Source: Hormiphora californensis (lineage: Eukaryota > Animalia > Ctenophora). Taken from it: 64,000 nt of DNA. Within the stretch, counting starts at the first letter, position 1. Each line of letters starts with the position of its first letter. The notes beneath the pieces were generated by a model. That model searched no databases and had not been told where the DNA came from. It saw only the letters and a program-made list of their open reading frames with translations. The translations under genes were made by a program, and so were the position numbers. This document shows positions 1 to 64,000 of the stretch, piece by piece. The stretch is from positions 3,472,001 to 3,536,000 of the forward strand of contig CM035356.1 in assembly GCA_020137815.1 (NCBI GenBank). Direction: 5' to 3'.

Positions 1-383
1 AAATAACTGAATCGTCTGCTTCCCTCACTGGGGTGTCTGCGGGTCACTCTCTTATTCTGAATCGTACAGTTACACCTCACACCCAGCATCTGAATCGTCA
101 AAGCACATACCATCACACACCTATCATCAGTTCATCAAAGTCACACGGAGAAGGCAAGATCTCAGCACTTCCTGTAGCACCAACCAGACTACTAGCGCAC
201 ACCTGTAAACACGCTGCAAGGCACCCAGATTATAATCGCGCCCTTCAAAAGTTCAGAAGCAAATTTCGATTTTCGAAGTGTCCACAGCTCACTGTTCTCT
301 GCTCAATTTTGTACTAGCAGAGCGACTAGCGAGCTCATTTTTTCATGTCTTTTCACTAAGCCATATCTTTCTTCAGCCTCAAA

Positions 384-1286
384 ATGAGTTACATGTCCCG
401 TGTGTCGGATGATCTTCTCGCGAAAGAGGAGGAATATCACCGCCTGAACGCAGAGATTGAGGAAAAGACTCGACAACTTGTGGAGGAGGTAACAAATATA
501 TCGATGGAAGAAGAAGCCACAATGTCCCCTCGTGCATCAGTTGATCTGTCACCGTCCACCTCACTCCTGGACACCGTTACATCTCCAGTTTTCCGAACCG
601 AGTACCCCGATGAACCAGCAGGGGCTGCAGCTGGTGAAGTTGAAGTTCTACCGGTGGAGGCCCAGGATCTCGGTACGTCTGCCACAATCCGATTACTCAA
701 AGCAAAGGTTCGTGTGTTGGAAGAAGAGGTGGAGCGGATGACAATGGAAAACAGTAAACTCACCCAAACAGCCAACAAACAAAAGAAAGATGCTGCCAGT
801 GACAAAGAGGAGAAAACACGGATGCAGAAGACGATTCAGAGTTTACAAGGCCAACTTGAGAAGTTGACAACGGTCGCGGAAGAGAAGAAGAATGAGAGTA
901 AACGGCAGGAGACTGAGCTTGTTACACTCCGCAAAGAGGTAGAATCAATGAACAGAGCTGAGAAAAAGAATGCCCAATCTCAGAAATCAGTTGAAGTTCG
1001 ATTTGATCGAGCGATGGAAGAAGTGGAAAAGTACAAACAGCTCCTGAATGCGGAGCGATCAAGGAATTCGGAGACCGCCCACGTTGATCGGGATGCATAC
1101 AGTGGGGTTATCAATGAAAACAAGATACTGCAGAAACAGAAAATTGAGCTGATCAACGCGTATAAAAAACAAATGAAGCTGATAGATGTGTTGCGGAAAC
1201 AAAAGTTGCATTTGGAAGCCTCGAGAATGCTGAACTTTACCCAGGAGGAATTTGTTAAGGTTCTTGACTGGAAAAACAGTGCTTAG
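384..1286 (+). CDS. TEX9: Testis-expressed protein 9 homolog (coiled-coil), single coding exon
   Basis: 300-aa ORF. N-terminal LLAKEEEYHRLNAEIEEKT and C-terminal KQMKLIDVLRKQKLHLEASRMLNFTQEEFVKVLDW match the conserved TEX9 blocks I recognise; coiled-coil middle. Confidence 0.9.
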   Translation: MSYMSRVSDDLLAKEEEYHRLNAEIEEKTRQLVEEVTNISMEEEATMSPRASVDLSPSTSLLDTVTSPVFRTEYPDEPAGAAAGEVEVLPVEAQDLGTSATIRLLKAKVRVLEEEVERMTMENSKLTQTANKQKKDAASDKEEKTRMQKTIQSLQGQLEKLTTVAEEKKNESKRQETELVTLRKEVESMNRAEKKNAQSQKSVEVRFDRAMEEVEKYKQLLNAERSRNSETAHVDRDAYSGVINENKILQKQKIELINAYKKQMKLIDVLRKQKLHLEASRMLNFTQEEFVKVLDWKNSA

Positions 1287-1764
1287 GAGGTATGTTCATG
1301 GTAAAGGTATTCAGAATGTAGACAATATCAGATAAGCGGTGCTGGAAGCCAGTTTATTGTTCCTATATTTAAATACTGGACATTCGACTGATGCAATATA
1401 TACCAGGAAACTCCATTAGTATACTCTAGTATTACATATCACACACACAGTCTAGCTACTACAGACCACAGTTTATTTATTTATGTAAAATAATGTATAG
1501 TATTTTATTTATTTTCAATGATTTCTAATCGTGTACGTGTTTGTTCCCTCCAGCTCCCCTGTGTGTTACCCTATACCTTGAATACTAATTACCAAATGTC
1601 ATTATGAAGATTTGCTACATAGAGCTCCACTCCCCCTTTTATTCCTTGCATAATAATCTCCGAATTCCAAACGTGTTTATTGCGAGTCGTTCGACTTTCC
1701 TTGTCCTTTTCATTTTCTTGTAATAACAAAAGTACGGCTCTTCTCGATCTTAGTGACATGACGA

Positions 1765-4700
1765 ATGGATTTAGAAATAATTAAGATAGAGTTCGGACGT
1801 TACAGTCCACGACGATCCCGCCACTGTTACTCCCTAAAATTTAAGGTGAGGTCTTAGTGAAATATATAATCTGACATTGGTGACATTACATGTGAAGAAT
1901 TAGCTGTACTTTTTTCATGCAGATACTTTGTTCAATTGTTCACCCACAGTGAGAAGTTTAGTTTTCTCCTTCCGGCTGGAATAAAAATCCTTATTCTCTG
2001 TTCACCCACAGTTTTACCAGGGCAAATCAAACCGGACAGCTAAATCGAAAAAGGTAGAAGTTTGGAAAACTGCTCGAGATTTTGTCAACTTTCGATTGGA
2101 GTTGTTAGAAGAAGAGCATTTCAGATCATTGGAAATTGACCTCCCACCCTTTTTAGAGACATCTTTCTGGCAATGTAAGTGAAACTGAAATAACATTTGC
2201 ATTACAAGTCGTGTTGATGCATTATCGACAGATATAGTAGAGTGCGATTGGGTGTGGCGTGTGCCTAAAAACTATAAAATGTATTTCAGCGGAAACCACC
2301 TCGAGAGTGATAAAGTTTCGTTGTGCGGAATTTACAAGTTTCCTAACACTTATCAACAGTAATCCTTGCCTTTTTGATCTGAGATCCGTTAAATTCTTTT
2401 GTCAGGTATATTTTGCAATTTAGTTAGTTTCGCTCACTTCTACTGACCAATATCATAGAGAATTGAATAAGTTCGTTTACATTCTAAATTCATATATTTT
2501 CCTAAATGGTTTTCTATTTTTGGATTTTACAAGTCATTCTTCAATTATTCATCTCCTTCATTCCCCATCTCAAAAACCATATTATCCCCTCTCCCCCTTT
2601 CCAGTCGATAATATCTGGTAGCCCAACGAGAACCAGTCCACCCTCCATCAGCAGTTCCTTCGGTTGTTGTGCCTCCGCGGCAGTAATAACTCCCCGCCGA
2701 GTTCCTGGTGCCGGAGTTGAGGATTCCTTTGTGGATATCCACTCGACGGATATCCTCCCACATCTTAGAGAGTGGTTTATAGTTAAGGATCAGTTGCAGT
2801 TCGCAGGAGGGAGATACACTACCACTACACCAGCAACCGCAGCAAGGGGTCAGCAGGTATGCTGCATGTAGTGTGTTTTATAGCTCACACCACCGCTCAC
2901 ACACCGCTCACACCCCCTCACACCGCTCACACCCCCTCACACCGCTCTCTGAGGGTTCCGTAGATCAAGCTGCATGGGGGGGGTTATCATGGTGACAAAT
3001 GGTGACAAATGGTGACAAATGGTGACTCATCTGACCATTTAGGGTATGTCACCATCACCATTTGTCACCATTTGTCACCATTTATCTCCATTTGTCACCA
3101 TTTGTCTCCATTTTTTGACGAAATATGCGGATTTCGGCAGAATTTCTTTAAAATTTTTAAAGAAATTTGATAATTTTTAAAAATTTCTTTAGACCGACAT
3201 ATCTGTTCATAAGTTGTTAACATGGCCATTCCGGATCGGCTAGTAGTGTTTTGGATCGCTAAAACTTCCCGAAAGTCACGTTGAGGGTGTACCTCCTTCG
3301 CACAACACATAAAAGCGCAATTAACCACCTGTGACCGCTTAATTACATCCAATCGACTTGAAACTTGGTAGAAGTGTCCCCCCAGTGTCCCATAACATCA
3401 TATTATGTCCCATAACATCATATTATGCCTGTAGGAAGCTCCAGAGAGAATGGTGACAAATGGTGACTCATCTCAAAATTTCGGTCATGTCACCATCACC
3501 ATTTGTCACCATATGTCACCATTTGTCACCATTTGTCACCATGATTACCCCCCCGCTGCATGTACAAATCACATGTGTACAATCCGGTGCAATGTACATT
3601 GTACATTGTTCACATGATCTGTGAACAGAAATATTGCTTATAGCTTTCATAAGCAATATTTCTGCGACTTCCCTTTTCATTTTATTCTGCGGTAAAACAA
3701 TATCTTTGCATGTATTTGATTATTTACAAAAACATGTCTGAGTGTATTTTAGACTCATATATTTCTCAGGGTTCTCAAATTTCTAAATTACCTCAGCTCC
3801 TTTACATTCACATGGTATTATACCTCTAATAATCCCGTGATTGTTTCAGAGGGCAAGTTTGACAGTTTTATCGGACGAAGACCTAGCGTGGTTACTACAA
3901 CAACGAGACCCACCACATCAACAATTCCCAATTCTCGCATGACGGACCTTCTTACCCGGGAGGAAAGGGAGGAACTGGGACAGGAGCGGAAACAAGAGAG
4001 GGAACCAAAGGGAGAGGAGGACAATAATCAAACCGAGGGAGATAATATGAATTGTGATTTGAAGGACACTAATGGCACTAATGAGAGGGCCATTGTACAG
4101 AATTTGAAAAACTCAGAGGAGGAGGAGGTGGAAGAGTCACTTAAAAGCAGGAATGTAACACCCAAAGAGACACCTAAAAGTAGAAATGTGACGCCCGATT
4201 GTGAGTCAGAGGATGTTATGACGCTTAGCAGTGAAAATGCAACCATGAGAGAGGCTGTGCAGGTTGTAGATCATGAGGAATTAAACCAGGATAAGGAGGT
4301 TGAAACCAGTGATACTTTTCATAAACCTAGGTTAGTGCAGGTTTAATTTTTAAACAACGAATATCATTTTAGTATATCCCTTTCATAGTAAATTACCAAA
4401 TTATTTATAATTTAACATTTGTTAAACTATCCCAATTTATCTCACAGGATTGACGACCACGATAACCTGGTGCCCTGTCATTTAGCTGTCCCTGGTAGTA
4501 GTCCCGGTGGTGGGGAGATGTACTGCAGTAAGGCCCTATCTGATGCCAGTAGTATTTGCAGTGAGATGGAGGAGATATCGCTAACGGACCAGGCTGCAAC
4601 TGATGACCCCTTTGCTGCTGCACACATCGACATGCCGCCCATACCACCCCCGGTGTCCTCACGTAGGGACCAGAAGCAGCTCGCCAGCAGGGGGTCTACT

Positions 4701-6985
4701 GCAGTGGGGAATGGATCAGCCGCTAACGGGGCGGCACCTCCTCGTGCTGGTGGTGTGGATAGTGGAGCTAGGAGGGAGGAGAGTGTGAGGAGACAGCAAC
4801 AGCTGCTGATGAGCATCCCCAAGAGCTACTGTGATACTTCACTCGCTAGTGAGGTTTGTAAATTTTGTATGTTCTCATTCTCCTTTACCGGGCGGGGCAC
4901 GGGAAACAGGGTCGAGCAGGGCAGGCTGTTAAATGGCCTAAACAAATTTCTTAAGATACGTGATATTTTGTGTTTCCTTCTTTTGCGAAAGTCGACTCCA
5001 AATAATAAGTTAAAAGTTTTATTTAGCTGCATTTCCTGGAATTATGAAAGTTTCAATTTTTAGCTTCTTTGTTGTGAGATTTTTCCGGGAATTAGTAGAC
5101 GGAATTCTTGATGATCTTATTCATCGTATTGCGTTTTCAATTCCTTAAAACAACATTGCTATTATAGTGAGTCGTGGTCGGGGAATATTCCAGGATATTC
5201 CTTGGGTCACTCCCAACATATTTCTGTCTCCCTTCTTCTTTGAGACGATTGGGTCACAGATGACCCAGTACTTTGAAACCATTTAGCATATTGTTAGACC
5301 ATGTTTTAAATCGTTTCCAGGGTTGAAACATAAATTTTTTAACCACTTGAGATTGTCTTCAGACTCTGAAGTCGTCGACTTCTGAAAATAGAGCTAAAAC
5401 AGTGCATTCGGTATGCAGAATTGGTAGTTTCATGATCATTTATTTCAAAATTGGTACGATTATTGGACTTGGAAAACGCAAAAACAAAAAATGTGAGTGC
5501 TTTCCCCCAGGCGGGGTAAAGTTTCAAGGTGATATAATTAAAAAGTTTGGGCCACTCAGAGACCTCCAAAGTGCCGAGTCACCTGTGACCCAATTGTCAC
5601 CTAACGCTGAAACAGGAATTTGGATTTTACGAGAAATTCTAAAGGAATGGCCGCCCATAAAAGTCTGAAACGGCATTTTTAAACGAATGCTAGCGACTAA
5701 TCAACTCCCTTATTGTCATCTCAACATCTTAGGGAGTCGATGAAATTTTTTTAGATTCGTATTTCGTGCTCCTTCAGAAAAATTTTCATCTCGGCCAGTT
5801 TTGAAATTCTAAAATCTGCGAAAGATGAGATTGAGTGGCCCATTGGGTGTGCAAATTGAAAGTAAATACTAAATTTCTCCAGAAAGTTTTAGAGAATTTT
5901 GTCGACAGGGGCTTATTTTCTTAAGATACGTGATGTTTTGTGTTTCTCCTTCACGAAAGTCGACTCCAAATAATAAATTTTATTTAGCCGCATTTCCTGG
6001 AATTGTGAAAGTTTCAATTTTTAGCTTCTTTGTTGTGAGATTTTTCCGGGAATTAGTAGACGGAATTCTTGATGATCTTATTCATCGTATTGCGTTTTCA
6101 ATTCCTTAAAACAACATTGCTATTATAGTGAGTCGTGATCGGGGAATATTCATTATTCCAGAAGGTTCCATGGCCGTCACTCCCAATATATTTCTTTCTC
6201 CCTTCTAATATAACATTTCTCCCTTCTAACCTTCTAACTCCCGCCATATCACCCTCTCACAAATCCAATGATCTTCTCTCATCTTCAGTTGGACTTCCAG
6301 TCACGCATACAGAAACCCAGGGGCCCAGGGTCTCTGAATGCGTGACTGGCCTGGGCCTTCCTTCCATCTCTAGCTATATATATATATCCTCTCTATCCCT
6401 ATTCCCTCTCTAGCTATTCTCTAACTATAGCTAACCATCAAATGAGTCACGCACTGTTCTCAAACTTGCAAAGTAACATTACCATCCAAATTGGAAATTC
6501 TCAGATCCTTTCTAATACCCACCACTTCCTTAGGTTGGTTGTTTCGGGTTCCGAACGGAGGACTACTACTCTAATTGTGCCCAGATTGTTACTGAGGCTA
6601 AACAGCGAGAACGGGCTAAAGATTACAAGTGAGTGGGTCATTAGCATATATAATGAGTGATGAGTAATGAGTTAGTAGTTAGTAACTAACAAATCATTAA
6701 TTCAGACAATCAGTAGCATGAATCTTAGTGGGGATAAATCAGAGATAAATTTTAGTTTTCTAACTCATCTGTTTCCAAAACTGTAATATAAAGCATTATA
6801 AGTTTAATCCACAAAATATATTATGTATACATACATAATAGGTTACCTGAGCTGCGTACTCCATTTTTGCACCAAAGGCGTACTGCGTATTCCATTTTTG
6901 CACCAAATGCGTACTGCTTGCGTCCATGAAACAAGACCTCTAATTTTATCTTTTACGCATGTGGGTCTAGATTTATCTTTCTTTT

Positions 6986-7053
<68 letters not shown>

Positions 7054-10000
7054 ACATCTAAACTTTATGAACCCTCAATTGTCGACATTCGCAACGTACA
7101 ACACGAGAAATATTTCATTTTCTCCATCCCCTCCACCCTCCGGCCCTTGGCCTTCCCAAACAGAACTATAATCTCCCCCTCTCTTACCCTTGATATATAT
7201 TCCACTCTCTCTCCCCAGGGGTGCAATTGATCTGCTGAGAACCGCGGTTGAGATCCTGATCTCAGGGGTACAGCATGACCCAGACCCGATCCGCCGGGAG
7301 GGAGTCAGGAGGAGGACTGCAGAGTACCTCCAACTTGCGGAGAGTCTAGCTGCACAACATAAGAGTACCCAGAGGAGCGCTAAACCGGTTACCATGACAC
7401 TGGAACAGATGCACTCAATGAGGGTTACTGGTGTCAAGGGGAGTGTCATGATAGTGGAGAGTCCTAAGAGGTATGTGTAAAAATATTCCTCGGGGGAAAT
7501 CATGTTGTGACTTGATATATGCCAAACCCTCATAAATTCAGTGTGAGCCTGAAAGAAATTGATGTCTATAGGTCATCACGTCATGACTAATCAGTAATCT
7601 CTGTAGTTTCAGTTCCTCCAATAATATCCAGCGAGTCTAACTTGTCCAATAAACACAAGAACTATTCTCGATTATAATGAGACTCAAGAATAGTCAAGCG
7701 ATACATTATTTTGTATAACCTCAATCTGTAGTTTCATATTATCATTCTCCCTTCCCCTCAGTGGAAATGTACATGTGTTGAAGACACTACGGAAACCATT
7801 ACACTGTGGTGTTAGCGGACAGTCCTTAGTGGTTCGGGCACCTTACTTGGTGCCCTTGGTTCGGTACTGTCTCAGTGAACACTCTGTATACCTACTACTG
7901 AAAAGGGTGAGTTAATTAGTGAACACTCTGTATACCTCCTACTGAAAAGGGTGAGTTTAATGCATGATCAGTGAACACTCTGTATACCAGATATACCTAC
8001 TACACCTACTAGTAGTGCTACTGAAAGGGTGAGTGCATGTTAGTCTTCCTCTAAGAAAAAGAAGCATGTTAATTGTTAGGTGATCGCCCGCTATGTATAA
8101 CCTCACACGAAGGGTAGTAATCAAATGTATGCTACTGCTTCCCTTCCCTATACATCTTTCAAATTTGAAGATCTAAGACCTAGAGAACATTGTGATTCCC
8201 GAGAGTTCAGTACTTTGTGTAATAGGGGGTGGTAAAGTTAATTAATTACACGTGTACTTAGTAGATGTAAGATTGCCCCTCGATGGGAGATTTTTCCATC
8301 TTGTTGTATTATAACACACACTAACAACTCACCCCCCCCCTGTATTGCTACTAGAATTGTACTATTCTGCAACAACTCACCCCCCCCCCTCACTTAGATT
8401 CACGGCTCAGAACTGCCGGTATATGTAGACCGGTTCCAGAATACCACACCCCTACCAGTCAACCTGAAACGCAGCAACTCCGCCTCTAATGGAAGTGTAG
8501 TTGATGAGGGGTGTCTTGACTGTGAGAAGGATGGGGAACAGAACGGAGAGACAGGTATAAAGAAGGGGAATTATAGAGGCTGATATAACAGTGGTTGAGA
8601 AGAGTTGTTGAATAGTAGGGGCTGGTGTTAATTTGTACAGTCATGTACTAATTAGCAGAGTTTGTGTTGCTAATTTTAACATTTACCTACTATACTGTGG
8701 GCCGTAGGATGTATAACAGTGTATATTGTAAACCGGATATCCTTGGAGTAGGGAACTGGAGGTTCTAATCAGATCATGCACCGTCTTCATATCTTACAAA
8801 ACCCCAGTTCTAAGACTCTTTTGTCAGTAATACTCCCTTTCTAAATCGCATCCTCTCTCCCCAGGAAGTAAGATCCCTCTGCACCTAATAAGGAAGTGGG
8901 CAGCACAGCTAATAGTCTGTCTCTCAACCCTTCACCGGCAAGGTCTTGTCTACGCAGATCTGCACCCCCGGAATATTCTGATCGATGACTTTTCTAACCT
9001 CAACCTGACCTACATTACACAGGTATTATATTTGCCTTGTTCGCGCCTCGGGTTTGAACAAAATAGTTAGTATATTATATTCATCTCGATAGATTGGAAA
9101 ATATCTGGTCACGTATTATAGGGATCACGCCTGCCTAACATGTTAGAACATAACAGGGATCATGCCTGACTTTGTGTGCCGGTCCCCCGGGGAAGGGATG
9201 AATTCGTGATAGGTAGTTGCCACATGATATGCTGCATAAATATGAAACAGCTATCTAGAATATGAAAACCTGATTTTCTTATATGCAGCGTCCTGTTTTT
9301 CATATTCTGGGATGAGAATATATGGGATTTGTAGAGGCAGTTAGAACATCAAAGTCACGACCTTTTGGGGCTAGTAAAAATAATAACCCCCTAGAGATAA
9401 ATAAATCACGCCACTTTCTCTGGCCTGGCACTTCCCTTTTTTGGTTTCAAATTCCGGTATAACCAGTTTAGAAACCATGATATCATGGTAGACAGTGGCA
9501 CTAAAAACACGTACAATTGTTATTTGACACTCAACCCGTGTATAGGTATTGTCTAAGAACAAACACATTACCAATACCCAAGTTACAATCACACCAATAT
9601 TGTATTTGGCCGGAAGTTGATTTAGGTACAATATCAAACAAGGGTAGTCCTCCATAAACAAGGCTCGTAACTTCCGGTAAGGGTACTACCAGTCACGGGT
9701 CACATACGATATCAATCAGTTTCGGTTACTTTTGACCATGTTTCCCAAAAACACTCAAAACAAGCGAGATAACCAGGAGTTGCCTTGCTCGACCCTGTTT
9801 CCCCGCGACCCGCACGTTTACAAATGTTAAATGAGGGTTAGAACATTCAACATAACAAACCATGAGAATTTGTGCTAATATTTCTCTGTGTTTCAGTTGC
9901 CTGGGTTACACCACCGGATCTCAAACATTGCAGTCGATGAACTCTATGTGGCCCCCGAGGTGCTATCAGGTAATTATACATCTCCTTTTTTTTCTCTCAT

Positions 10001-11237
10001 TATGTTTCTATCTCCCTCTTTAATTCCCTCCCCCTCATTATTTCATCTTTCTCAGCTCTCTCCCCTTTCTCCTTTATATTTTAAACAATACTTCCCCCTC
10101 TCCACAGGGTTGAATGCTGTGACACCGGCCGCCGATTGGTGGTCCCTCGGTGCCCTACTTTTCTATCTTTTTACTGGATCCCCCCTCTCCGACTTTCATC
10201 CATATTCATCTATCAAGTATGTTTGGGGCTGTATAATAGCATGTCTGAATGATAATCTAGCACTTGTGTGTGTCTGGTACGATGGCTGAACTGATTGGTG
10301 GTTTGTGCTGGCTGAGAGTTGAACATGACGGAACGCGCGCCCACTTTTTCAATAACAACCTCGCGCGCGCTGCACAACGGTGGGAGACAAAGTCGCCATC
10401 ACGTCGCTGTGACACAATTTGACATGAATTTGTGACGTTTTGATATGCTAGCTGTAACAGCATTGCTTGTGAACTGTGTTAATTATTTTGTCTCGCACGC
10501 TGTATCCTTATTTAGCATTTCTATTCGCTGGATCATGCTAATCTACAGCTGGGTATAGCTATCAGTTAAATTCTCTCTTTGCTTATAAAGGGATTGCTGG
10601 TAAAGCGCTCGACAGGATCAAGATTCTGGAGCTGATTACAAAGTAATTAAAAACTTGTATTACTTTGTATCAGTTAAATTCACATTTTCTGTATTATTGA
10701 ATGTAGCTAGCTGTAAAATCGTGATCATTCGGCATACTTTTACCTACATCATTTCTATTTTGTGTGACTCAACTCTATGTTTTGTGTGTGTGACTCAGCT
10801 TTATGATTCGGCATACTTTTACCTACATCATTTCTATTTTGTGTGACTCAACTCTATGTTTTGTGTGTGTGACTCAGCTTTATGATTCGCACCTGCTGCA
10901 CCAGCTGTTCCTCCTATTTTCTATGTGAATTCTCGATCTCTTCTGAAACGAGGTATAATATTGTGAATGCTGCTCGAATAACTCCTTCTGTATTTCTACA
11001 TGTTTATTATAACTGACGCTGAAATTTAATCACCCATGATACTATTCAACTAACCCAAACTATTTCAGAACAGCAAAACTGCGGATTCCCTCTGACGAGA
11101 GGTCTGGAGGAAGTTCTCTGGTCGCTGGACTACTAAAACACAACCCATCAGAACGTTTGGGAGCGGGTGTGATGGGATCAGAAGAACTCCGGTCACACTA
11201 TTTCTTTTCTACTACCAAATGGGACGACTTGGTGTGA
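1765..11237 (+). CDS. RPS6KC1: Ribosomal protein S6 kinase delta-1 / RPK118-like: PX domain, low-complexity linker, MIT domain, split pseudokinase. Exons approx. 1765-1845, 2012-2174, 2290-2405, 2605-2856, ~3770/3849-4330, 4448-4854, 6534-6628, 7219-7470, 7762-7906, 8398-8554, 8865-9022, 9897-9969, 10108-10217, 11069-11237
   Basis: Spliced translation gives PX (VEVWKTARDF..DLPPF), MIT (AKDYKGAIDLLRTAVEILISGVQHDPDPIRREGVRRRTAEYLQLAE), kinase part 1 (HVLKTLRK..SEHSVYLLL), part 2 (LHRQGLVYADLHPRNIL..LTYI, YVAPEV, ADWWSLGALLF, NPSERLGAGVMGSEELRSHYFF). GT-AG phases agree except the exon 4/5 junction (probable indel error). Confidence 0.9.
2977..3554. mobile_element. Non-autonomous DNA transposon (MITE), G7 termini, 8-bp TSD (Merlin- or hAT-like)
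   Basis: TIR GGGGGGGT(T/A)ATCATGGTGACAAAT... at both ends; GCTGCATG duplicated at 2969-2976 and 3555-3562; subterminal (GGTGACAAAT)n arrays. Confidence 0.85.
4947..6150. repeat. ~240-bp direct repeat pair (4947-5190 and 5917-6150) in an RPS6KC1 intron, enclosing a short-TIR element (5244-5598)
   Basis: Near-identical TTTCTTAAGATACGTGAT...GGGGAATATTC blocks; inner inverted ends GACGATTGGGTCACAGATGAC / GTCACCTGTGACCCAATTGTC. Confidence 0.8.
10727..10889. repeat. Tandem duplication of a ~80-bp unit (2 copies)
   Basis: ATTCGGCATACTTTTACC...GACTCAGCTTTATG repeated head-to-tail. Confidence 0.9.
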
Positions 11238-12780
11238 ACTGTAATCTAATTGTATGCGCGAACAATATATATGTGACTCTGTACGGGTTATCAGTCGACA
11301 CACTTTTTGTAGGGATGTTTGCACTTTGCAGATTGTTGCAGCACGGGGGGTGACCTCACTGATAAAGGTTAAAACATTTGGGAGCTGTTATCAGAAAATA
11401 ATTTTATAATTCGTTGGGCTCATTCAACACTGGGAGACACATGTCACCATGCATTCACGTATTCGTAAAGTGCAGTACAATGTACAACGTCACGATAAGA
11501 AAGGTTGCTATTTCTTAAACTTTATCGGGGTTCATGGTTCACAGTGCAGTACATTGGACACTCCGATATTATCCATGCAAGTACCCCCCCACCCCCTTCG
11601 AGTAATATCGAGCTCTCCCCCATCTCTTCATAATGGTATTTAGGGGTCCTATCCCTGTCTGTTCATAATGGTATTTATTTCTGTCAGCATTAATATCTCA
11701 CTCTCGCTAAACAATTGCATTAGACAAGTTGATCTTGCACCAATCAAAACTATCCATCTCTTTTCATGCGATAAGCCTTTCTGTCCCTCTTTCACATCAT
11801 CCTGTGTTTTTAGCTAATAAATTCACGTTTTTAAGATAGAAATTGTGATGTACTAAAATAGTAGTAGTGGAGTGAATTGTTGAGAGCGAATGTATTACAC
11901 GTCGAAGTATTAACATATTGTGCTGTCTATGATAACCTCTGTTTTTACCTGGTATTATAAGCTGTAGCAAAATATGTTGCGGCACAAAAATATGAGTGTT
12001 TTTCCTTTGAGCTTCATACACATATACAACGACGCAATAAGATGTTGCGATAAGAAATTGGTCTACAGCTCTTTCAATCTCCTTTTTTCTCTCCGTTTCT
12101 CACTCTAACCGCTTTTCCCTCCCTCTCCCTATCTCTCTATCTCTCCCTGGTCTTGTCTAGCTGTGGGAGTTATCGCATGGTTCGCAGTTGGTGGCCGAGA
12201 GGGTTAAATGATGAGAGACGACCCTGCCCTTTGACTCTAGTACTACTACAATTGACAAATAAGCGACAGATATTCGAGTGTTCTGATCTTTTAGTTATCA
12301 TGACGTAAATGAATAATCGATAAAGATATGCCATATTATAGAGTAAGATTATGGGGTTGATCCCCTTCTTCCATGCTTGTAGAGCTAGTATGGGCCTTAT
12401 AAGATTGGTGATATCACTGATGCACGTTTGGTAATGAAATTACCCCTCTGTTATTATTGCTCACGGAGCAATAAAAGGGGTGACTTCGTTACCAAGATGC
12501 ACGTCTATTATATTATAATGTCTTTGGGCTTCATGTCAGGGGCAGGGGAACATGAGGCTCATGTCATCTCCATCAAACGCTGGCAGGCGGCGCCAGACCC
12601 TGTTTTGTTCCTCAATCGTCAGTGAGCTCAGAACGGATCGGTGACCTACTCAAACGTGACCCATAACTGCCCTGCCAGACCAATACCGAGGTTCATAGGG
12701 TCAGGGCGTCAGGCCAATACTCTGACAGGACCGACCTGGTTTGCTGACTGCTGAGTAACAAGACCTGGTAAGGCAGCGGA

Positions 12781-13015
12781 TTACGGGGGCCCGTACCAGT
12801 CGCCCGTACCAGTCGCCCGTACATTTGCTTTGCGCATTACGTTTCACCACACTTTCACCACAACGAAACACATGCGTGTGACACGCATGTACCTTATTTG
12901 TGGTGAAAGTGCGATGAAACGTAATGCGCAAAGCAAATGTACGGGCGACTGGTACGGGCGCGGGCGATCTATACGGGCGATCTATTCCCCCGTAATCCCC
13001 CCCGTAATCCCCCGT
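12781..13015. mobile_element. ~230-bp palindromic MITE (copy 1)
   Basis: CCCGTACCAGTCGCCCGTACATTTGCTTTGCGCATTACGTTTCA and its reverse complement; near-identical second copy at 22049-22272. Confidence 0.85.
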
Positions 13016-13289
13016 GTTATGGTGTTCTTACTGCACCCATTTCCTCAGCTTTGCAGCTTCTATTGCTCTTCATCAGAGGTTTTATCAAGGAATATATATG
13101 TAAAGTAATGAGGCATCACACAGAGCAAGGAAAATGAAATTGCCCCTTTTATAACTTGGACATCACTCACAGTTCTCAGTTTTGCATACATATTACCAAC
13201 AGAATACAGATAGATAGTTGTTGAGTTTTTTTGGTAGACTGCCACGCCCATGATACTTGATAAATGATAGACCACTTTAGTGCACTTAA

Positions 13290-14274
13290 GGCCAGAGGGG
13301 GGGGGTCCGAGGGTCAAAAAATGCACTTTTCTGAGGTTTAAATATGTGATGTAACTCGGAGGTAGGAAAGTTTTGGAGAGGGTAGCTGCGCACCAAGTGT
13401 ATCAGGAGACCCTGTTTTTTGAGGTTAACTTTTCGCCCAAAATGAATGTAAACCTCAAAAAAGCTTGTATTTATGTCACCTACACAGATGAAAATGGTAC
13501 CAATCGATAGATCTTATCAAGGAGACCAAGTGTTCAAAGTTTCAGAGCTCTAAGTCATATAGTTGTTCAGATATTTGAGGTTAACATATCTCCCAAAAAA
13601 CAAGCTTTTGTTGGATAAGTTCAGGTCCACAATTTCACTTTATGCTCCACTTCCTGAAGAGACGGCTAGGACCTGGGCCTTGAAACTTGGCAGTTATGAT
13701 CCTGAGATGGTGAACTAAAAATCTGGTGTAGCGATTTTTGATTTAGGCCCTAGTTCCTGAAATATTGAGGTTAACATTTTAAAAAGCTTGATTTTTGAAA
13801 CGTTAACCTCAATATTTCAGGAACTAGGGCCTAAATCAAAAATCGCTACACCAGATTTTTAGTTCACCATCTCAGGATCATAATTGCCAAGTTTCAAGGC
13901 ACAGGTCCTAGCCGTCTCTTCAGGAAGTGGAGCATAAAGTGAAAAAAATGTTCTGAAATATTCAAAAAAAGGTTGTTTTTTGGGAGATATGTTAACCTCA
14001 AATATCTGAACAACTATATGGCTTAGAGGTCTGAAACTTTAACCACTTGGTCTCCTTGATAAGATCTATCGATTGGTACCATTTTCATCTATGTAAGTGA
14101 CATAAATACACGCTTTTTTGAGGTTTACATTCATTTTGGGCGAAAAGTTAACCTCAATTTTCTCATTAACGGTGCGCGCTAAAACGATTCCAACTATTTC
14201 ATCTGGTCCGGCTCTTCGAGCCGGACCAAACCCCGAAAGTGACTTTTTAGACCCCTCGACCCCCCCCTCTGGCC
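13290..14274. mobile_element. Foldback non-autonomous transposon, TTAA TSD with GG termini (Kolobok-like)
   Basis: TTAA|GGCCAGAGGGGG...CCCCCTCTGGCC|TTAA; internal near-perfect palindrome of ~370-bp arms centred near 13790-13800. Confidence 0.85.
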
Positions 14275-15314
14275 TTAACTTATTGAAATAATACATTAAC
14301 TTTAAGGGTTTTTTGCTGCTCAAGAGGCAATTAAATTTGCCATTCTGCCAATAGCCTTTTGGATGGAATCTCTTGACAGTATTAAATGTTTCTTACTTCC
14401 TTGGGCCTTGATGAAATAAAGGACAGTAGACACTTGTTGAGTCAACACAAAGGGAACTTGTCTTGTATGGTATCTGATTGATCGTTTCGGCAATGCATCA
14501 CCGGTACTATCTACCAGCTAAATCACGGGGCTGCAGGTATAACACATCGAGTCTATCTGTAATACCTTTGTGGCTTTGCATTTTCAATAAAGTTCTCATA
14601 ATACGCTATAACAATTCTAATAAAGTAGTGTAATAAAGCTCCCCCCATAAAATGAATATTACTAAATCCAAATTTCTCCATTGCATGAGTATCTTATAGC
14701 CTAATATAACGATTATAACACGCCCTAATATGTTAATACTTGTTTATTAGAATATTTGGAAGTCTTTCGAGCGTCCTTACTACTATAATAACAGACCTGT
14801 ATATTATGTGCGTAATGCGCTATGGGTTTGTTAACTTGCCAGATGATGGACTCTGTATATAATGCACACCTGTTCCTCTGACGTCAATATAGTCTATACC
14901 GATAATTTCTGTCTAACAACGTGCAATGAGAGCTTTCCCAGTATTGTTATCATTCAGGATCTGAATAATCGCAGATTGTATTTTCTTTCCGCATTGAATT
15001 TGAATGACAATGAATCTCCAAAAAAACCTTTTTCAATTTTCATGGGAGCCATGAAAACATGTTTATATTTTTCCTTCAAGTAAAAAAGATGGAGAATAGA
15101 GACTGGTGCAACGGTTTTTAATCTATAGAACAATTATTAAGAGAGACTATGTATATTGATCAAGTTGTAGCTTGCAGCCATGATGCGAAGCCAGATCTTG
15201 TATCAGTGCTAGGCGACGCGAGGTCCTGCTTGTCTGTTAGTCAAATTATGCCAGGCTGACCTTTCATCAACAGTTATCATTCCAAACTCTTACCTTTTTA
15301 TCTTACCTTTCTTT

Positions 15315-15336
15315 TCTCTCTCTGTGTCTCTCTGTG

Positions 15337-15392
<56 letters not shown>

Positions 15393-15598
15393 CCTCTCTC
15401 TGTGCCCCCCCCCTCTCTCTCCTCGCTCTCTATCTGTCGCATCTCTCTATCTGTCTCCTCTCTCCTCTCTCGCTCTTCTCTCCTCCGTCTCTCCATCTCA
15501 TCTCCTCTCTCTCTCATACTCTATCTCTCATCTCTCTCTCTCTCCTCTCTCTCGTCTCTCTCTCTCTCATCTCTCTCTCTCTGTCTCTCTCTCTCTTC
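15315..15598. repeat. Degenerate (CT)n microsatellite
   Basis: Direct inspection; explains the spurious SL/RE ORFs here. Confidence 0.95.
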
Positions 15599-16424
15599 TA
15601 ACTGAATCTGTATCAGTGAGCGATCTTCCTTGTTACTCAACAAGATCTTCCACGGCCTGGTAACAACTGCAGATGAACTTTCGAGGAAATTTGTGTCAAA
15701 CAACTCTGTCATCAAGCTTTGATCAGATCTGCCGAGATCTATATCACTGTCTCTACCTTTCGTCAAAATAGTTTTTCAAATTCACTATGATGGCTTGCTT
15801 ACGCCATAAAGATCGATTACAGTTCAACTTTTCCACTAGCTTTTTAACTCCCTATTTTTCCGACCTGCATATAATCGATGTATGCATCTGACACCATTGA
15901 GCTGTCAAGACTCAACATAGACACGCCCGTTCACGCCTGCAATAATTTCCCAAGAAAATCGAGCTAAGATCGTTATTGCATACAGAGTCATACATATTTT
16001 ATCGAGCTAAGAGACAGACAGAGTCTGAGAAAGTACTACATAGGAAGATTCAAGAGACACACAAACAGAGAGCACATCAAATATTTCTCTGTCTCTAATG
16101 GAGAAGATTTTTTTGCTAAATATGTGCCTCGCCGCCTCAATCCTCACATATCCTTGAAGGCGTTTGACTTTGCCGTTTGCTAATTTATCTAGTTCTCCTT
16201 TTATCTGTGATCATTTCTAGGTCACAACTGTATCTACCGGACGCCGGTTAAGTTCAACAGCTTGACCTAGTAAGTTTATCTGTTTCGGAAAATTGTTTCG
16301 GAAAATTGAACAGACTAATATTGCTAACTAGTTTCAAGCGCTGAGAGCCAATCGAAGGAGAGAATTCTGGCTCCCCGGTTTTTTCTTCCTCACCAAAGTT
16401 GCCCTTCCAGTAACTCCAAAGTTA

Positions 16425-19400
16425 TCAAAATGCAGACCTCGGCCTCACGCCATTATTACTAAAGTCCACCAATCCAAGATGAAAGCACTCCCTGATACTC
16501 TCCTCCTCCCAATTCAACTGGTTGTGTGAGAATGTTAGTGATCGGAGAGAGGGTAGTTGCTGTGTAACGTATTCCGGCATTTCGGATAGGTAATTGTGGT
16601 CGAGGTGAAGTGCCTCCAGGTTTCTCATTACCACCACCTGTTCCGGAATGTCCGAGATAAGGTTGTAGACCAAAGAGATACTTTTCAGCTTAGGAAGCTC
16701 CGTTAGAATCAGCGGGAATTTGTCTAGGTTGTTGTTCCCTAACCGTATCTCCTCTAACCGGGATAACTTTGCGAGTGTCAGCTCATTTAAACTGGTTATC
16801 CGGTTGTGATCGAGGTTGAGGTGCCTCAAGTTAGCGAAACCTCTCCAGCCCCTTAATTCCATCCACACCCTCCAGCTCACACTTGGTAACCGCCAGATAC
16901 TGCAACACAAGTTTACAGGTTATCATCCGGAGATCCACGATACCATTCCTCAACACTACCCCACTTATGTGAAGGTTTGTTAGGTTTCTTAGCGCCCAGA
17001 TGTGCTCCAAATCCCGTGGAGACATGTCTAGGAGCAGGAGGTACTTGGTTTGCTGTTCTATGTCCGAGATGACTGAGAGGCTGATAGTGTGGTCGGTACA
17101 TGACTCCAGTTCGTTGATAATTTCCTCATAGGTCCACTGGGAGATGTCTTGTCTATTGATTCCAATTATCGTGTCACCGCACTGAAAATATTGGAACAGT
17201 GGTTGCCATGGTTACAGACATACAATGGTCATAGAAATTGTTCATAGCAATCAGGGACATGATCTTTTACAATTTAACCGTAATAGAATCCTCACACAGG
17301 ACGTCTCTAACCTTTTTGTACCATATAAGTACCACTGGGTCATATATGACCCAATTTTTGAAATCGCTATAGCTCAGTCAATTTTTAATATTTTTTGATG
17401 CGGCTTTTTTCTTGCAGTTCTAGTTGGTCTTCTTCTAAAGTGTTTAAAATTATAGAAAATTCGTAGGAGGCGTTTAGAAATGGCATCAAAAGTTAAAAAA
17501 TGACCAAAATGAACATCATTTGGACCCAATTATCTAAGCCTTAACATCAATGATTGCGCATTAAACTTGGATTTTTAGGTAGAGAAATGTCTAAACTATG
17601 ATTTAGGCTTTAGTTTGGGCTCAAAAGTTAATCCTGAAGCTGAGAAATCAGTCTTTAGTGCAATGGGTCATATATGGCCTGTGGTCCTCAAAGGGTTAAC
17701 CGAATTAGAATTAGAATTATATGTATGGATGTTTTCTTCTAGTTTTAATTTTGTGGTTGTAGGCAACGCATGGATGATGCCTCAAATCAAGAATTGATTT
17801 GAGAAAATTGACTTTTTAAAAACCAGCAAATGAAATAATGACAGCTTGAAAAATCATGTCCCACGTGGCACGTACACTTCATCGATGGTGGCCATCAAAT
17901 CTAAGTCTGGCATATTTTAAAGAGTTCAAGGAGCTGCCTAAAGATACTAGGCAAATTATAGGCAATGAATCACTTCAGGCTCGCTTACATGCCTGTCCTT
18001 CCATCTGAAAGCTGTCTCGCCAATTTATTGGAAGTATGACAGAGAGGTTGATTCAAGTATTTAACTACTGGTTCATAAAGGTAGCTTTATATTTGCCCTA
18101 ATGGAGTTGGCGTATTATATGACAACTTTTTGACATGCCTCCCTCTTGATTCAAGAGGGGGGAATGTCAAAAATTTGTCATATAATTCAAGTTGAATGAT
18201 GGATTCTTCATTCATTCTTCTTACGCACAAGTTACAGGGGACGCTCCCTGATGTCAGGGGGACGCTCCCTGATATCAGGGCACGGCGCGTTCCTGCATGC
18301 CCGGCCATCATGTGCAGATGGTTTTGTGGGAACCATGTGACATTGCTGCGCGTCACGTAAATTGAATGGAAAGTAGTACTCACGCGCACCGTCAGCACTC
18401 ACTTGCTTGCCGACCTTGGGAACTGCCGAGCTTGGGAACTGATGCCTGGGAATCTCAAACTGGTGGCCTAACTCGGCATACCATTTATATTACTGCAATC
18501 TAATTACTGCAATCTTTCTCAATCTGCACTGAGAAACTCTTGCTCATAGTTATTTCCTAGTTTAGCTGCACTATTCCTTAATCCTTATGCTCCATGGTCG
18601 GTTGGTAATATTACTGTCTCTATTAACCAATGTCATGAATATACACCACGTGATTTATCCCAAACCGATCTTATTGCTGCTGGTAATTCCTGATATTATT
18701 TGAACCAAAGCATAATATGTGAAAGAAGCCTGAAATATCTTAGCCCACTTCTATAACACCTGTGGTAATCTTTGCTAAGTAAGGGGATGGTAATCTTGGT
18801 AGGCTAAAAGAAGGAACTTTAGTGCAGCTGCTAGCCGTAACTGTCTATTTTTGGCAAAACCCTTAAAAGGAGTAAAATCTCAGGGAGGAAGAACGAGACC
18901 CCCGAAACCGAGACGGGAAGAAAAAGTTACGGGGGCCCTTTGGGGGGGCCCCAATGGGGACGGCGCTTCCTGAACCCCGGGAAATTTTGGGAGGGTTTTG
19001 GGGGAAAAAACCCGGGGGAAAAAAAATTTAAAAGGAAAATTTATTTCCCCCGGGTCCCCCGTTTTGCCACCTTAACCCGGGGGACCGGGGTAAAATTTTC
19101 AAATCATTTTAAAAACATTATTCTTCCAAAAAAGGGGAAACCTCTTATAAAAACCCCTTTTTCCGGGGCCCCCCCCCAAAATTTCGCTTTTAATTTTTTT
19201 TCCCCCATTTAAAAACCCACTTTTTTAAAAAAATTTTTTTTGGCCCAAAAATTTGCTTTAAAAAAATTTAAAAAAAGGGCCCCCATCTTAATTTTTAAAA
19301 AGGGGTTGGGGGAAGGGTTTGTGGGGAAAAGGGGCTTTATTGCAGTGGGGGTTTTTTTTCCATTGGGATAAAATCACACAAAAAAAAAATTTTTTCCCCA

Positions 19401-22400
19401 AAAAAAGGGAAAAAAACCCCCGAAACGGGCCCAAGGGCAAACAAAAAAAGAAAACCTGGGGAAAAAAAAACCCCCCCAAGGAAAACCCCAAAGAAACAAA
19501 ACCAGGGAAAAACCAAGAGACGAGAGGCCTTGAACCCGGAACCAAGAAGACCAGAGGTTTTTGAAAACCGGCAGAAAAAGCCCGAAAGTGAAAATGGGGG
19601 AAAACGGGCCCCAGAGAGAGCAACACTTTCCGACCAGAAAGGGGCTAAATTTAACCCCCAACGGGGACCTCCCAAGGGGAACCCCTACCCGTCCCCCGGC
19701 GGGCCCTATGCCCCACCCAACCCTTTCAGCAAGGAAAGGAAGGGAAAGGAAGGAATGCAAAAGAGGGGGAAAAAGCAGAAAACCCCCCCAACCGCGCCCG
19801 GAGAAGGAGCCTAGAAAAACCCCAGGAAAGGAAGAACCGAACCAACCAAGGAAACCCGAAAAGCGAAACCGGAAGATATTCTGGAACTCAACCCCAAACC
19901 CCAGCCCAGGACGACGGAAAAGCCAAAGCCACAGAAACCACGGAACCGACCCCCCCAAAGGCAAAAGAAAAGAAACGGGAAAAACAACCGAAGCGTTTGG
20001 GGGACCCCGGGGAAGAGCCAGAGGGAAAAGAGGGGGGAAAAGGGAAGGGGGGAAGAGAAGCCCGGGAGAGGGGAAGAAAGGGGGGGGAGAGAAAAAAGGG
20101 AAAGGGGGGAAAAGGAGAGGGAGGAGAAAAAGAAGAGGAGAGAGAGGAAAGAGAAAAGAAAAAGAGAGGAGAACGGGGTGAAAGAAAAGGAGGGAGGAAG
20201 AGAGGGGAAGGGTGGTTAGAAGGAGAGAAAAAAGGGAAGAGTATATTCCATTCCTATTCTGAAAAACCAAAAATTAATATAGTTGTGATTTTTTCCCGAT
20301 TCTTTAGAAGAACCCCGTGAAACAGAGGGGAATAATAAAAACTTTGTCCCTTAGATCCATACTATATTAAAATAACAAAAACCCAAGACGTTTTTTTTTA
20401 TGCCCCATCTCCCGGCCCCTTTTTGTCCTAAAACAAATCTCTCATATTTGACAGACCTGTATTGTATAATAATATTATATCGACCTGGAGTTTCTATAGG
20501 GTCTCCAGTTTTGTAGCCTAAGCTTGAGGAATCGCTATTATATAGCTACATGTACACAAGAATTGACCACTGTTGTACTTTCCATAGAAGTGATAATACG
20601 TACCTTACTTTTGAGTAACAGGTAACTCAACAATACCTTACGGTATGGACTATCGACCCTACTTTATCTCTCTTCTGATTGTCTTGTGCTTTACACTAGG
20701 TACCTTTACACTATAGGTACCTTTACACTGTACCTTTACAGTTTACACTAGTTACCTTTATGCCAGCATTTTCCAGAGGTCCCTCGTCCACAAGGTCAGC
20801 TATGGTCACACTCCGAACTGAGCACCCACCTCCTCCATGCACAAACGTCTCTGATATAGGAGTGGCTTTTTAATTTGGGGAAAAATTGGATTGGAAACCT
20901 AAACTATAGTATAGGTTCTGTGACGTTCAAGATAGTGGTTTATTTTCAAAATTTAAATTAGGAAAATTAGTGATATCGGTTATGGACCATGGTTTCATCG
21001 CAACTTCACAGTTTTGATTTATGTTGCAATGTATTGCGGTTAACATAAAGAGAAATGTCACAAAAGAAAATTTCACATTCACGGCGGCTGTTTTTTGTTA
21101 TATAATTTGACAGTTGCTTTTTAAGTAACGTGATCTTTTAGAAGATAAGATGGAAGCATTTTCGCTAAAAGAGAGAGAAAGATAAAAAGAGCGAGAGAGA
21201 GAGAGAAAAGAACGACGGTTTGATTGATTAGAAAGGTTCAGAAGCTGAAAGTTCAATATCAAATCTGATCAATGTATGGATGGCAATTCTCATTGGTAAA
21301 ATTAGAATCTAATCTTAGTTAGAGAAGTGTAAAAGGTGTTGTACTGATGGTGAATGATTTTCCGAGTGATTTGACCAGGACAAGAGTTACGATATTACGT
21401 CAGTTCTAATAGAACTTCTATCTCATAATTTTTTCCCTGCCCGGGTGAATGCCCGAAGGGCATTCACCCGGGATGATCTTTTTAGCACGCACGTGCTAAA
21501 AAGATCATTCAGGGTTTAGAAATCAGCAGATCGTGGGGGTTAACTAAATGTCTGTCCGTCTGTCCACCGTTACACATAGTAACAAAGTCTGCTCCTTCAT
21601 AAATCTTTCAACTCACACTTTGCTAATGCAACAAAGGAAATGATTAACACGGATTGTGGCGTGCAATTACTCACTCGTAACACTTCCTACTTTCACCTGA
21701 AATCACTTTGGATACCCTACAGCCGTAGTAGCAAGCCTTCACATAATGATTGCAAGTGACTGGAGTTAAGATGAGCGAGGGTAAAGTTGAAGCACTTTGT
21801 AACCAACCAGGGTCTTCTTATCAACTGCCTTGGTTATCATAGCAACTGGCTTGGTTACCATAGCAACTGCTTTGATTACCATAGCAACCACCCTAGATAC
21901 CATAGCAACTAACATTCTCTTTGAGTGCAAAATTCATCGGGAAATCTAGTTTTGAAGCTAAGTCATCAATTTTACACCCATTTGTGGCAGGGAACACCGC
22001 ATTATGAATACATAATACAATAATTCTTGTTACACCAAACATAATTCGTTTACGGGGCCCGGATGAGACGCCCGTACCAGTCGCCCGTACATTTGCTTTG
22101 CGCATTACGTTTCACCACACTTTCACCACAACGAAACACATGCGCGTGACACGCATGTACCTTATATTTTGTGGTGAAAGTGCGATGAAACGTAATGCGC
22201 AAAGCAAATGTACGGGCGACTGGTACGGGCGATCTATACGGGCGATCTATTCGAGCCCCCGTAATCCCCCGTGTCAAGCACACCATTGTTCAAAAAATGA
22301 TGGTTGAAAAACGTCACGGTTCTCTACCCCTCCCTACATTTTCAAACTTATGCAAATATTATTATTGCAGCTTTCTCTCGGTATTCATATTCCTACATTA

Positions 22401-22406
22401 TTATCA

Positions 22407-22492
<86 letters not shown>

Positions 22493-23376
22493 GATATAGG
22501 TTCCTCCCCAGTGGTCCTCGGCAGAGTTCTTTGAGACTGTGTACTGATTCACCTGCATACTGTACCGTGTCTGCGATTGCGGCATTTGATTTACGGCCTT
22601 TGTGCAGTGTTGATCCTGGTGAGATCGACCTGAAAATGATTTATGTGTTCTTTGGGTTATGTTAGGGATACCATACATATATTTGATATATCCCTATATC
22701 AAGCTGGCTGTGATGAGTTTGAGTTGCCCACACTGTGTTTCTTTGGAACTTTCTTTCGAAATCCAATCATTGCATTGTCAGGCCAATGCTCTGACCACAG
22801 TTCTCGTGCGCTCCGCAAATAGGGTCAGCTCAGGCCAATGCTCTGACAGAATCATCAGGTCTGCAGCTGTAGGATATAACGCATTGTTCAGTAGTTGAAA
22901 GCTAGGTGTATAACATGCTATATAATGAATCTACTCTGGTTTGTGAAGTGTGAAGCGTTGTGAAATGCCACTTCCACACATCTCTCCATTGCAGTACAGC
23001 GTTACAAATTGAGTGCCATTTCATCGCTTCTCCTACAGCTGGGTGTGGTGACGAAAAGTGTGTATTATTGTTCCCCCGACTCTTGTTATACTATATCTAG
23101 GATCTCTGGAAGTGTAACTCGCTTATAATACGAGGTTGTTAGCACATTACCAAGGGATGAAAGTTGTTTCTGGTTGGCGGAGGTAGATTCTCCTGAAGAA
23201 GATTCTCCATTTCCAGGGTAGTCAAGAAGTTTCCATGAATCATCGGTTGTTATCTTGATACGGGGTGTTGATCCATTACCGGCCGATGATGACGATGTAG
23301 GTGGTCCTATCGATGATTCGGAGGCTGCTCGTCGTGCTGTTCGTCGTTTGCGGAGGTAACTCTTTAATCGCCCCAT
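16425..23376 (-). CDS. PDZ-domain + leucine-rich-repeat protein. Exons approx. 23376-23151, 22629-22492, 20850-20756, 17181-16425; one-base frameshift at ~16838
   Basis: Phase-compatible splicing gives basic/Ser-rich N-terminus, then PDZ (VTIADLVDEGPLENAGIKCGDTIIGINRQDISQWTYEEIINEL..ISLSV), then LRRs (NLRHLNLDHNRI, RLEEIRLGNNNL, KLKSISLVYNLI, NLEALHLDHNYL, SLRSLTFSHNQL). Confidence 0.75.
17311..17695. mobile_element. piggyBac-like MITE
   Basis: Right end GGTCATATATGGCCTGTGGTCCTCAAAGGG|TTAA; degenerate left end CTAA|CCTTTTTGTACC...ACCACTGGGTCATATATGACC. Confidence 0.55.
18850..20420. other. Probable low-quality/unpolished assembly segment
   Basis: Abrupt switch to homopolymer-run-dominated sequence with no recognisable protein or repeat structure; its ORFs are low-complexity K/G/P/F. 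Confidence 0.7.
21435..21570. mobile_element. Double-hairpin terminus followed by GTCTGTCC repeats (Helentron/DINE-1-like end)
   Basis: Perfect hairpins 21440-21472 and 21473-21508 enclosed by CCCTG/CAGGG, a T-run upstream, GTCTGTCCGTCTGTCC downstream. Confidence 0.5.
22049..22272. mobile_element. ~230-bp palindromic MITE (copy 2)
   Basis: Near-identical to 12781-13015. Confidence 0.85.
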
Positions 23377-24005
23377 GATCTTGTCGCGATAGTTGTCTTT
23401 ATAAAGGAGCACTAAAATATAAACAAGAAATAACAAACAAGAAGGTGGTTGTGGAGGACACCCTTATCAATGGGAAGTTGAGCGCTTGCAGGCCTGTAAT
23501 ACAATACATGAGGGAGAGAGACTGTTAGAAGTGTGTGATGTTTATTGCGTTATTCATACCAACATTTATTGAATATCAGATATGATAGTTATGATAATAT
23601 GATATGGCGCAGTTGAAAGCAAGATATCGATCCATATTGAACCATCATGACCTCAGATCATATCTTCTTTTCTAATACGTCATTGTATGGCATGTCTCCA
23701 CAGAAGACTCGAAATTTGGCATGTTTGATGTTCACAAGATTGATCTACGTTATTGTTTTCGATTAATCGCGGGCCTTGACACCGATGACGATACTGAACA
23801 GTGAATTGTGTAGTCCTCGTATTTAAGGGTTCTGCTGATTTCTTGATGGTAGTTGCACTGGTGGCAAGTGTCTAACAATGTCGTATAGGCTTTTCTGCTC
23901 CCTACCAGGAAACTATTGCAGTATTGCACCGGCCAATACCGCACACTTGTCACTCAATCAGCTACATTACTGCTGTGCTGCATAATTTGCCTGTAATTCC
24001 ATAGT

Positions 24006-24111
24006 ATATTAGCTCTTTACTCGCAATTGTTGCCTAAAAATGCGTTGTGCAGTTCACTTGAATGCCATGGAGCAGGATATATCTCAACAATTGCGAGTAA
24101 AGAGCTAATAT
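24006..24111. mobile_element. Tiny MITE/hairpin with ~27-bp perfect TIR
   Basis: ATATTAGCTCTTTACTCGCAATTGTTG ... CAACAATTGCGAGTAAAGAGCTAATAT. Confidence 0.7.
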
Positions 24112-24919
24112 TATAGTCGGTGCCATATTGTCGACACTCAAGACATGTACGATTGCACATCTGTCGTGTAGACGAGACTTAAAGCTGAGGAGAGTGGACC
24201 CTCAAAAATTAATTACTTGGCATGTTGTATTAGGAGCTGCTGCCCTTCTGTATGCAGATCACCTCTCATTCAGATATTTCCATGAGCACCTTTCAAGAGG
24301 AGCTAATTAATAAAGCCAGCTTGTTTATGCCAGATTATGTGCATGCATAACGTCATTCAAGTCTCAATATGTAATATGAATGGGGTCCGTGCCAATCAGA
24401 CATTGTATATACCACACCTATAGAGGCTTGCAAAATTCCGTCCCGTACATTTGTCCCGTTCAATATTGCTGAGAAAAAAATTCCAATGTTAATCTGATTT
24501 TAATATTTTGTATGTCTGTTATGGTTATGTGCCAAGTGCGGTGGTATCTAGGTAACAGGACAACAGGTGAGACTTTTGAGAGTTAAAGTTGGTCATTATT
24601 AAAAACTTTACAGCACTTTATTACGTGAAGAGCGCTTTTCTCAGTACCTATCCCTTGTTAAGTGTTATAGGGAATTGTGTGCTGTAGCATACAAATAATT
24701 TCCCATCGATTGTTAGATCTTTTAAAGCTTAGTTTGCCTCCTATGCTAATGATCCAATCTTCTACTTTAGAAATTATGCGTGCATGCAATAACTTACCGA
24801 AGTTGTCTTCGTTAGTACCTTCCCTGCTGTTACCTACTAGCGTTATCTAATAACCATCGTTGATTGATTTACCAATTAATAAGCATTTCAAACTCCTAGT
24901 ATAAACAGTTTGCAGTATC

Positions 24920-27231
24920 ATGGCTGAGAATGGAACCCTCAATGACACCTACGCGGCTGATTGGCAGACAACGTCCTCCAAAGCTATTTACGTGTCAATC
25001 CTAGCTGTTATCTGTATTGTTTCCGTTGTGGGTAAGTGATAACCTCCCAGTTTCTACTTTTCAATTTATTACTTAACGGCTAATTTGAATTAATTATACA
25101 TCACCAATTTATTAATGTTTGATGCCCATTAATGGCCAATAAAACTTGCAATCAATCCCTATTCATGAATAAATCCCCTTCAGGTAACGCAATGGTTCTG
25201 ACCATAGCAGCAAAGTTCTCCAAAATGAGAACATCGAACAATATTTTCATTTTCAACCTCGCCTTCTGTGATTTGCTTGTTGGAGTATGGAGTATCCCAG
25301 TCATGATTTTTACCATGATTTACAAACGGTAACTAAAAAATTACTCCATGTGGCGTGTAAATAAACATAAACCAATTCGTATAGATTGACTCTTGATTAC
25401 CCATTCTTTAAAACTTTTCAGCTGGGTGTTTGGAGATTATGTTTGTAAATTTGGAGCGTTTTTAGACAACCTCGTGATGATCCAATCGATATGGACACTG
25501 GCATCACTTTCTGTGTTCAGGCTGCTGAGTGTCCTTGATCCTCTCAGATTGAAACAGGTAATGCACTAATTGCTACCAGTAAATAATACGTATTGATATG
25601 TATCGATATAAATATTATGTCAATCAATCTTTATTCTATTATGTAGAGAGGAATGCGAAGCAGGGTTATGTTGGTTTTGGGGTTGCTATGGTTACTGGAA
25701 TGCTGTTTTGTTGGAGCACCTCTTTACGGGTGGGATAGCTACAGCTTCTCCAAGATGAGCTATAATTGTGGATCAAACATTGGAACCTTCTTCCTCGTCT
25801 TCATAGTCCTTGTACGTGTATAGTCCTTAGATAAATATCTATTTGCTGATCTTGTCAACACTTGTTTTATGATTATTTTACGGAATTTCACTTGATTTCA
25901 ACAGGGATCGTTCTTTGATAACTGTTATTTTCAGGTATTATTCCTACCCATACTGATAGTGGTAGTGTCATACATTGTTATCCTTTACGTGGCCCTCACG
26001 AACCTCCACTGGTCCGTCATGTAATATGGCTGCAGCCTCACCTAGAGGGATCGAGCAGGGTTAAAAGATGGAGGTTCAGCAATCAACATAGTTATAGCCG
26101 GGAACACAGGTAAATACTTAATATGACGTTAGGTTTGTTTTTGCCTAGTTCGACCCCCTTTTTCGCGAAAATGGGTTTGAACAAACAAATCTTTTTCCAC
26201 TCAAATAATTATCCGAAATAACTACAATATCTTTTAGTCACGTGTCCAAAGATTCTGTTCCTGGAATGTTAGCTCGTCATAGCGGGGTGATGGCAGCCTC
26301 AATTGGGATCCCCACTGATCATGCCAATGGAAGTAAGTTGGTTGGTTGGTGATTCTTACTAATAAGTTGTTCACACATAATACAGAAGATCGAAGTTCTT
26401 TAGCTCACCGGGAGTTCGGTTGTTCCTCGGTTGTTTTCCACATTTCCGTATTTCAATGTATTTTGCTTCAGGTATGCTTAGCAAGACAAAGTCGAAAGTT
26501 TCATTGAGACTCAACTACTTTCACTCTCGCTCTGCCAAGTCGTCTATCAGGGTAAACATTTAGATTTGTTTTACAAGATAATAAGGCACGTAATTTTTGC
26601 TTCATTTTATTTCATTTATTTTACATTTTACAAATGTAAAGGAGGGTTAGAACATAACAAGGTATTATATATATTTTTTATGATTATTATTCATTCCAAT
26701 TTATAGGTTTTGATAATCGTTGGGGTATTTCTAATATGTGTTGGTCCCCTTCTCATCATTGCTTTCATATTCTATGTGAATGCAGACCTTCTACACCATG
26801 TCACCGAATCTGCTGGATTTGCTGTCTACGTTGTGGCACTTTCTCACTCCGCTATAAACCCCTGTGTCTATGGACTCTTTGATAAGCGGTTTAGGTATGT
26901 TCAGTTTAGATCAGGCTATTGGTTCCTTGCCAGAGCAATTTTCAGATAGTGACGAGGGAAAACTATCTCTTACAAATTAGAGATTTCTTTCTTATACTAA
27001 TTACAAAATGAGATATTATTCAAACGTTTCTCTCTCATCTCACACCCATCTTCTTGACAGGGAGGCGTACCGATCCCTATTTAAACGCCAGAAAAGCCCG
27101 CTCAACTGCAGTAGTCACTATATCCGATCTCATTATGCTTCGGACATTATCCGAATGCCTGAGAACACCGCGGCAGCAGGAGCAGGAGCAGTAACTGGGG
27201 GAGGAGCACAATTGTCCACCCCCACTCGGTA
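24920..27231 (+). CDS. Rhodopsin-class GPCR 1. Exons approx. 24920-25031, 25184-25328, 25422-25557, 25647-25811, 25935-~26020/26109, 26472-26551, 26707-26894, 27061-27231
   Basis: N-glycosylated N-terminus, TM1 GN, TM2 NLAFCDLLVG..P, ECL1 WVFG..VCK, TM3 SIWTLASLSVFR, TM6 FLICVGP, TM7 HSAINPCVYGLFDKRFR. The ICL3 junction is uncertain. Confidence 0.9.
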
Positions 27232-27715
27232 ACGTGGGACGTGAGAAACAATAATAGCACCAGTGTAGCTGCTAGCAACTAATTATTAACTCATAACTGT
27301 TTATATGATATTTGTATACCCGCCCTTTTAACTAGTTCCATGGATAAGAGATACCTGGATAAGACTATTATACTAGAATCTAAGAGACTTGGACAATGCC
27401 GCTTCATAGCAGATATATATCTCGGTGTTATTTCATTAATGAAATTAGAAGATTTGCTTCCGAGATTACAGCTCTGTGCATTTGTGTGTTCGTATGCCGT
27501 CTTGGTAGTTTTGTAATTTGAAAAGATAGGTGGAGCGAAGATAAAATAAATGAGAAATCTGAGGCTTGGAGAGATTAAGACGAAGAAAATGTTTAGTGCA
27601 GCTGCGAATTGAGAAAGAAGAAAATAGGTATAAGTACGAAAGGTGAAGATGTGTGAGTAAGAAGTGCAATTTATTTTCCTATAATGAGATAACACGTGTG
27701 TTCGAGACTGGAGAA

Positions 27716-27921
<206 letters not shown>

Positions 27922-29071
27922 TACTAAGGATCCCCGTCGATGGCAATGAGCTGGCTGATCACAAGCATTTTGTATTATGAGGTTCTTATCTAACTATTTT
28001 CAATTAAATTAAATTGAACGCGTTTATTTTTGCACAGGAAAAACTTCCCACAATATTTTGATTTTTTGGTTACTTCAGGAGGGATCCATAGGTCGGTCGA
28101 CGGTCGTATAGACCTATTCGTGTGAATTGAGTGTCCGGTTGCAAGTTGCTTCCATAAGTATAAGCCAGGAGGAAAGAATCGATGCAGACGGGTTAATTGT
28201 CTCTCGTCGCATATATCTCATTTGGTGACTGGAGTAAAATGATTCAAAATTAAATATGCAACTTTTCTACGCTTCGGAACATTATCCGTGAAATTAGAAA
28301 TGGTCATTATTATCTTCAGAAAATTGTGCGCTCTTCCTCGCCGTTGTGATAAATAATTCAGCTTGGTCGGATAATTTCATGTGTTTCCGACTCATCTCAA
28401 CTGAACGCAAATTGGATGAGTTATATCAATCATCATCTAACATGTTTCAATTTTACGATTATCATCTCTCTTTGGTATTGGATTCACAAATCAAAACATC
28501 TCCTTAGCCCCATGTTCTTCAATCTCTGTCTGAACGTTAGTTGTATAAATCCTCCAACCCAAATTAATCAATCTACCTATACGGCTGCAGATGTTGGTGT
28601 GTATGGATGTATTCCTTGAATAGCAAACGTTTAACTTTGCACACATTATATTTGCTTGAATAAATGATTATGAAAATGCAACCCGAAGTCCGAACACGAT
28701 CAGTTAGCCAATATCATTTTTGCTTAAATGAATTTTTTTGTGGTAACCGATTTGATTATATTTTGAGGTTGAAGATATACTGAGCAGATATGCAGTCTTC
28801 TTAGATTTGAAAGTAAGGCCGACTAACTTTACGAGTTCGGTAATGAAAATATCACCCCATATTGGTAATTGGTTGTAGAGTTTTCTCGAAGGGGCTCTAT
28901 TTCTTTACACTATGCAGCAGCTTGTAACCCATTAGGTCGTTAGTGGTTACGGATTGAATGTTACACAGTACGTGGGTATTCCTTTCAACGTGTGAGAGTA
29001 CACATATATCTGCTATAAGTCAGTTCATCTTCTGCTTTGTTTCAGTGTTTGTGTATCTTTTCATCCATTAA

Positions 29072-30461
29072 GGGTACGCTAACCAAAAATTTTTTTCGAG
29101 TGCAGGGAAATCTCTCACCGTAGGGTTGTAGGCCATACCAAGGAGACCTCAAATATGCAATTTTAGCCCTTAAGTCGAATTCATATTTTTGCTACAGCTG
29201 TTTAAAAAATGTCCTGAAAATACGTTTTTGGCATCTCAAAAATTTTTTTTCAAAGATAGGAGCATGAAAATTTGGGGATTTGAAGAAGACATGAAGGTGA
29301 ATAACCACAAAAAATTTTTTTGCAATCCGAGCTGATTTCCGGTCCTGAGATGGATTTCTTTTTTTCCACTTTAACGCCCTATTTGGCAAAGTTCCGAAAA
29401 CATGTGAAAGCTGTAAATTGGTGAAAAGTTGCGTCTAACGATTATATAAGTGGCCATAAATTTTGGGCGTGTCCTTATTTGAGATAAGCTGTACGGAGTT
29501 TTTTTTGTGAAAGCCGTCATTTCAGAAATAAATAAATTCCCTGTATCTCAAAAACGGCTGATCGTAGAGACCTGAGACTATGCTTAAACGATTCAGAAGG
29601 TCCGATTTTGGGGGGGTCTTCTGAGAGACATTTTGCTCCTACTTCAACCGTTTTTGCTGTAATTGCGAAAAACAATTACCCATCTTCGCCATCGTGGATT
29701 TTTTTTGATTTTGTTTTTCATGATTATAGGGACCCATATGGACCAAATAGTGAAGGAATTAGCTTGTTAAACATTTTTCCATAGTTTCGGTCCTTTCTTA
29801 GCTAAAATTCCCTAATTACAGGATATTGGAGTTTAGCTTTTGCCCTTTTCATAGAATTTGTTTTTCGCAATTACAGCAAAAACGGTTGAAGTAGGAGCAA
29901 AATGTCTCTCAGAAGACCCCCCCAAAATCGGACCTTCTGAATCGTTTAAGCATAGTCTCAGGTCTCTACGATCAGCCGTTTTTGAGATACAGGGAATTTA
30001 TTTATTTCTGAAATGACGGCTTTTACAAAAAAAATTCTGTACAGCTTATCTCAAATAAGGACATGCCCAAAATTTATGGCCACTTAGATAATCGTTAGAC
30101 GCAACTTTTCACCAATTTACAGCTTTCACATGTTTTCGGAACTTTGCCAAATAGGGCGTTAAAGTGGAAAAAAAGAAATCCATCTCAGGACCGGAAATCA
30201 GCTCGGATTGCAAAAAAAATTTTTGTGGTTATTCACCTTCATGTCCTCTTCAAATCCCCAAATTTTCATGCTCCTATCTTTGAAAAAAAATTTTTGAGAT
30301 GCCAAAAACTTATTTTCAGTTCATTTTTCAAGCAGCTGTAGCAAAAATATGAATTCGACTTGAGAGCTCAAATTGCATATTTGAGGTCTCCTTGGCATGG
30401 CCTACAACCCTACGGTGAGAGATTTCCCTGCACTCGAAAAAAATTTTTGGTTAGCGTACCC
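29072..30461. mobile_element. 1.39-kb foldback element with ~600-bp TIRs, TTAA TSD, GG termini (Kolobok-like, non-autonomous)
   Basis: TTAA|GGGTACGCTAACC...GGTTAGCGTACCC|TTAA; mirrored ORFs 29192-29389(-) and 30144-30341(+) confirm arm symmetry. Confidence 0.9.
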
Positions 30462-30586
30462 TTAAGAGTATCAAGCTCGTATTTATACCACATTCCGTTC
30501 TTTGTCTTCGTTCATTCTTCATATTGTGTGTTTTGAACTGTGACGAATGTAATGAGCTGCTTTCTCCGCCATGTCTAATATATGAA

Positions 30587-30741
30587 CAGTCGGACCCCGA
30601 TATACCAGGCCCCGATTTACCGGAACCCCGATTTACCGTGAGGATAAACTTCCCCGAATATAGGATTTGAACAATATTTAACCCCGATTTACCGGGCAAA
30701 ACCCTTTCCCCCGAGCATCCCGGTAAATCGGGGTCCGACTG
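30587..30741. mobile_element. Tc1/pogo-type MITE (CAGTCGGACCCCG termini); other copies 35681-35852 (TA TSD), ~36421-36490 (degenerate), 63260-63535
   Basis: TIR CAGTCGGACCCCGATTTA.. / ..TAAATCGGGGTCCGACTG in four places. Confidence 0.85.
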
Positions 30742-30912
30742 TGGACTATAATTGCCGGTTAATGTGTAGTGAATGGAAGAGCGTGAAACAATATCAATTA
30801 CGATAAAGTTGGAAATGTTTTTTCCCATAAAAAAAGCACTGCAGTCCCTCCCACCTGATTTTCAATTGTTGTTTACTTTTAGGAGGCTTTGATAGTTGAT
30901 GAATTTGAGAAC

Positions 30913-31636
30913 ATGGCAAAACTTCCTGTAAGTACAATCTCTCAATGTGCAGATGGAATTATCTGGCTCCATTATCTGGCTATACTACCTCGCAGTTCTC
31001 TCGGGGATCCGTCGATCCGTAATCTGTAGCCTAACGCGTTCATTGCCTTTCAGTCAAGTTTTCCCCCTAACGGACAGACTCCATTGGTTCATGGTGCTAA
31101 AGTAGAAATCACTAGTTTGTGTTCTGGCAAGGTTATGATAATGGAACAAAATGGGGCGCTACGGGCTAATTTGTCTTCTGTTAACGGTCGCTGTTTTGTA
31201 GTGTCCCAGGTATGTATACATTTCAAGTTTCATGTGTAGTTATGCCATGTACTGAAGTTTTGTTCAAATCCGCGAAGGGTCGAACAAGACAAGTACTAAT
31301 ATAAAGTTCATTACGCCACAGTTGGGATCTGCAGTTATGTTACAATGTCCACAAACTGGCTACTTCATTGCCGCTAATGCTGGATACTTTTATGGATTTG
31401 GAGCAAATCAACAACAGGCCGCTCTCCGTGTCTACTACCACGAGGACAGTGGGGCTATTGAGTTTGAGTCGGTATCTGACCCGGGAAAGTTTCTAGCCTT
31501 TGATAGAATCGGAAACGTTATCCCCTTGACAGGAACTACAACCTCCCTTAATAGGCAGTTTACAGTTAGGGTACTGGAGGAAGGTCAGACCCAAGTTAAC
31601 TTCGAAAGGAATAACCTAAGGGTGAGTCCTGATTAG
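30913..31636 (+). CDS. Small leaderless beta-trefoil protein (FGF/IL-1/fascin-like fold). Exons 30913-30927, 31054-31209, 31322-31636 (possible further donor at ~31622)
   Basis: Phase-0 GT-AG introns give ~160 aa with three pseudo-repeats: VEITSLCSGKVMIM..G, VMLQCPQTGYFIAA..G, IEFESVSDPGKFLAFDRIG..QFTV. Confidence 0.7.
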
Positions 31637-32635
31637 TCTATGATTCATAATTCTCCTACAAAACAGGATAAGTATCAGGCAATTCAATTCGCACGTTTGA
31701 GGTGTGCCCAAAGCTGTAAAACTGATTTTAGCAATAAAGTGTCCATAGTTACCGATTCAATTCCCATTGCAACAATAAATTGGCAGCCCATGCTTGAGGC
31801 ACACCCGGTGTGTGCGCTAGTGTAAATTACAATTGCCGTTCACTGTGTAGTATTTAGAATGTAGAACAACCGTTAAACAATAACAATTACATTTACATAG
31901 TGTTTCCCCGCCCTGCGATAAAATTGCTTCCTATAATACATATGACTTTCAAAATGCTTTCAAGTCACGCTCAAATTGGTTGTTACCTAGGTCTACGCCT
32001 TATTCATTAGTCAACATACCAACACAATTAGAATAATATTTGTAGTTTTACATAATTATGACATGATCGAAAACAGTACAATTGCAATTTTCTCTTGATT
32101 TTTGATTGTTTTAAGTGACCGCCAATGAGTGATGACTATGAAGAATTAGATGAGTAATTGAATAGTAGGTAACATACTGGTGTGCAAGGCGCTTTGTCAA
32201 AACTTTTTTAAGAAAAGCTTACGGGCTGTTTCATCAACCATTGTTATATGCTTTATTTTAGTTGTGTGTAACAGTATGAAGTTTCTCTCTCTCTCGCTCT
32301 CTCTATTCCTCGCCCTCAAACTCTCTCTTAGTCTATTTCTCTCTCTTTCTCCTTCTCGCATTGAGGGGACTTCCTTCTATGTCTTTGTCCGGACAAAGAC
32401 ATGTCCTATCTACTACTAGCTTACGCTTCGGTTACTTTGTTCCTCTATTTCTATTTGTAGCGTGTTAGCTAAAAATTATTTTCACTCGGAATTCTATTGA
32501 CACGAAACTTGCATATTTTTATCAAGTCTAGGAATCAGGTCATAATTGCCGATAGCCATTCCCCATTCGTCTACTTTACTCTAAAGTAGGACCACAAAAA
32601 AACACAAGCTTGTTCGATGAGAGTGGACAGGACAG

Positions 32636-33772
32636 GGGCGCTTCGACGAAACTTTAAGCACACTTAAAAACGTTGCGTAACTCTCCTTTCACACCTTCTA
32701 ATTGATTTTCACACCCCTTAAGCATGGTTTGTGTCGACGAAACTTTTTAGAAATCTCGCTTAGTGAAAATTGAGGGGTAGTAAGTGAAATTTTACACAAG
32801 CTCTCCAAACCTTGCGTAACCCCCTAATCACGTGGTAAAATCACGTGATTTGGGCCAAATTGAAGCGACAATGACGTCATAGTTCACGCAATATCTCACT
32901 CAAATATCGAGAAAAGTGAGGTTTGTTAAGTCTCCTCCAGAGGAGACTTAATGGTAGACAAGACAGCGCTGGCAAGTAAAAGATGCTACAAAACAGTGTA
33001 TATTTTGCTTCTCGCATGTAGAAAAAAGATAAAATGGCACTCCTTGTCCCCCAATTAGCTATCTCTACTCAACCACAATATTGAGGCACTAGTTTGGGGT
33101 TTCAGCCAAGCCCATACTGCATACACCATCTATATTAGACTCTCACAGTCAGATAAGATGTGGATGAATTCAGTTGTTTTCCTTCTGGCAGGACAAGATG
33201 AACAGTGAACTACTATTATATTTTCACTGTTTATCTCTTCATCTAGCAGCCTATCTATTCATCTCACCCGGCCTAAATAATATTGCAAGTTATTAGTGTA
33301 TAGGTTTATTGATTTTTCATAATGAACAATCAATGTAAGATCTCTATTTGTCCGCTATAACATTCATTGCCAGCTACTGTAAGAATACACAGAGTTTTGA
33401 AGATTTGAAATTTCTAGAATCTTGAGAAATGGAAGTCAAACTTCTTCTTCACCCCCAATCTGGTGTGATATCTCGCTAACACTATTGGCTGGTGAACCCT
33501 ACACGTGACCAAATTGACGCCTGTGTAAACCCATGTAATGGAAATCCTATCACGTGTCCATTTTCGATCCCCTGATTGGTTTTCTACACCCATACACGAG
33601 GGGTGATCCGGGGATTCACGTGGTATACACGTGGTTCACACCAAGGACCTAAAGTGAGGTTTTGGAAAGCGTTCGACGACACCCCTCTCGAGACAAGTCT
33701 GAAAAATTTTCCTTGTGTAACTCTAAAGAGAGCTTATTTATTAAGTGTGCTTAAAGTTTCGTCGAAGAGCCC
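32636..33772. mobile_element. Non-autonomous element with GGG termini and 3-bp CAG TSD (PIF/Harbinger-like)
   Basis: CAG|GGGCGCTTCGACGAAACTTTAAGCACACTTAA ... TTAAGTGTGCTTAAAGTTTCGTCGAAGAGCCC|CAG. Confidence 0.8.
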
Positions 33773-34323
33773 CAGGTTTCCTTGGAAAATGTTCTATAAA
33801 CTTTCTCAACACAGCTAAAACATCAATATGTAGTGTATTTTGAATGATTTGATTTCCGGATAATATACAGTCGTTAATTTATTATGAATTATATGTTATG
33901 TTCGGTTTTTCGATTTACCTGAGATAGTAATTGTCAATTGCTTTATTTTCCGTGTATTTATTACTTCTTTACTAATAGCGACGATTCTTAAGTTTATATA
34001 ATATCATCCATATTATCGACGCAAATCGGTATGCAAGTATGCTGTGAAAGTTATTTTAGATTAAGAAAGCTTATCCTATACAGTAATACATATTGGCGTT
34101 TTTGAAATCATTTCCTTCATCTTATCTAAGTATCCTAGTATATAGACCATAACCTCTGTTTCAAATTGAGCAAATGAAAAATGTTCGTTTACTTTTCAAT
34201 TTAACCTACACAGGTCAATGTAAACTTTTTATTTTATTTGAATTAAATTATAAAACTTGATTTGATTTTGAATTAAATTATAAAACTTAGTAGGTTGGTG
34301 TGTGGAACGTTGATGAGGATCCT

Positions 34324-37300
34324 ATGTCAGGGAGTATCCAAGGGGAGCTGAAAAACTTCGCCGACACTACCTCTGCCCATGGAGTCAGGTGGGTGCAATG
34401 TACACTGTAACAGTGTACAATGTACATTGTACAGTGTATAAAATGTACACTGTATGTAAACTGAACATACCATGAATACTGCAGATACAATGATATCTTC
34501 CATGTTGATTTTCCTCCTGATCTATAACAGCTGTCCCCCATTTTCAGATTTATTTTCCATGGCAGTCACACTGCGGTAAAAGTGGCATTTTTTATATTCT
34601 GGGTTTCTGCTGTGGGTTTTTGCGCTTTTAGAGCATCAGTTAGCATTCAAAAGTATATCAAACAGGTTAGTGTTGATAACTTGGTAACACAGGTTATGTA
34701 AAGAAACAATCTGTAAACTTTTGTTTAATTTCAACTTTATATCGTTATATTCATCGTTTTTAATTTACAACTTTAGAGTTATTATCAACCTTCAGGAAAC
34801 CACCTCACGATATGAAATGTTTCCCGCGTCAGCTACAGCCGTGATGGATTTCCCTACAATTACGGCATGCAACCTGAACATGGTAAATGAAGTTAGTTAA
34901 TGGTTCCTGTATATTATATGAAAAGAGAAATCAGATTTGGTCCATTATATATTTTCTCTTCTGGTCCTTGTCTTGCCGCCGGTGAGGAGAATTCCAATCT
35001 AATCTATTCTAGCGATGTGATTATTCGGATTCGCTTCGTGCATTCATCCACACGTGCCATACACCCACACTAAGAGCGTTGAAATGATTCATGGAGGAGC
35101 TTAACAAGTTATCATGAGTGTTAAATTAAATTTTGAACTAAATTATGAAAAACCTTACCTTCTTGCAGCTCAGAAAATCATTTTTAAAAGAAAACAAACC
35201 ATTGGAGGCGTTTTGGAGTTTTGCCTCTATGCACGACTTTACATCTCTACGGCAATTGGACTGGGATTCTGAGGAATTGAGACCTTATCAGAATTACAGT
35301 TATTATGTACGTGATGCTATGCATGATCATAAGAGCATAGCTGGTGTATGTACTACTAAATTGAATTTACTACTGCTATGAGTAAATGTAAAGAACGATC
35401 AATGTAATACCAGGTGGACTAACATATAATATTATGATACTACATTTTGTTTATGTTTCAAAGTACTAAATAATCCCATCTTCCCTAAATCTGCCCAGGA
35501 GTTGTTGAAGGAGGCTCAGATGTACAATGATACGTTCATCTCATGCACCCAGGGAAAGATGAGGTACTGTGACAGCACTGTCATGGGATCGGAATACTAC
35601 CTCCGGGTATGTGATACAGTGATACACTAGTAGGAGGATTATTATAATTTAGCTATGCCACCACAAAATAAAATATAGTACAGTCGGACCCCGATTTAAC
35701 GGCACCCTCGGGGGAAAGGGTTTTGTCCGTTAAATCGGGGTGTCCGCTAAATTGGGGTCAAATACTGTTAATTTTCTATATCGGGGGAAGATTATCCTGC
35801 CGTTAAATCGGGGTGCTGTTAAATCGGGGGCCGTTAAATCGGGGTCCGACTGTACCACATATAGCACCACACATAGCTTCAAGGATGTCTTCATCTACAA
35901 TACTTCCCTGCAGGAGATTGAGTTTATGAGGGGAAGTTGTTTTACAATCCTTCCCTGCAGGACATTGAGTTTGTGAGTGGAAGTTGTTTTCGGATAAACC
36001 CCCACGGGACGCTCAAAGGGAAGAGCGGGGATTACGGTGTATTAACAATGATGATGCTCGCTGATAGGGACGAGTATTTCTATAACAGTAGCAATGTGGG
36101 ATGGGTCATGGCCATCCATGAGAGTGAGAGATATGGTTCAAGTATTGATAATGGAATAAAGATAAGCCCAGGATATACCTACTATGTTAACCTCGATATG
36201 ATGAACGTAAGTAAATACACATAGTATCAAAAGTGAGCGAACTCATCCTGCACAAGCTCTTGGTAACGCAGTTCCCCCTACATTGCGGGCACGCTAAAAC
36301 GTGCCTTACTATCGCAATGTCGACAGAGGGGTAACTTCGTTACCAACACAAGCTCGAGGTGTAAAAGTTTATTTTCTCCAACTTTTCTTTATCAAACATT
36401 TGCCAAAATGTCTGTTAACATACGGTCGAACTCCGATTTATCAGGATGCTAGGGGGAAGGGTTTTGCCTGGTATATCGGGGTCTGAATGTATCTATCTTT
36501 AGATCAAGAATCACGAGAGCCACTGTCGAGCACAGGGTATGTATATTTCGGGATACGGACGATATGATCAAGCGACCTGTCTTTTAGACTGCAGGGATCG
36601 GATACTTTACGAAAAATGCGGGTAAGCTCCCAATTCTACCACATAATGGGTTTTCAACCGGTATAATAATTGTATATGGGACACTAATTAATTTTTAATT
36701 ACAGTTGCTTAATGACGGTTCCACCGAACGCCAAAGAGGCAGGGTTGAACTACACATCTTGCACCCTAAAACAAGTGTCCCAGTGTGCCTTGTCAAGCTA
36801 TGTTGAATACGGTAAGGAGCTCTGTTTCATTAACAAACCATTATAGTTTAATCTTAAGCCTCATCCTACTGGTGGTGGCCGATTCGACCAATCTTTCTAA
36901 TGAAAATATATTAGGATATGTGATCCCCCAGAAGTATGATTTATCTCAAACACTCATAACTTTTTTCAGTGAAAAGATATGCAGATGTAACAGCGGACCA
37001 GACAACGCAAGACTGCGATTGTTACATTACTGCTTGCTCCTATACAATATTCACCAGTTCCGTTACTGCCACCCCCATACCTGATCTGGAGCTAAAGCAC
37101 AAGGTTGAGAGGTGGCGATATCAGGACCGGTAAGACCACCATCCGATCCTGATTTTCTTTTAAATTGCCATGTATGCATACATCATTAAATCCTTATGGA
37201 ATCATGGTTCATTACTTATCAATCAAACTAATATACACTTTTTAGGTTTGCTCGGTTCCGCAACTATACCCACGAAGATCTGGCGAAGAACTTGGCGATT

Positions 37301-37857
37301 ATTGAGGTGTACTTTGGAACCAGCTCAATCACAAGCATAGAGGAAGTCGTGGCTTACGATTTTGATAACCTTCTCGGTATAGACATTGATATATAGTTTA
37401 GCCCAAATATTAGCCTTATGGCTATGCTTCTTCTCATTTCTAGATAAACTCATGTGAGTTTTGAGATACCATGTCAATATAGCTTAAGTAGCGTCAACAA
37501 CGCGTGGTTTACTACAGTAGTGGCTAATTTTGATAGCCAGCAAGCAGACCCAAATAACTTGGCTGCTACTCGTGCGTGCTGAAGTTCATCAATAGTTCAT
37601 CACTAGTGCCATCCAAGTTCCATGCATTAATTAATCACCGCGGCCTCTAATGATCTCCCCCTCCTGCAGGAGATATTGGAGGCGTCATGGGGCTGTTCCT
37701 AGGTGCAAGTATGTTTACAGCCATGGAGTTCATTAACCTCATCATCTCCCTGGTCTTGAGACTATGGCAGAGACATTGTGCTCCGATTCATCGGCACCAT
37801 CACCAGCCATTGAAAGTTAACAACCAAATAGCGACCGTTTCTGAAGTGAACTTGTGA
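34324..37857 (+). CDS. DEG/ENaC (ASIC-like) sodium channel subunit, ~11 exons; may have an extra upstream exon
   Basis: FADTTSAHG motif, TM1, FPTITACNLN, GSCFRIN, Cys-rich thumb, EVYF..EEVVAYDFDNLLGDIGGVMGLFLGASMFTAMEF (GAS filter); canonical GT-AG junctions. Confidence 0.93.
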
Positions 37858-38282
37858 AACTTCTTTAGGATGTGCGTGTGTGAGATTACAACTTTGTTCG
37901 ACAGATATTCTGTGTGTGTGTGTTCGTTTGTGTGTTGCCTAAATCTAATTGTGTAAACGGCAGGATCCGTTCAATTAAAATTAGTTCTTACTGAGCTAAT
38001 GGGGGTATGCTTATTTGGATTTGGCAGCCCAATCAATAAACTCTGATAACTATTGGTAAATAAACAATAAATCCGACTGTTTCCATACTCGACAATTAAG
38101 TGTACTTAATAAATGAAATTTTATTGATTTTAGAGAGTTATTTAAATCCTTTTTCTTCTCTATCAAACTCAATCCCATTGAAAATATGAAATCTTCACCT
38201 ACATTTTCTCAAAGGACGATAAGAAAGCAGTTGTCATTTTTGTCTGGATAACATCATAGTAAAGGTTAATCCTTTTTTCTCC

Positions 38283-38365
<83 letters not shown>

Positions 38366-38680
38366 GGCCTAGTTTCCATGGCTACTACACTTCTCTCTTC
38401 ACAAGATATCACTCTCTCACAAACACCTTTTCAGCGTGGTCTAGATGTAGTACGTGAGCAACAGATTGATACTTTTTAGGAGACTACACTGCATGTTGTA
38501 TTGTATCATGATACTGGTTCCATCTGATGCTCTTGAATGATATATATCTTCATCTTCAATGAAGATTCTTCATTTATCTCACACACGTCTCTCTCCCGCG
38601 TATGTCTGTCATATGCAGACACGATTGGTTTCGCTTAAACGAGAGGGAGGGAAAGAGAGATATATCTATATAAAAAGAGA

Positions 38681-38754
<74 letters not shown>

Positions 38755-40269
38755 TACATCATGAGCAATACCTATCCTCTTCTTTTCTTCATTGATGTGT
38801 TATAGTGAAGTGTGTTGTTCACCAGAACACGCTATATATTCAATCATTTGATAGCTTATTGGAACACCAATCATTACATTAGAATGAATACTGTTTGTGA
38901 TTGCCCAATGTCCTTACACCTAGCTATCAGATATTTCCATTGGAAATTCTCCAATTCCACCGGTCCAAATGTTAATGAAAGATGTCCGGGACTATGGATC
39001 AGAGATTTTTGGTCCAATATCATAGCTCGCTCAGAGTTCAGGCACCTCAAATTCCATGACAATTCCTCTGAATGCCTTAAAAATCGTAACACTTGGTAAG
39101 CGTAACACTTGGTCTAGCTGCCATATGCTGTAACAGTTGTCCTCACATAGACAGTAATCAGGAGATTATAATATAGGCTTGCAGAATTACAAATCACTAT
39201 CCGATAGAGACAGAGATGTGTATTAGACAATCCTGCTGCTGCAGTAAGCAACTGATCACATACCGATTGACGCATAGGCCAGAGACCTAATTTTGTGAGA
39301 CACTGCAAGCCATAGTCAGGCGTGGTCTGGGGTCCGGGTTACGCAATCAATACCATATATTGCTACTTAAAGGTTTCGTGCAAGCTATAATGCAGCACAA
39401 CCTTAGTATTTTCTTAGAAGCAGTTTGAAGTGATCCTATACTTGTGTTGTTTCTAATATGGCCAGTTTCAGATCCTCCCCTGTATTGTTGTACCTTGTTC
39501 TAGTTTCTCTAGTTAATCTACATTTGTAGGTGGCTATGTGTGTATACCTCTATAAGAGATCCTGATTAAACTTGTGTGTGTGTGCTGGGACCAGCAGTTA
39601 GGAGCACTAGGAGAGCTACATGATGCATTGAACTGTGAACTAACTTTATTATTGCTCTTCTTGAATAGGAAGCTGGGAGCTATGCGAACCTCGTATTACC
39701 AATGCCAAAGTGTCAAGCCGACAGTCTTTGCTCCAAATTTAGGCTCTATTTAAGTATTTCGGACAAATAATTATTCCTTGTGCTCTGTATTGCAGTATAT
39801 GAGTTAAACTTGCCTGGCTAGACTGTGTTTCGGGCGCCCACCCCCGAATCACTTCCTTTACAAATGTAAAGGGAGGGTTAGAACATAGCAAAGTTAAACC
39901 ATTGCTGTACCGTTAGAAGTTCGGCTTTTATCTGGGTCTGTCGAACATGATATCATTATTTTTAAGTGGTTCGGAAACAAATATAGAGAAACATTATTGG
40001 AACACGGTTATGATACCATTAAAAACATTCTCAGAAAATCGTAAATGCCTTTTGCAATTTGCTGCTGCAGTATGTAGTGATCCAGCTGCAATGAAACAAC
40101 TCAGTATGTAATCAGCTTTGTGTTATAATGAAAAAGAAAAGGAATTTTCCTTGCAGCTTTTCAACTGCAGCTTATAAGGGATTGTTATCTCAGGAGAAGA
40201 GAATAGAGATAGACAGCTTTTTTCTGCTTTCCATCTTCTTTCGCTATTTCACGACAACATGTCTTCTTA

Positions 40270-40318
<49 letters not shown>

Positions 40319-40553
40319 GATTCCTGTCCATATCTCTCCCATATCTCTCTAACAGGGGAGAGGGAGGCTACTGTGCGAGATTGTGTTGTGATATGGCGGC
40401 CGCGGGTTGCTTGTAAAATTGACCCCCTGCCGGCCGGTCACGTGACTGCAAATCTCTGTCCGTCATTATTGCCTGTGAGTGATGCCATGAAGTCTTTGTG
40501 CCAGCTACGCGATCATCTTCATAATAAAGAGGGATAGAGAGAGACTAGAGAGA

Positions 40554-40654
<101 letters not shown>

Positions 40655-41580
40655 TAGAGGGATAGTGTTAGTGGTCTTTGACTTTAGTGACTGATTTAAT
40701 CTAGACAAGCAGTTGTGGCCTTTTCTATTTGTTATCTATTTTCTGCTTTCTTTAAAAGGTTAGATTGTCTAATGAAAACTGACTCCGAATCTCTGAATCT
40801 ACGCAGTCCGTGTATGAATTAATACTTTTATCACGCCATTTGGGTATTATTTCTTCTAAAAGATATCCTATCATGATAGTGCATTAGCAGATTTCTTAGC
40901 TGTGGTCCTATATGCACTATGATAGTGCCACTATCCTAATCTATTGAAGCAACGAAGCCAGCGGCTAAGTGAGATCGTATGTGGTTAAATATCTATTGTT
41001 AAATATCTATTGTTTAACTCCCTAATTCTTGGAAATATTTTCTCAAAACTGAATAGGGATGCTTTATTTAAAGTGTACCACTCCATTAATAAAATCCAAA
41101 ATAAAGTAACGCATTCAATAGATATGATAGTCCCGGGGTATCATTCACCATAAATTTTTCACAATTATTCTTTATTCTGAAGTTCACAATTCACATATTG
41201 ATATTATACGACCATTTCTCACTCACCTCGCATTTGAAGAGAATGATAAAATGGGATGATTGAAGCCCTTATATCTTGATAGGGAAGGTTGCCTGTCATC
41301 TAAGACAAATGCAGTATCAGTTACTGATATCTCTTTATCTAGATATATGTCATATTATGCTGTCCATCTGCATCCTAACATTAAATATATGATGGGGATA
41401 TATTTTGTATCCCAATGCACAGTATACTATGTTTGTAATATGCACATTGATGAATTGCCATATAGACAGGGATCACTGTCGACTGTCGAGTGTCGACTGA
41501 GCAAGCCAACGTTACAGAGCATTCATGAGAGAAAATAAAAATTAAAGACGTTTATAACCGCATTTGTAAACAAGTTTATT

Positions 41581-41919
41581 CTAAGATGGGGCACTATTCA
41601 CAAATGCTTGAATAACTTTGGGATTCAGTAAATTATTCTCTAAGTGCTCACTGGTCCTTCCTTTTGTGTCTGATTCCAAATCCATTAAGACGTATTTGTC
41701 TTGCAATTCAGTAGGTACCTGGCCAGCTACAGCTCTGTATACAAGGTGATTGTGATGAACCTCGAGATTTCTTATCCTCTCGAGGGCTCGCCTGTGAGGA
41801 ATCACGTGACATGTATGCTGAGAGTACATTAATTCATCATCTGTGAGATGTTTAATTTCAGGGCTGGCTTTCAAATACTGCAAGGATACACACCTTCTTA
41901 CAACCCTTCTTTGTATCAT
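41581..41919 (-). CDS. Orphan ORF, possibly the terminal exon of an unknown gene
   Basis: 112 aa of normal composition; AATAAA immediately follows the stop on the minus strand; no family recognised. Confidence 0.3.
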   Translation of the reverse strand: MIQRRVVRRCVSLQYLKASPEIKHLTDDELMYSQHTCHVIPHRRALERIRNLEVHHNHLVYRAVAGQVPTELQDKYVLMDLESDTKGRTSEHLENNLLNPKVIQAFVNSAPS

Positions 41920-42497
41920 ATTCTTTATCTCACCTTTCTCTGTTTACCTCATGTATTACTCGGCCCTCTCAAGACATTTTGAGACGCTGTTAAATTTCTA
42001 ATGCTTTGAAACACTTCATCGTTCTACTGAGTTTGTTTCGCAATTCCTTCTACTTCGCTATCTCGCTTTAATATGTCTGATTAGATGCAGCGCAACAATG
42101 TTTCATAAGGGCTGAAGGATAAAAACATGTTAATACAAGAACTCAACGAAACCACGTTAATTCTAAATTTGTCGTCAGTCATATGTTTTATTTTACCTTG
42201 CTGTATATCAAATATATTTGTTGTATACAGCCTGCAATAATACCCACCTTTTGCCTTCCTAAGTCTTCTGATTGCAATTTGAATGGTTCAAACATCCTGC
42301 AGTATAGAAATTACAATTATAGACAAGTCTGAACGATACTGCATTGAGCAAATGGAGTTTGCTGTCCTGATTTCATGGCCTAACTTTCTGACTTGTACCG
42401 CCGTGTTGGAGCAAAAGTTTTTGAATTGTTGGAAAGCTACTACAGTGTTTTTTGTTGAGTACTACATAACTTATACCCACGTACGTGACAGCTGAAC

Positions 42498-45005
42498 ATG
42501 TACAACAACACAACGGAAGATATCATTTACGAGTTTAGGCACACTCTCAGTACTCGAATTGCCATGGGATTCATGCTGGGACTCATCTGTTTCATTACCA
42601 TTGTGGGTAAGTTAACAACTCTTTTCTGTTTTGTCCCTGCTGTCAGCTTAATGCTTTGACAGACAATTTTCTTGTTGCCCTGCGAACTGACAGAACTAGA
42701 ATGTTAGAGGAGATAGTTGCTCGAATACCCCCAACAATCGTGTCCTACATTCTGTTTCTATCCATTCTCATTTTAACCATGGGCTTTGGGTTTGTTTTAC
42801 TACTTTCGAATGCATAGATGATGATATCGTTTCTAACCTCTAGGTAATTGTTTGGTTCTGTTGGCCCTGGCAACGTGTCGGAATCTCAGAAGCATCAGTA
42901 ACCTTTTCATTGGAAATCTAGCTCTGGTTGACTTTATCATTGGGGTCTGCACCATGCCAATAACTGTGTAGGTGCAGTCTCATGTGATATATGGAAGTTT
43001 GGCCATTAATGGAGAGACTTTACTACATAATGTTTTTTCGATATTTTTTTATTATCTATCCGGAATATTATTGAAGCGATCACTCTAAGTTGATTTCAAA
43101 GGGTAACTTCCTATTGATTCAGTACAGGGTACTGCCTTGATTGTGGAAACAGACTACGATATGGTCATCGCAGCTGAAGATACTAAATTTACAAATGCAG
43201 CTTGTCTTTTGATTAACCTTATAAAAGAGTAAGAAGATTCTTCTTACGATAGCTTGAATTAAAGAGAAGGAACTAGAGTTCATATATAATTACCGTTTGT
43301 GGTTTCAGTCTGTGACTTTCGCCATCAATCTTGTTGTTTTACTGTTTGTCTCTTCTCCGTTGTATACGATCGGGATTGCGCTACTACTCAGATTGTCTCC
43401 TATGGTTGGTAATCACCTCCCCTCGACCCTCTGGCCCGGGATCGGCGTGGGATTTAAACCAGTGTATCTGCCTGTTCGGCGATGTACAACCCGTAGGCCA
43501 CGGCAATGTAGGAACAGCCAACTTATAACGACGAGTCAAATCCATAATAGTTTCATCTACAAATAATTTGTTTTTGTGATGACGTTGGCTCAACCATGCA
43601 CTTTGCAGTGTTCTTTTTCCTGCTTCTAACTCGAGGATGGCCGGTCCTACTTCGAATTGTCTCCTGCTGTGGGCACTCTCTCATCGCTGGCACTCGCTAC
43701 AGGTCAGATGGGTGGAGACTAGGTACCGGCGTGTAGATCGAACAATGCTAAACCTGAGCACCGAAATGATAGGTACACTGACAATCGAACGATTCCATAG
43801 ATTTTTATCTGACTAGCTCATTTGTTCTTAGACAACTGTATCCCGTCAGTTCAATCCCTCCTCTTTGCAGGTTCTTTTTTCTGTTCTACACGATTGTGGC
43901 GCTAGTGATCCCTCTTCTAATTGTCTCCCTCAGCTATGTGCCCATCTTCATCGTGTCACATCGCGCTAACAAGGTACGAATGAGCTGGCAGGGAGACCAG
44001 GGCTGTCAACAGATCGAAACAATGCTAAAGTACACCCCAAACTACTATGTCCCTCACTCGGGTTTTGTGAAATTTCCCACGGTCCTAACTCCACTCCCTG
44101 ATAAGATAGAGACTTAAAATTTGTTTTGTACGAAGAACTCGATATGATCTCCCTACAAAACAAATTTCAAGTTTCTATCTTATCAGGGGGTGGAGCTATG
44201 GCCGTCTAAAATCCGGTCGCGCGCAGCAAGGGACATAGTAGTTTGGGGGGACCTTTAGTAAAAATTTACTTTGCTCTTGCAAGCGAGAAAAAAAGCTTAA
44301 GCATCAAACTGAGAAATTATGAGCTACAGAGCTGCAAATAAATTTAAATAAAGTTAAATTAGATTAAGTTACATAAAGTAAAATAAAGTAAAATGAAATA
44401 AAGTTACAGTAACGGCCCTCATCCAGATACATGCGTCTCAGAGTCAGAGTGGTCACTCCAAGCGGCAGATGCAGGCGGCCTTCCTGGTGATCATCATTGT
44501 CGGGGTGTTCGCCCTCACCACCCTCCCCGTCATGACCGTGGGATTGCTCAGTTGGGCGGGTGTTATTGATAGTATGCCACTACTGGCAGCCATTATCTTC
44601 CATATCATGCTGTACAGTAACTCAGCCATCAACCCCATATTGTACGGAGTCTTCAATAGCAGCTTTAGGTAATCATTTGATTAATTATGTTGTTTTATAA
44701 GATTCTATACCCCAGTGAATATTCTTTCGTGCTAATAACCATCATACCTCATGGTATTTGATTAATTATGAAGCAACATTTGAACACGTTTTTCACAACA
44801 CATAGTAAATACTCTTAGAAGGAACAGCATGGAGTATCAAATCTCCTAAATTATATCTCCTCCCAGGGAGGTTTACAAGAGTATGTGCATGTGTGAGTGG
44901 GGTAAACAGCGACACAGCATGATCGCCAGACGAAGAGCCAGCAGTTTGAGGGACCCAGCCTTCCTATCATCCTCTTCAACTGACCACAAAGACAAGTATT
45001 TATAA
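42498..45005 (+). CDS. Rhodopsin-class GPCR 2, paralog of GPCR 1. Exons 42498-42606, 42844-~42966, (TM3/TM4 exons unclear ~43100-43700), 43871-43973, 44428-44668, 44866-45005
   Basis: TM1 GN, TM2 NLALVDFIIG..MP, TM5 IPLLIVSLSY, TM6 GVFALTTLP, TM7 YSNSAINPILYGVFNSSFR; intron positions in TM1 and after FR are shared with GPCR 1. Confidence 0.8.
44025..44258. mobile_element. Hairpin MITE in a GPCR 2 intron
   Basis: CCCCAAACTACTATGTCCCT / AGGGACATAGTAGTTTGGGG outer inverted repeats and CTGATAAGATAGA..TTTGTA inner inverted repeats. Confidence 0.75.
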
Positions 45006-45679
45006 ATGGGGTGATATATGTTTCATGTACCTCGCGGAGCTGTCTGACAGCGCCAGACTCCGATTTGATTCTCAAATGTGCTCAGATGGAGTTTGCGGCG
45101 CCAGACAGTCCCGGAGTGAAATAAGCATGAGATGAGGACTATAACAAAGTTAATAGTAACTCATCTACTGTTGACAAAAGATGCTTCATTAATTAATAAC
45201 TTTTTTTGCAGGCAGTTTGCAAGATCCAACACCGCGAAGAACCTTTCACATCGATTGGAAAAGGTTACAGAAGCGAACAAAACTTTGCAGAACAGCTCCT
45301 GCTAACGACCCATTGATGTGTGTGTCCGCGATGGACTGTCCGTGTCACTCATTTTCCAGGAGGTTTAGATACTTAAAGGTTGACAAATGCATACATGCTT
45401 TTTCGAATACTAATCACAGGGCTGACAATATCGGTAGACCCCCTTTTTCAAATGTTTTTCTAAAAGATAAAAATCTGGAAAAATCATAAATCGAAACAAT
45501 ACGATAGATGAAAAGTTTTAGGTATTGTCAACCTTTAATTGCCTAATTGAGACTGATAGACTGAAGTTAAAAATCATGATTATCCTGGATCAGTGATCAC
45601 GTAAGACAGCTCAGCTGATCAGTATAGGTAAAGAGACAAATAATATAGGTTTTTCGTCGATATCAATGTGTAAATTATT

Positions 45680-47112
45680 GGTGACCTACAACTATGGCTC
45701 ATGCAACTATGGCTCATAAAATCTATGAGCCATAGATGCATGCAACTATGGCTCATAGATTTTATGAGCCATAGATGCATACAACTATGGCTCATAGAAA
45801 TGTGATCTGATTAGGTTCTATGAGCCAAAGCTAGTGAGAGTGAGAGGGACGTGAGTGACACGTGAGTGACACGTGAGTGATACGTGAGTGACACGTGAGT
45901 GACATGTGAGTGACACGTGAGTTTTCGAATCATGTAATATTAAATGAGCACAAATGTAAACGATTTACATAATGATAATGATAAATCTAATGTTACATAA
46001 TTAAAATTACACTATCAGTTCATCTTGGATATAATGGTAAAAGGGGTCCTTCTTTGGACAGTTCATAGAGCATTTCACGTGAATCAGCAGCTCCTTAACA
46101 CGATGTTTATTCCAATCTATGATCGGATAGGTACTAAACAGCCGCCTTGCATTATCACTATCAGGATCCACAGTAAAAAACTCTCCAACAGGTCTGATTT
46201 TCGAGAAAGTAGTATAGGTAGGATGTTCCCAGAAATTGCCTGGCTAAAGTTTCTGATCTTTCACACTCTTCCAAAACCTCCCGGTACTCGTTGAACAATG
46301 TAGTGTTTTTCGTGACGTCGATAACAATTATAGCTAGTGAATCTACTAACAAATTCTAATGAGCGGGATGGATATGTGACAGTGTCACATATCCACCCCC
46401 CTCACTGACACGATTCTGGGATGCGCCATTAGCAGAGTGAAACGATACGAGATACGAAACTTATGATTCGGGGGAGCTCATTAGCAGTGTGTGACGATAG
46501 GTATATGGAACATGATTCGGGGAAGCTTATTAGGAGTGTTAGACGATATGAGAAACGATTCGGAGAATGTTTTATCACTCTTTCTATCTATCTCTATCTC
46601 TATCTCTATCTCTTTTTGTCAATTATCTTGGACTTGAGAACTAGATGAGGTGCCTACCATTATACTATAATGCGAGCTGACGCTACACACTTGGTGAGTT
46701 TAGTGCCCTTATTTTTGGTAATAAGAGCCTATCGGCTCGCCTCATTGTTTTTAGGAGGATATGTTGTTTTTAATGGAATGCGTTCGGTTTTTTTCGAGTC
46801 TTGCCAAACAGACCAAATTCAAACCATTCCATCTAAAACAACAACATATCCCCCTAAAAACAACGGGGCTGAGCCGACATCCAGATAAAAAAGGAAAAGG
46901 AGTATGGACAAAAATAAGGGCACCAAAGTTTGTAGCTTCATCGCATTAGTATGAGTAGGTATCTCATCTGGTTCTCAAGATAATTGACAAAAAGAAATAG
47001 AGATAGATAAAAAGAGCGATAAAACATTCTCCGAATCGTGTCTCATATCGTTAGCACTCCTAATAAGCTTCCCGATCATGTTCCAATACCGTATCTCTAA
47101 AGTAATGAGCTC
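45680..47112. mobile_element. Composite repeat block: CAACTATGGCTCAT inverted arrays, (GACACGTGAGT)n, and a foldback 46474-47112 with nested hairpin 46733-46876
   Basis: Direct inspection of inverted arms (e.g. TTCGGAGAATGTTTTATC / GATAAAACATTCTCCGAA). Confidence 0.65.
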
Positions 47113-47113
47113 C

Positions 47114-47870
47114 AATCTCAATTTATCTCTCCCAGGGAGTTGTAAGGATCGATGTGCAGTGAGGGGGTAAAGGACACGTCAGCATGATCGCCATGAGAAT
47201 GTCAGGGATTTAGGGACCAAGTTTATCACCTCTTCAACATGATCAACAGTACGGGTGACATTTATACATTATACATTATGAGATATATTTTCAGATTCTG
47301 GTAATCCTCCGGACGTGAAGTTAGTGTGAGATTTAGGGTACATCACGACATGTAAAGGCTTTTGACCACCGATCATAAGATTTGTATTATAATTGAAAAC
47401 TTTTCTTGAGGAGTTTTGAACGTCAAAGAAGACCCTTTCTCAGATTAAAAGGTTACGGAAAGCGAACAAACTTGCAGAACACTCTGCTAAACCATTGAAT
47501 TGTGTTGTCACTCATTTTCCAGGAGTTTTGGACATTTAAAGGTTTACAAGATGCGTAAAATTTTTTGTCTACATTATACTTTTTCGAATACTAGTATGAT
47601 CATAGGCTGACAATATCGGTGGACCCCCTTTTTCGAATGTTTTTCTAAAAGATAAAAAAATCTGGAAAAACCATAAATCAAAAACATACGACAGACGAAA
47701 AGTTTTAGGTATCTTGTCAACCTTTAATTGCCTAATTGAGACTGATAGACTGAAGTTTTAAAAAACATGATTATCCTGGATCAGTGATCACGTAAGACAG
47801 CTCAGCTGATCAGTATAGGTAAAGAGACAAATAATATAGATTTTTCGTCGATATCAATGTGTAAATTATT
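47114..47870 (+). pseudogene. Degenerate duplicate of the GPCR 2 last exon and 3' flank (44840-45679)
   Basis: CTCCCAGGGAG..GGGGTAAA..CAGCATGATCGCCA..CCTCTTCAAC aligns with indels; the 3' ~270 bp are near-identical. Confidence 0.75.
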
Positions 47871-48316
47871 TAACATCTGTTTTAACAACCCCTTATGCCC
47901 GCCTTTTTTGGATCAATATTACCGGAATACGGAGGTGGATACGGAAATGGAAGCATTTAAAATGATCTATAGTGAGGAATGTCAGTCAGGAAAAAAGGTG
48001 TATAAAAGTGTATAAAACAAACTTTATCAAATTGTAACAGAATATACGATTGTAAAAACACTGCCAATGCTTCTTTAGTGGGTGAAATAGGGACCAATAT
48101 CTTTCCCGATAAAACTCCTCGCCAAACCCTCGTTAGTTCCACTACACAATACTATTGTTACTGTTAGCATAATGAAAGCAGAATGGCTTCATGTCCGTTG
48201 TCAATGGCCAGTATCATTAAGACATTAGAGCCAGCTGAAACTCATATCATAACTTGTTGAGTAAGGGGTGAGACAAATCATAACGGATTCTTTTTTCAAG
48301 CATCTTCATTATTGCG

Positions 48317-49655
48317 TCACGAGTTATTAGTCCCTGTCGATGTTGCTGCCTCTTGTCTTCTCCTGAATTCCTCCTGTGCTGCCTCGATATCTCCAATGGA
48401 GACTGTTGAGACCGACCGGAGTCCTCTCCGTACCTTACTGACGGCTATCTTTTGCTGGATATCTGGCTCTTCTGTCATCATGTCAGGTGTGTTACCTGAT
48501 GAAATTGGTTGGTCAATGGTCGGGTGTGAACCTTTGTGAAACCTGAATTATAAACAAAATTTGACTTCTTACAGAGAACGTAAACCTACCATCTTTGTTT
48601 TTCTTCCTCGGATCTGCCTGTCTATCCAGGAGATACTGCACCATCTCAGACAGATCAAATGCAGCAGCATAGTGAAGTGCAGTCCACCCATAGATGTCTC
48701 TAGCATTGATGTGTCCACCTGCATCAAGGACCACATCACAAGCAACCGTGTCGTCATATGTCACGCACTCGTGTAAATACCTGTTGGGATGGGAGCTCAT
48801 TTGTTAAGTTATCACACTTGTAGCATATAGGCCGCTAAGAGAGTCAAAGTCAAGATCTCATCAGGGATCTCATCTAACTGGGTTCCCGTATAAAGTTAAA
48901 ACATATCGATCTGGCAAGATATGTTCTTTATTGGATATATTTAGAAACCAGTTACCTCCTTCCCTCGCTAGTGATTTCGTTAGCGTCGATCTCCGGGTCA
49001 TTAAGGAACTCCTCCAAATTATCATAGTCCCCATTTCTTATCGCATCTAGGATCATCTTCTCGTCATCACAATCCTCATCGTCCTCACTCAGTGTCTCCG
49101 TCTCGTTATCCGTTACCTGCAGAATCATGAGCTTGTTTTCAACTGTCATCATTGGCCTGATCCTAAATTCTCATTTACGAGAACCGCGGTCAGAGCATTG
49201 GCCTGACGGGTTTTCAGCGAATTCCCATGATCGAATAAGATCGATAGAACTCCCTTGGTCAGACAAACGAGCTTACCCTTTGTTTGGTTGAAACTGCAGC
49301 TGGTTTCAGATTGTTTTCGTTGTAGGTAAACACAGGATCAAGACTCTTTCGGACTGTGTTTGGACTCCGTGTTGGCGTGACATCATCTATGCTCTCCCTG
49401 ATAACAGTGATAAAGTGTAATTAAATAATTCATGTGTCAATTGCTATCAAAATGCAAGAAGCTCACTTACTCGCCAGACCCCGATTCGACAGTGCGCTCA
49501 GATGGGGTCTGCGGCGCCAGACAGTCAAAATGAGTCACTTACTCGTTTCTCGATGAAAGACTGTGTTTGTTCTCGATCACCGAGCTCCTGCCTCTGTTTT
49601 GAACCGTTTTAACAAGTGCAGACTTTAAACCCTTCAAGCTCAGTTTACCATCCAT
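48317..49655 (-). CDS. Short ankyrin-repeat protein, PPP1R27/MYPT (PP1 regulatory subunit)-like. Exons approx. 49655-49543, 49397-49277, 49116-48956, 48781-48590, 48495-48317
   Basis: Phase-compatible exons give MDGKLSLK..., ILDAIRNGD..., YLHECV..., NARDIYGWTALHYAA..MVQYLL..ADPRKKNKDGNTP. Confidence 0.8.
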
Positions 49656-50278
49656 ACTACCGCTACATTTACAAAATTAGTGACAGAAAAAAGAGCAATT
49701 CAATTCGCTAGAAAAGAGGGGGGTTGCCGGCCAAATTAATTATAGCTGTACAGCCACTGTTTCTCTCTCCCTCGCAAGGTTACCTATGTGTCGCACACAC
49801 TTAGCATACGTCACAAACCTGCAAATACAACGTAGGCAACAAAGCTTGATTGCAGAAAATATTTGTTTGTACAAAGACCACGTCAACACTTAATACTAGA
49901 TAGTCAATAGTCAAAACTAGATAGCAGGTAGTGGACACGATCGGCAGAAGAAAGGAGAAAGAAGAAAGAGTAAGTGGCTGACATAAAGCGATGAAAAGTA
50001 CAGCTTTTTCGGTGAGATACGACAGAGAAATAGAGAGACCTTTTCAGAGCTACTAAAAGCCTCATCAAATGACACTACAAATTAGATTCAGGTCTTGGCA
50101 CGAAGGCTAGTAGTATCTGCAAAGACTACAATAAAAATAATACTATCTAAGTCAGTACACAATACACAGTGTGTACTACTGAGTCAGTATATAGTGCTTC
50201 ACACAACTACATTTACGTTCTGACAATTTAGAACGTACTACAATTATATACAGACCTTACATTTTAACAAATCAGTAC

Positions 50279-50365
<87 letters not shown>

Positions 50366-53300
50366 TGTTGACAAAAAAGCACACACGCCGCCACAGAAAT
50401 GAGAAGGACACATTTTAACAAGCACATTCTTCCACTCAGAGATCTGTGGACATGATGCTATGGAAAGGTTCTCAGCAGTTCTAAACCAATAAATGTGGTA
50501 TCTGTTATAGAGGGAGCCGGGAGGGTGAGGGTAGAAATTGAGAATTGATAGCTCACAGGTAATGTACATTGAAGATGGAAGATTTTGACAGATTTGTCCA
50601 CAACATCACTGAATACTGATCTGTACTGGAGAATGTGTGCAGATCTAATTGATCAGTCAACAAAAATAGCGTATATATCGTCAATTTAGGAAACAGTAAT
50701 CGTTCCAGTTATCGTGAAATAAATGTGCAAATTTCACACGAATTCTGGATAGTTTATTGTTTCCCAAAGTCGAAAAATCAATCTGATTAATTGAAAAGGT
50801 ACCTCTCCACGCAGCAAGTTGAAGCCTATACATATGTTTATTGTTTATTCAAGTATGTTGTCCTGGTAGACCTAGATAAGTGTGGTAGGCTCATAAATAT
50901 GCAAAGGCATGCCAAAATAATATAGAAGTAAAGGTATAGAAGAATGTTAAGATAGGGAAGGACTGCAGCAGAGAGAGACATGGATGTAAAATTGGAATTC
51001 ACAACACGATCCTAGCCCCAGGTATCAATTTCAGATCACTTCAAGTTGCAAGAAATTCTACTACGTTAACTCCTATCAAGTCTTTAGCTCAACTGTTTTA
51101 AGGCACCAGTTGTATCAGACCCTAAAATGATATCAGCTAGAAACGGAAGCAATTTGCCATAATTTACGTCGATATTTTTTAGTGTGAGAAGGTATATTAT
51201 ACTGTGTGATCACACTACCCCTTTACCTAATAATCAGGCTACTCCCACAAGTCCTTAATTCAACTATACGTAACATACTTGCGTATGTTTATTACTCATC
51301 CATGTCGCCATGGCAACCGAAGCAGTGGCTAGAAGTTGGGTAAAAGTTACGTTTCTTTCTGATAAAACCACACAGTATGAACGGGGGGCACACATATGGG
51401 AATTAATTAAAGCAGAGAGAGAGAGGCCGGTATGAAACATAACCACATAGAAGAGAGACAGTATCAGTTATAGCGTATGTAGCTATTACAATGTATCTCT
51501 CAGCCTCTCAGAGTCTCAATGAAACGAAATAGAGAAAGAAAAGGAGAGAAGGTGGGATTGAAAAAATACGAAAATGGTACCGTAAATTTGGAAGAATGAA
51601 AAGGAGAGGCAGCCAATTAACAAGTTAGTCAGCTTCAAAATGACATACAATGCAAGGTACAGGTTCGATTCAATTTCAACGTGAAAATCAGATGTCGCAA
51701 ATTTGAGAATCGAACCAATTTGGACTGTAGGTGAAATTAATTCAGTGTTTTAAAAAACGCAGTCTATATCATCTGAAAGTTAATAAAACTTTATCAATGC
51801 TCATGCCCATGGTCATTCAAAGTCTATTCGAAGTCCATATCTTTTACTGATCCACCCGAGAACTTTCGTTTGGATCCAACCATAACCCGAGTCAATGCAA
51901 ATTCCACGTGTACCTACGTGGACAACCCATACATTCAAGTTCTCGCAAAGTCCCTGTATGGCGCCATACCCCATTTGATTCTCTCAGTGCGCTCAGATGG
52001 GGTCGGCGGCGCCAGACATCAAATTCCCCGGTAATTTTTACTACTCCTGGAGTAGAGCTCACTACAAGGTTCGAACATGTCAGACTCCGAGAATTTCCAT
52101 ATCCAATGTTTGATTCCGTACTTTCGGCAAAGTTTCGTGATTATGTGCGAAGTTTTGGTTACCGTTTTGACGGTCATGTCCATGAAATTCATCGTCATGA
52201 TAATGGCGTCAATCTGTAGTTGTCTGTTGTTATAGGAAATCACACTTCACAATTGTTGTACTGAATTCAAGGAAATGCGTCATGACACATGTGCCAAATA
52301 CTGTGATAACTGCACGTGCATTATGAAACTGTCAGCCTTTCCATCCGACTTTAAAATGAAGCCTTTACTTGAATTAAATCCTCGTATATATTACCGCGAG
52401 TGGCACAGAACATTCAAGTATGGGTATAACGCATAGCACATATAATATGAGATATGAGATGAAACTAGGACAGAGCAATTCTGACAGTTCTTACCTCTGA
52501 TCTCCTCCTCCTCCTTCGTGTGATCATGCTGATTAAATTGAAAGAGCTTCGTTTACTAGCTCTCTATTTCGTATGTCTGATCCCTACTGTATCTAATTTC
52601 TTCCATACCTCTGATCCCCCGGTGAAGTGTGACCTCGGGATCTGTTGTCCATTTTAAACGAGAAACATTTACGTTGGCTTTCGTTATTATGCTTCATTAC
52701 GTCAGACTCAGAGAAAAGCAAGAACTCTTTGGCTGCGAAGCTACCAAGCACGTTGGAGTTCACGCGAGCTACGTATAGGGGATTTATGCCCAAGAGATTC
52801 TAATCGTTTAGCAGCTGGTTCCTTCGTTAGTTTTACCAGGGAGCTTTCAGTAAAATACCTACTTAGTGTCAGTAAAGGATTGCGTCATGACATAGAGAAA
52901 CTACCTCCGAGTAACTTGATTCTTTGCCTTTTCTCACTTTCTCAAAAAGGAGGAAAGCAACAATCGCTGTTTTACCGAAAGCATTCCTATTGGATGGTGA
53001 AACTATATAAAGTTATACATACCAGGCAAATGCATTTGAAATCATTTCAAACGATCGCGATTCTCTAGAACTGTAAAAAGTTTAAAGTAGTGCTAGTTAC
53101 ACAGTTGGGTGTGTTTCACCGAGAGCAGCTGCTGCACCCTTTTTAGAACTGGAATGGGGGACTTTTTGCCCTTTGCTTAAAGTTGTCTAAACTGCTCCTG
53201 CCCTTCATAGCCATGACAGTGTTGATCGTAATTGACATGTTCCCAGTCTGTCGGCTCTTACACCGGACCTTCGGCTTACGTGAGCCTGCGTAAAAGTTAT

Positions 53301-54546
53301 ATTTATCTAAACGGTTATACGATTGCTACGATTATGCAATCTAATATCGGCTCTTAAAGTTGAATTCCTGCATTTCCAAACGCGTTTGTAGATTTCATTC
53401 CAGAAATATGTTCTTTTATATGCTACACTCATGAGCTCTTATTGCACATATCACATCTGTCTCATATAAGACATGTTTTATTAACCCTCTTGCAGATCTT
53501 GTAGGATCTCCAAAATTCGCATGATCTCTTTTTGACTCACGACCTGCATCGTTAACACTGTTGACAGAGTGACATGTTTGGTCGCTGACAAATTCTTCTT
53601 GACACCAACTGTCTGCTATAAGTTCTAATTCTAGGCTTGTTCAGTTATAGTCAACCATTCTTTTTTAAACATCATTCTTTTTGAAATATGAATTTTACGG
53701 ATTAGCTTCAGCTTAGTAATAGTTGTTAGCACCAGCTGTTAAATTCATCGTCGGTAGGGTGCGAGATGTAATGGATCGCTTAGAATGTCAGTTTGTGTGG
53801 TACTGTTTGTCATAGAATAAAGCTGTGTGTAATGAGTTAGGAATTAAATAATCTGTTTAATGTTATCGTTGCACTTTTACACTAATTGTTCTGCGTTTAT
53901 AGTAACTTTCAAAGGAGAGTACCGTCCTCCATGAAACTCTGGAATGATACCACATACAGTGTTTTAGCTTGTAACTTTTTCTACTTTTCTAGTCCACGAC
54001 CTCTCGACTGAGGATGAGTTTTCTTTCAAGTATAGCTGGATACCGCTTCTCCTTCTTCTATTCCTTCCCCTTCCCTTTCCCCTATCTCTATGTGTCTAAC
54101 AAGGCGCCGTGTGTTTAACCCGCTTAGACAGCTTGTATTCGATTTATAGAAATTCGAGTTATACTCAAACTCTGATGTTTACCTTTAGATTTTCTATTCT
54201 GGTAGTTTTATTTTGATTTGATTTCTGTGTTTTGTGCAGATCCTATGGATACACCATAAACAAGTGCTATAAACTTGTTACACCGCTGCTGTAGCGGATT
54301 AAATATATCCAGCAAGTAATGACCAGCTTCCCCCTCTATATTAATCTATACAATAGCATTAGATGCAGCTATACATATTCATTCCAAGAGGATACCCTCC
54401 CTCGTGCCGTACACACATCACTCACTTTAAGTTTAGGTTGTTCGAAGCTGTAGAAGATATTCAGATCCTCTGCTGCAACAAGGTCATCCCCTTGGCAGTG
54501 AAGCTGCCACCCACGTCGGGGGTGGCGCGACTTTGTCACACGCTAC

Positions 54547-56585
54547 GTAGGGTAGCGACTGGCTATTTGGCCGGGCTTGGTCGATTCGGAGGGTCCGATT
54601 TTGGGGGGGTCTTCTGGGAGACATTTTGCTCCTACTCCAACCGTTTTTGCTGTAATTGGGCTGTAATTGCGAAAAAGGTATCAGCAAGTAAGGGGGAAAT
54701 CAGCACGAAGCAGGCTACTGGAATAGAGTTGTTCCCCCTTTTCATAGAACTGGTTTTTTGCAATTACAGCAAAAGCGGTTGGAGTGGGAGCGGGGTGTCT
54801 CTCGGGGGCCCCCCCGGGATCGGGCCTTCTGAGTCGATTGAGCTTGGTCGCGGGTCTCTTCGGTCATCCGTTTTTGGGATGCAGGGAATTTCCCTCTTTT
54901 TCGGGGAGACGGGTTTCGCGGAGCGGGCTCTGTGCGCCGCGTCTTTGGCGGAGGGGTTCTAGAATTTTTGGGCCGCATTGGTGGTCGTTTGGAGCGGCTG
55001 TTTCCGGATTTTCGTCTCTAGTGAGGCGTGGGAGCGTTCTCGGCCGGCGTGTCGGGGACACGGGGGAGTGAACCGTTCTCATGGCCGGAAGGGAGCTCCG
55101 TTTCGGAGATCCTTCTTTGGGCTTGTTCGCCTTTATATTTTCTTCGGATTTCGGGAGTTTGGTGTTTCTGTCTCGGGGAAGGTGGTCCTGGGGTCGGAGG
55201 TTCCGACGGGGTTTGGGAGGGCGCCGCTTTGAGAGTGGGCTGTGACGGGGGTGTGGGTTCGACTTTGGGGCTGAAATTGCGTATTTGGGGTCCATTTTGT
55301 GTGGCCTGAGCCCTGGTGGGGTCATTTGGTTGGGCGCTCGGTGATGAGGGGCGCCGGGTGTACCCTTAAAGGGAGGTTTCCCCTGTGACCTGGTATGGCA
55401 CCAGCTCCCCAAGTCTCCTTGGGCCGAAGCAGTTGGCAACATACCAGCCACACCACCCAGGACGGGGAACGGGAGCCCCATGGCACCCACCCCTTACTGG
55501 CTAGTGCTTCGCACTAGCCAGCGTCCTCCCAGAAGAAGAAGAAGAAGAAGGCTATTTGAAACACTTTTTCACTTTTTTCCTTTGTGTGTCCACAAATCAA
55601 GTTGAACCGAAAATTTTTTCACCCTATGTTACTGAGACAGTCCCAGGGTAGTTTTTGGAGTGGTTTCATTTTGTCTTCCGGGGTCAGGGTCACGTGATAC
55701 ATACCCAAATTTGGTGTTTCAATTAGCCCACCTCAGTCTGCTGATTTGAAACACCCGTATCTCCCTCAATTTGTCCACGAAACCGAAATTTTTGACCTGA
55801 AATAGTTAGAAAGGGATTGTAAAGAGCCATTCCATGTCTGAATTCTGAATTTTTTTGCATGTGCTTGGTGCAGTGAATGTTTCCAAAAAGTGTTTCAAAT
55901 AGCCAGGAAAACAGTTTTGCCCCAAATTCGGCCAATTTTAGGCGGAAATGGCTAAATTCATAATTCATATCCTCCCTATACTCAAAATGAACATCAAAAT
56001 TTTCCGACAGCGGATTTGGAGAAAAGTGTTTCAAATAGCCCTCCGCAGTGTTTCAAATTACCAGAATCGCTTGCCCTGTAATATTATTGCCGGTTTAGAC
56101 CTGCTAAATTGGTGTTGCTTGTTTAAACAAGGTACCAGAGGGCACGCACAGACTGACCATACTTGACCATGACCACATTTGATCAAGATTTTGACCAAGT
56201 CGCACAGACATACCAAATTTGATCATTTGAACAAGCTTGGAGAGTAAAAACTGAAACTAATTCATAACATAGCGAAAACCACTGAACCCGACTAATTTCG
56301 ATACGCTGAATCACGTAAGCAACTTTTCCAGCCCCTCAGAGGTCGATAAAGTGCCGTAATTGAGTATAATTGGGTTATTAAGAATTAAGGCACTTTCTTG
56401 ACCTCTGAGGGATTGGAAAGGTTGTTTACGTGATTCAACGTATCAAAATTAGTCGGGTTCAGTGCTTAGACAAGCTAATACACATGTACGGGGCACTATC
56501 TTTCAAATAGCCAGTCCACCTGTTTCAAATAGCCAGACACTGTTTCAAATTGGCAGACGTTTCAAATAGCCAGTCACTACCCTAC
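54547..56585. mobile_element. Host MITE (TIR GTAGGGTAG[C/T]GACTGGCTATTTGAAAC) interrupted in its left TIR by the 54570-55549 insertion; contains a nested CACTG hairpin element 56280-56464
   Basis: Left TIR 54547-54569 resumes at 55550 (GGCTATTTGAAAC); right TIR TTTCAAATAGCCAGTCACTACCCTAC ends at 56585; TTTCAAATAGCC subterminal repeats. Confidence 0.8.
54570..55549 (+). mobile_element. Retrotransposed, A->G-hypermutated Kolobok-like foldback copy plus non-LTR-type 3' tail
   Basis: Aligns to 29072-30461 with pervasive A->G; 5'-truncated; ends in an 11-bp stem-loop and (AGA)6; GGCTATTTG duplicated at 54561-54569 and 55550-55558. Confidence 0.85.
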
Positions 56586-58498
56586 CTATAGGGGATTGCG
56601 TGACGTGCCCAAGTCATCCCCTCGTACGAATACCCTTCGGGTTTATCTCTCATCCAGTTCAGCACTGAGTTAAGTTGTTCCTCCTAATAAGTAATAACCT
56701 ACCAAGTTACCCCTTGTAGTTTGTCCGCTCTCGCAAGACGTCGGGATAACCATCGCCGAGTGGCATGCCATGGCATTGGGATCGTTTCATAGTTTTACGA
56801 AAAGCTTTCGTTGACACGGAGAGGTCACGAAATATAGAAAAAAATGCCGAAATGGGATAACTGCACATTAACCACATGACTCGACGTTGGGTAACCACTG
56901 TAACATAAAGTTACAGTGCCATTATTTCCTAATGGTTGCCCTCCTCCAACGAATGTTCAATGTATGCACCCTTGCCTATGCTACACGCCCCCCTGATTAA
57001 TTAACTACAAGTAATTATAATGTTTGTGTATGCAGCCCCTCTTTTAATTACGCAGCTCGAGCCTGGCTGATTGCTCACGTAATTCTAGAAATAAACTTGT
57101 TTATTATATCGAGTCGCCCCTCTCTCTCCCTTGATCACTTAGCCAGCTGTTCAAGGGACAGTTCCCAGTGCAAACAACTTCTTCCAGGAACTGTAATCAA
57201 TCAATGAAGCTACTCTCATGCGACTTGACTAGCTACTACATATATGATTTTAGATACTATTCCAGCTTTGAGTTATAAATAGTTGAACTACATAACCATG
57301 TCTAGCCAAGTCTCTAGGTGAAAGGAAAAATGTATTTAATGGATGCTAGGTTAACTTGAAGGGGTGTGAGGTAGGGGAAGGGAAGGGAACTGATTTCTAG
57401 AATAGATGTATCTGTCATATGAAACTGAAAGATCTAGAGAGATAGGTCAGTAAATGAGCTAGTGGGGGTGTCTGATTAATCCGTGTGAGGCCCTTGCACG
57501 TCTTCAACTGCGTTCCCTCTCATCAGTCATCACATATAATACGCGACGAGTGTGTGTGTGAGTCCGAGAACTGTAAAACAAGTTTATTGAGTTTCTCAAT
57601 TGACAGTGAGTAGTGACACACTGTGTGTCATGTTCATGACAATGAAGAAGTTCCAATGAGTAGGTAGTATTATACAGCTTGTTGAGTAAGGGGTGGAGGA
57701 GAGGGTCTCTCACTCAACAGCTGCAGTAGTCAGCAATCCAGCGCAGCTACTCATTAATTTGTTGCTGTATTTTTTTGGCAAGTCTTGCCTTATTTTCTTT
57801 ATTTTTGATCTCGAAAATCTTTAGCTTCAATTGCTTGCTTAATTTGATTTTTTCTAACCCAATCGGATTTCAAGTGTAGCACTAGCAGATGAGATTGAGA
57901 TCGTACTATACGAGAAACTCACTTCGTAAGATCCGTCATGACTTGTTGAGTAAGGGGTGAGAGGGTTAGGGTTAGTCTTGGTGACATAGACACCTGGCGC
58001 GACCTAGATTGAGCTCACTATGTCACCAAGGGTTAGTCATGACGGTCATTTAGGATTGCAATCTCCTTATATTCTCGTAATCAGGTCCCGTCTCGCCTTG
58101 TAGCTCTTACAGCGCCAAATTATGTAGAATTATGAAGAATATGTATGTCAGACTCTGACTCAGAGCATGACAGGTGGGGCAATCTTAGAAAAAAAAAAGA
58201 GGATCGTATACGGATCTCTTTTTTATCATGAAATTAATCAACAAAATTCTTGTGACTCGAGTTCTTCAGAATCCATTCTTCTGTCTCGTCTGGAGAACGC
58301 GGCACTAAATGTCATTAACTTGATCTTGATATGCATTATGCATTGCATCTTAAATTGCTCCTTTTAAAATGATTTCTGCAATTATCCTTTATGTCTCCTC
58401 ACCCTCTACCAATTGCGGTACTTTTGTAAAATTTTATAATTCGTCGTCGCATTGTAAATGTAAATTGTAAAATATAGCTAACAATTTCTTCCCTTACA

Positions 58499-59628
58499 GT
58501 TTCATGATGCCAATCCCACCACTTGGCTCTCCATCTACCAATACACCCGAGATAATGGGGGTACTAGGAGAAAACCACTGTGGTATCCATCATCATCCTG
58601 ATGATACTTGGTCCTCTATCTCAACACGCTGATCCTGTACATGTTCCTGAAAAATAAACACTATCGCCTACCCAGCCGACTGCAACTTGTTCACTCTCGG
58701 CTCTGGATGATCCTGGGGACAGCTCTCCTAGGTGGAGCCGATTGTCATCAGTATGTTCTATCACGGTGATAACTTTGCGGCCTCACCCATCCTCTGTCGA
58801 CTCTTCTCAAATCTTCTCCACATCTTCCCCTGGGGATCTATCATCAGTTTAATGATCCTCAGTTTCACACGAGTCATCATCGTACTCTTCCCCCTGGCTC
58901 ACAAGATCTGGATTACCCGGCAGAGAGTTGTGTATGTGATCATTATAAAGTACGTGTTTATCGCGGTCTTCCTGACCATCTCCAACCCCCTCTGGAGGAT
59001 ACTCTACCAGCCCCAACTTCAGAGCTGTTTTGTCAGTTATATTATGCCGGGTGACAAGCTCGAGGTACCACATACGAACGTTATGCCCTTCATCGTACTA
59101 TTTGGTAGTGTAACGATCATAGCGTTATCTTCCGTTGTCCTAGGGCAGTTCCTGAGGTTACAGTGCACAGCTGATAAACGGTTGAGGAATAGGAGCAGGC
59201 TGAGTAGCATCGCACGAGAACTGTTTTTACTTGTGGTTGTGTTTGTGGTGACGACCATTCTGGTACCTTTCCTCGCTCTAAAACAGTATCTCGACATTGA
59301 GCTAGACCCTGCTGATACGGAGATTTTAGCACAAGTTGCCAAAGTTCTGTTCTACCTGGCCCCCGTAGCAAACCCTCTCATATACGCCCTGAGGAAGGGA
59401 GAGTATCGTATCAGTGGTGCATCTAAAAGGTCAGGCAGCAAAATGAAGCAGTACTTTGTGAAAAATGTCAGTATCCAGAGCCGATCTGATAGTAACGGGA
59501 CACCGAGACGAAGTGTAAAGCTGTGTGAAGTGAGGGTCAGGGGGCTTCATACTGCAGTAGCTGCTGCAGCAGCAGGCGCGAACGGAGTAGACTTGTGTAT
59601 GGTAGCAGCAAACAGAGCTGCAACATGA
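58499..59628 (+). CDS. Rhodopsin-class GPCR 3 (large exon; several indels in the TM1-TM2 region = assembly errors or pseudogene)
   Basis: ORF 58732-59628 has LCR..SIISLMILSFTR..FPL, TM4, ECL2 Cys, TM5, TM6, ANPLIYALR; TM1/TM2 are seen in shifted frames upstream (VVSIIILMILG, LNTLILYMF). Confidence 0.8.
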
Positions 59629-59649
59629 TATTATCTTTGTGTGTGTGTA

Positions 59650-61118
59650 CACGGTGCACCAGAAGGATCGTCAACCCAAAGTTGAGCCCGCAAAACAAAC
59701 TTTTGTTGGGGGTGACCCAGGAGGCCTTCCTGAACATCCCCACGGTGAGAAAAGTATATGTTATGGGGGAAAATTTTTGTCAAAATCGAAAAAACTGGTT
59801 TTTGGTCCAAATTTGTGCATAACTTACTTGACTGCCGTTTGATGAAATATCTGATTGACATAAAATAAGTAGACCAGACCTATTTTTGCACGAGAAATCG
59901 ATTGCCGGTGGAGAGAAATCTCTAAAATGACCGGAAAATTGTCAAATATGGGAATTTTGTCATTTTTTTGAGGTTTTTGGCCCTTTAACTATTGAAAACG
60001 TTGAGATAGGAAGTTGGCAATAGCGCCAATCGTTAAAATGGTCATTTTTCTACGGGATCCCAAAATTTCATGTATATCCGATTCATTGTTAGATTTTGGC
60101 AAACTATTGAGATGTGCTTACTGAAAAAAGGATAACTTGATTTTCTCGTTTTTTGCGATTTTTTAACTTTTGACAGAATTCTGATTGAAATGGCCAATCA
60201 CGGCCATGCTAAAGTTGTTTATGGGACAATTTCCGACCAAAATCCAAGATTTCATGCAAATCCAATTACAGATCATTGATTTATAGAAAGTTGAAATAGG
60301 CAAAAAAAGGCCAATTGTTACCATGAAAACAAAAATACACATTTTTTCTTGTCAATTTCCATCAACAACTGGTACCCTACCTATTTTTTGCACGTAGAAT
60401 CGATTGCCGGTGAAGTGGATCCTCTTAAATGATTGGAAAGCGGTCGGTAAAAAATTGGCCTTTTTTGCCTATTTCAACTTTCTATAAATCAATGATCTGT
60501 CATTGGATTTGCATGAAATCTTGGATTTTGGTCGAAAATTGTCCCATAAACAACTTTAGCATGGCCCTGATTGGCCATTTCAATCGGAATTCTTTCAAAA
60601 GTTAAAAAATCGCAAAAAACGAGAAAATCAAGTTATCCTTTTTTCAGTAAGCACATCTCAATAGTTTGCCAAAATCTAACAATGAATCGGATATACATGA
60701 AATTTTGGGATCCCGTAGAAAAATGACCATTTTAACGATTGGCGCTATTGCCAACTTCCTATCTCAACGTTTCAATGGTTAAAGGGCCAAAAACCTCAAA
60801 AAAAATGACAAAATTCCCATATTTGACAATTTTCCGGTCATTTTAGAGATTTCTCTCCACCGGCAATCGATTTCTCGTGCAAAAATAGGTCTGGTCTACT
60901 TATTTTATGTCAATCAGATATTTCATCAAACGGCAGTCAAGTAAGTTATGCACAAATTTGGACCAAAAACCAGTTTTTTCGATTTTGACAAAAATTTTCC
61001 CCCATAACATATACTTTTCTCACCGTGGGGATGTTCAGGAAGGCCTCCTGGGTCACCCCCAACAAAAGTTTGTTTTGCGGGCTCAACTTTGGGTTGACGA
61101 TCCTTCTGGTGCACCGTG
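59650..61118. mobile_element. 1.47-kb foldback element, CAC termini, 4-bp TGTA TSD (Chapaev/CMC-like, non-autonomous)
   Basis: TGTA|CACGGTGCACCAGAAGG ... CCTTCTGGTGCACCGTG|TGTA; ~670-bp near-perfect arms (mirrored ORFs 59631-/60907+). Confidence 0.88.
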
Positions 61119-61527
61119 TGTACTGTGTGTACTGTGTGTACTGAGATAATCTGCTTGACTTTGGACTATGGACTGGACATTGTCTGATAAGATCTTGGGT
61201 GAGAGTCCAGTTCTAAGTCTCTGATGAATGATGAAAAAAGTGTAGAAGTGTAGAAGTCCATGGACTTTTGTGAGAGTTTGTGACTAAGCTGGACAATTGT
61301 TTGTTGCAAGTTGCTTGTGAGCGTGTAATGGCTGGGCAATTAGACAAAGATTTGTGAATTTATTGGAAGAAATGCTGTTCCATTACATGTCAAATTTCTT
61401 CAGTTTGCCGTTTTAAGAACTCGTCTTTCCTTGGCAACCAGGAATCATATATTTGCACGTGCAAAATTGTTTCTTTCTCTACGATCCGATTTCTTCGACT
61501 CCTCGTCCCACGCGGCTGGCTGTAACT

Positions 61528-63144
61528 ATGAAGAAGGGTACAACCTACCAAGCTACCTATCGGAATCTTCCTTCCAAGAAAACTGCACTTGCTCGGCCAC
61601 CCACCGCTCCTTTCAACCTTAAAAACGTAGGTAGCTCGAGGAAGTAGTTTTCTACGAATATTTGAATTTTATTTGAATTTTATTATACGTATTCAACAGT
61701 TAGCTATTCCATTCCTTTTATTCGACAAATTTATAGTTGTCCAATAAAAAGAGGTATATTCAAGTCTGGGATTGTAGCAAATATTATGAGCTCATTGCAA
61801 TGCAAACCATGGAGCAAATGCATATTAAAGAAATCTATCATTACCCCTACTCGCTCTGTCAGAGCATTGGCCGGACCCTATTCTCAAATCTCTCGCGGAG
61901 CGTGCGTCGTGCGAGAACCGTGGTCAGAGTTGTCTCATATAAGACCCTCCTCTTCGCGAGGCTCTCTACGTGAGGCCGCGTAGCATCGAGGTTGCGCGAT
62001 GTACAGTCAGTGTATGACAAGGTCAGAGCTGATCCCTTGGTGATAGCTGATGTCGAGGTGTGGTTACTGGTAGGGGTGGGTGGTGTTAGGTGTGGAGGCT
62101 GGTGTAAGGTGTTGTGGGGGTTTGGTTTCGCGGTTCCAATTGGGGTTGGTCTGGCAACATATTTCATGTTAACTGTTTCAGATGCCTATGGAGAAGAACA
62201 GTTCCTATGGCTCAGAGTTTACCACCAAGGAGTTCAGTAAACCAAGCCCTATACTTTCTGGTAAGAGAGATAGGTGATAAAATATTGTTGACAGGCATTA
62301 ATTTATTTTTAGTTTTACCAGCCGCCGGCCATATGGTTGTCAAGAAGACGAGACAATTTTGAGGTTTTGATTTTTTTAATTTTTGATAGAGTTATCGGAG
62401 ATTATTCTGTCTAATATGCATTGCTCATGATAAAATTCCCCTTCACCCATTAGCAACCTCAACGGGTTATAGACGAAACAACCCCCACCCGAGTAAAGAG
62501 TTTCTGGAGTGGAAAATCCCCCGAGGTGGCGGTCTTGAGAAGCAGGTGAGAATCAAGGTGGGGGGATGGGGGGTTGGGGTGCCTGAGAATCATTCAATTA
62601 CATTTGGTTATTTGTTACCGAGTGGCGAGTAGGTACCTACTTGATTTGGCAACACTTTACATACATCATTACGTGTTCCATTTTACAAGAGATTTGTAAT
62701 TTTTCAACAGTTGACAAATGAAAAACAGGGTTAAATTGAATCAGGTTTTTCCCATTTCCCTCTGATTTCCCCCTCCTCTATCTTCAATTCTCTCAGGACA
62801 GTCTAGATGAAGCAAAACTGCACGAAATCTTCAAGAAACAACTGGTAACGTCCTACCAAAACGACTATCTTGGAGTCCAACCCAGTGAAGAACTAGCAGA
62901 GGCGCTGGCAAGGGGGTCAGGAGCTGAGATGGAGGGTAAAGTGTACTGTCTCGATACGAGTATGAGGCATGCATTCCAGCAACCATTTGTTGATCCAGAG
63001 ATACAGGGAAACACTAAACGGTATGACTGTAACGAGAAAAAGATGCAGAATGCAGTGGGGATTGTCCCCACAGTGCAGAAGACTAAACTCGCCCTGGCCC
63101 TGTCAAGCAAAACTGAGACTTCTTACACGTCTGAATTTTCTTAA
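61528..63144 (+). CDS. TEX26: Testis-expressed protein 26 homolog. Exons ~61528-61626, 62182-62260, 62454-62545, 62797-63144; start uncertain
   Basis: Phase-compatible exons: TTYQATY, SSYGSEF..K, RRNNPHP.KEFLEWKIP, TSYQNDY, LDTSMRHAFQQP..PEIQGNTKRYDCN..AVGIVPTV, ETSYTSEF; these resemble human TEX26 as I recall it (DTEFRRNYQIP..PELQ..KYGC..QGLVPSV..TTYQSDY). Confidence 0.75.
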
Positions 63145-64000
63145 CTAGAAAGTAACAATTGTTAGGAGAAGTGAGTCCTAATGTGAAGCAAACTGAAATT
63201 GACTCCGATACATTTGAATTTGAATTAAAAGAGTAATTTCAGTTCTATAATATGTATAACAGTCGGACCCCGATTTACCAGGATGTTCGGGGAAACGGTT
63301 TTGTCCAGTAAATCGAGGTGCCGGGTGCCGGGTATGTGATTCACATATCGGCATTATCACAATCGGGGCCAAAATGACAAATACCGTCAATTTCATATAT
63401 CGGAGGAAGTTAATCCTCCTGGTAAATTGTACGGTGCCAGCCACCGATTTGATTCTCAAATCTGAGCGTGCGACAGTGTACACAGATGGCATGGGGTCGG
63501 CGGCAACAGACAGCCGATAAATCGGGGTCCGATTGTAATGGGACATGGGTCTTCTGATAGACATATCACGGTGACCTGGTGCAGCCAGACAAGTATACAT
63601 TGCAAAATGTAATGTATAATGTATAGTGCAATGTATTTACCGCGCGTTTTTGGAATGATCGCGTAACGCGCGATAAAACTCATTTGTCGCAGTGCAGCAA
63701 CGCCGCGTATTTCAAATCAAAATCGTTGCGCGCGGCTTCTTTCGCGGAAAGAAAACAAAATCAAAAGTTTTGTGATCTCTCCAAAGACCAAAAGTTGGAA
63801 TGCGCTGCAGCCGGCAGCCCCCTCATGCGCATATTATAAGGGGCCTGCAACGTATGCCAAGACCAAAAGCTGTCTTGACGGTTGAAAAGCGCTGCCTTAT
63901 CCCGCGCTATCGGGGGCCAGCAACGTTTGCCAATCTTGACGGTGTGGACTGTGGAGTAAGCGCCCGTGCGGCACAAAAACGCTGTCTCCAGCTTTCTAAG

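Follow-up and report, generated by a model that had tools for sequence, protein, structure and literature searches.

A 980-nt insert in the genome of the ctenophore Hormiphora californensis (Table 1) is best explained as the transcript of a fold-back transposon that was edited as a hairpin and then retroposed into DNA, a reading to which we give a probability of about 0.85 and in which we infer both an ADAR as the editing enzyme and a LINE reverse transcriptase (RT) as the copier. A-to-I editing is usually regarded as a change confined to RNA, and to our knowledge cut-and-paste fold-back transposons are thought never to pass through RNA; on this reading, the locus holds about 120 edits of a single molecule, fixed in DNA within a class II element. 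The same history had been proposed in the original prediction, made from the letters of the window (the whole stretch of 64,000 nucleotides analysed here). The proposal is supported: A in DNA reads, strand-symmetric change and an abundant G-rich subfamily, each of which would speak against it, were all looked for, and none was seen.

Table 1. Coordinates, in the window, of the insert and its parts, the host element and the fold-back used for comparison
Feature	Position	Strand	Remarks
Insert as a whole	54570–55549	+	980 nt; between 9-bp direct repeats
Target-site duplication, left copy	54561–54569	+	9 bp; within left TIR of host MITE
Residual left arm of Kolobok-type fold-back	54570–54658	+	89 nt; 5′-truncated
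Spacer/loop	54659–54760	+	102 nt; As kept (29% A); high-copy subfamily match
Full right arm	54761–55365	+	A>G at about 60% of As; terminal motif intact (YY end)
TTAA	55366–55369	+	Half of Kolobok-type target duplication; also in uninterrupted tail family
3′ end of high-copy SINE/LINE-like repeat	55370–55530	+	161 nt; structured; little edited
11-bp stem-loop in tail	55497–55521	+	
(AGA)6A simple-repeat tail	55531–55549	+	
Target-site duplication, right copy	55550–55558	+	9 bp
Host MITE	54550–56582	.	TA flanks; repeated subterminal motif; left TIR split by insert
Unedited fold-back, same family, other subfamily	29068–30465	.	Proxy parent for comparison

The predicted features, including the 9-bp repeats that split the TIR of a MITE, lie where they had been placed, and their assignment at the 3′ side needs amendment. 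The transposon part, said to run to 55368, has nearly that extent but truly ends with the TTAA, and the closing stem-loop and (AGA)6, although present, belong to a separate high-copy repeat distinct from the transposon. At the other side, truncation has reduced a left arm of about 600 nt to 89 nt, with contigs bridging the junction. The nesting extends over 54370–56627, where the host MITE lies close to a further repeat.

First, the copy carries a one-stranded excess of A>G changes. The intact fold-back with which it was compared has 608-bp arms that are 97% complementary, TTAA on both sides (29068/30462) and GG...CC ends, and the alignment was scored with all transitions treated alike. Over the whole local alignment, 127 of 236 As have become G, against 8 of 147 G>A, 31 of 244 T>C and 27 of 156 C>T. 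The right arm alone gives A>G 116/190, T>C 22/186, G>A 4/103 and C>T 22/123 (Fisher p about 3e-24), which confirms the pervasive plus-strand replacement of A by G, argues against strand-symmetric change and, with relatives that carry A, differs from the sense-strand G>A clusters that mark APOBEC activity. The changes are spread throughout this arm at 8–15 per 60 nt, and a count made by hand near the loop (some 20 A>G, about 5 other changes and no G>A) becomes 19, 7 and 0 in 54751–54870. We do not count the G at 54782 among the edits, because it pairs with a C common to about half of the family. A scan of the 64-kb window with a collapsed alphabet returned no second hyper-changed copy. The changed arm (54776–55365) has 51 CpG dinucleotides, compared with 15 in the reference arm, and the CpG-rich DNA that editing creates could attract methylation.

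The copy had been assigned to the family of the fold-back at 29068–30465, and rightly so, but it belongs to another subfamily. Changes other than A>G number 2 and 5 per 60-nt bin near the loop and 14–22 in the middle of the arm, and the spacer differs as well; the reference element is thus a proxy from a different subfamily, not the direct parent. The TTAA duplication (29068/30462, with the right side at 55366 in the copy) and the 5′-RR...YY-3′ termini with TIRs fit a Kolobok-type origin. These are the features given for non-autonomous Kolobok transposons in PMC9587614, whose host list, as far as given there, does not contain ctenophores; unlike a typical Kolobok, the insert likely moved via RNA. 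No transposase was seen alongside the Kolobok-type elements in the 64-kb window, pattern scans of viral, genome and metagenome contigs for the transposon core found no locus, and a search of Rfam gave 7 matches, all far under the gathering scores. No tRNA was found.

Second, the residual stem records the same bias without any external reference. Ordinary mutation yields G:T and A:C mismatches in a stem equally. Pairing of 54570–54658 with 54761–54848 gives 88 bp, comprising 65 Watson–Crick pairs, 23 G:T, 0 A:C and 0 other mismatches; an alternative placement of a one-base gap gives 24 G:T, of which 16 trace to the right arm and 8 to the left. As controls, eight further hairpins of the window together hold 39 G:T and 43 A:C (Fisher p 1e-6 against the copy). 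Since every mismatch in the copy's stem is G:T and the controls are balanced, G was gained on one and the same strand in the two arms, just as had been read from folding the copy on itself. In the left arm, G stands at 8 of the 19 inferred As, five of these within the first 11 nt. The loop was spared and the tail little edited: As are scarce in the right arm, at 58 of 590 letters, and commoner in the spacer (30 of 102; p 1e-6) and in the tail (32 of 161; p 0.001), so that the changes are restricted to the double-stranded regions, in both arms and on one strand, and As are retained in spacer and tail. Even within the stem, 0 of 10 As lying at most 14 bp from the loop are changed, compared with 24 of 39 further out (p 0.0006). 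The unedited 14 bp occupy 54761–54774 and 54645–54658, and are possibly a footprint of the enzyme's geometry or of an open stem end.

An additional expectation was that ADARs avoid an A preceded by G, for which the copy provides weak support. Across all columns of the comparison with the proxy parent, As after G are edited as often as the others (19/27 vs 69/99; p 1.0, and 0.82 by another comparison), and 18 contrasts on 5′-G depletion in filtered columns give p values from 0.04 to 0.75. In the copy's own stem, As after G are edited at 5 of 14 positions and other As at 19 of 35 (p 0.35); at least 15 bp from the loop the figures are 5/14 vs 19/25 (p 0.019), a cut-off that was picked after viewing the data. 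The direction of the effect agrees with the ADAR preference described in PMC9989829. The earlier argument that surviving As tend to follow G (38 of 57) is rejected, because many of those Gs are edits themselves.

Third, related copies in a second sample suggest that the window copy has had company. In the mid-arm region, run X5 of this sample yields a 573-nt contig with 69 differences from the window copy, at depth 120, and a 367-nt contig with 51 differences, at depth 71. The places of change in this run comprise 19 A>G and 3 T>C, and 54 G>A and 7 C>T (p about 1e-6 for both contrasts); runs X1 and X7 have no such long contigs and no A>G place. Among 40 of the 100 rows, six of the 19 A>G places are named, all six from the two long contigs, and CpG decay was discarded as their source, as five of the six have no preceding C in the window. 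Flanking contigs of the second sample differ from the window by about 3% (10/345 and 17/648), so the two long contigs are not simple alleles. The X5 contigs likely have edits that the window copy lacks and miss some that it has, which fits separate edited molecules, and single-copy relatives with A>G changes of their own indicate that the process likely recurs. At 95% likeness the second sample leaves 54840–55309 uncovered, which alone is no proof of absence. It further offers two weak hints that the host MITE itself is missing from some alleles: one joint leaps over 2168 nt, with 22 letters on one side, and one contig leaves the window's sequence at 54549.

Are these G-rich pieces independent products, or the offspring of one old edited or G-shifted founder that spread as DNA by means of a Kolobok transposase? 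The 573-nt contig departs from the window exactly at the TIR plus TTAA, as a transposase insertion would, and continues with 34 letters unlike the window's tail, pointing either to another donor or partner or to movement as DNA. With differences at no more than 69 of 537 places, it shares many Gs with the window copy, and the two long contigs agree with each other against the window at several states. Descent from a single founder is nevertheless improbable. The window copy has no left TIR, is flanked by a 9-bp duplication instead of TTAA and bears an added tail; the differences are strand-biased in both directions, unlike neutral drift; every G-rich piece is at single-copy depth; and an RNA-edited founder would still be needed to account for G:T pairs arising from both arms. 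Editing followed by retroposition, repeated in separate molecules, is the reading we prefer for the relatives as well, as they partly show by their different edit patterns. We lean, by a modest degree, towards the broader proposition that in comb jellies ADAR and a LINE RT constitute a recurring route by which fold-back transcripts become A-to-G hypermutated retrocopies that today vary from one individual to another.

In which form was the element deaminated? Beyond the stem that the present DNA can form, the edited right arm extends over another 517 nt without a partner, with 52 A vs 156 T there. As the changes run across all of this partnerless stretch, both arms were likely present at the time of editing and truncation came later. 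Editing before truncation is likely the simplest reading, the alternative partner being an antisense transcript of another copy. The same stretch bears on whether adenines were deaminated in DNA, either by an ADAR acting on a DNA/RNA hybrid or by another deaminase acting on an extruded DNA hairpin. ADARs do deaminate dA in DNA/RNA hybrids in vitro (PMC5389660), and a single-stranded DNA fold-back would likewise produce G:T from both arms. Yet the present DNA pairs over only 88 bp and the 517 nt beyond are equally changed; the DNA strand of a hybrid formed in transcription or in target-primed reverse transcription (TPRT) would presumably be the minus strand and yield plus-strand T>C; and none of the 8 intact hairpins in the window is biased, nor is there another case in the 64 kb. 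Deamination of DNA is accordingly rated as very unlikely, below descent from a single founder, and an edited RNA remains our preferred starting point.

Fourth, the context of the insert fits a retrocopy, with a target-site duplication, 5′ truncation, and a 3′ stem-loop and simple repeat that both belong to a high-copy family. None of 200 shuffled versions of the tail folds as well as the tail itself (z −4.67). In both samples the depth of its family exceeds that of a single copy by hundreds-fold or more, and it is high in organism B as well. Uninterrupted members of this family continue upstream (loose ends before 55363) and share a 7-nt overlap with the transposon end (55363–55369). Some tail-family contigs reach the same AGA repeat earlier, and others, from X5 and X7 (55381–55475), have internal back-jumps of 42 and 95 nt. 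The orientation of the tail makes plus the sense strand of the RNA, on which an edited RNA is expected to leave A>G; deamination of first-strand cDNA would presumably produce T>C instead. Stringent LINEs recognize a 3′ stem-loop (PMC4176376), and the zebrafish and eel L2 tails described there have, like the present one, a stem-loop followed by a short repeat, unlike which the repeat unit here is AGA. The duplication, tail and truncation fit TPRT by such a LINE. No second copy of the tail was found in the window, nor was its cognate LINE or the true parent found; the tail stem-loop pattern gave 0 hits in viral contigs, no family member emerged from collection scans, and five metagenome matches to the stem-loop were set aside as chance because they are only 19–23 nt long.

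The proposed sequence of events is as follows. One fold-back copy would have been transcribed with both arms and folded, whereupon about 60% of the right-arm As were probably deaminated. The edited transcript would then have been joined to the 3′ end of a retroelement, either because the donor transposon sat in the TTAA of the tail element or through an RT template switch at the 7-nt overlap, two routes of about equal odds. A LINE enzyme would recognize the attached stem-loop and (AGA)n tail, and TPRT, reading inosine as G, would have copied the tail, the right arm, the loop and 89 nt of the left arm before stopping. The 5′ end of the insert (54570–54580) falls in a cluster in which 5 of 5 As are changed. 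Inosine-rich RNA can be cleaved, and cleavage before reverse transcription could be an alternative to RT drop-off for the origin of this end. The product now sits in DNA between the 9-bp repeats, at single-copy depth. In human cells, editing of L1 RNA by ADAR1 was not detected according to PMC5224506, which we counted against our reading.

The edited RNA might instead have entered DNA through RNA-templated break repair or cDNA recombination, without TPRT by a LINE. No LINE partner was found, and the flanking 9-mer, identical in its two copies (9/9 bp), is also a motif that recurs in the host MITE; as it occurs there 5 more times on the minus strand, what looks like a target-site duplication could be the result of a small replacement. 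The stem-loop is followed, however, by a perfect repeat tail with which the 3′ end coincides exactly, and removing the insert together with one 9-bp repeat restores a left end that matches the MITE's right TIR. Break repair is, in our estimate, a shade less probable again than deamination of DNA, and TPRT is retained as the route.

Fifth, the changed bases are present in DNA and are derived. Runs X1 and X2 of sample S1, whose label as DNA is a guess, give even cover of the flanks and are perhaps the source of the assembly, so that they exclude a consensus error yet do not represent a second individual. Contigs at 54720–55346, 54738–55137 and 55108–55386, from the two runs, show 0 differences over 279–627 nt and carry G where A had been the outcome to look for; their depths of 47 and 140–155 are similar to those of the flanks and correspond to a single copy. 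The left junction is bridged by contigs in both runs (54461–54646 and 54461–54632). At the arm–tail junction a unique contig overlaps by just 17 letters, and the right duplication has no unique bridging contig, the tail being a repeat of high copy number. At the changed sites, the Kolobok-type family, which is high-copy and has arms of about 600 bp, carries A. At 80% likeness, relatives differ from the copy by 17 G>A and 0 A>G in X1, and by 14 and 0 in run X7 of organism B, and where family contigs run off at loose ends, the first five left-arm sites that changed in the copy read A. As high-copy relatives of two species carry A, the G in the copy is derived. Nor was an abundant G-rich subfamily seen, given the single-copy depth and a left arm in the same copy that keeps T opposite G. 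An assembly or long-read artefact, for which one might cite the possible origin of the assembly from X1 and X2 and a homopolymer-rich stretch of the window that looks like poor long-read consensus (18850–20300; 42% of letters in runs of at least 4, vs 9.6% in the window, and purine-only at its end), or a reversed polarity in which the family suffered G>A, is scarcely credible in the face of identical contigs from two runs, the A of relatives in two species and the T opposite G.

The window has other features of its own. Unrelated fold-back families lie at 59649–61119, 13419–14157 and 46496–47095, with arms of up to 674 bp and 96% likeness and no G:T bias; these long fold-backs are potential dsRNA substrates. 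The first begins 20 nt after a single-exon frame for a rhodopsin-family GPCR (58732–59628). A single-exon open reading frame at 384–1286 has its best named match in a TEX9-like protein of Bolinopsis microptera (62%, E 1e-99); no other named animal exceeds 45%, which points to a ctenophore host. At about 300 aa it is shorter than most named animal homologues.

Ctenophores are one of the earliest-branching animal lineages. If our reading is true, each such copy is a single-molecule record of RNA editing in the germline, and editing acts as a heritable mutagen. If the copies are independent, a genome scan could use DNA by itself to measure germline editing, the preferences of ADARs and the traffic from class II to class I. 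Hyper-editing pipelines run without matched DNA could be misled by such copies, and repeat annotation could mistake them for old or G-rich subfamilies.

Finally, how does the insert compare with known systems? In the open-access literature, subscription papers lying largely outside this scope, we found no description of genomic retrocopies of hyperedited hairpins. The passage of RNA edits to DNA has been put forward as a hypothesis (PMC12941027), and a review describes the role of ADARs in the sequence evolution of Alu and other retrotransposons as undetermined (PMC4982230). In chemistry and class of substrate, the case resembles the hyper-editing by ADARs that early-branching animals direct at dsRNA from repeats (PMC9989829, PMC5850803): ADAR1 and ADAR2 both occur in the ctenophore Mnemiopsis, where repeats are the main site of editing (PMC9989829), and in a coral, editing is reported to be highest in gamete bundles (PMC9989829, PMC5850803). 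The fixation of a burst on one molecule by retrotransposition, with strand-biased clusters, is shared with the APOBEC “DNA editing” of LTR retrotransposons (Knisbacher and Levanon, PMC4866542), and G>A editing fixed in the genome is also described for vertebrate LTR elements (PMC2873906). That process, as reported, is G>A by deamination of cDNA in vertebrates, whereas here the change is A>G, is limited to paired arms and lies in an invertebrate DNA transposon; in PMC4866542, DNA transposons and invertebrates served as negative controls, DNA transposons being given as free of a strand-biased signal. A further comparison is with the ADAR-type hypermutation of retroviruses, reported for Rous-associated virus, avian leukosis virus and bovine leukemia virus proviruses, in which clustered A>G changes enter DNA via RT and nearly 50% of the As in an inverted-repeat region were changed (PMC12925331, PMC8025556). 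Those retroviruses are exogenous, act in infected cells and use their own RT, whereas here the template is a class II element, mobilized in trans and found in an animal assembly; to such editing fixed by reverse transcription, recurrence between samples is likely the main addition.
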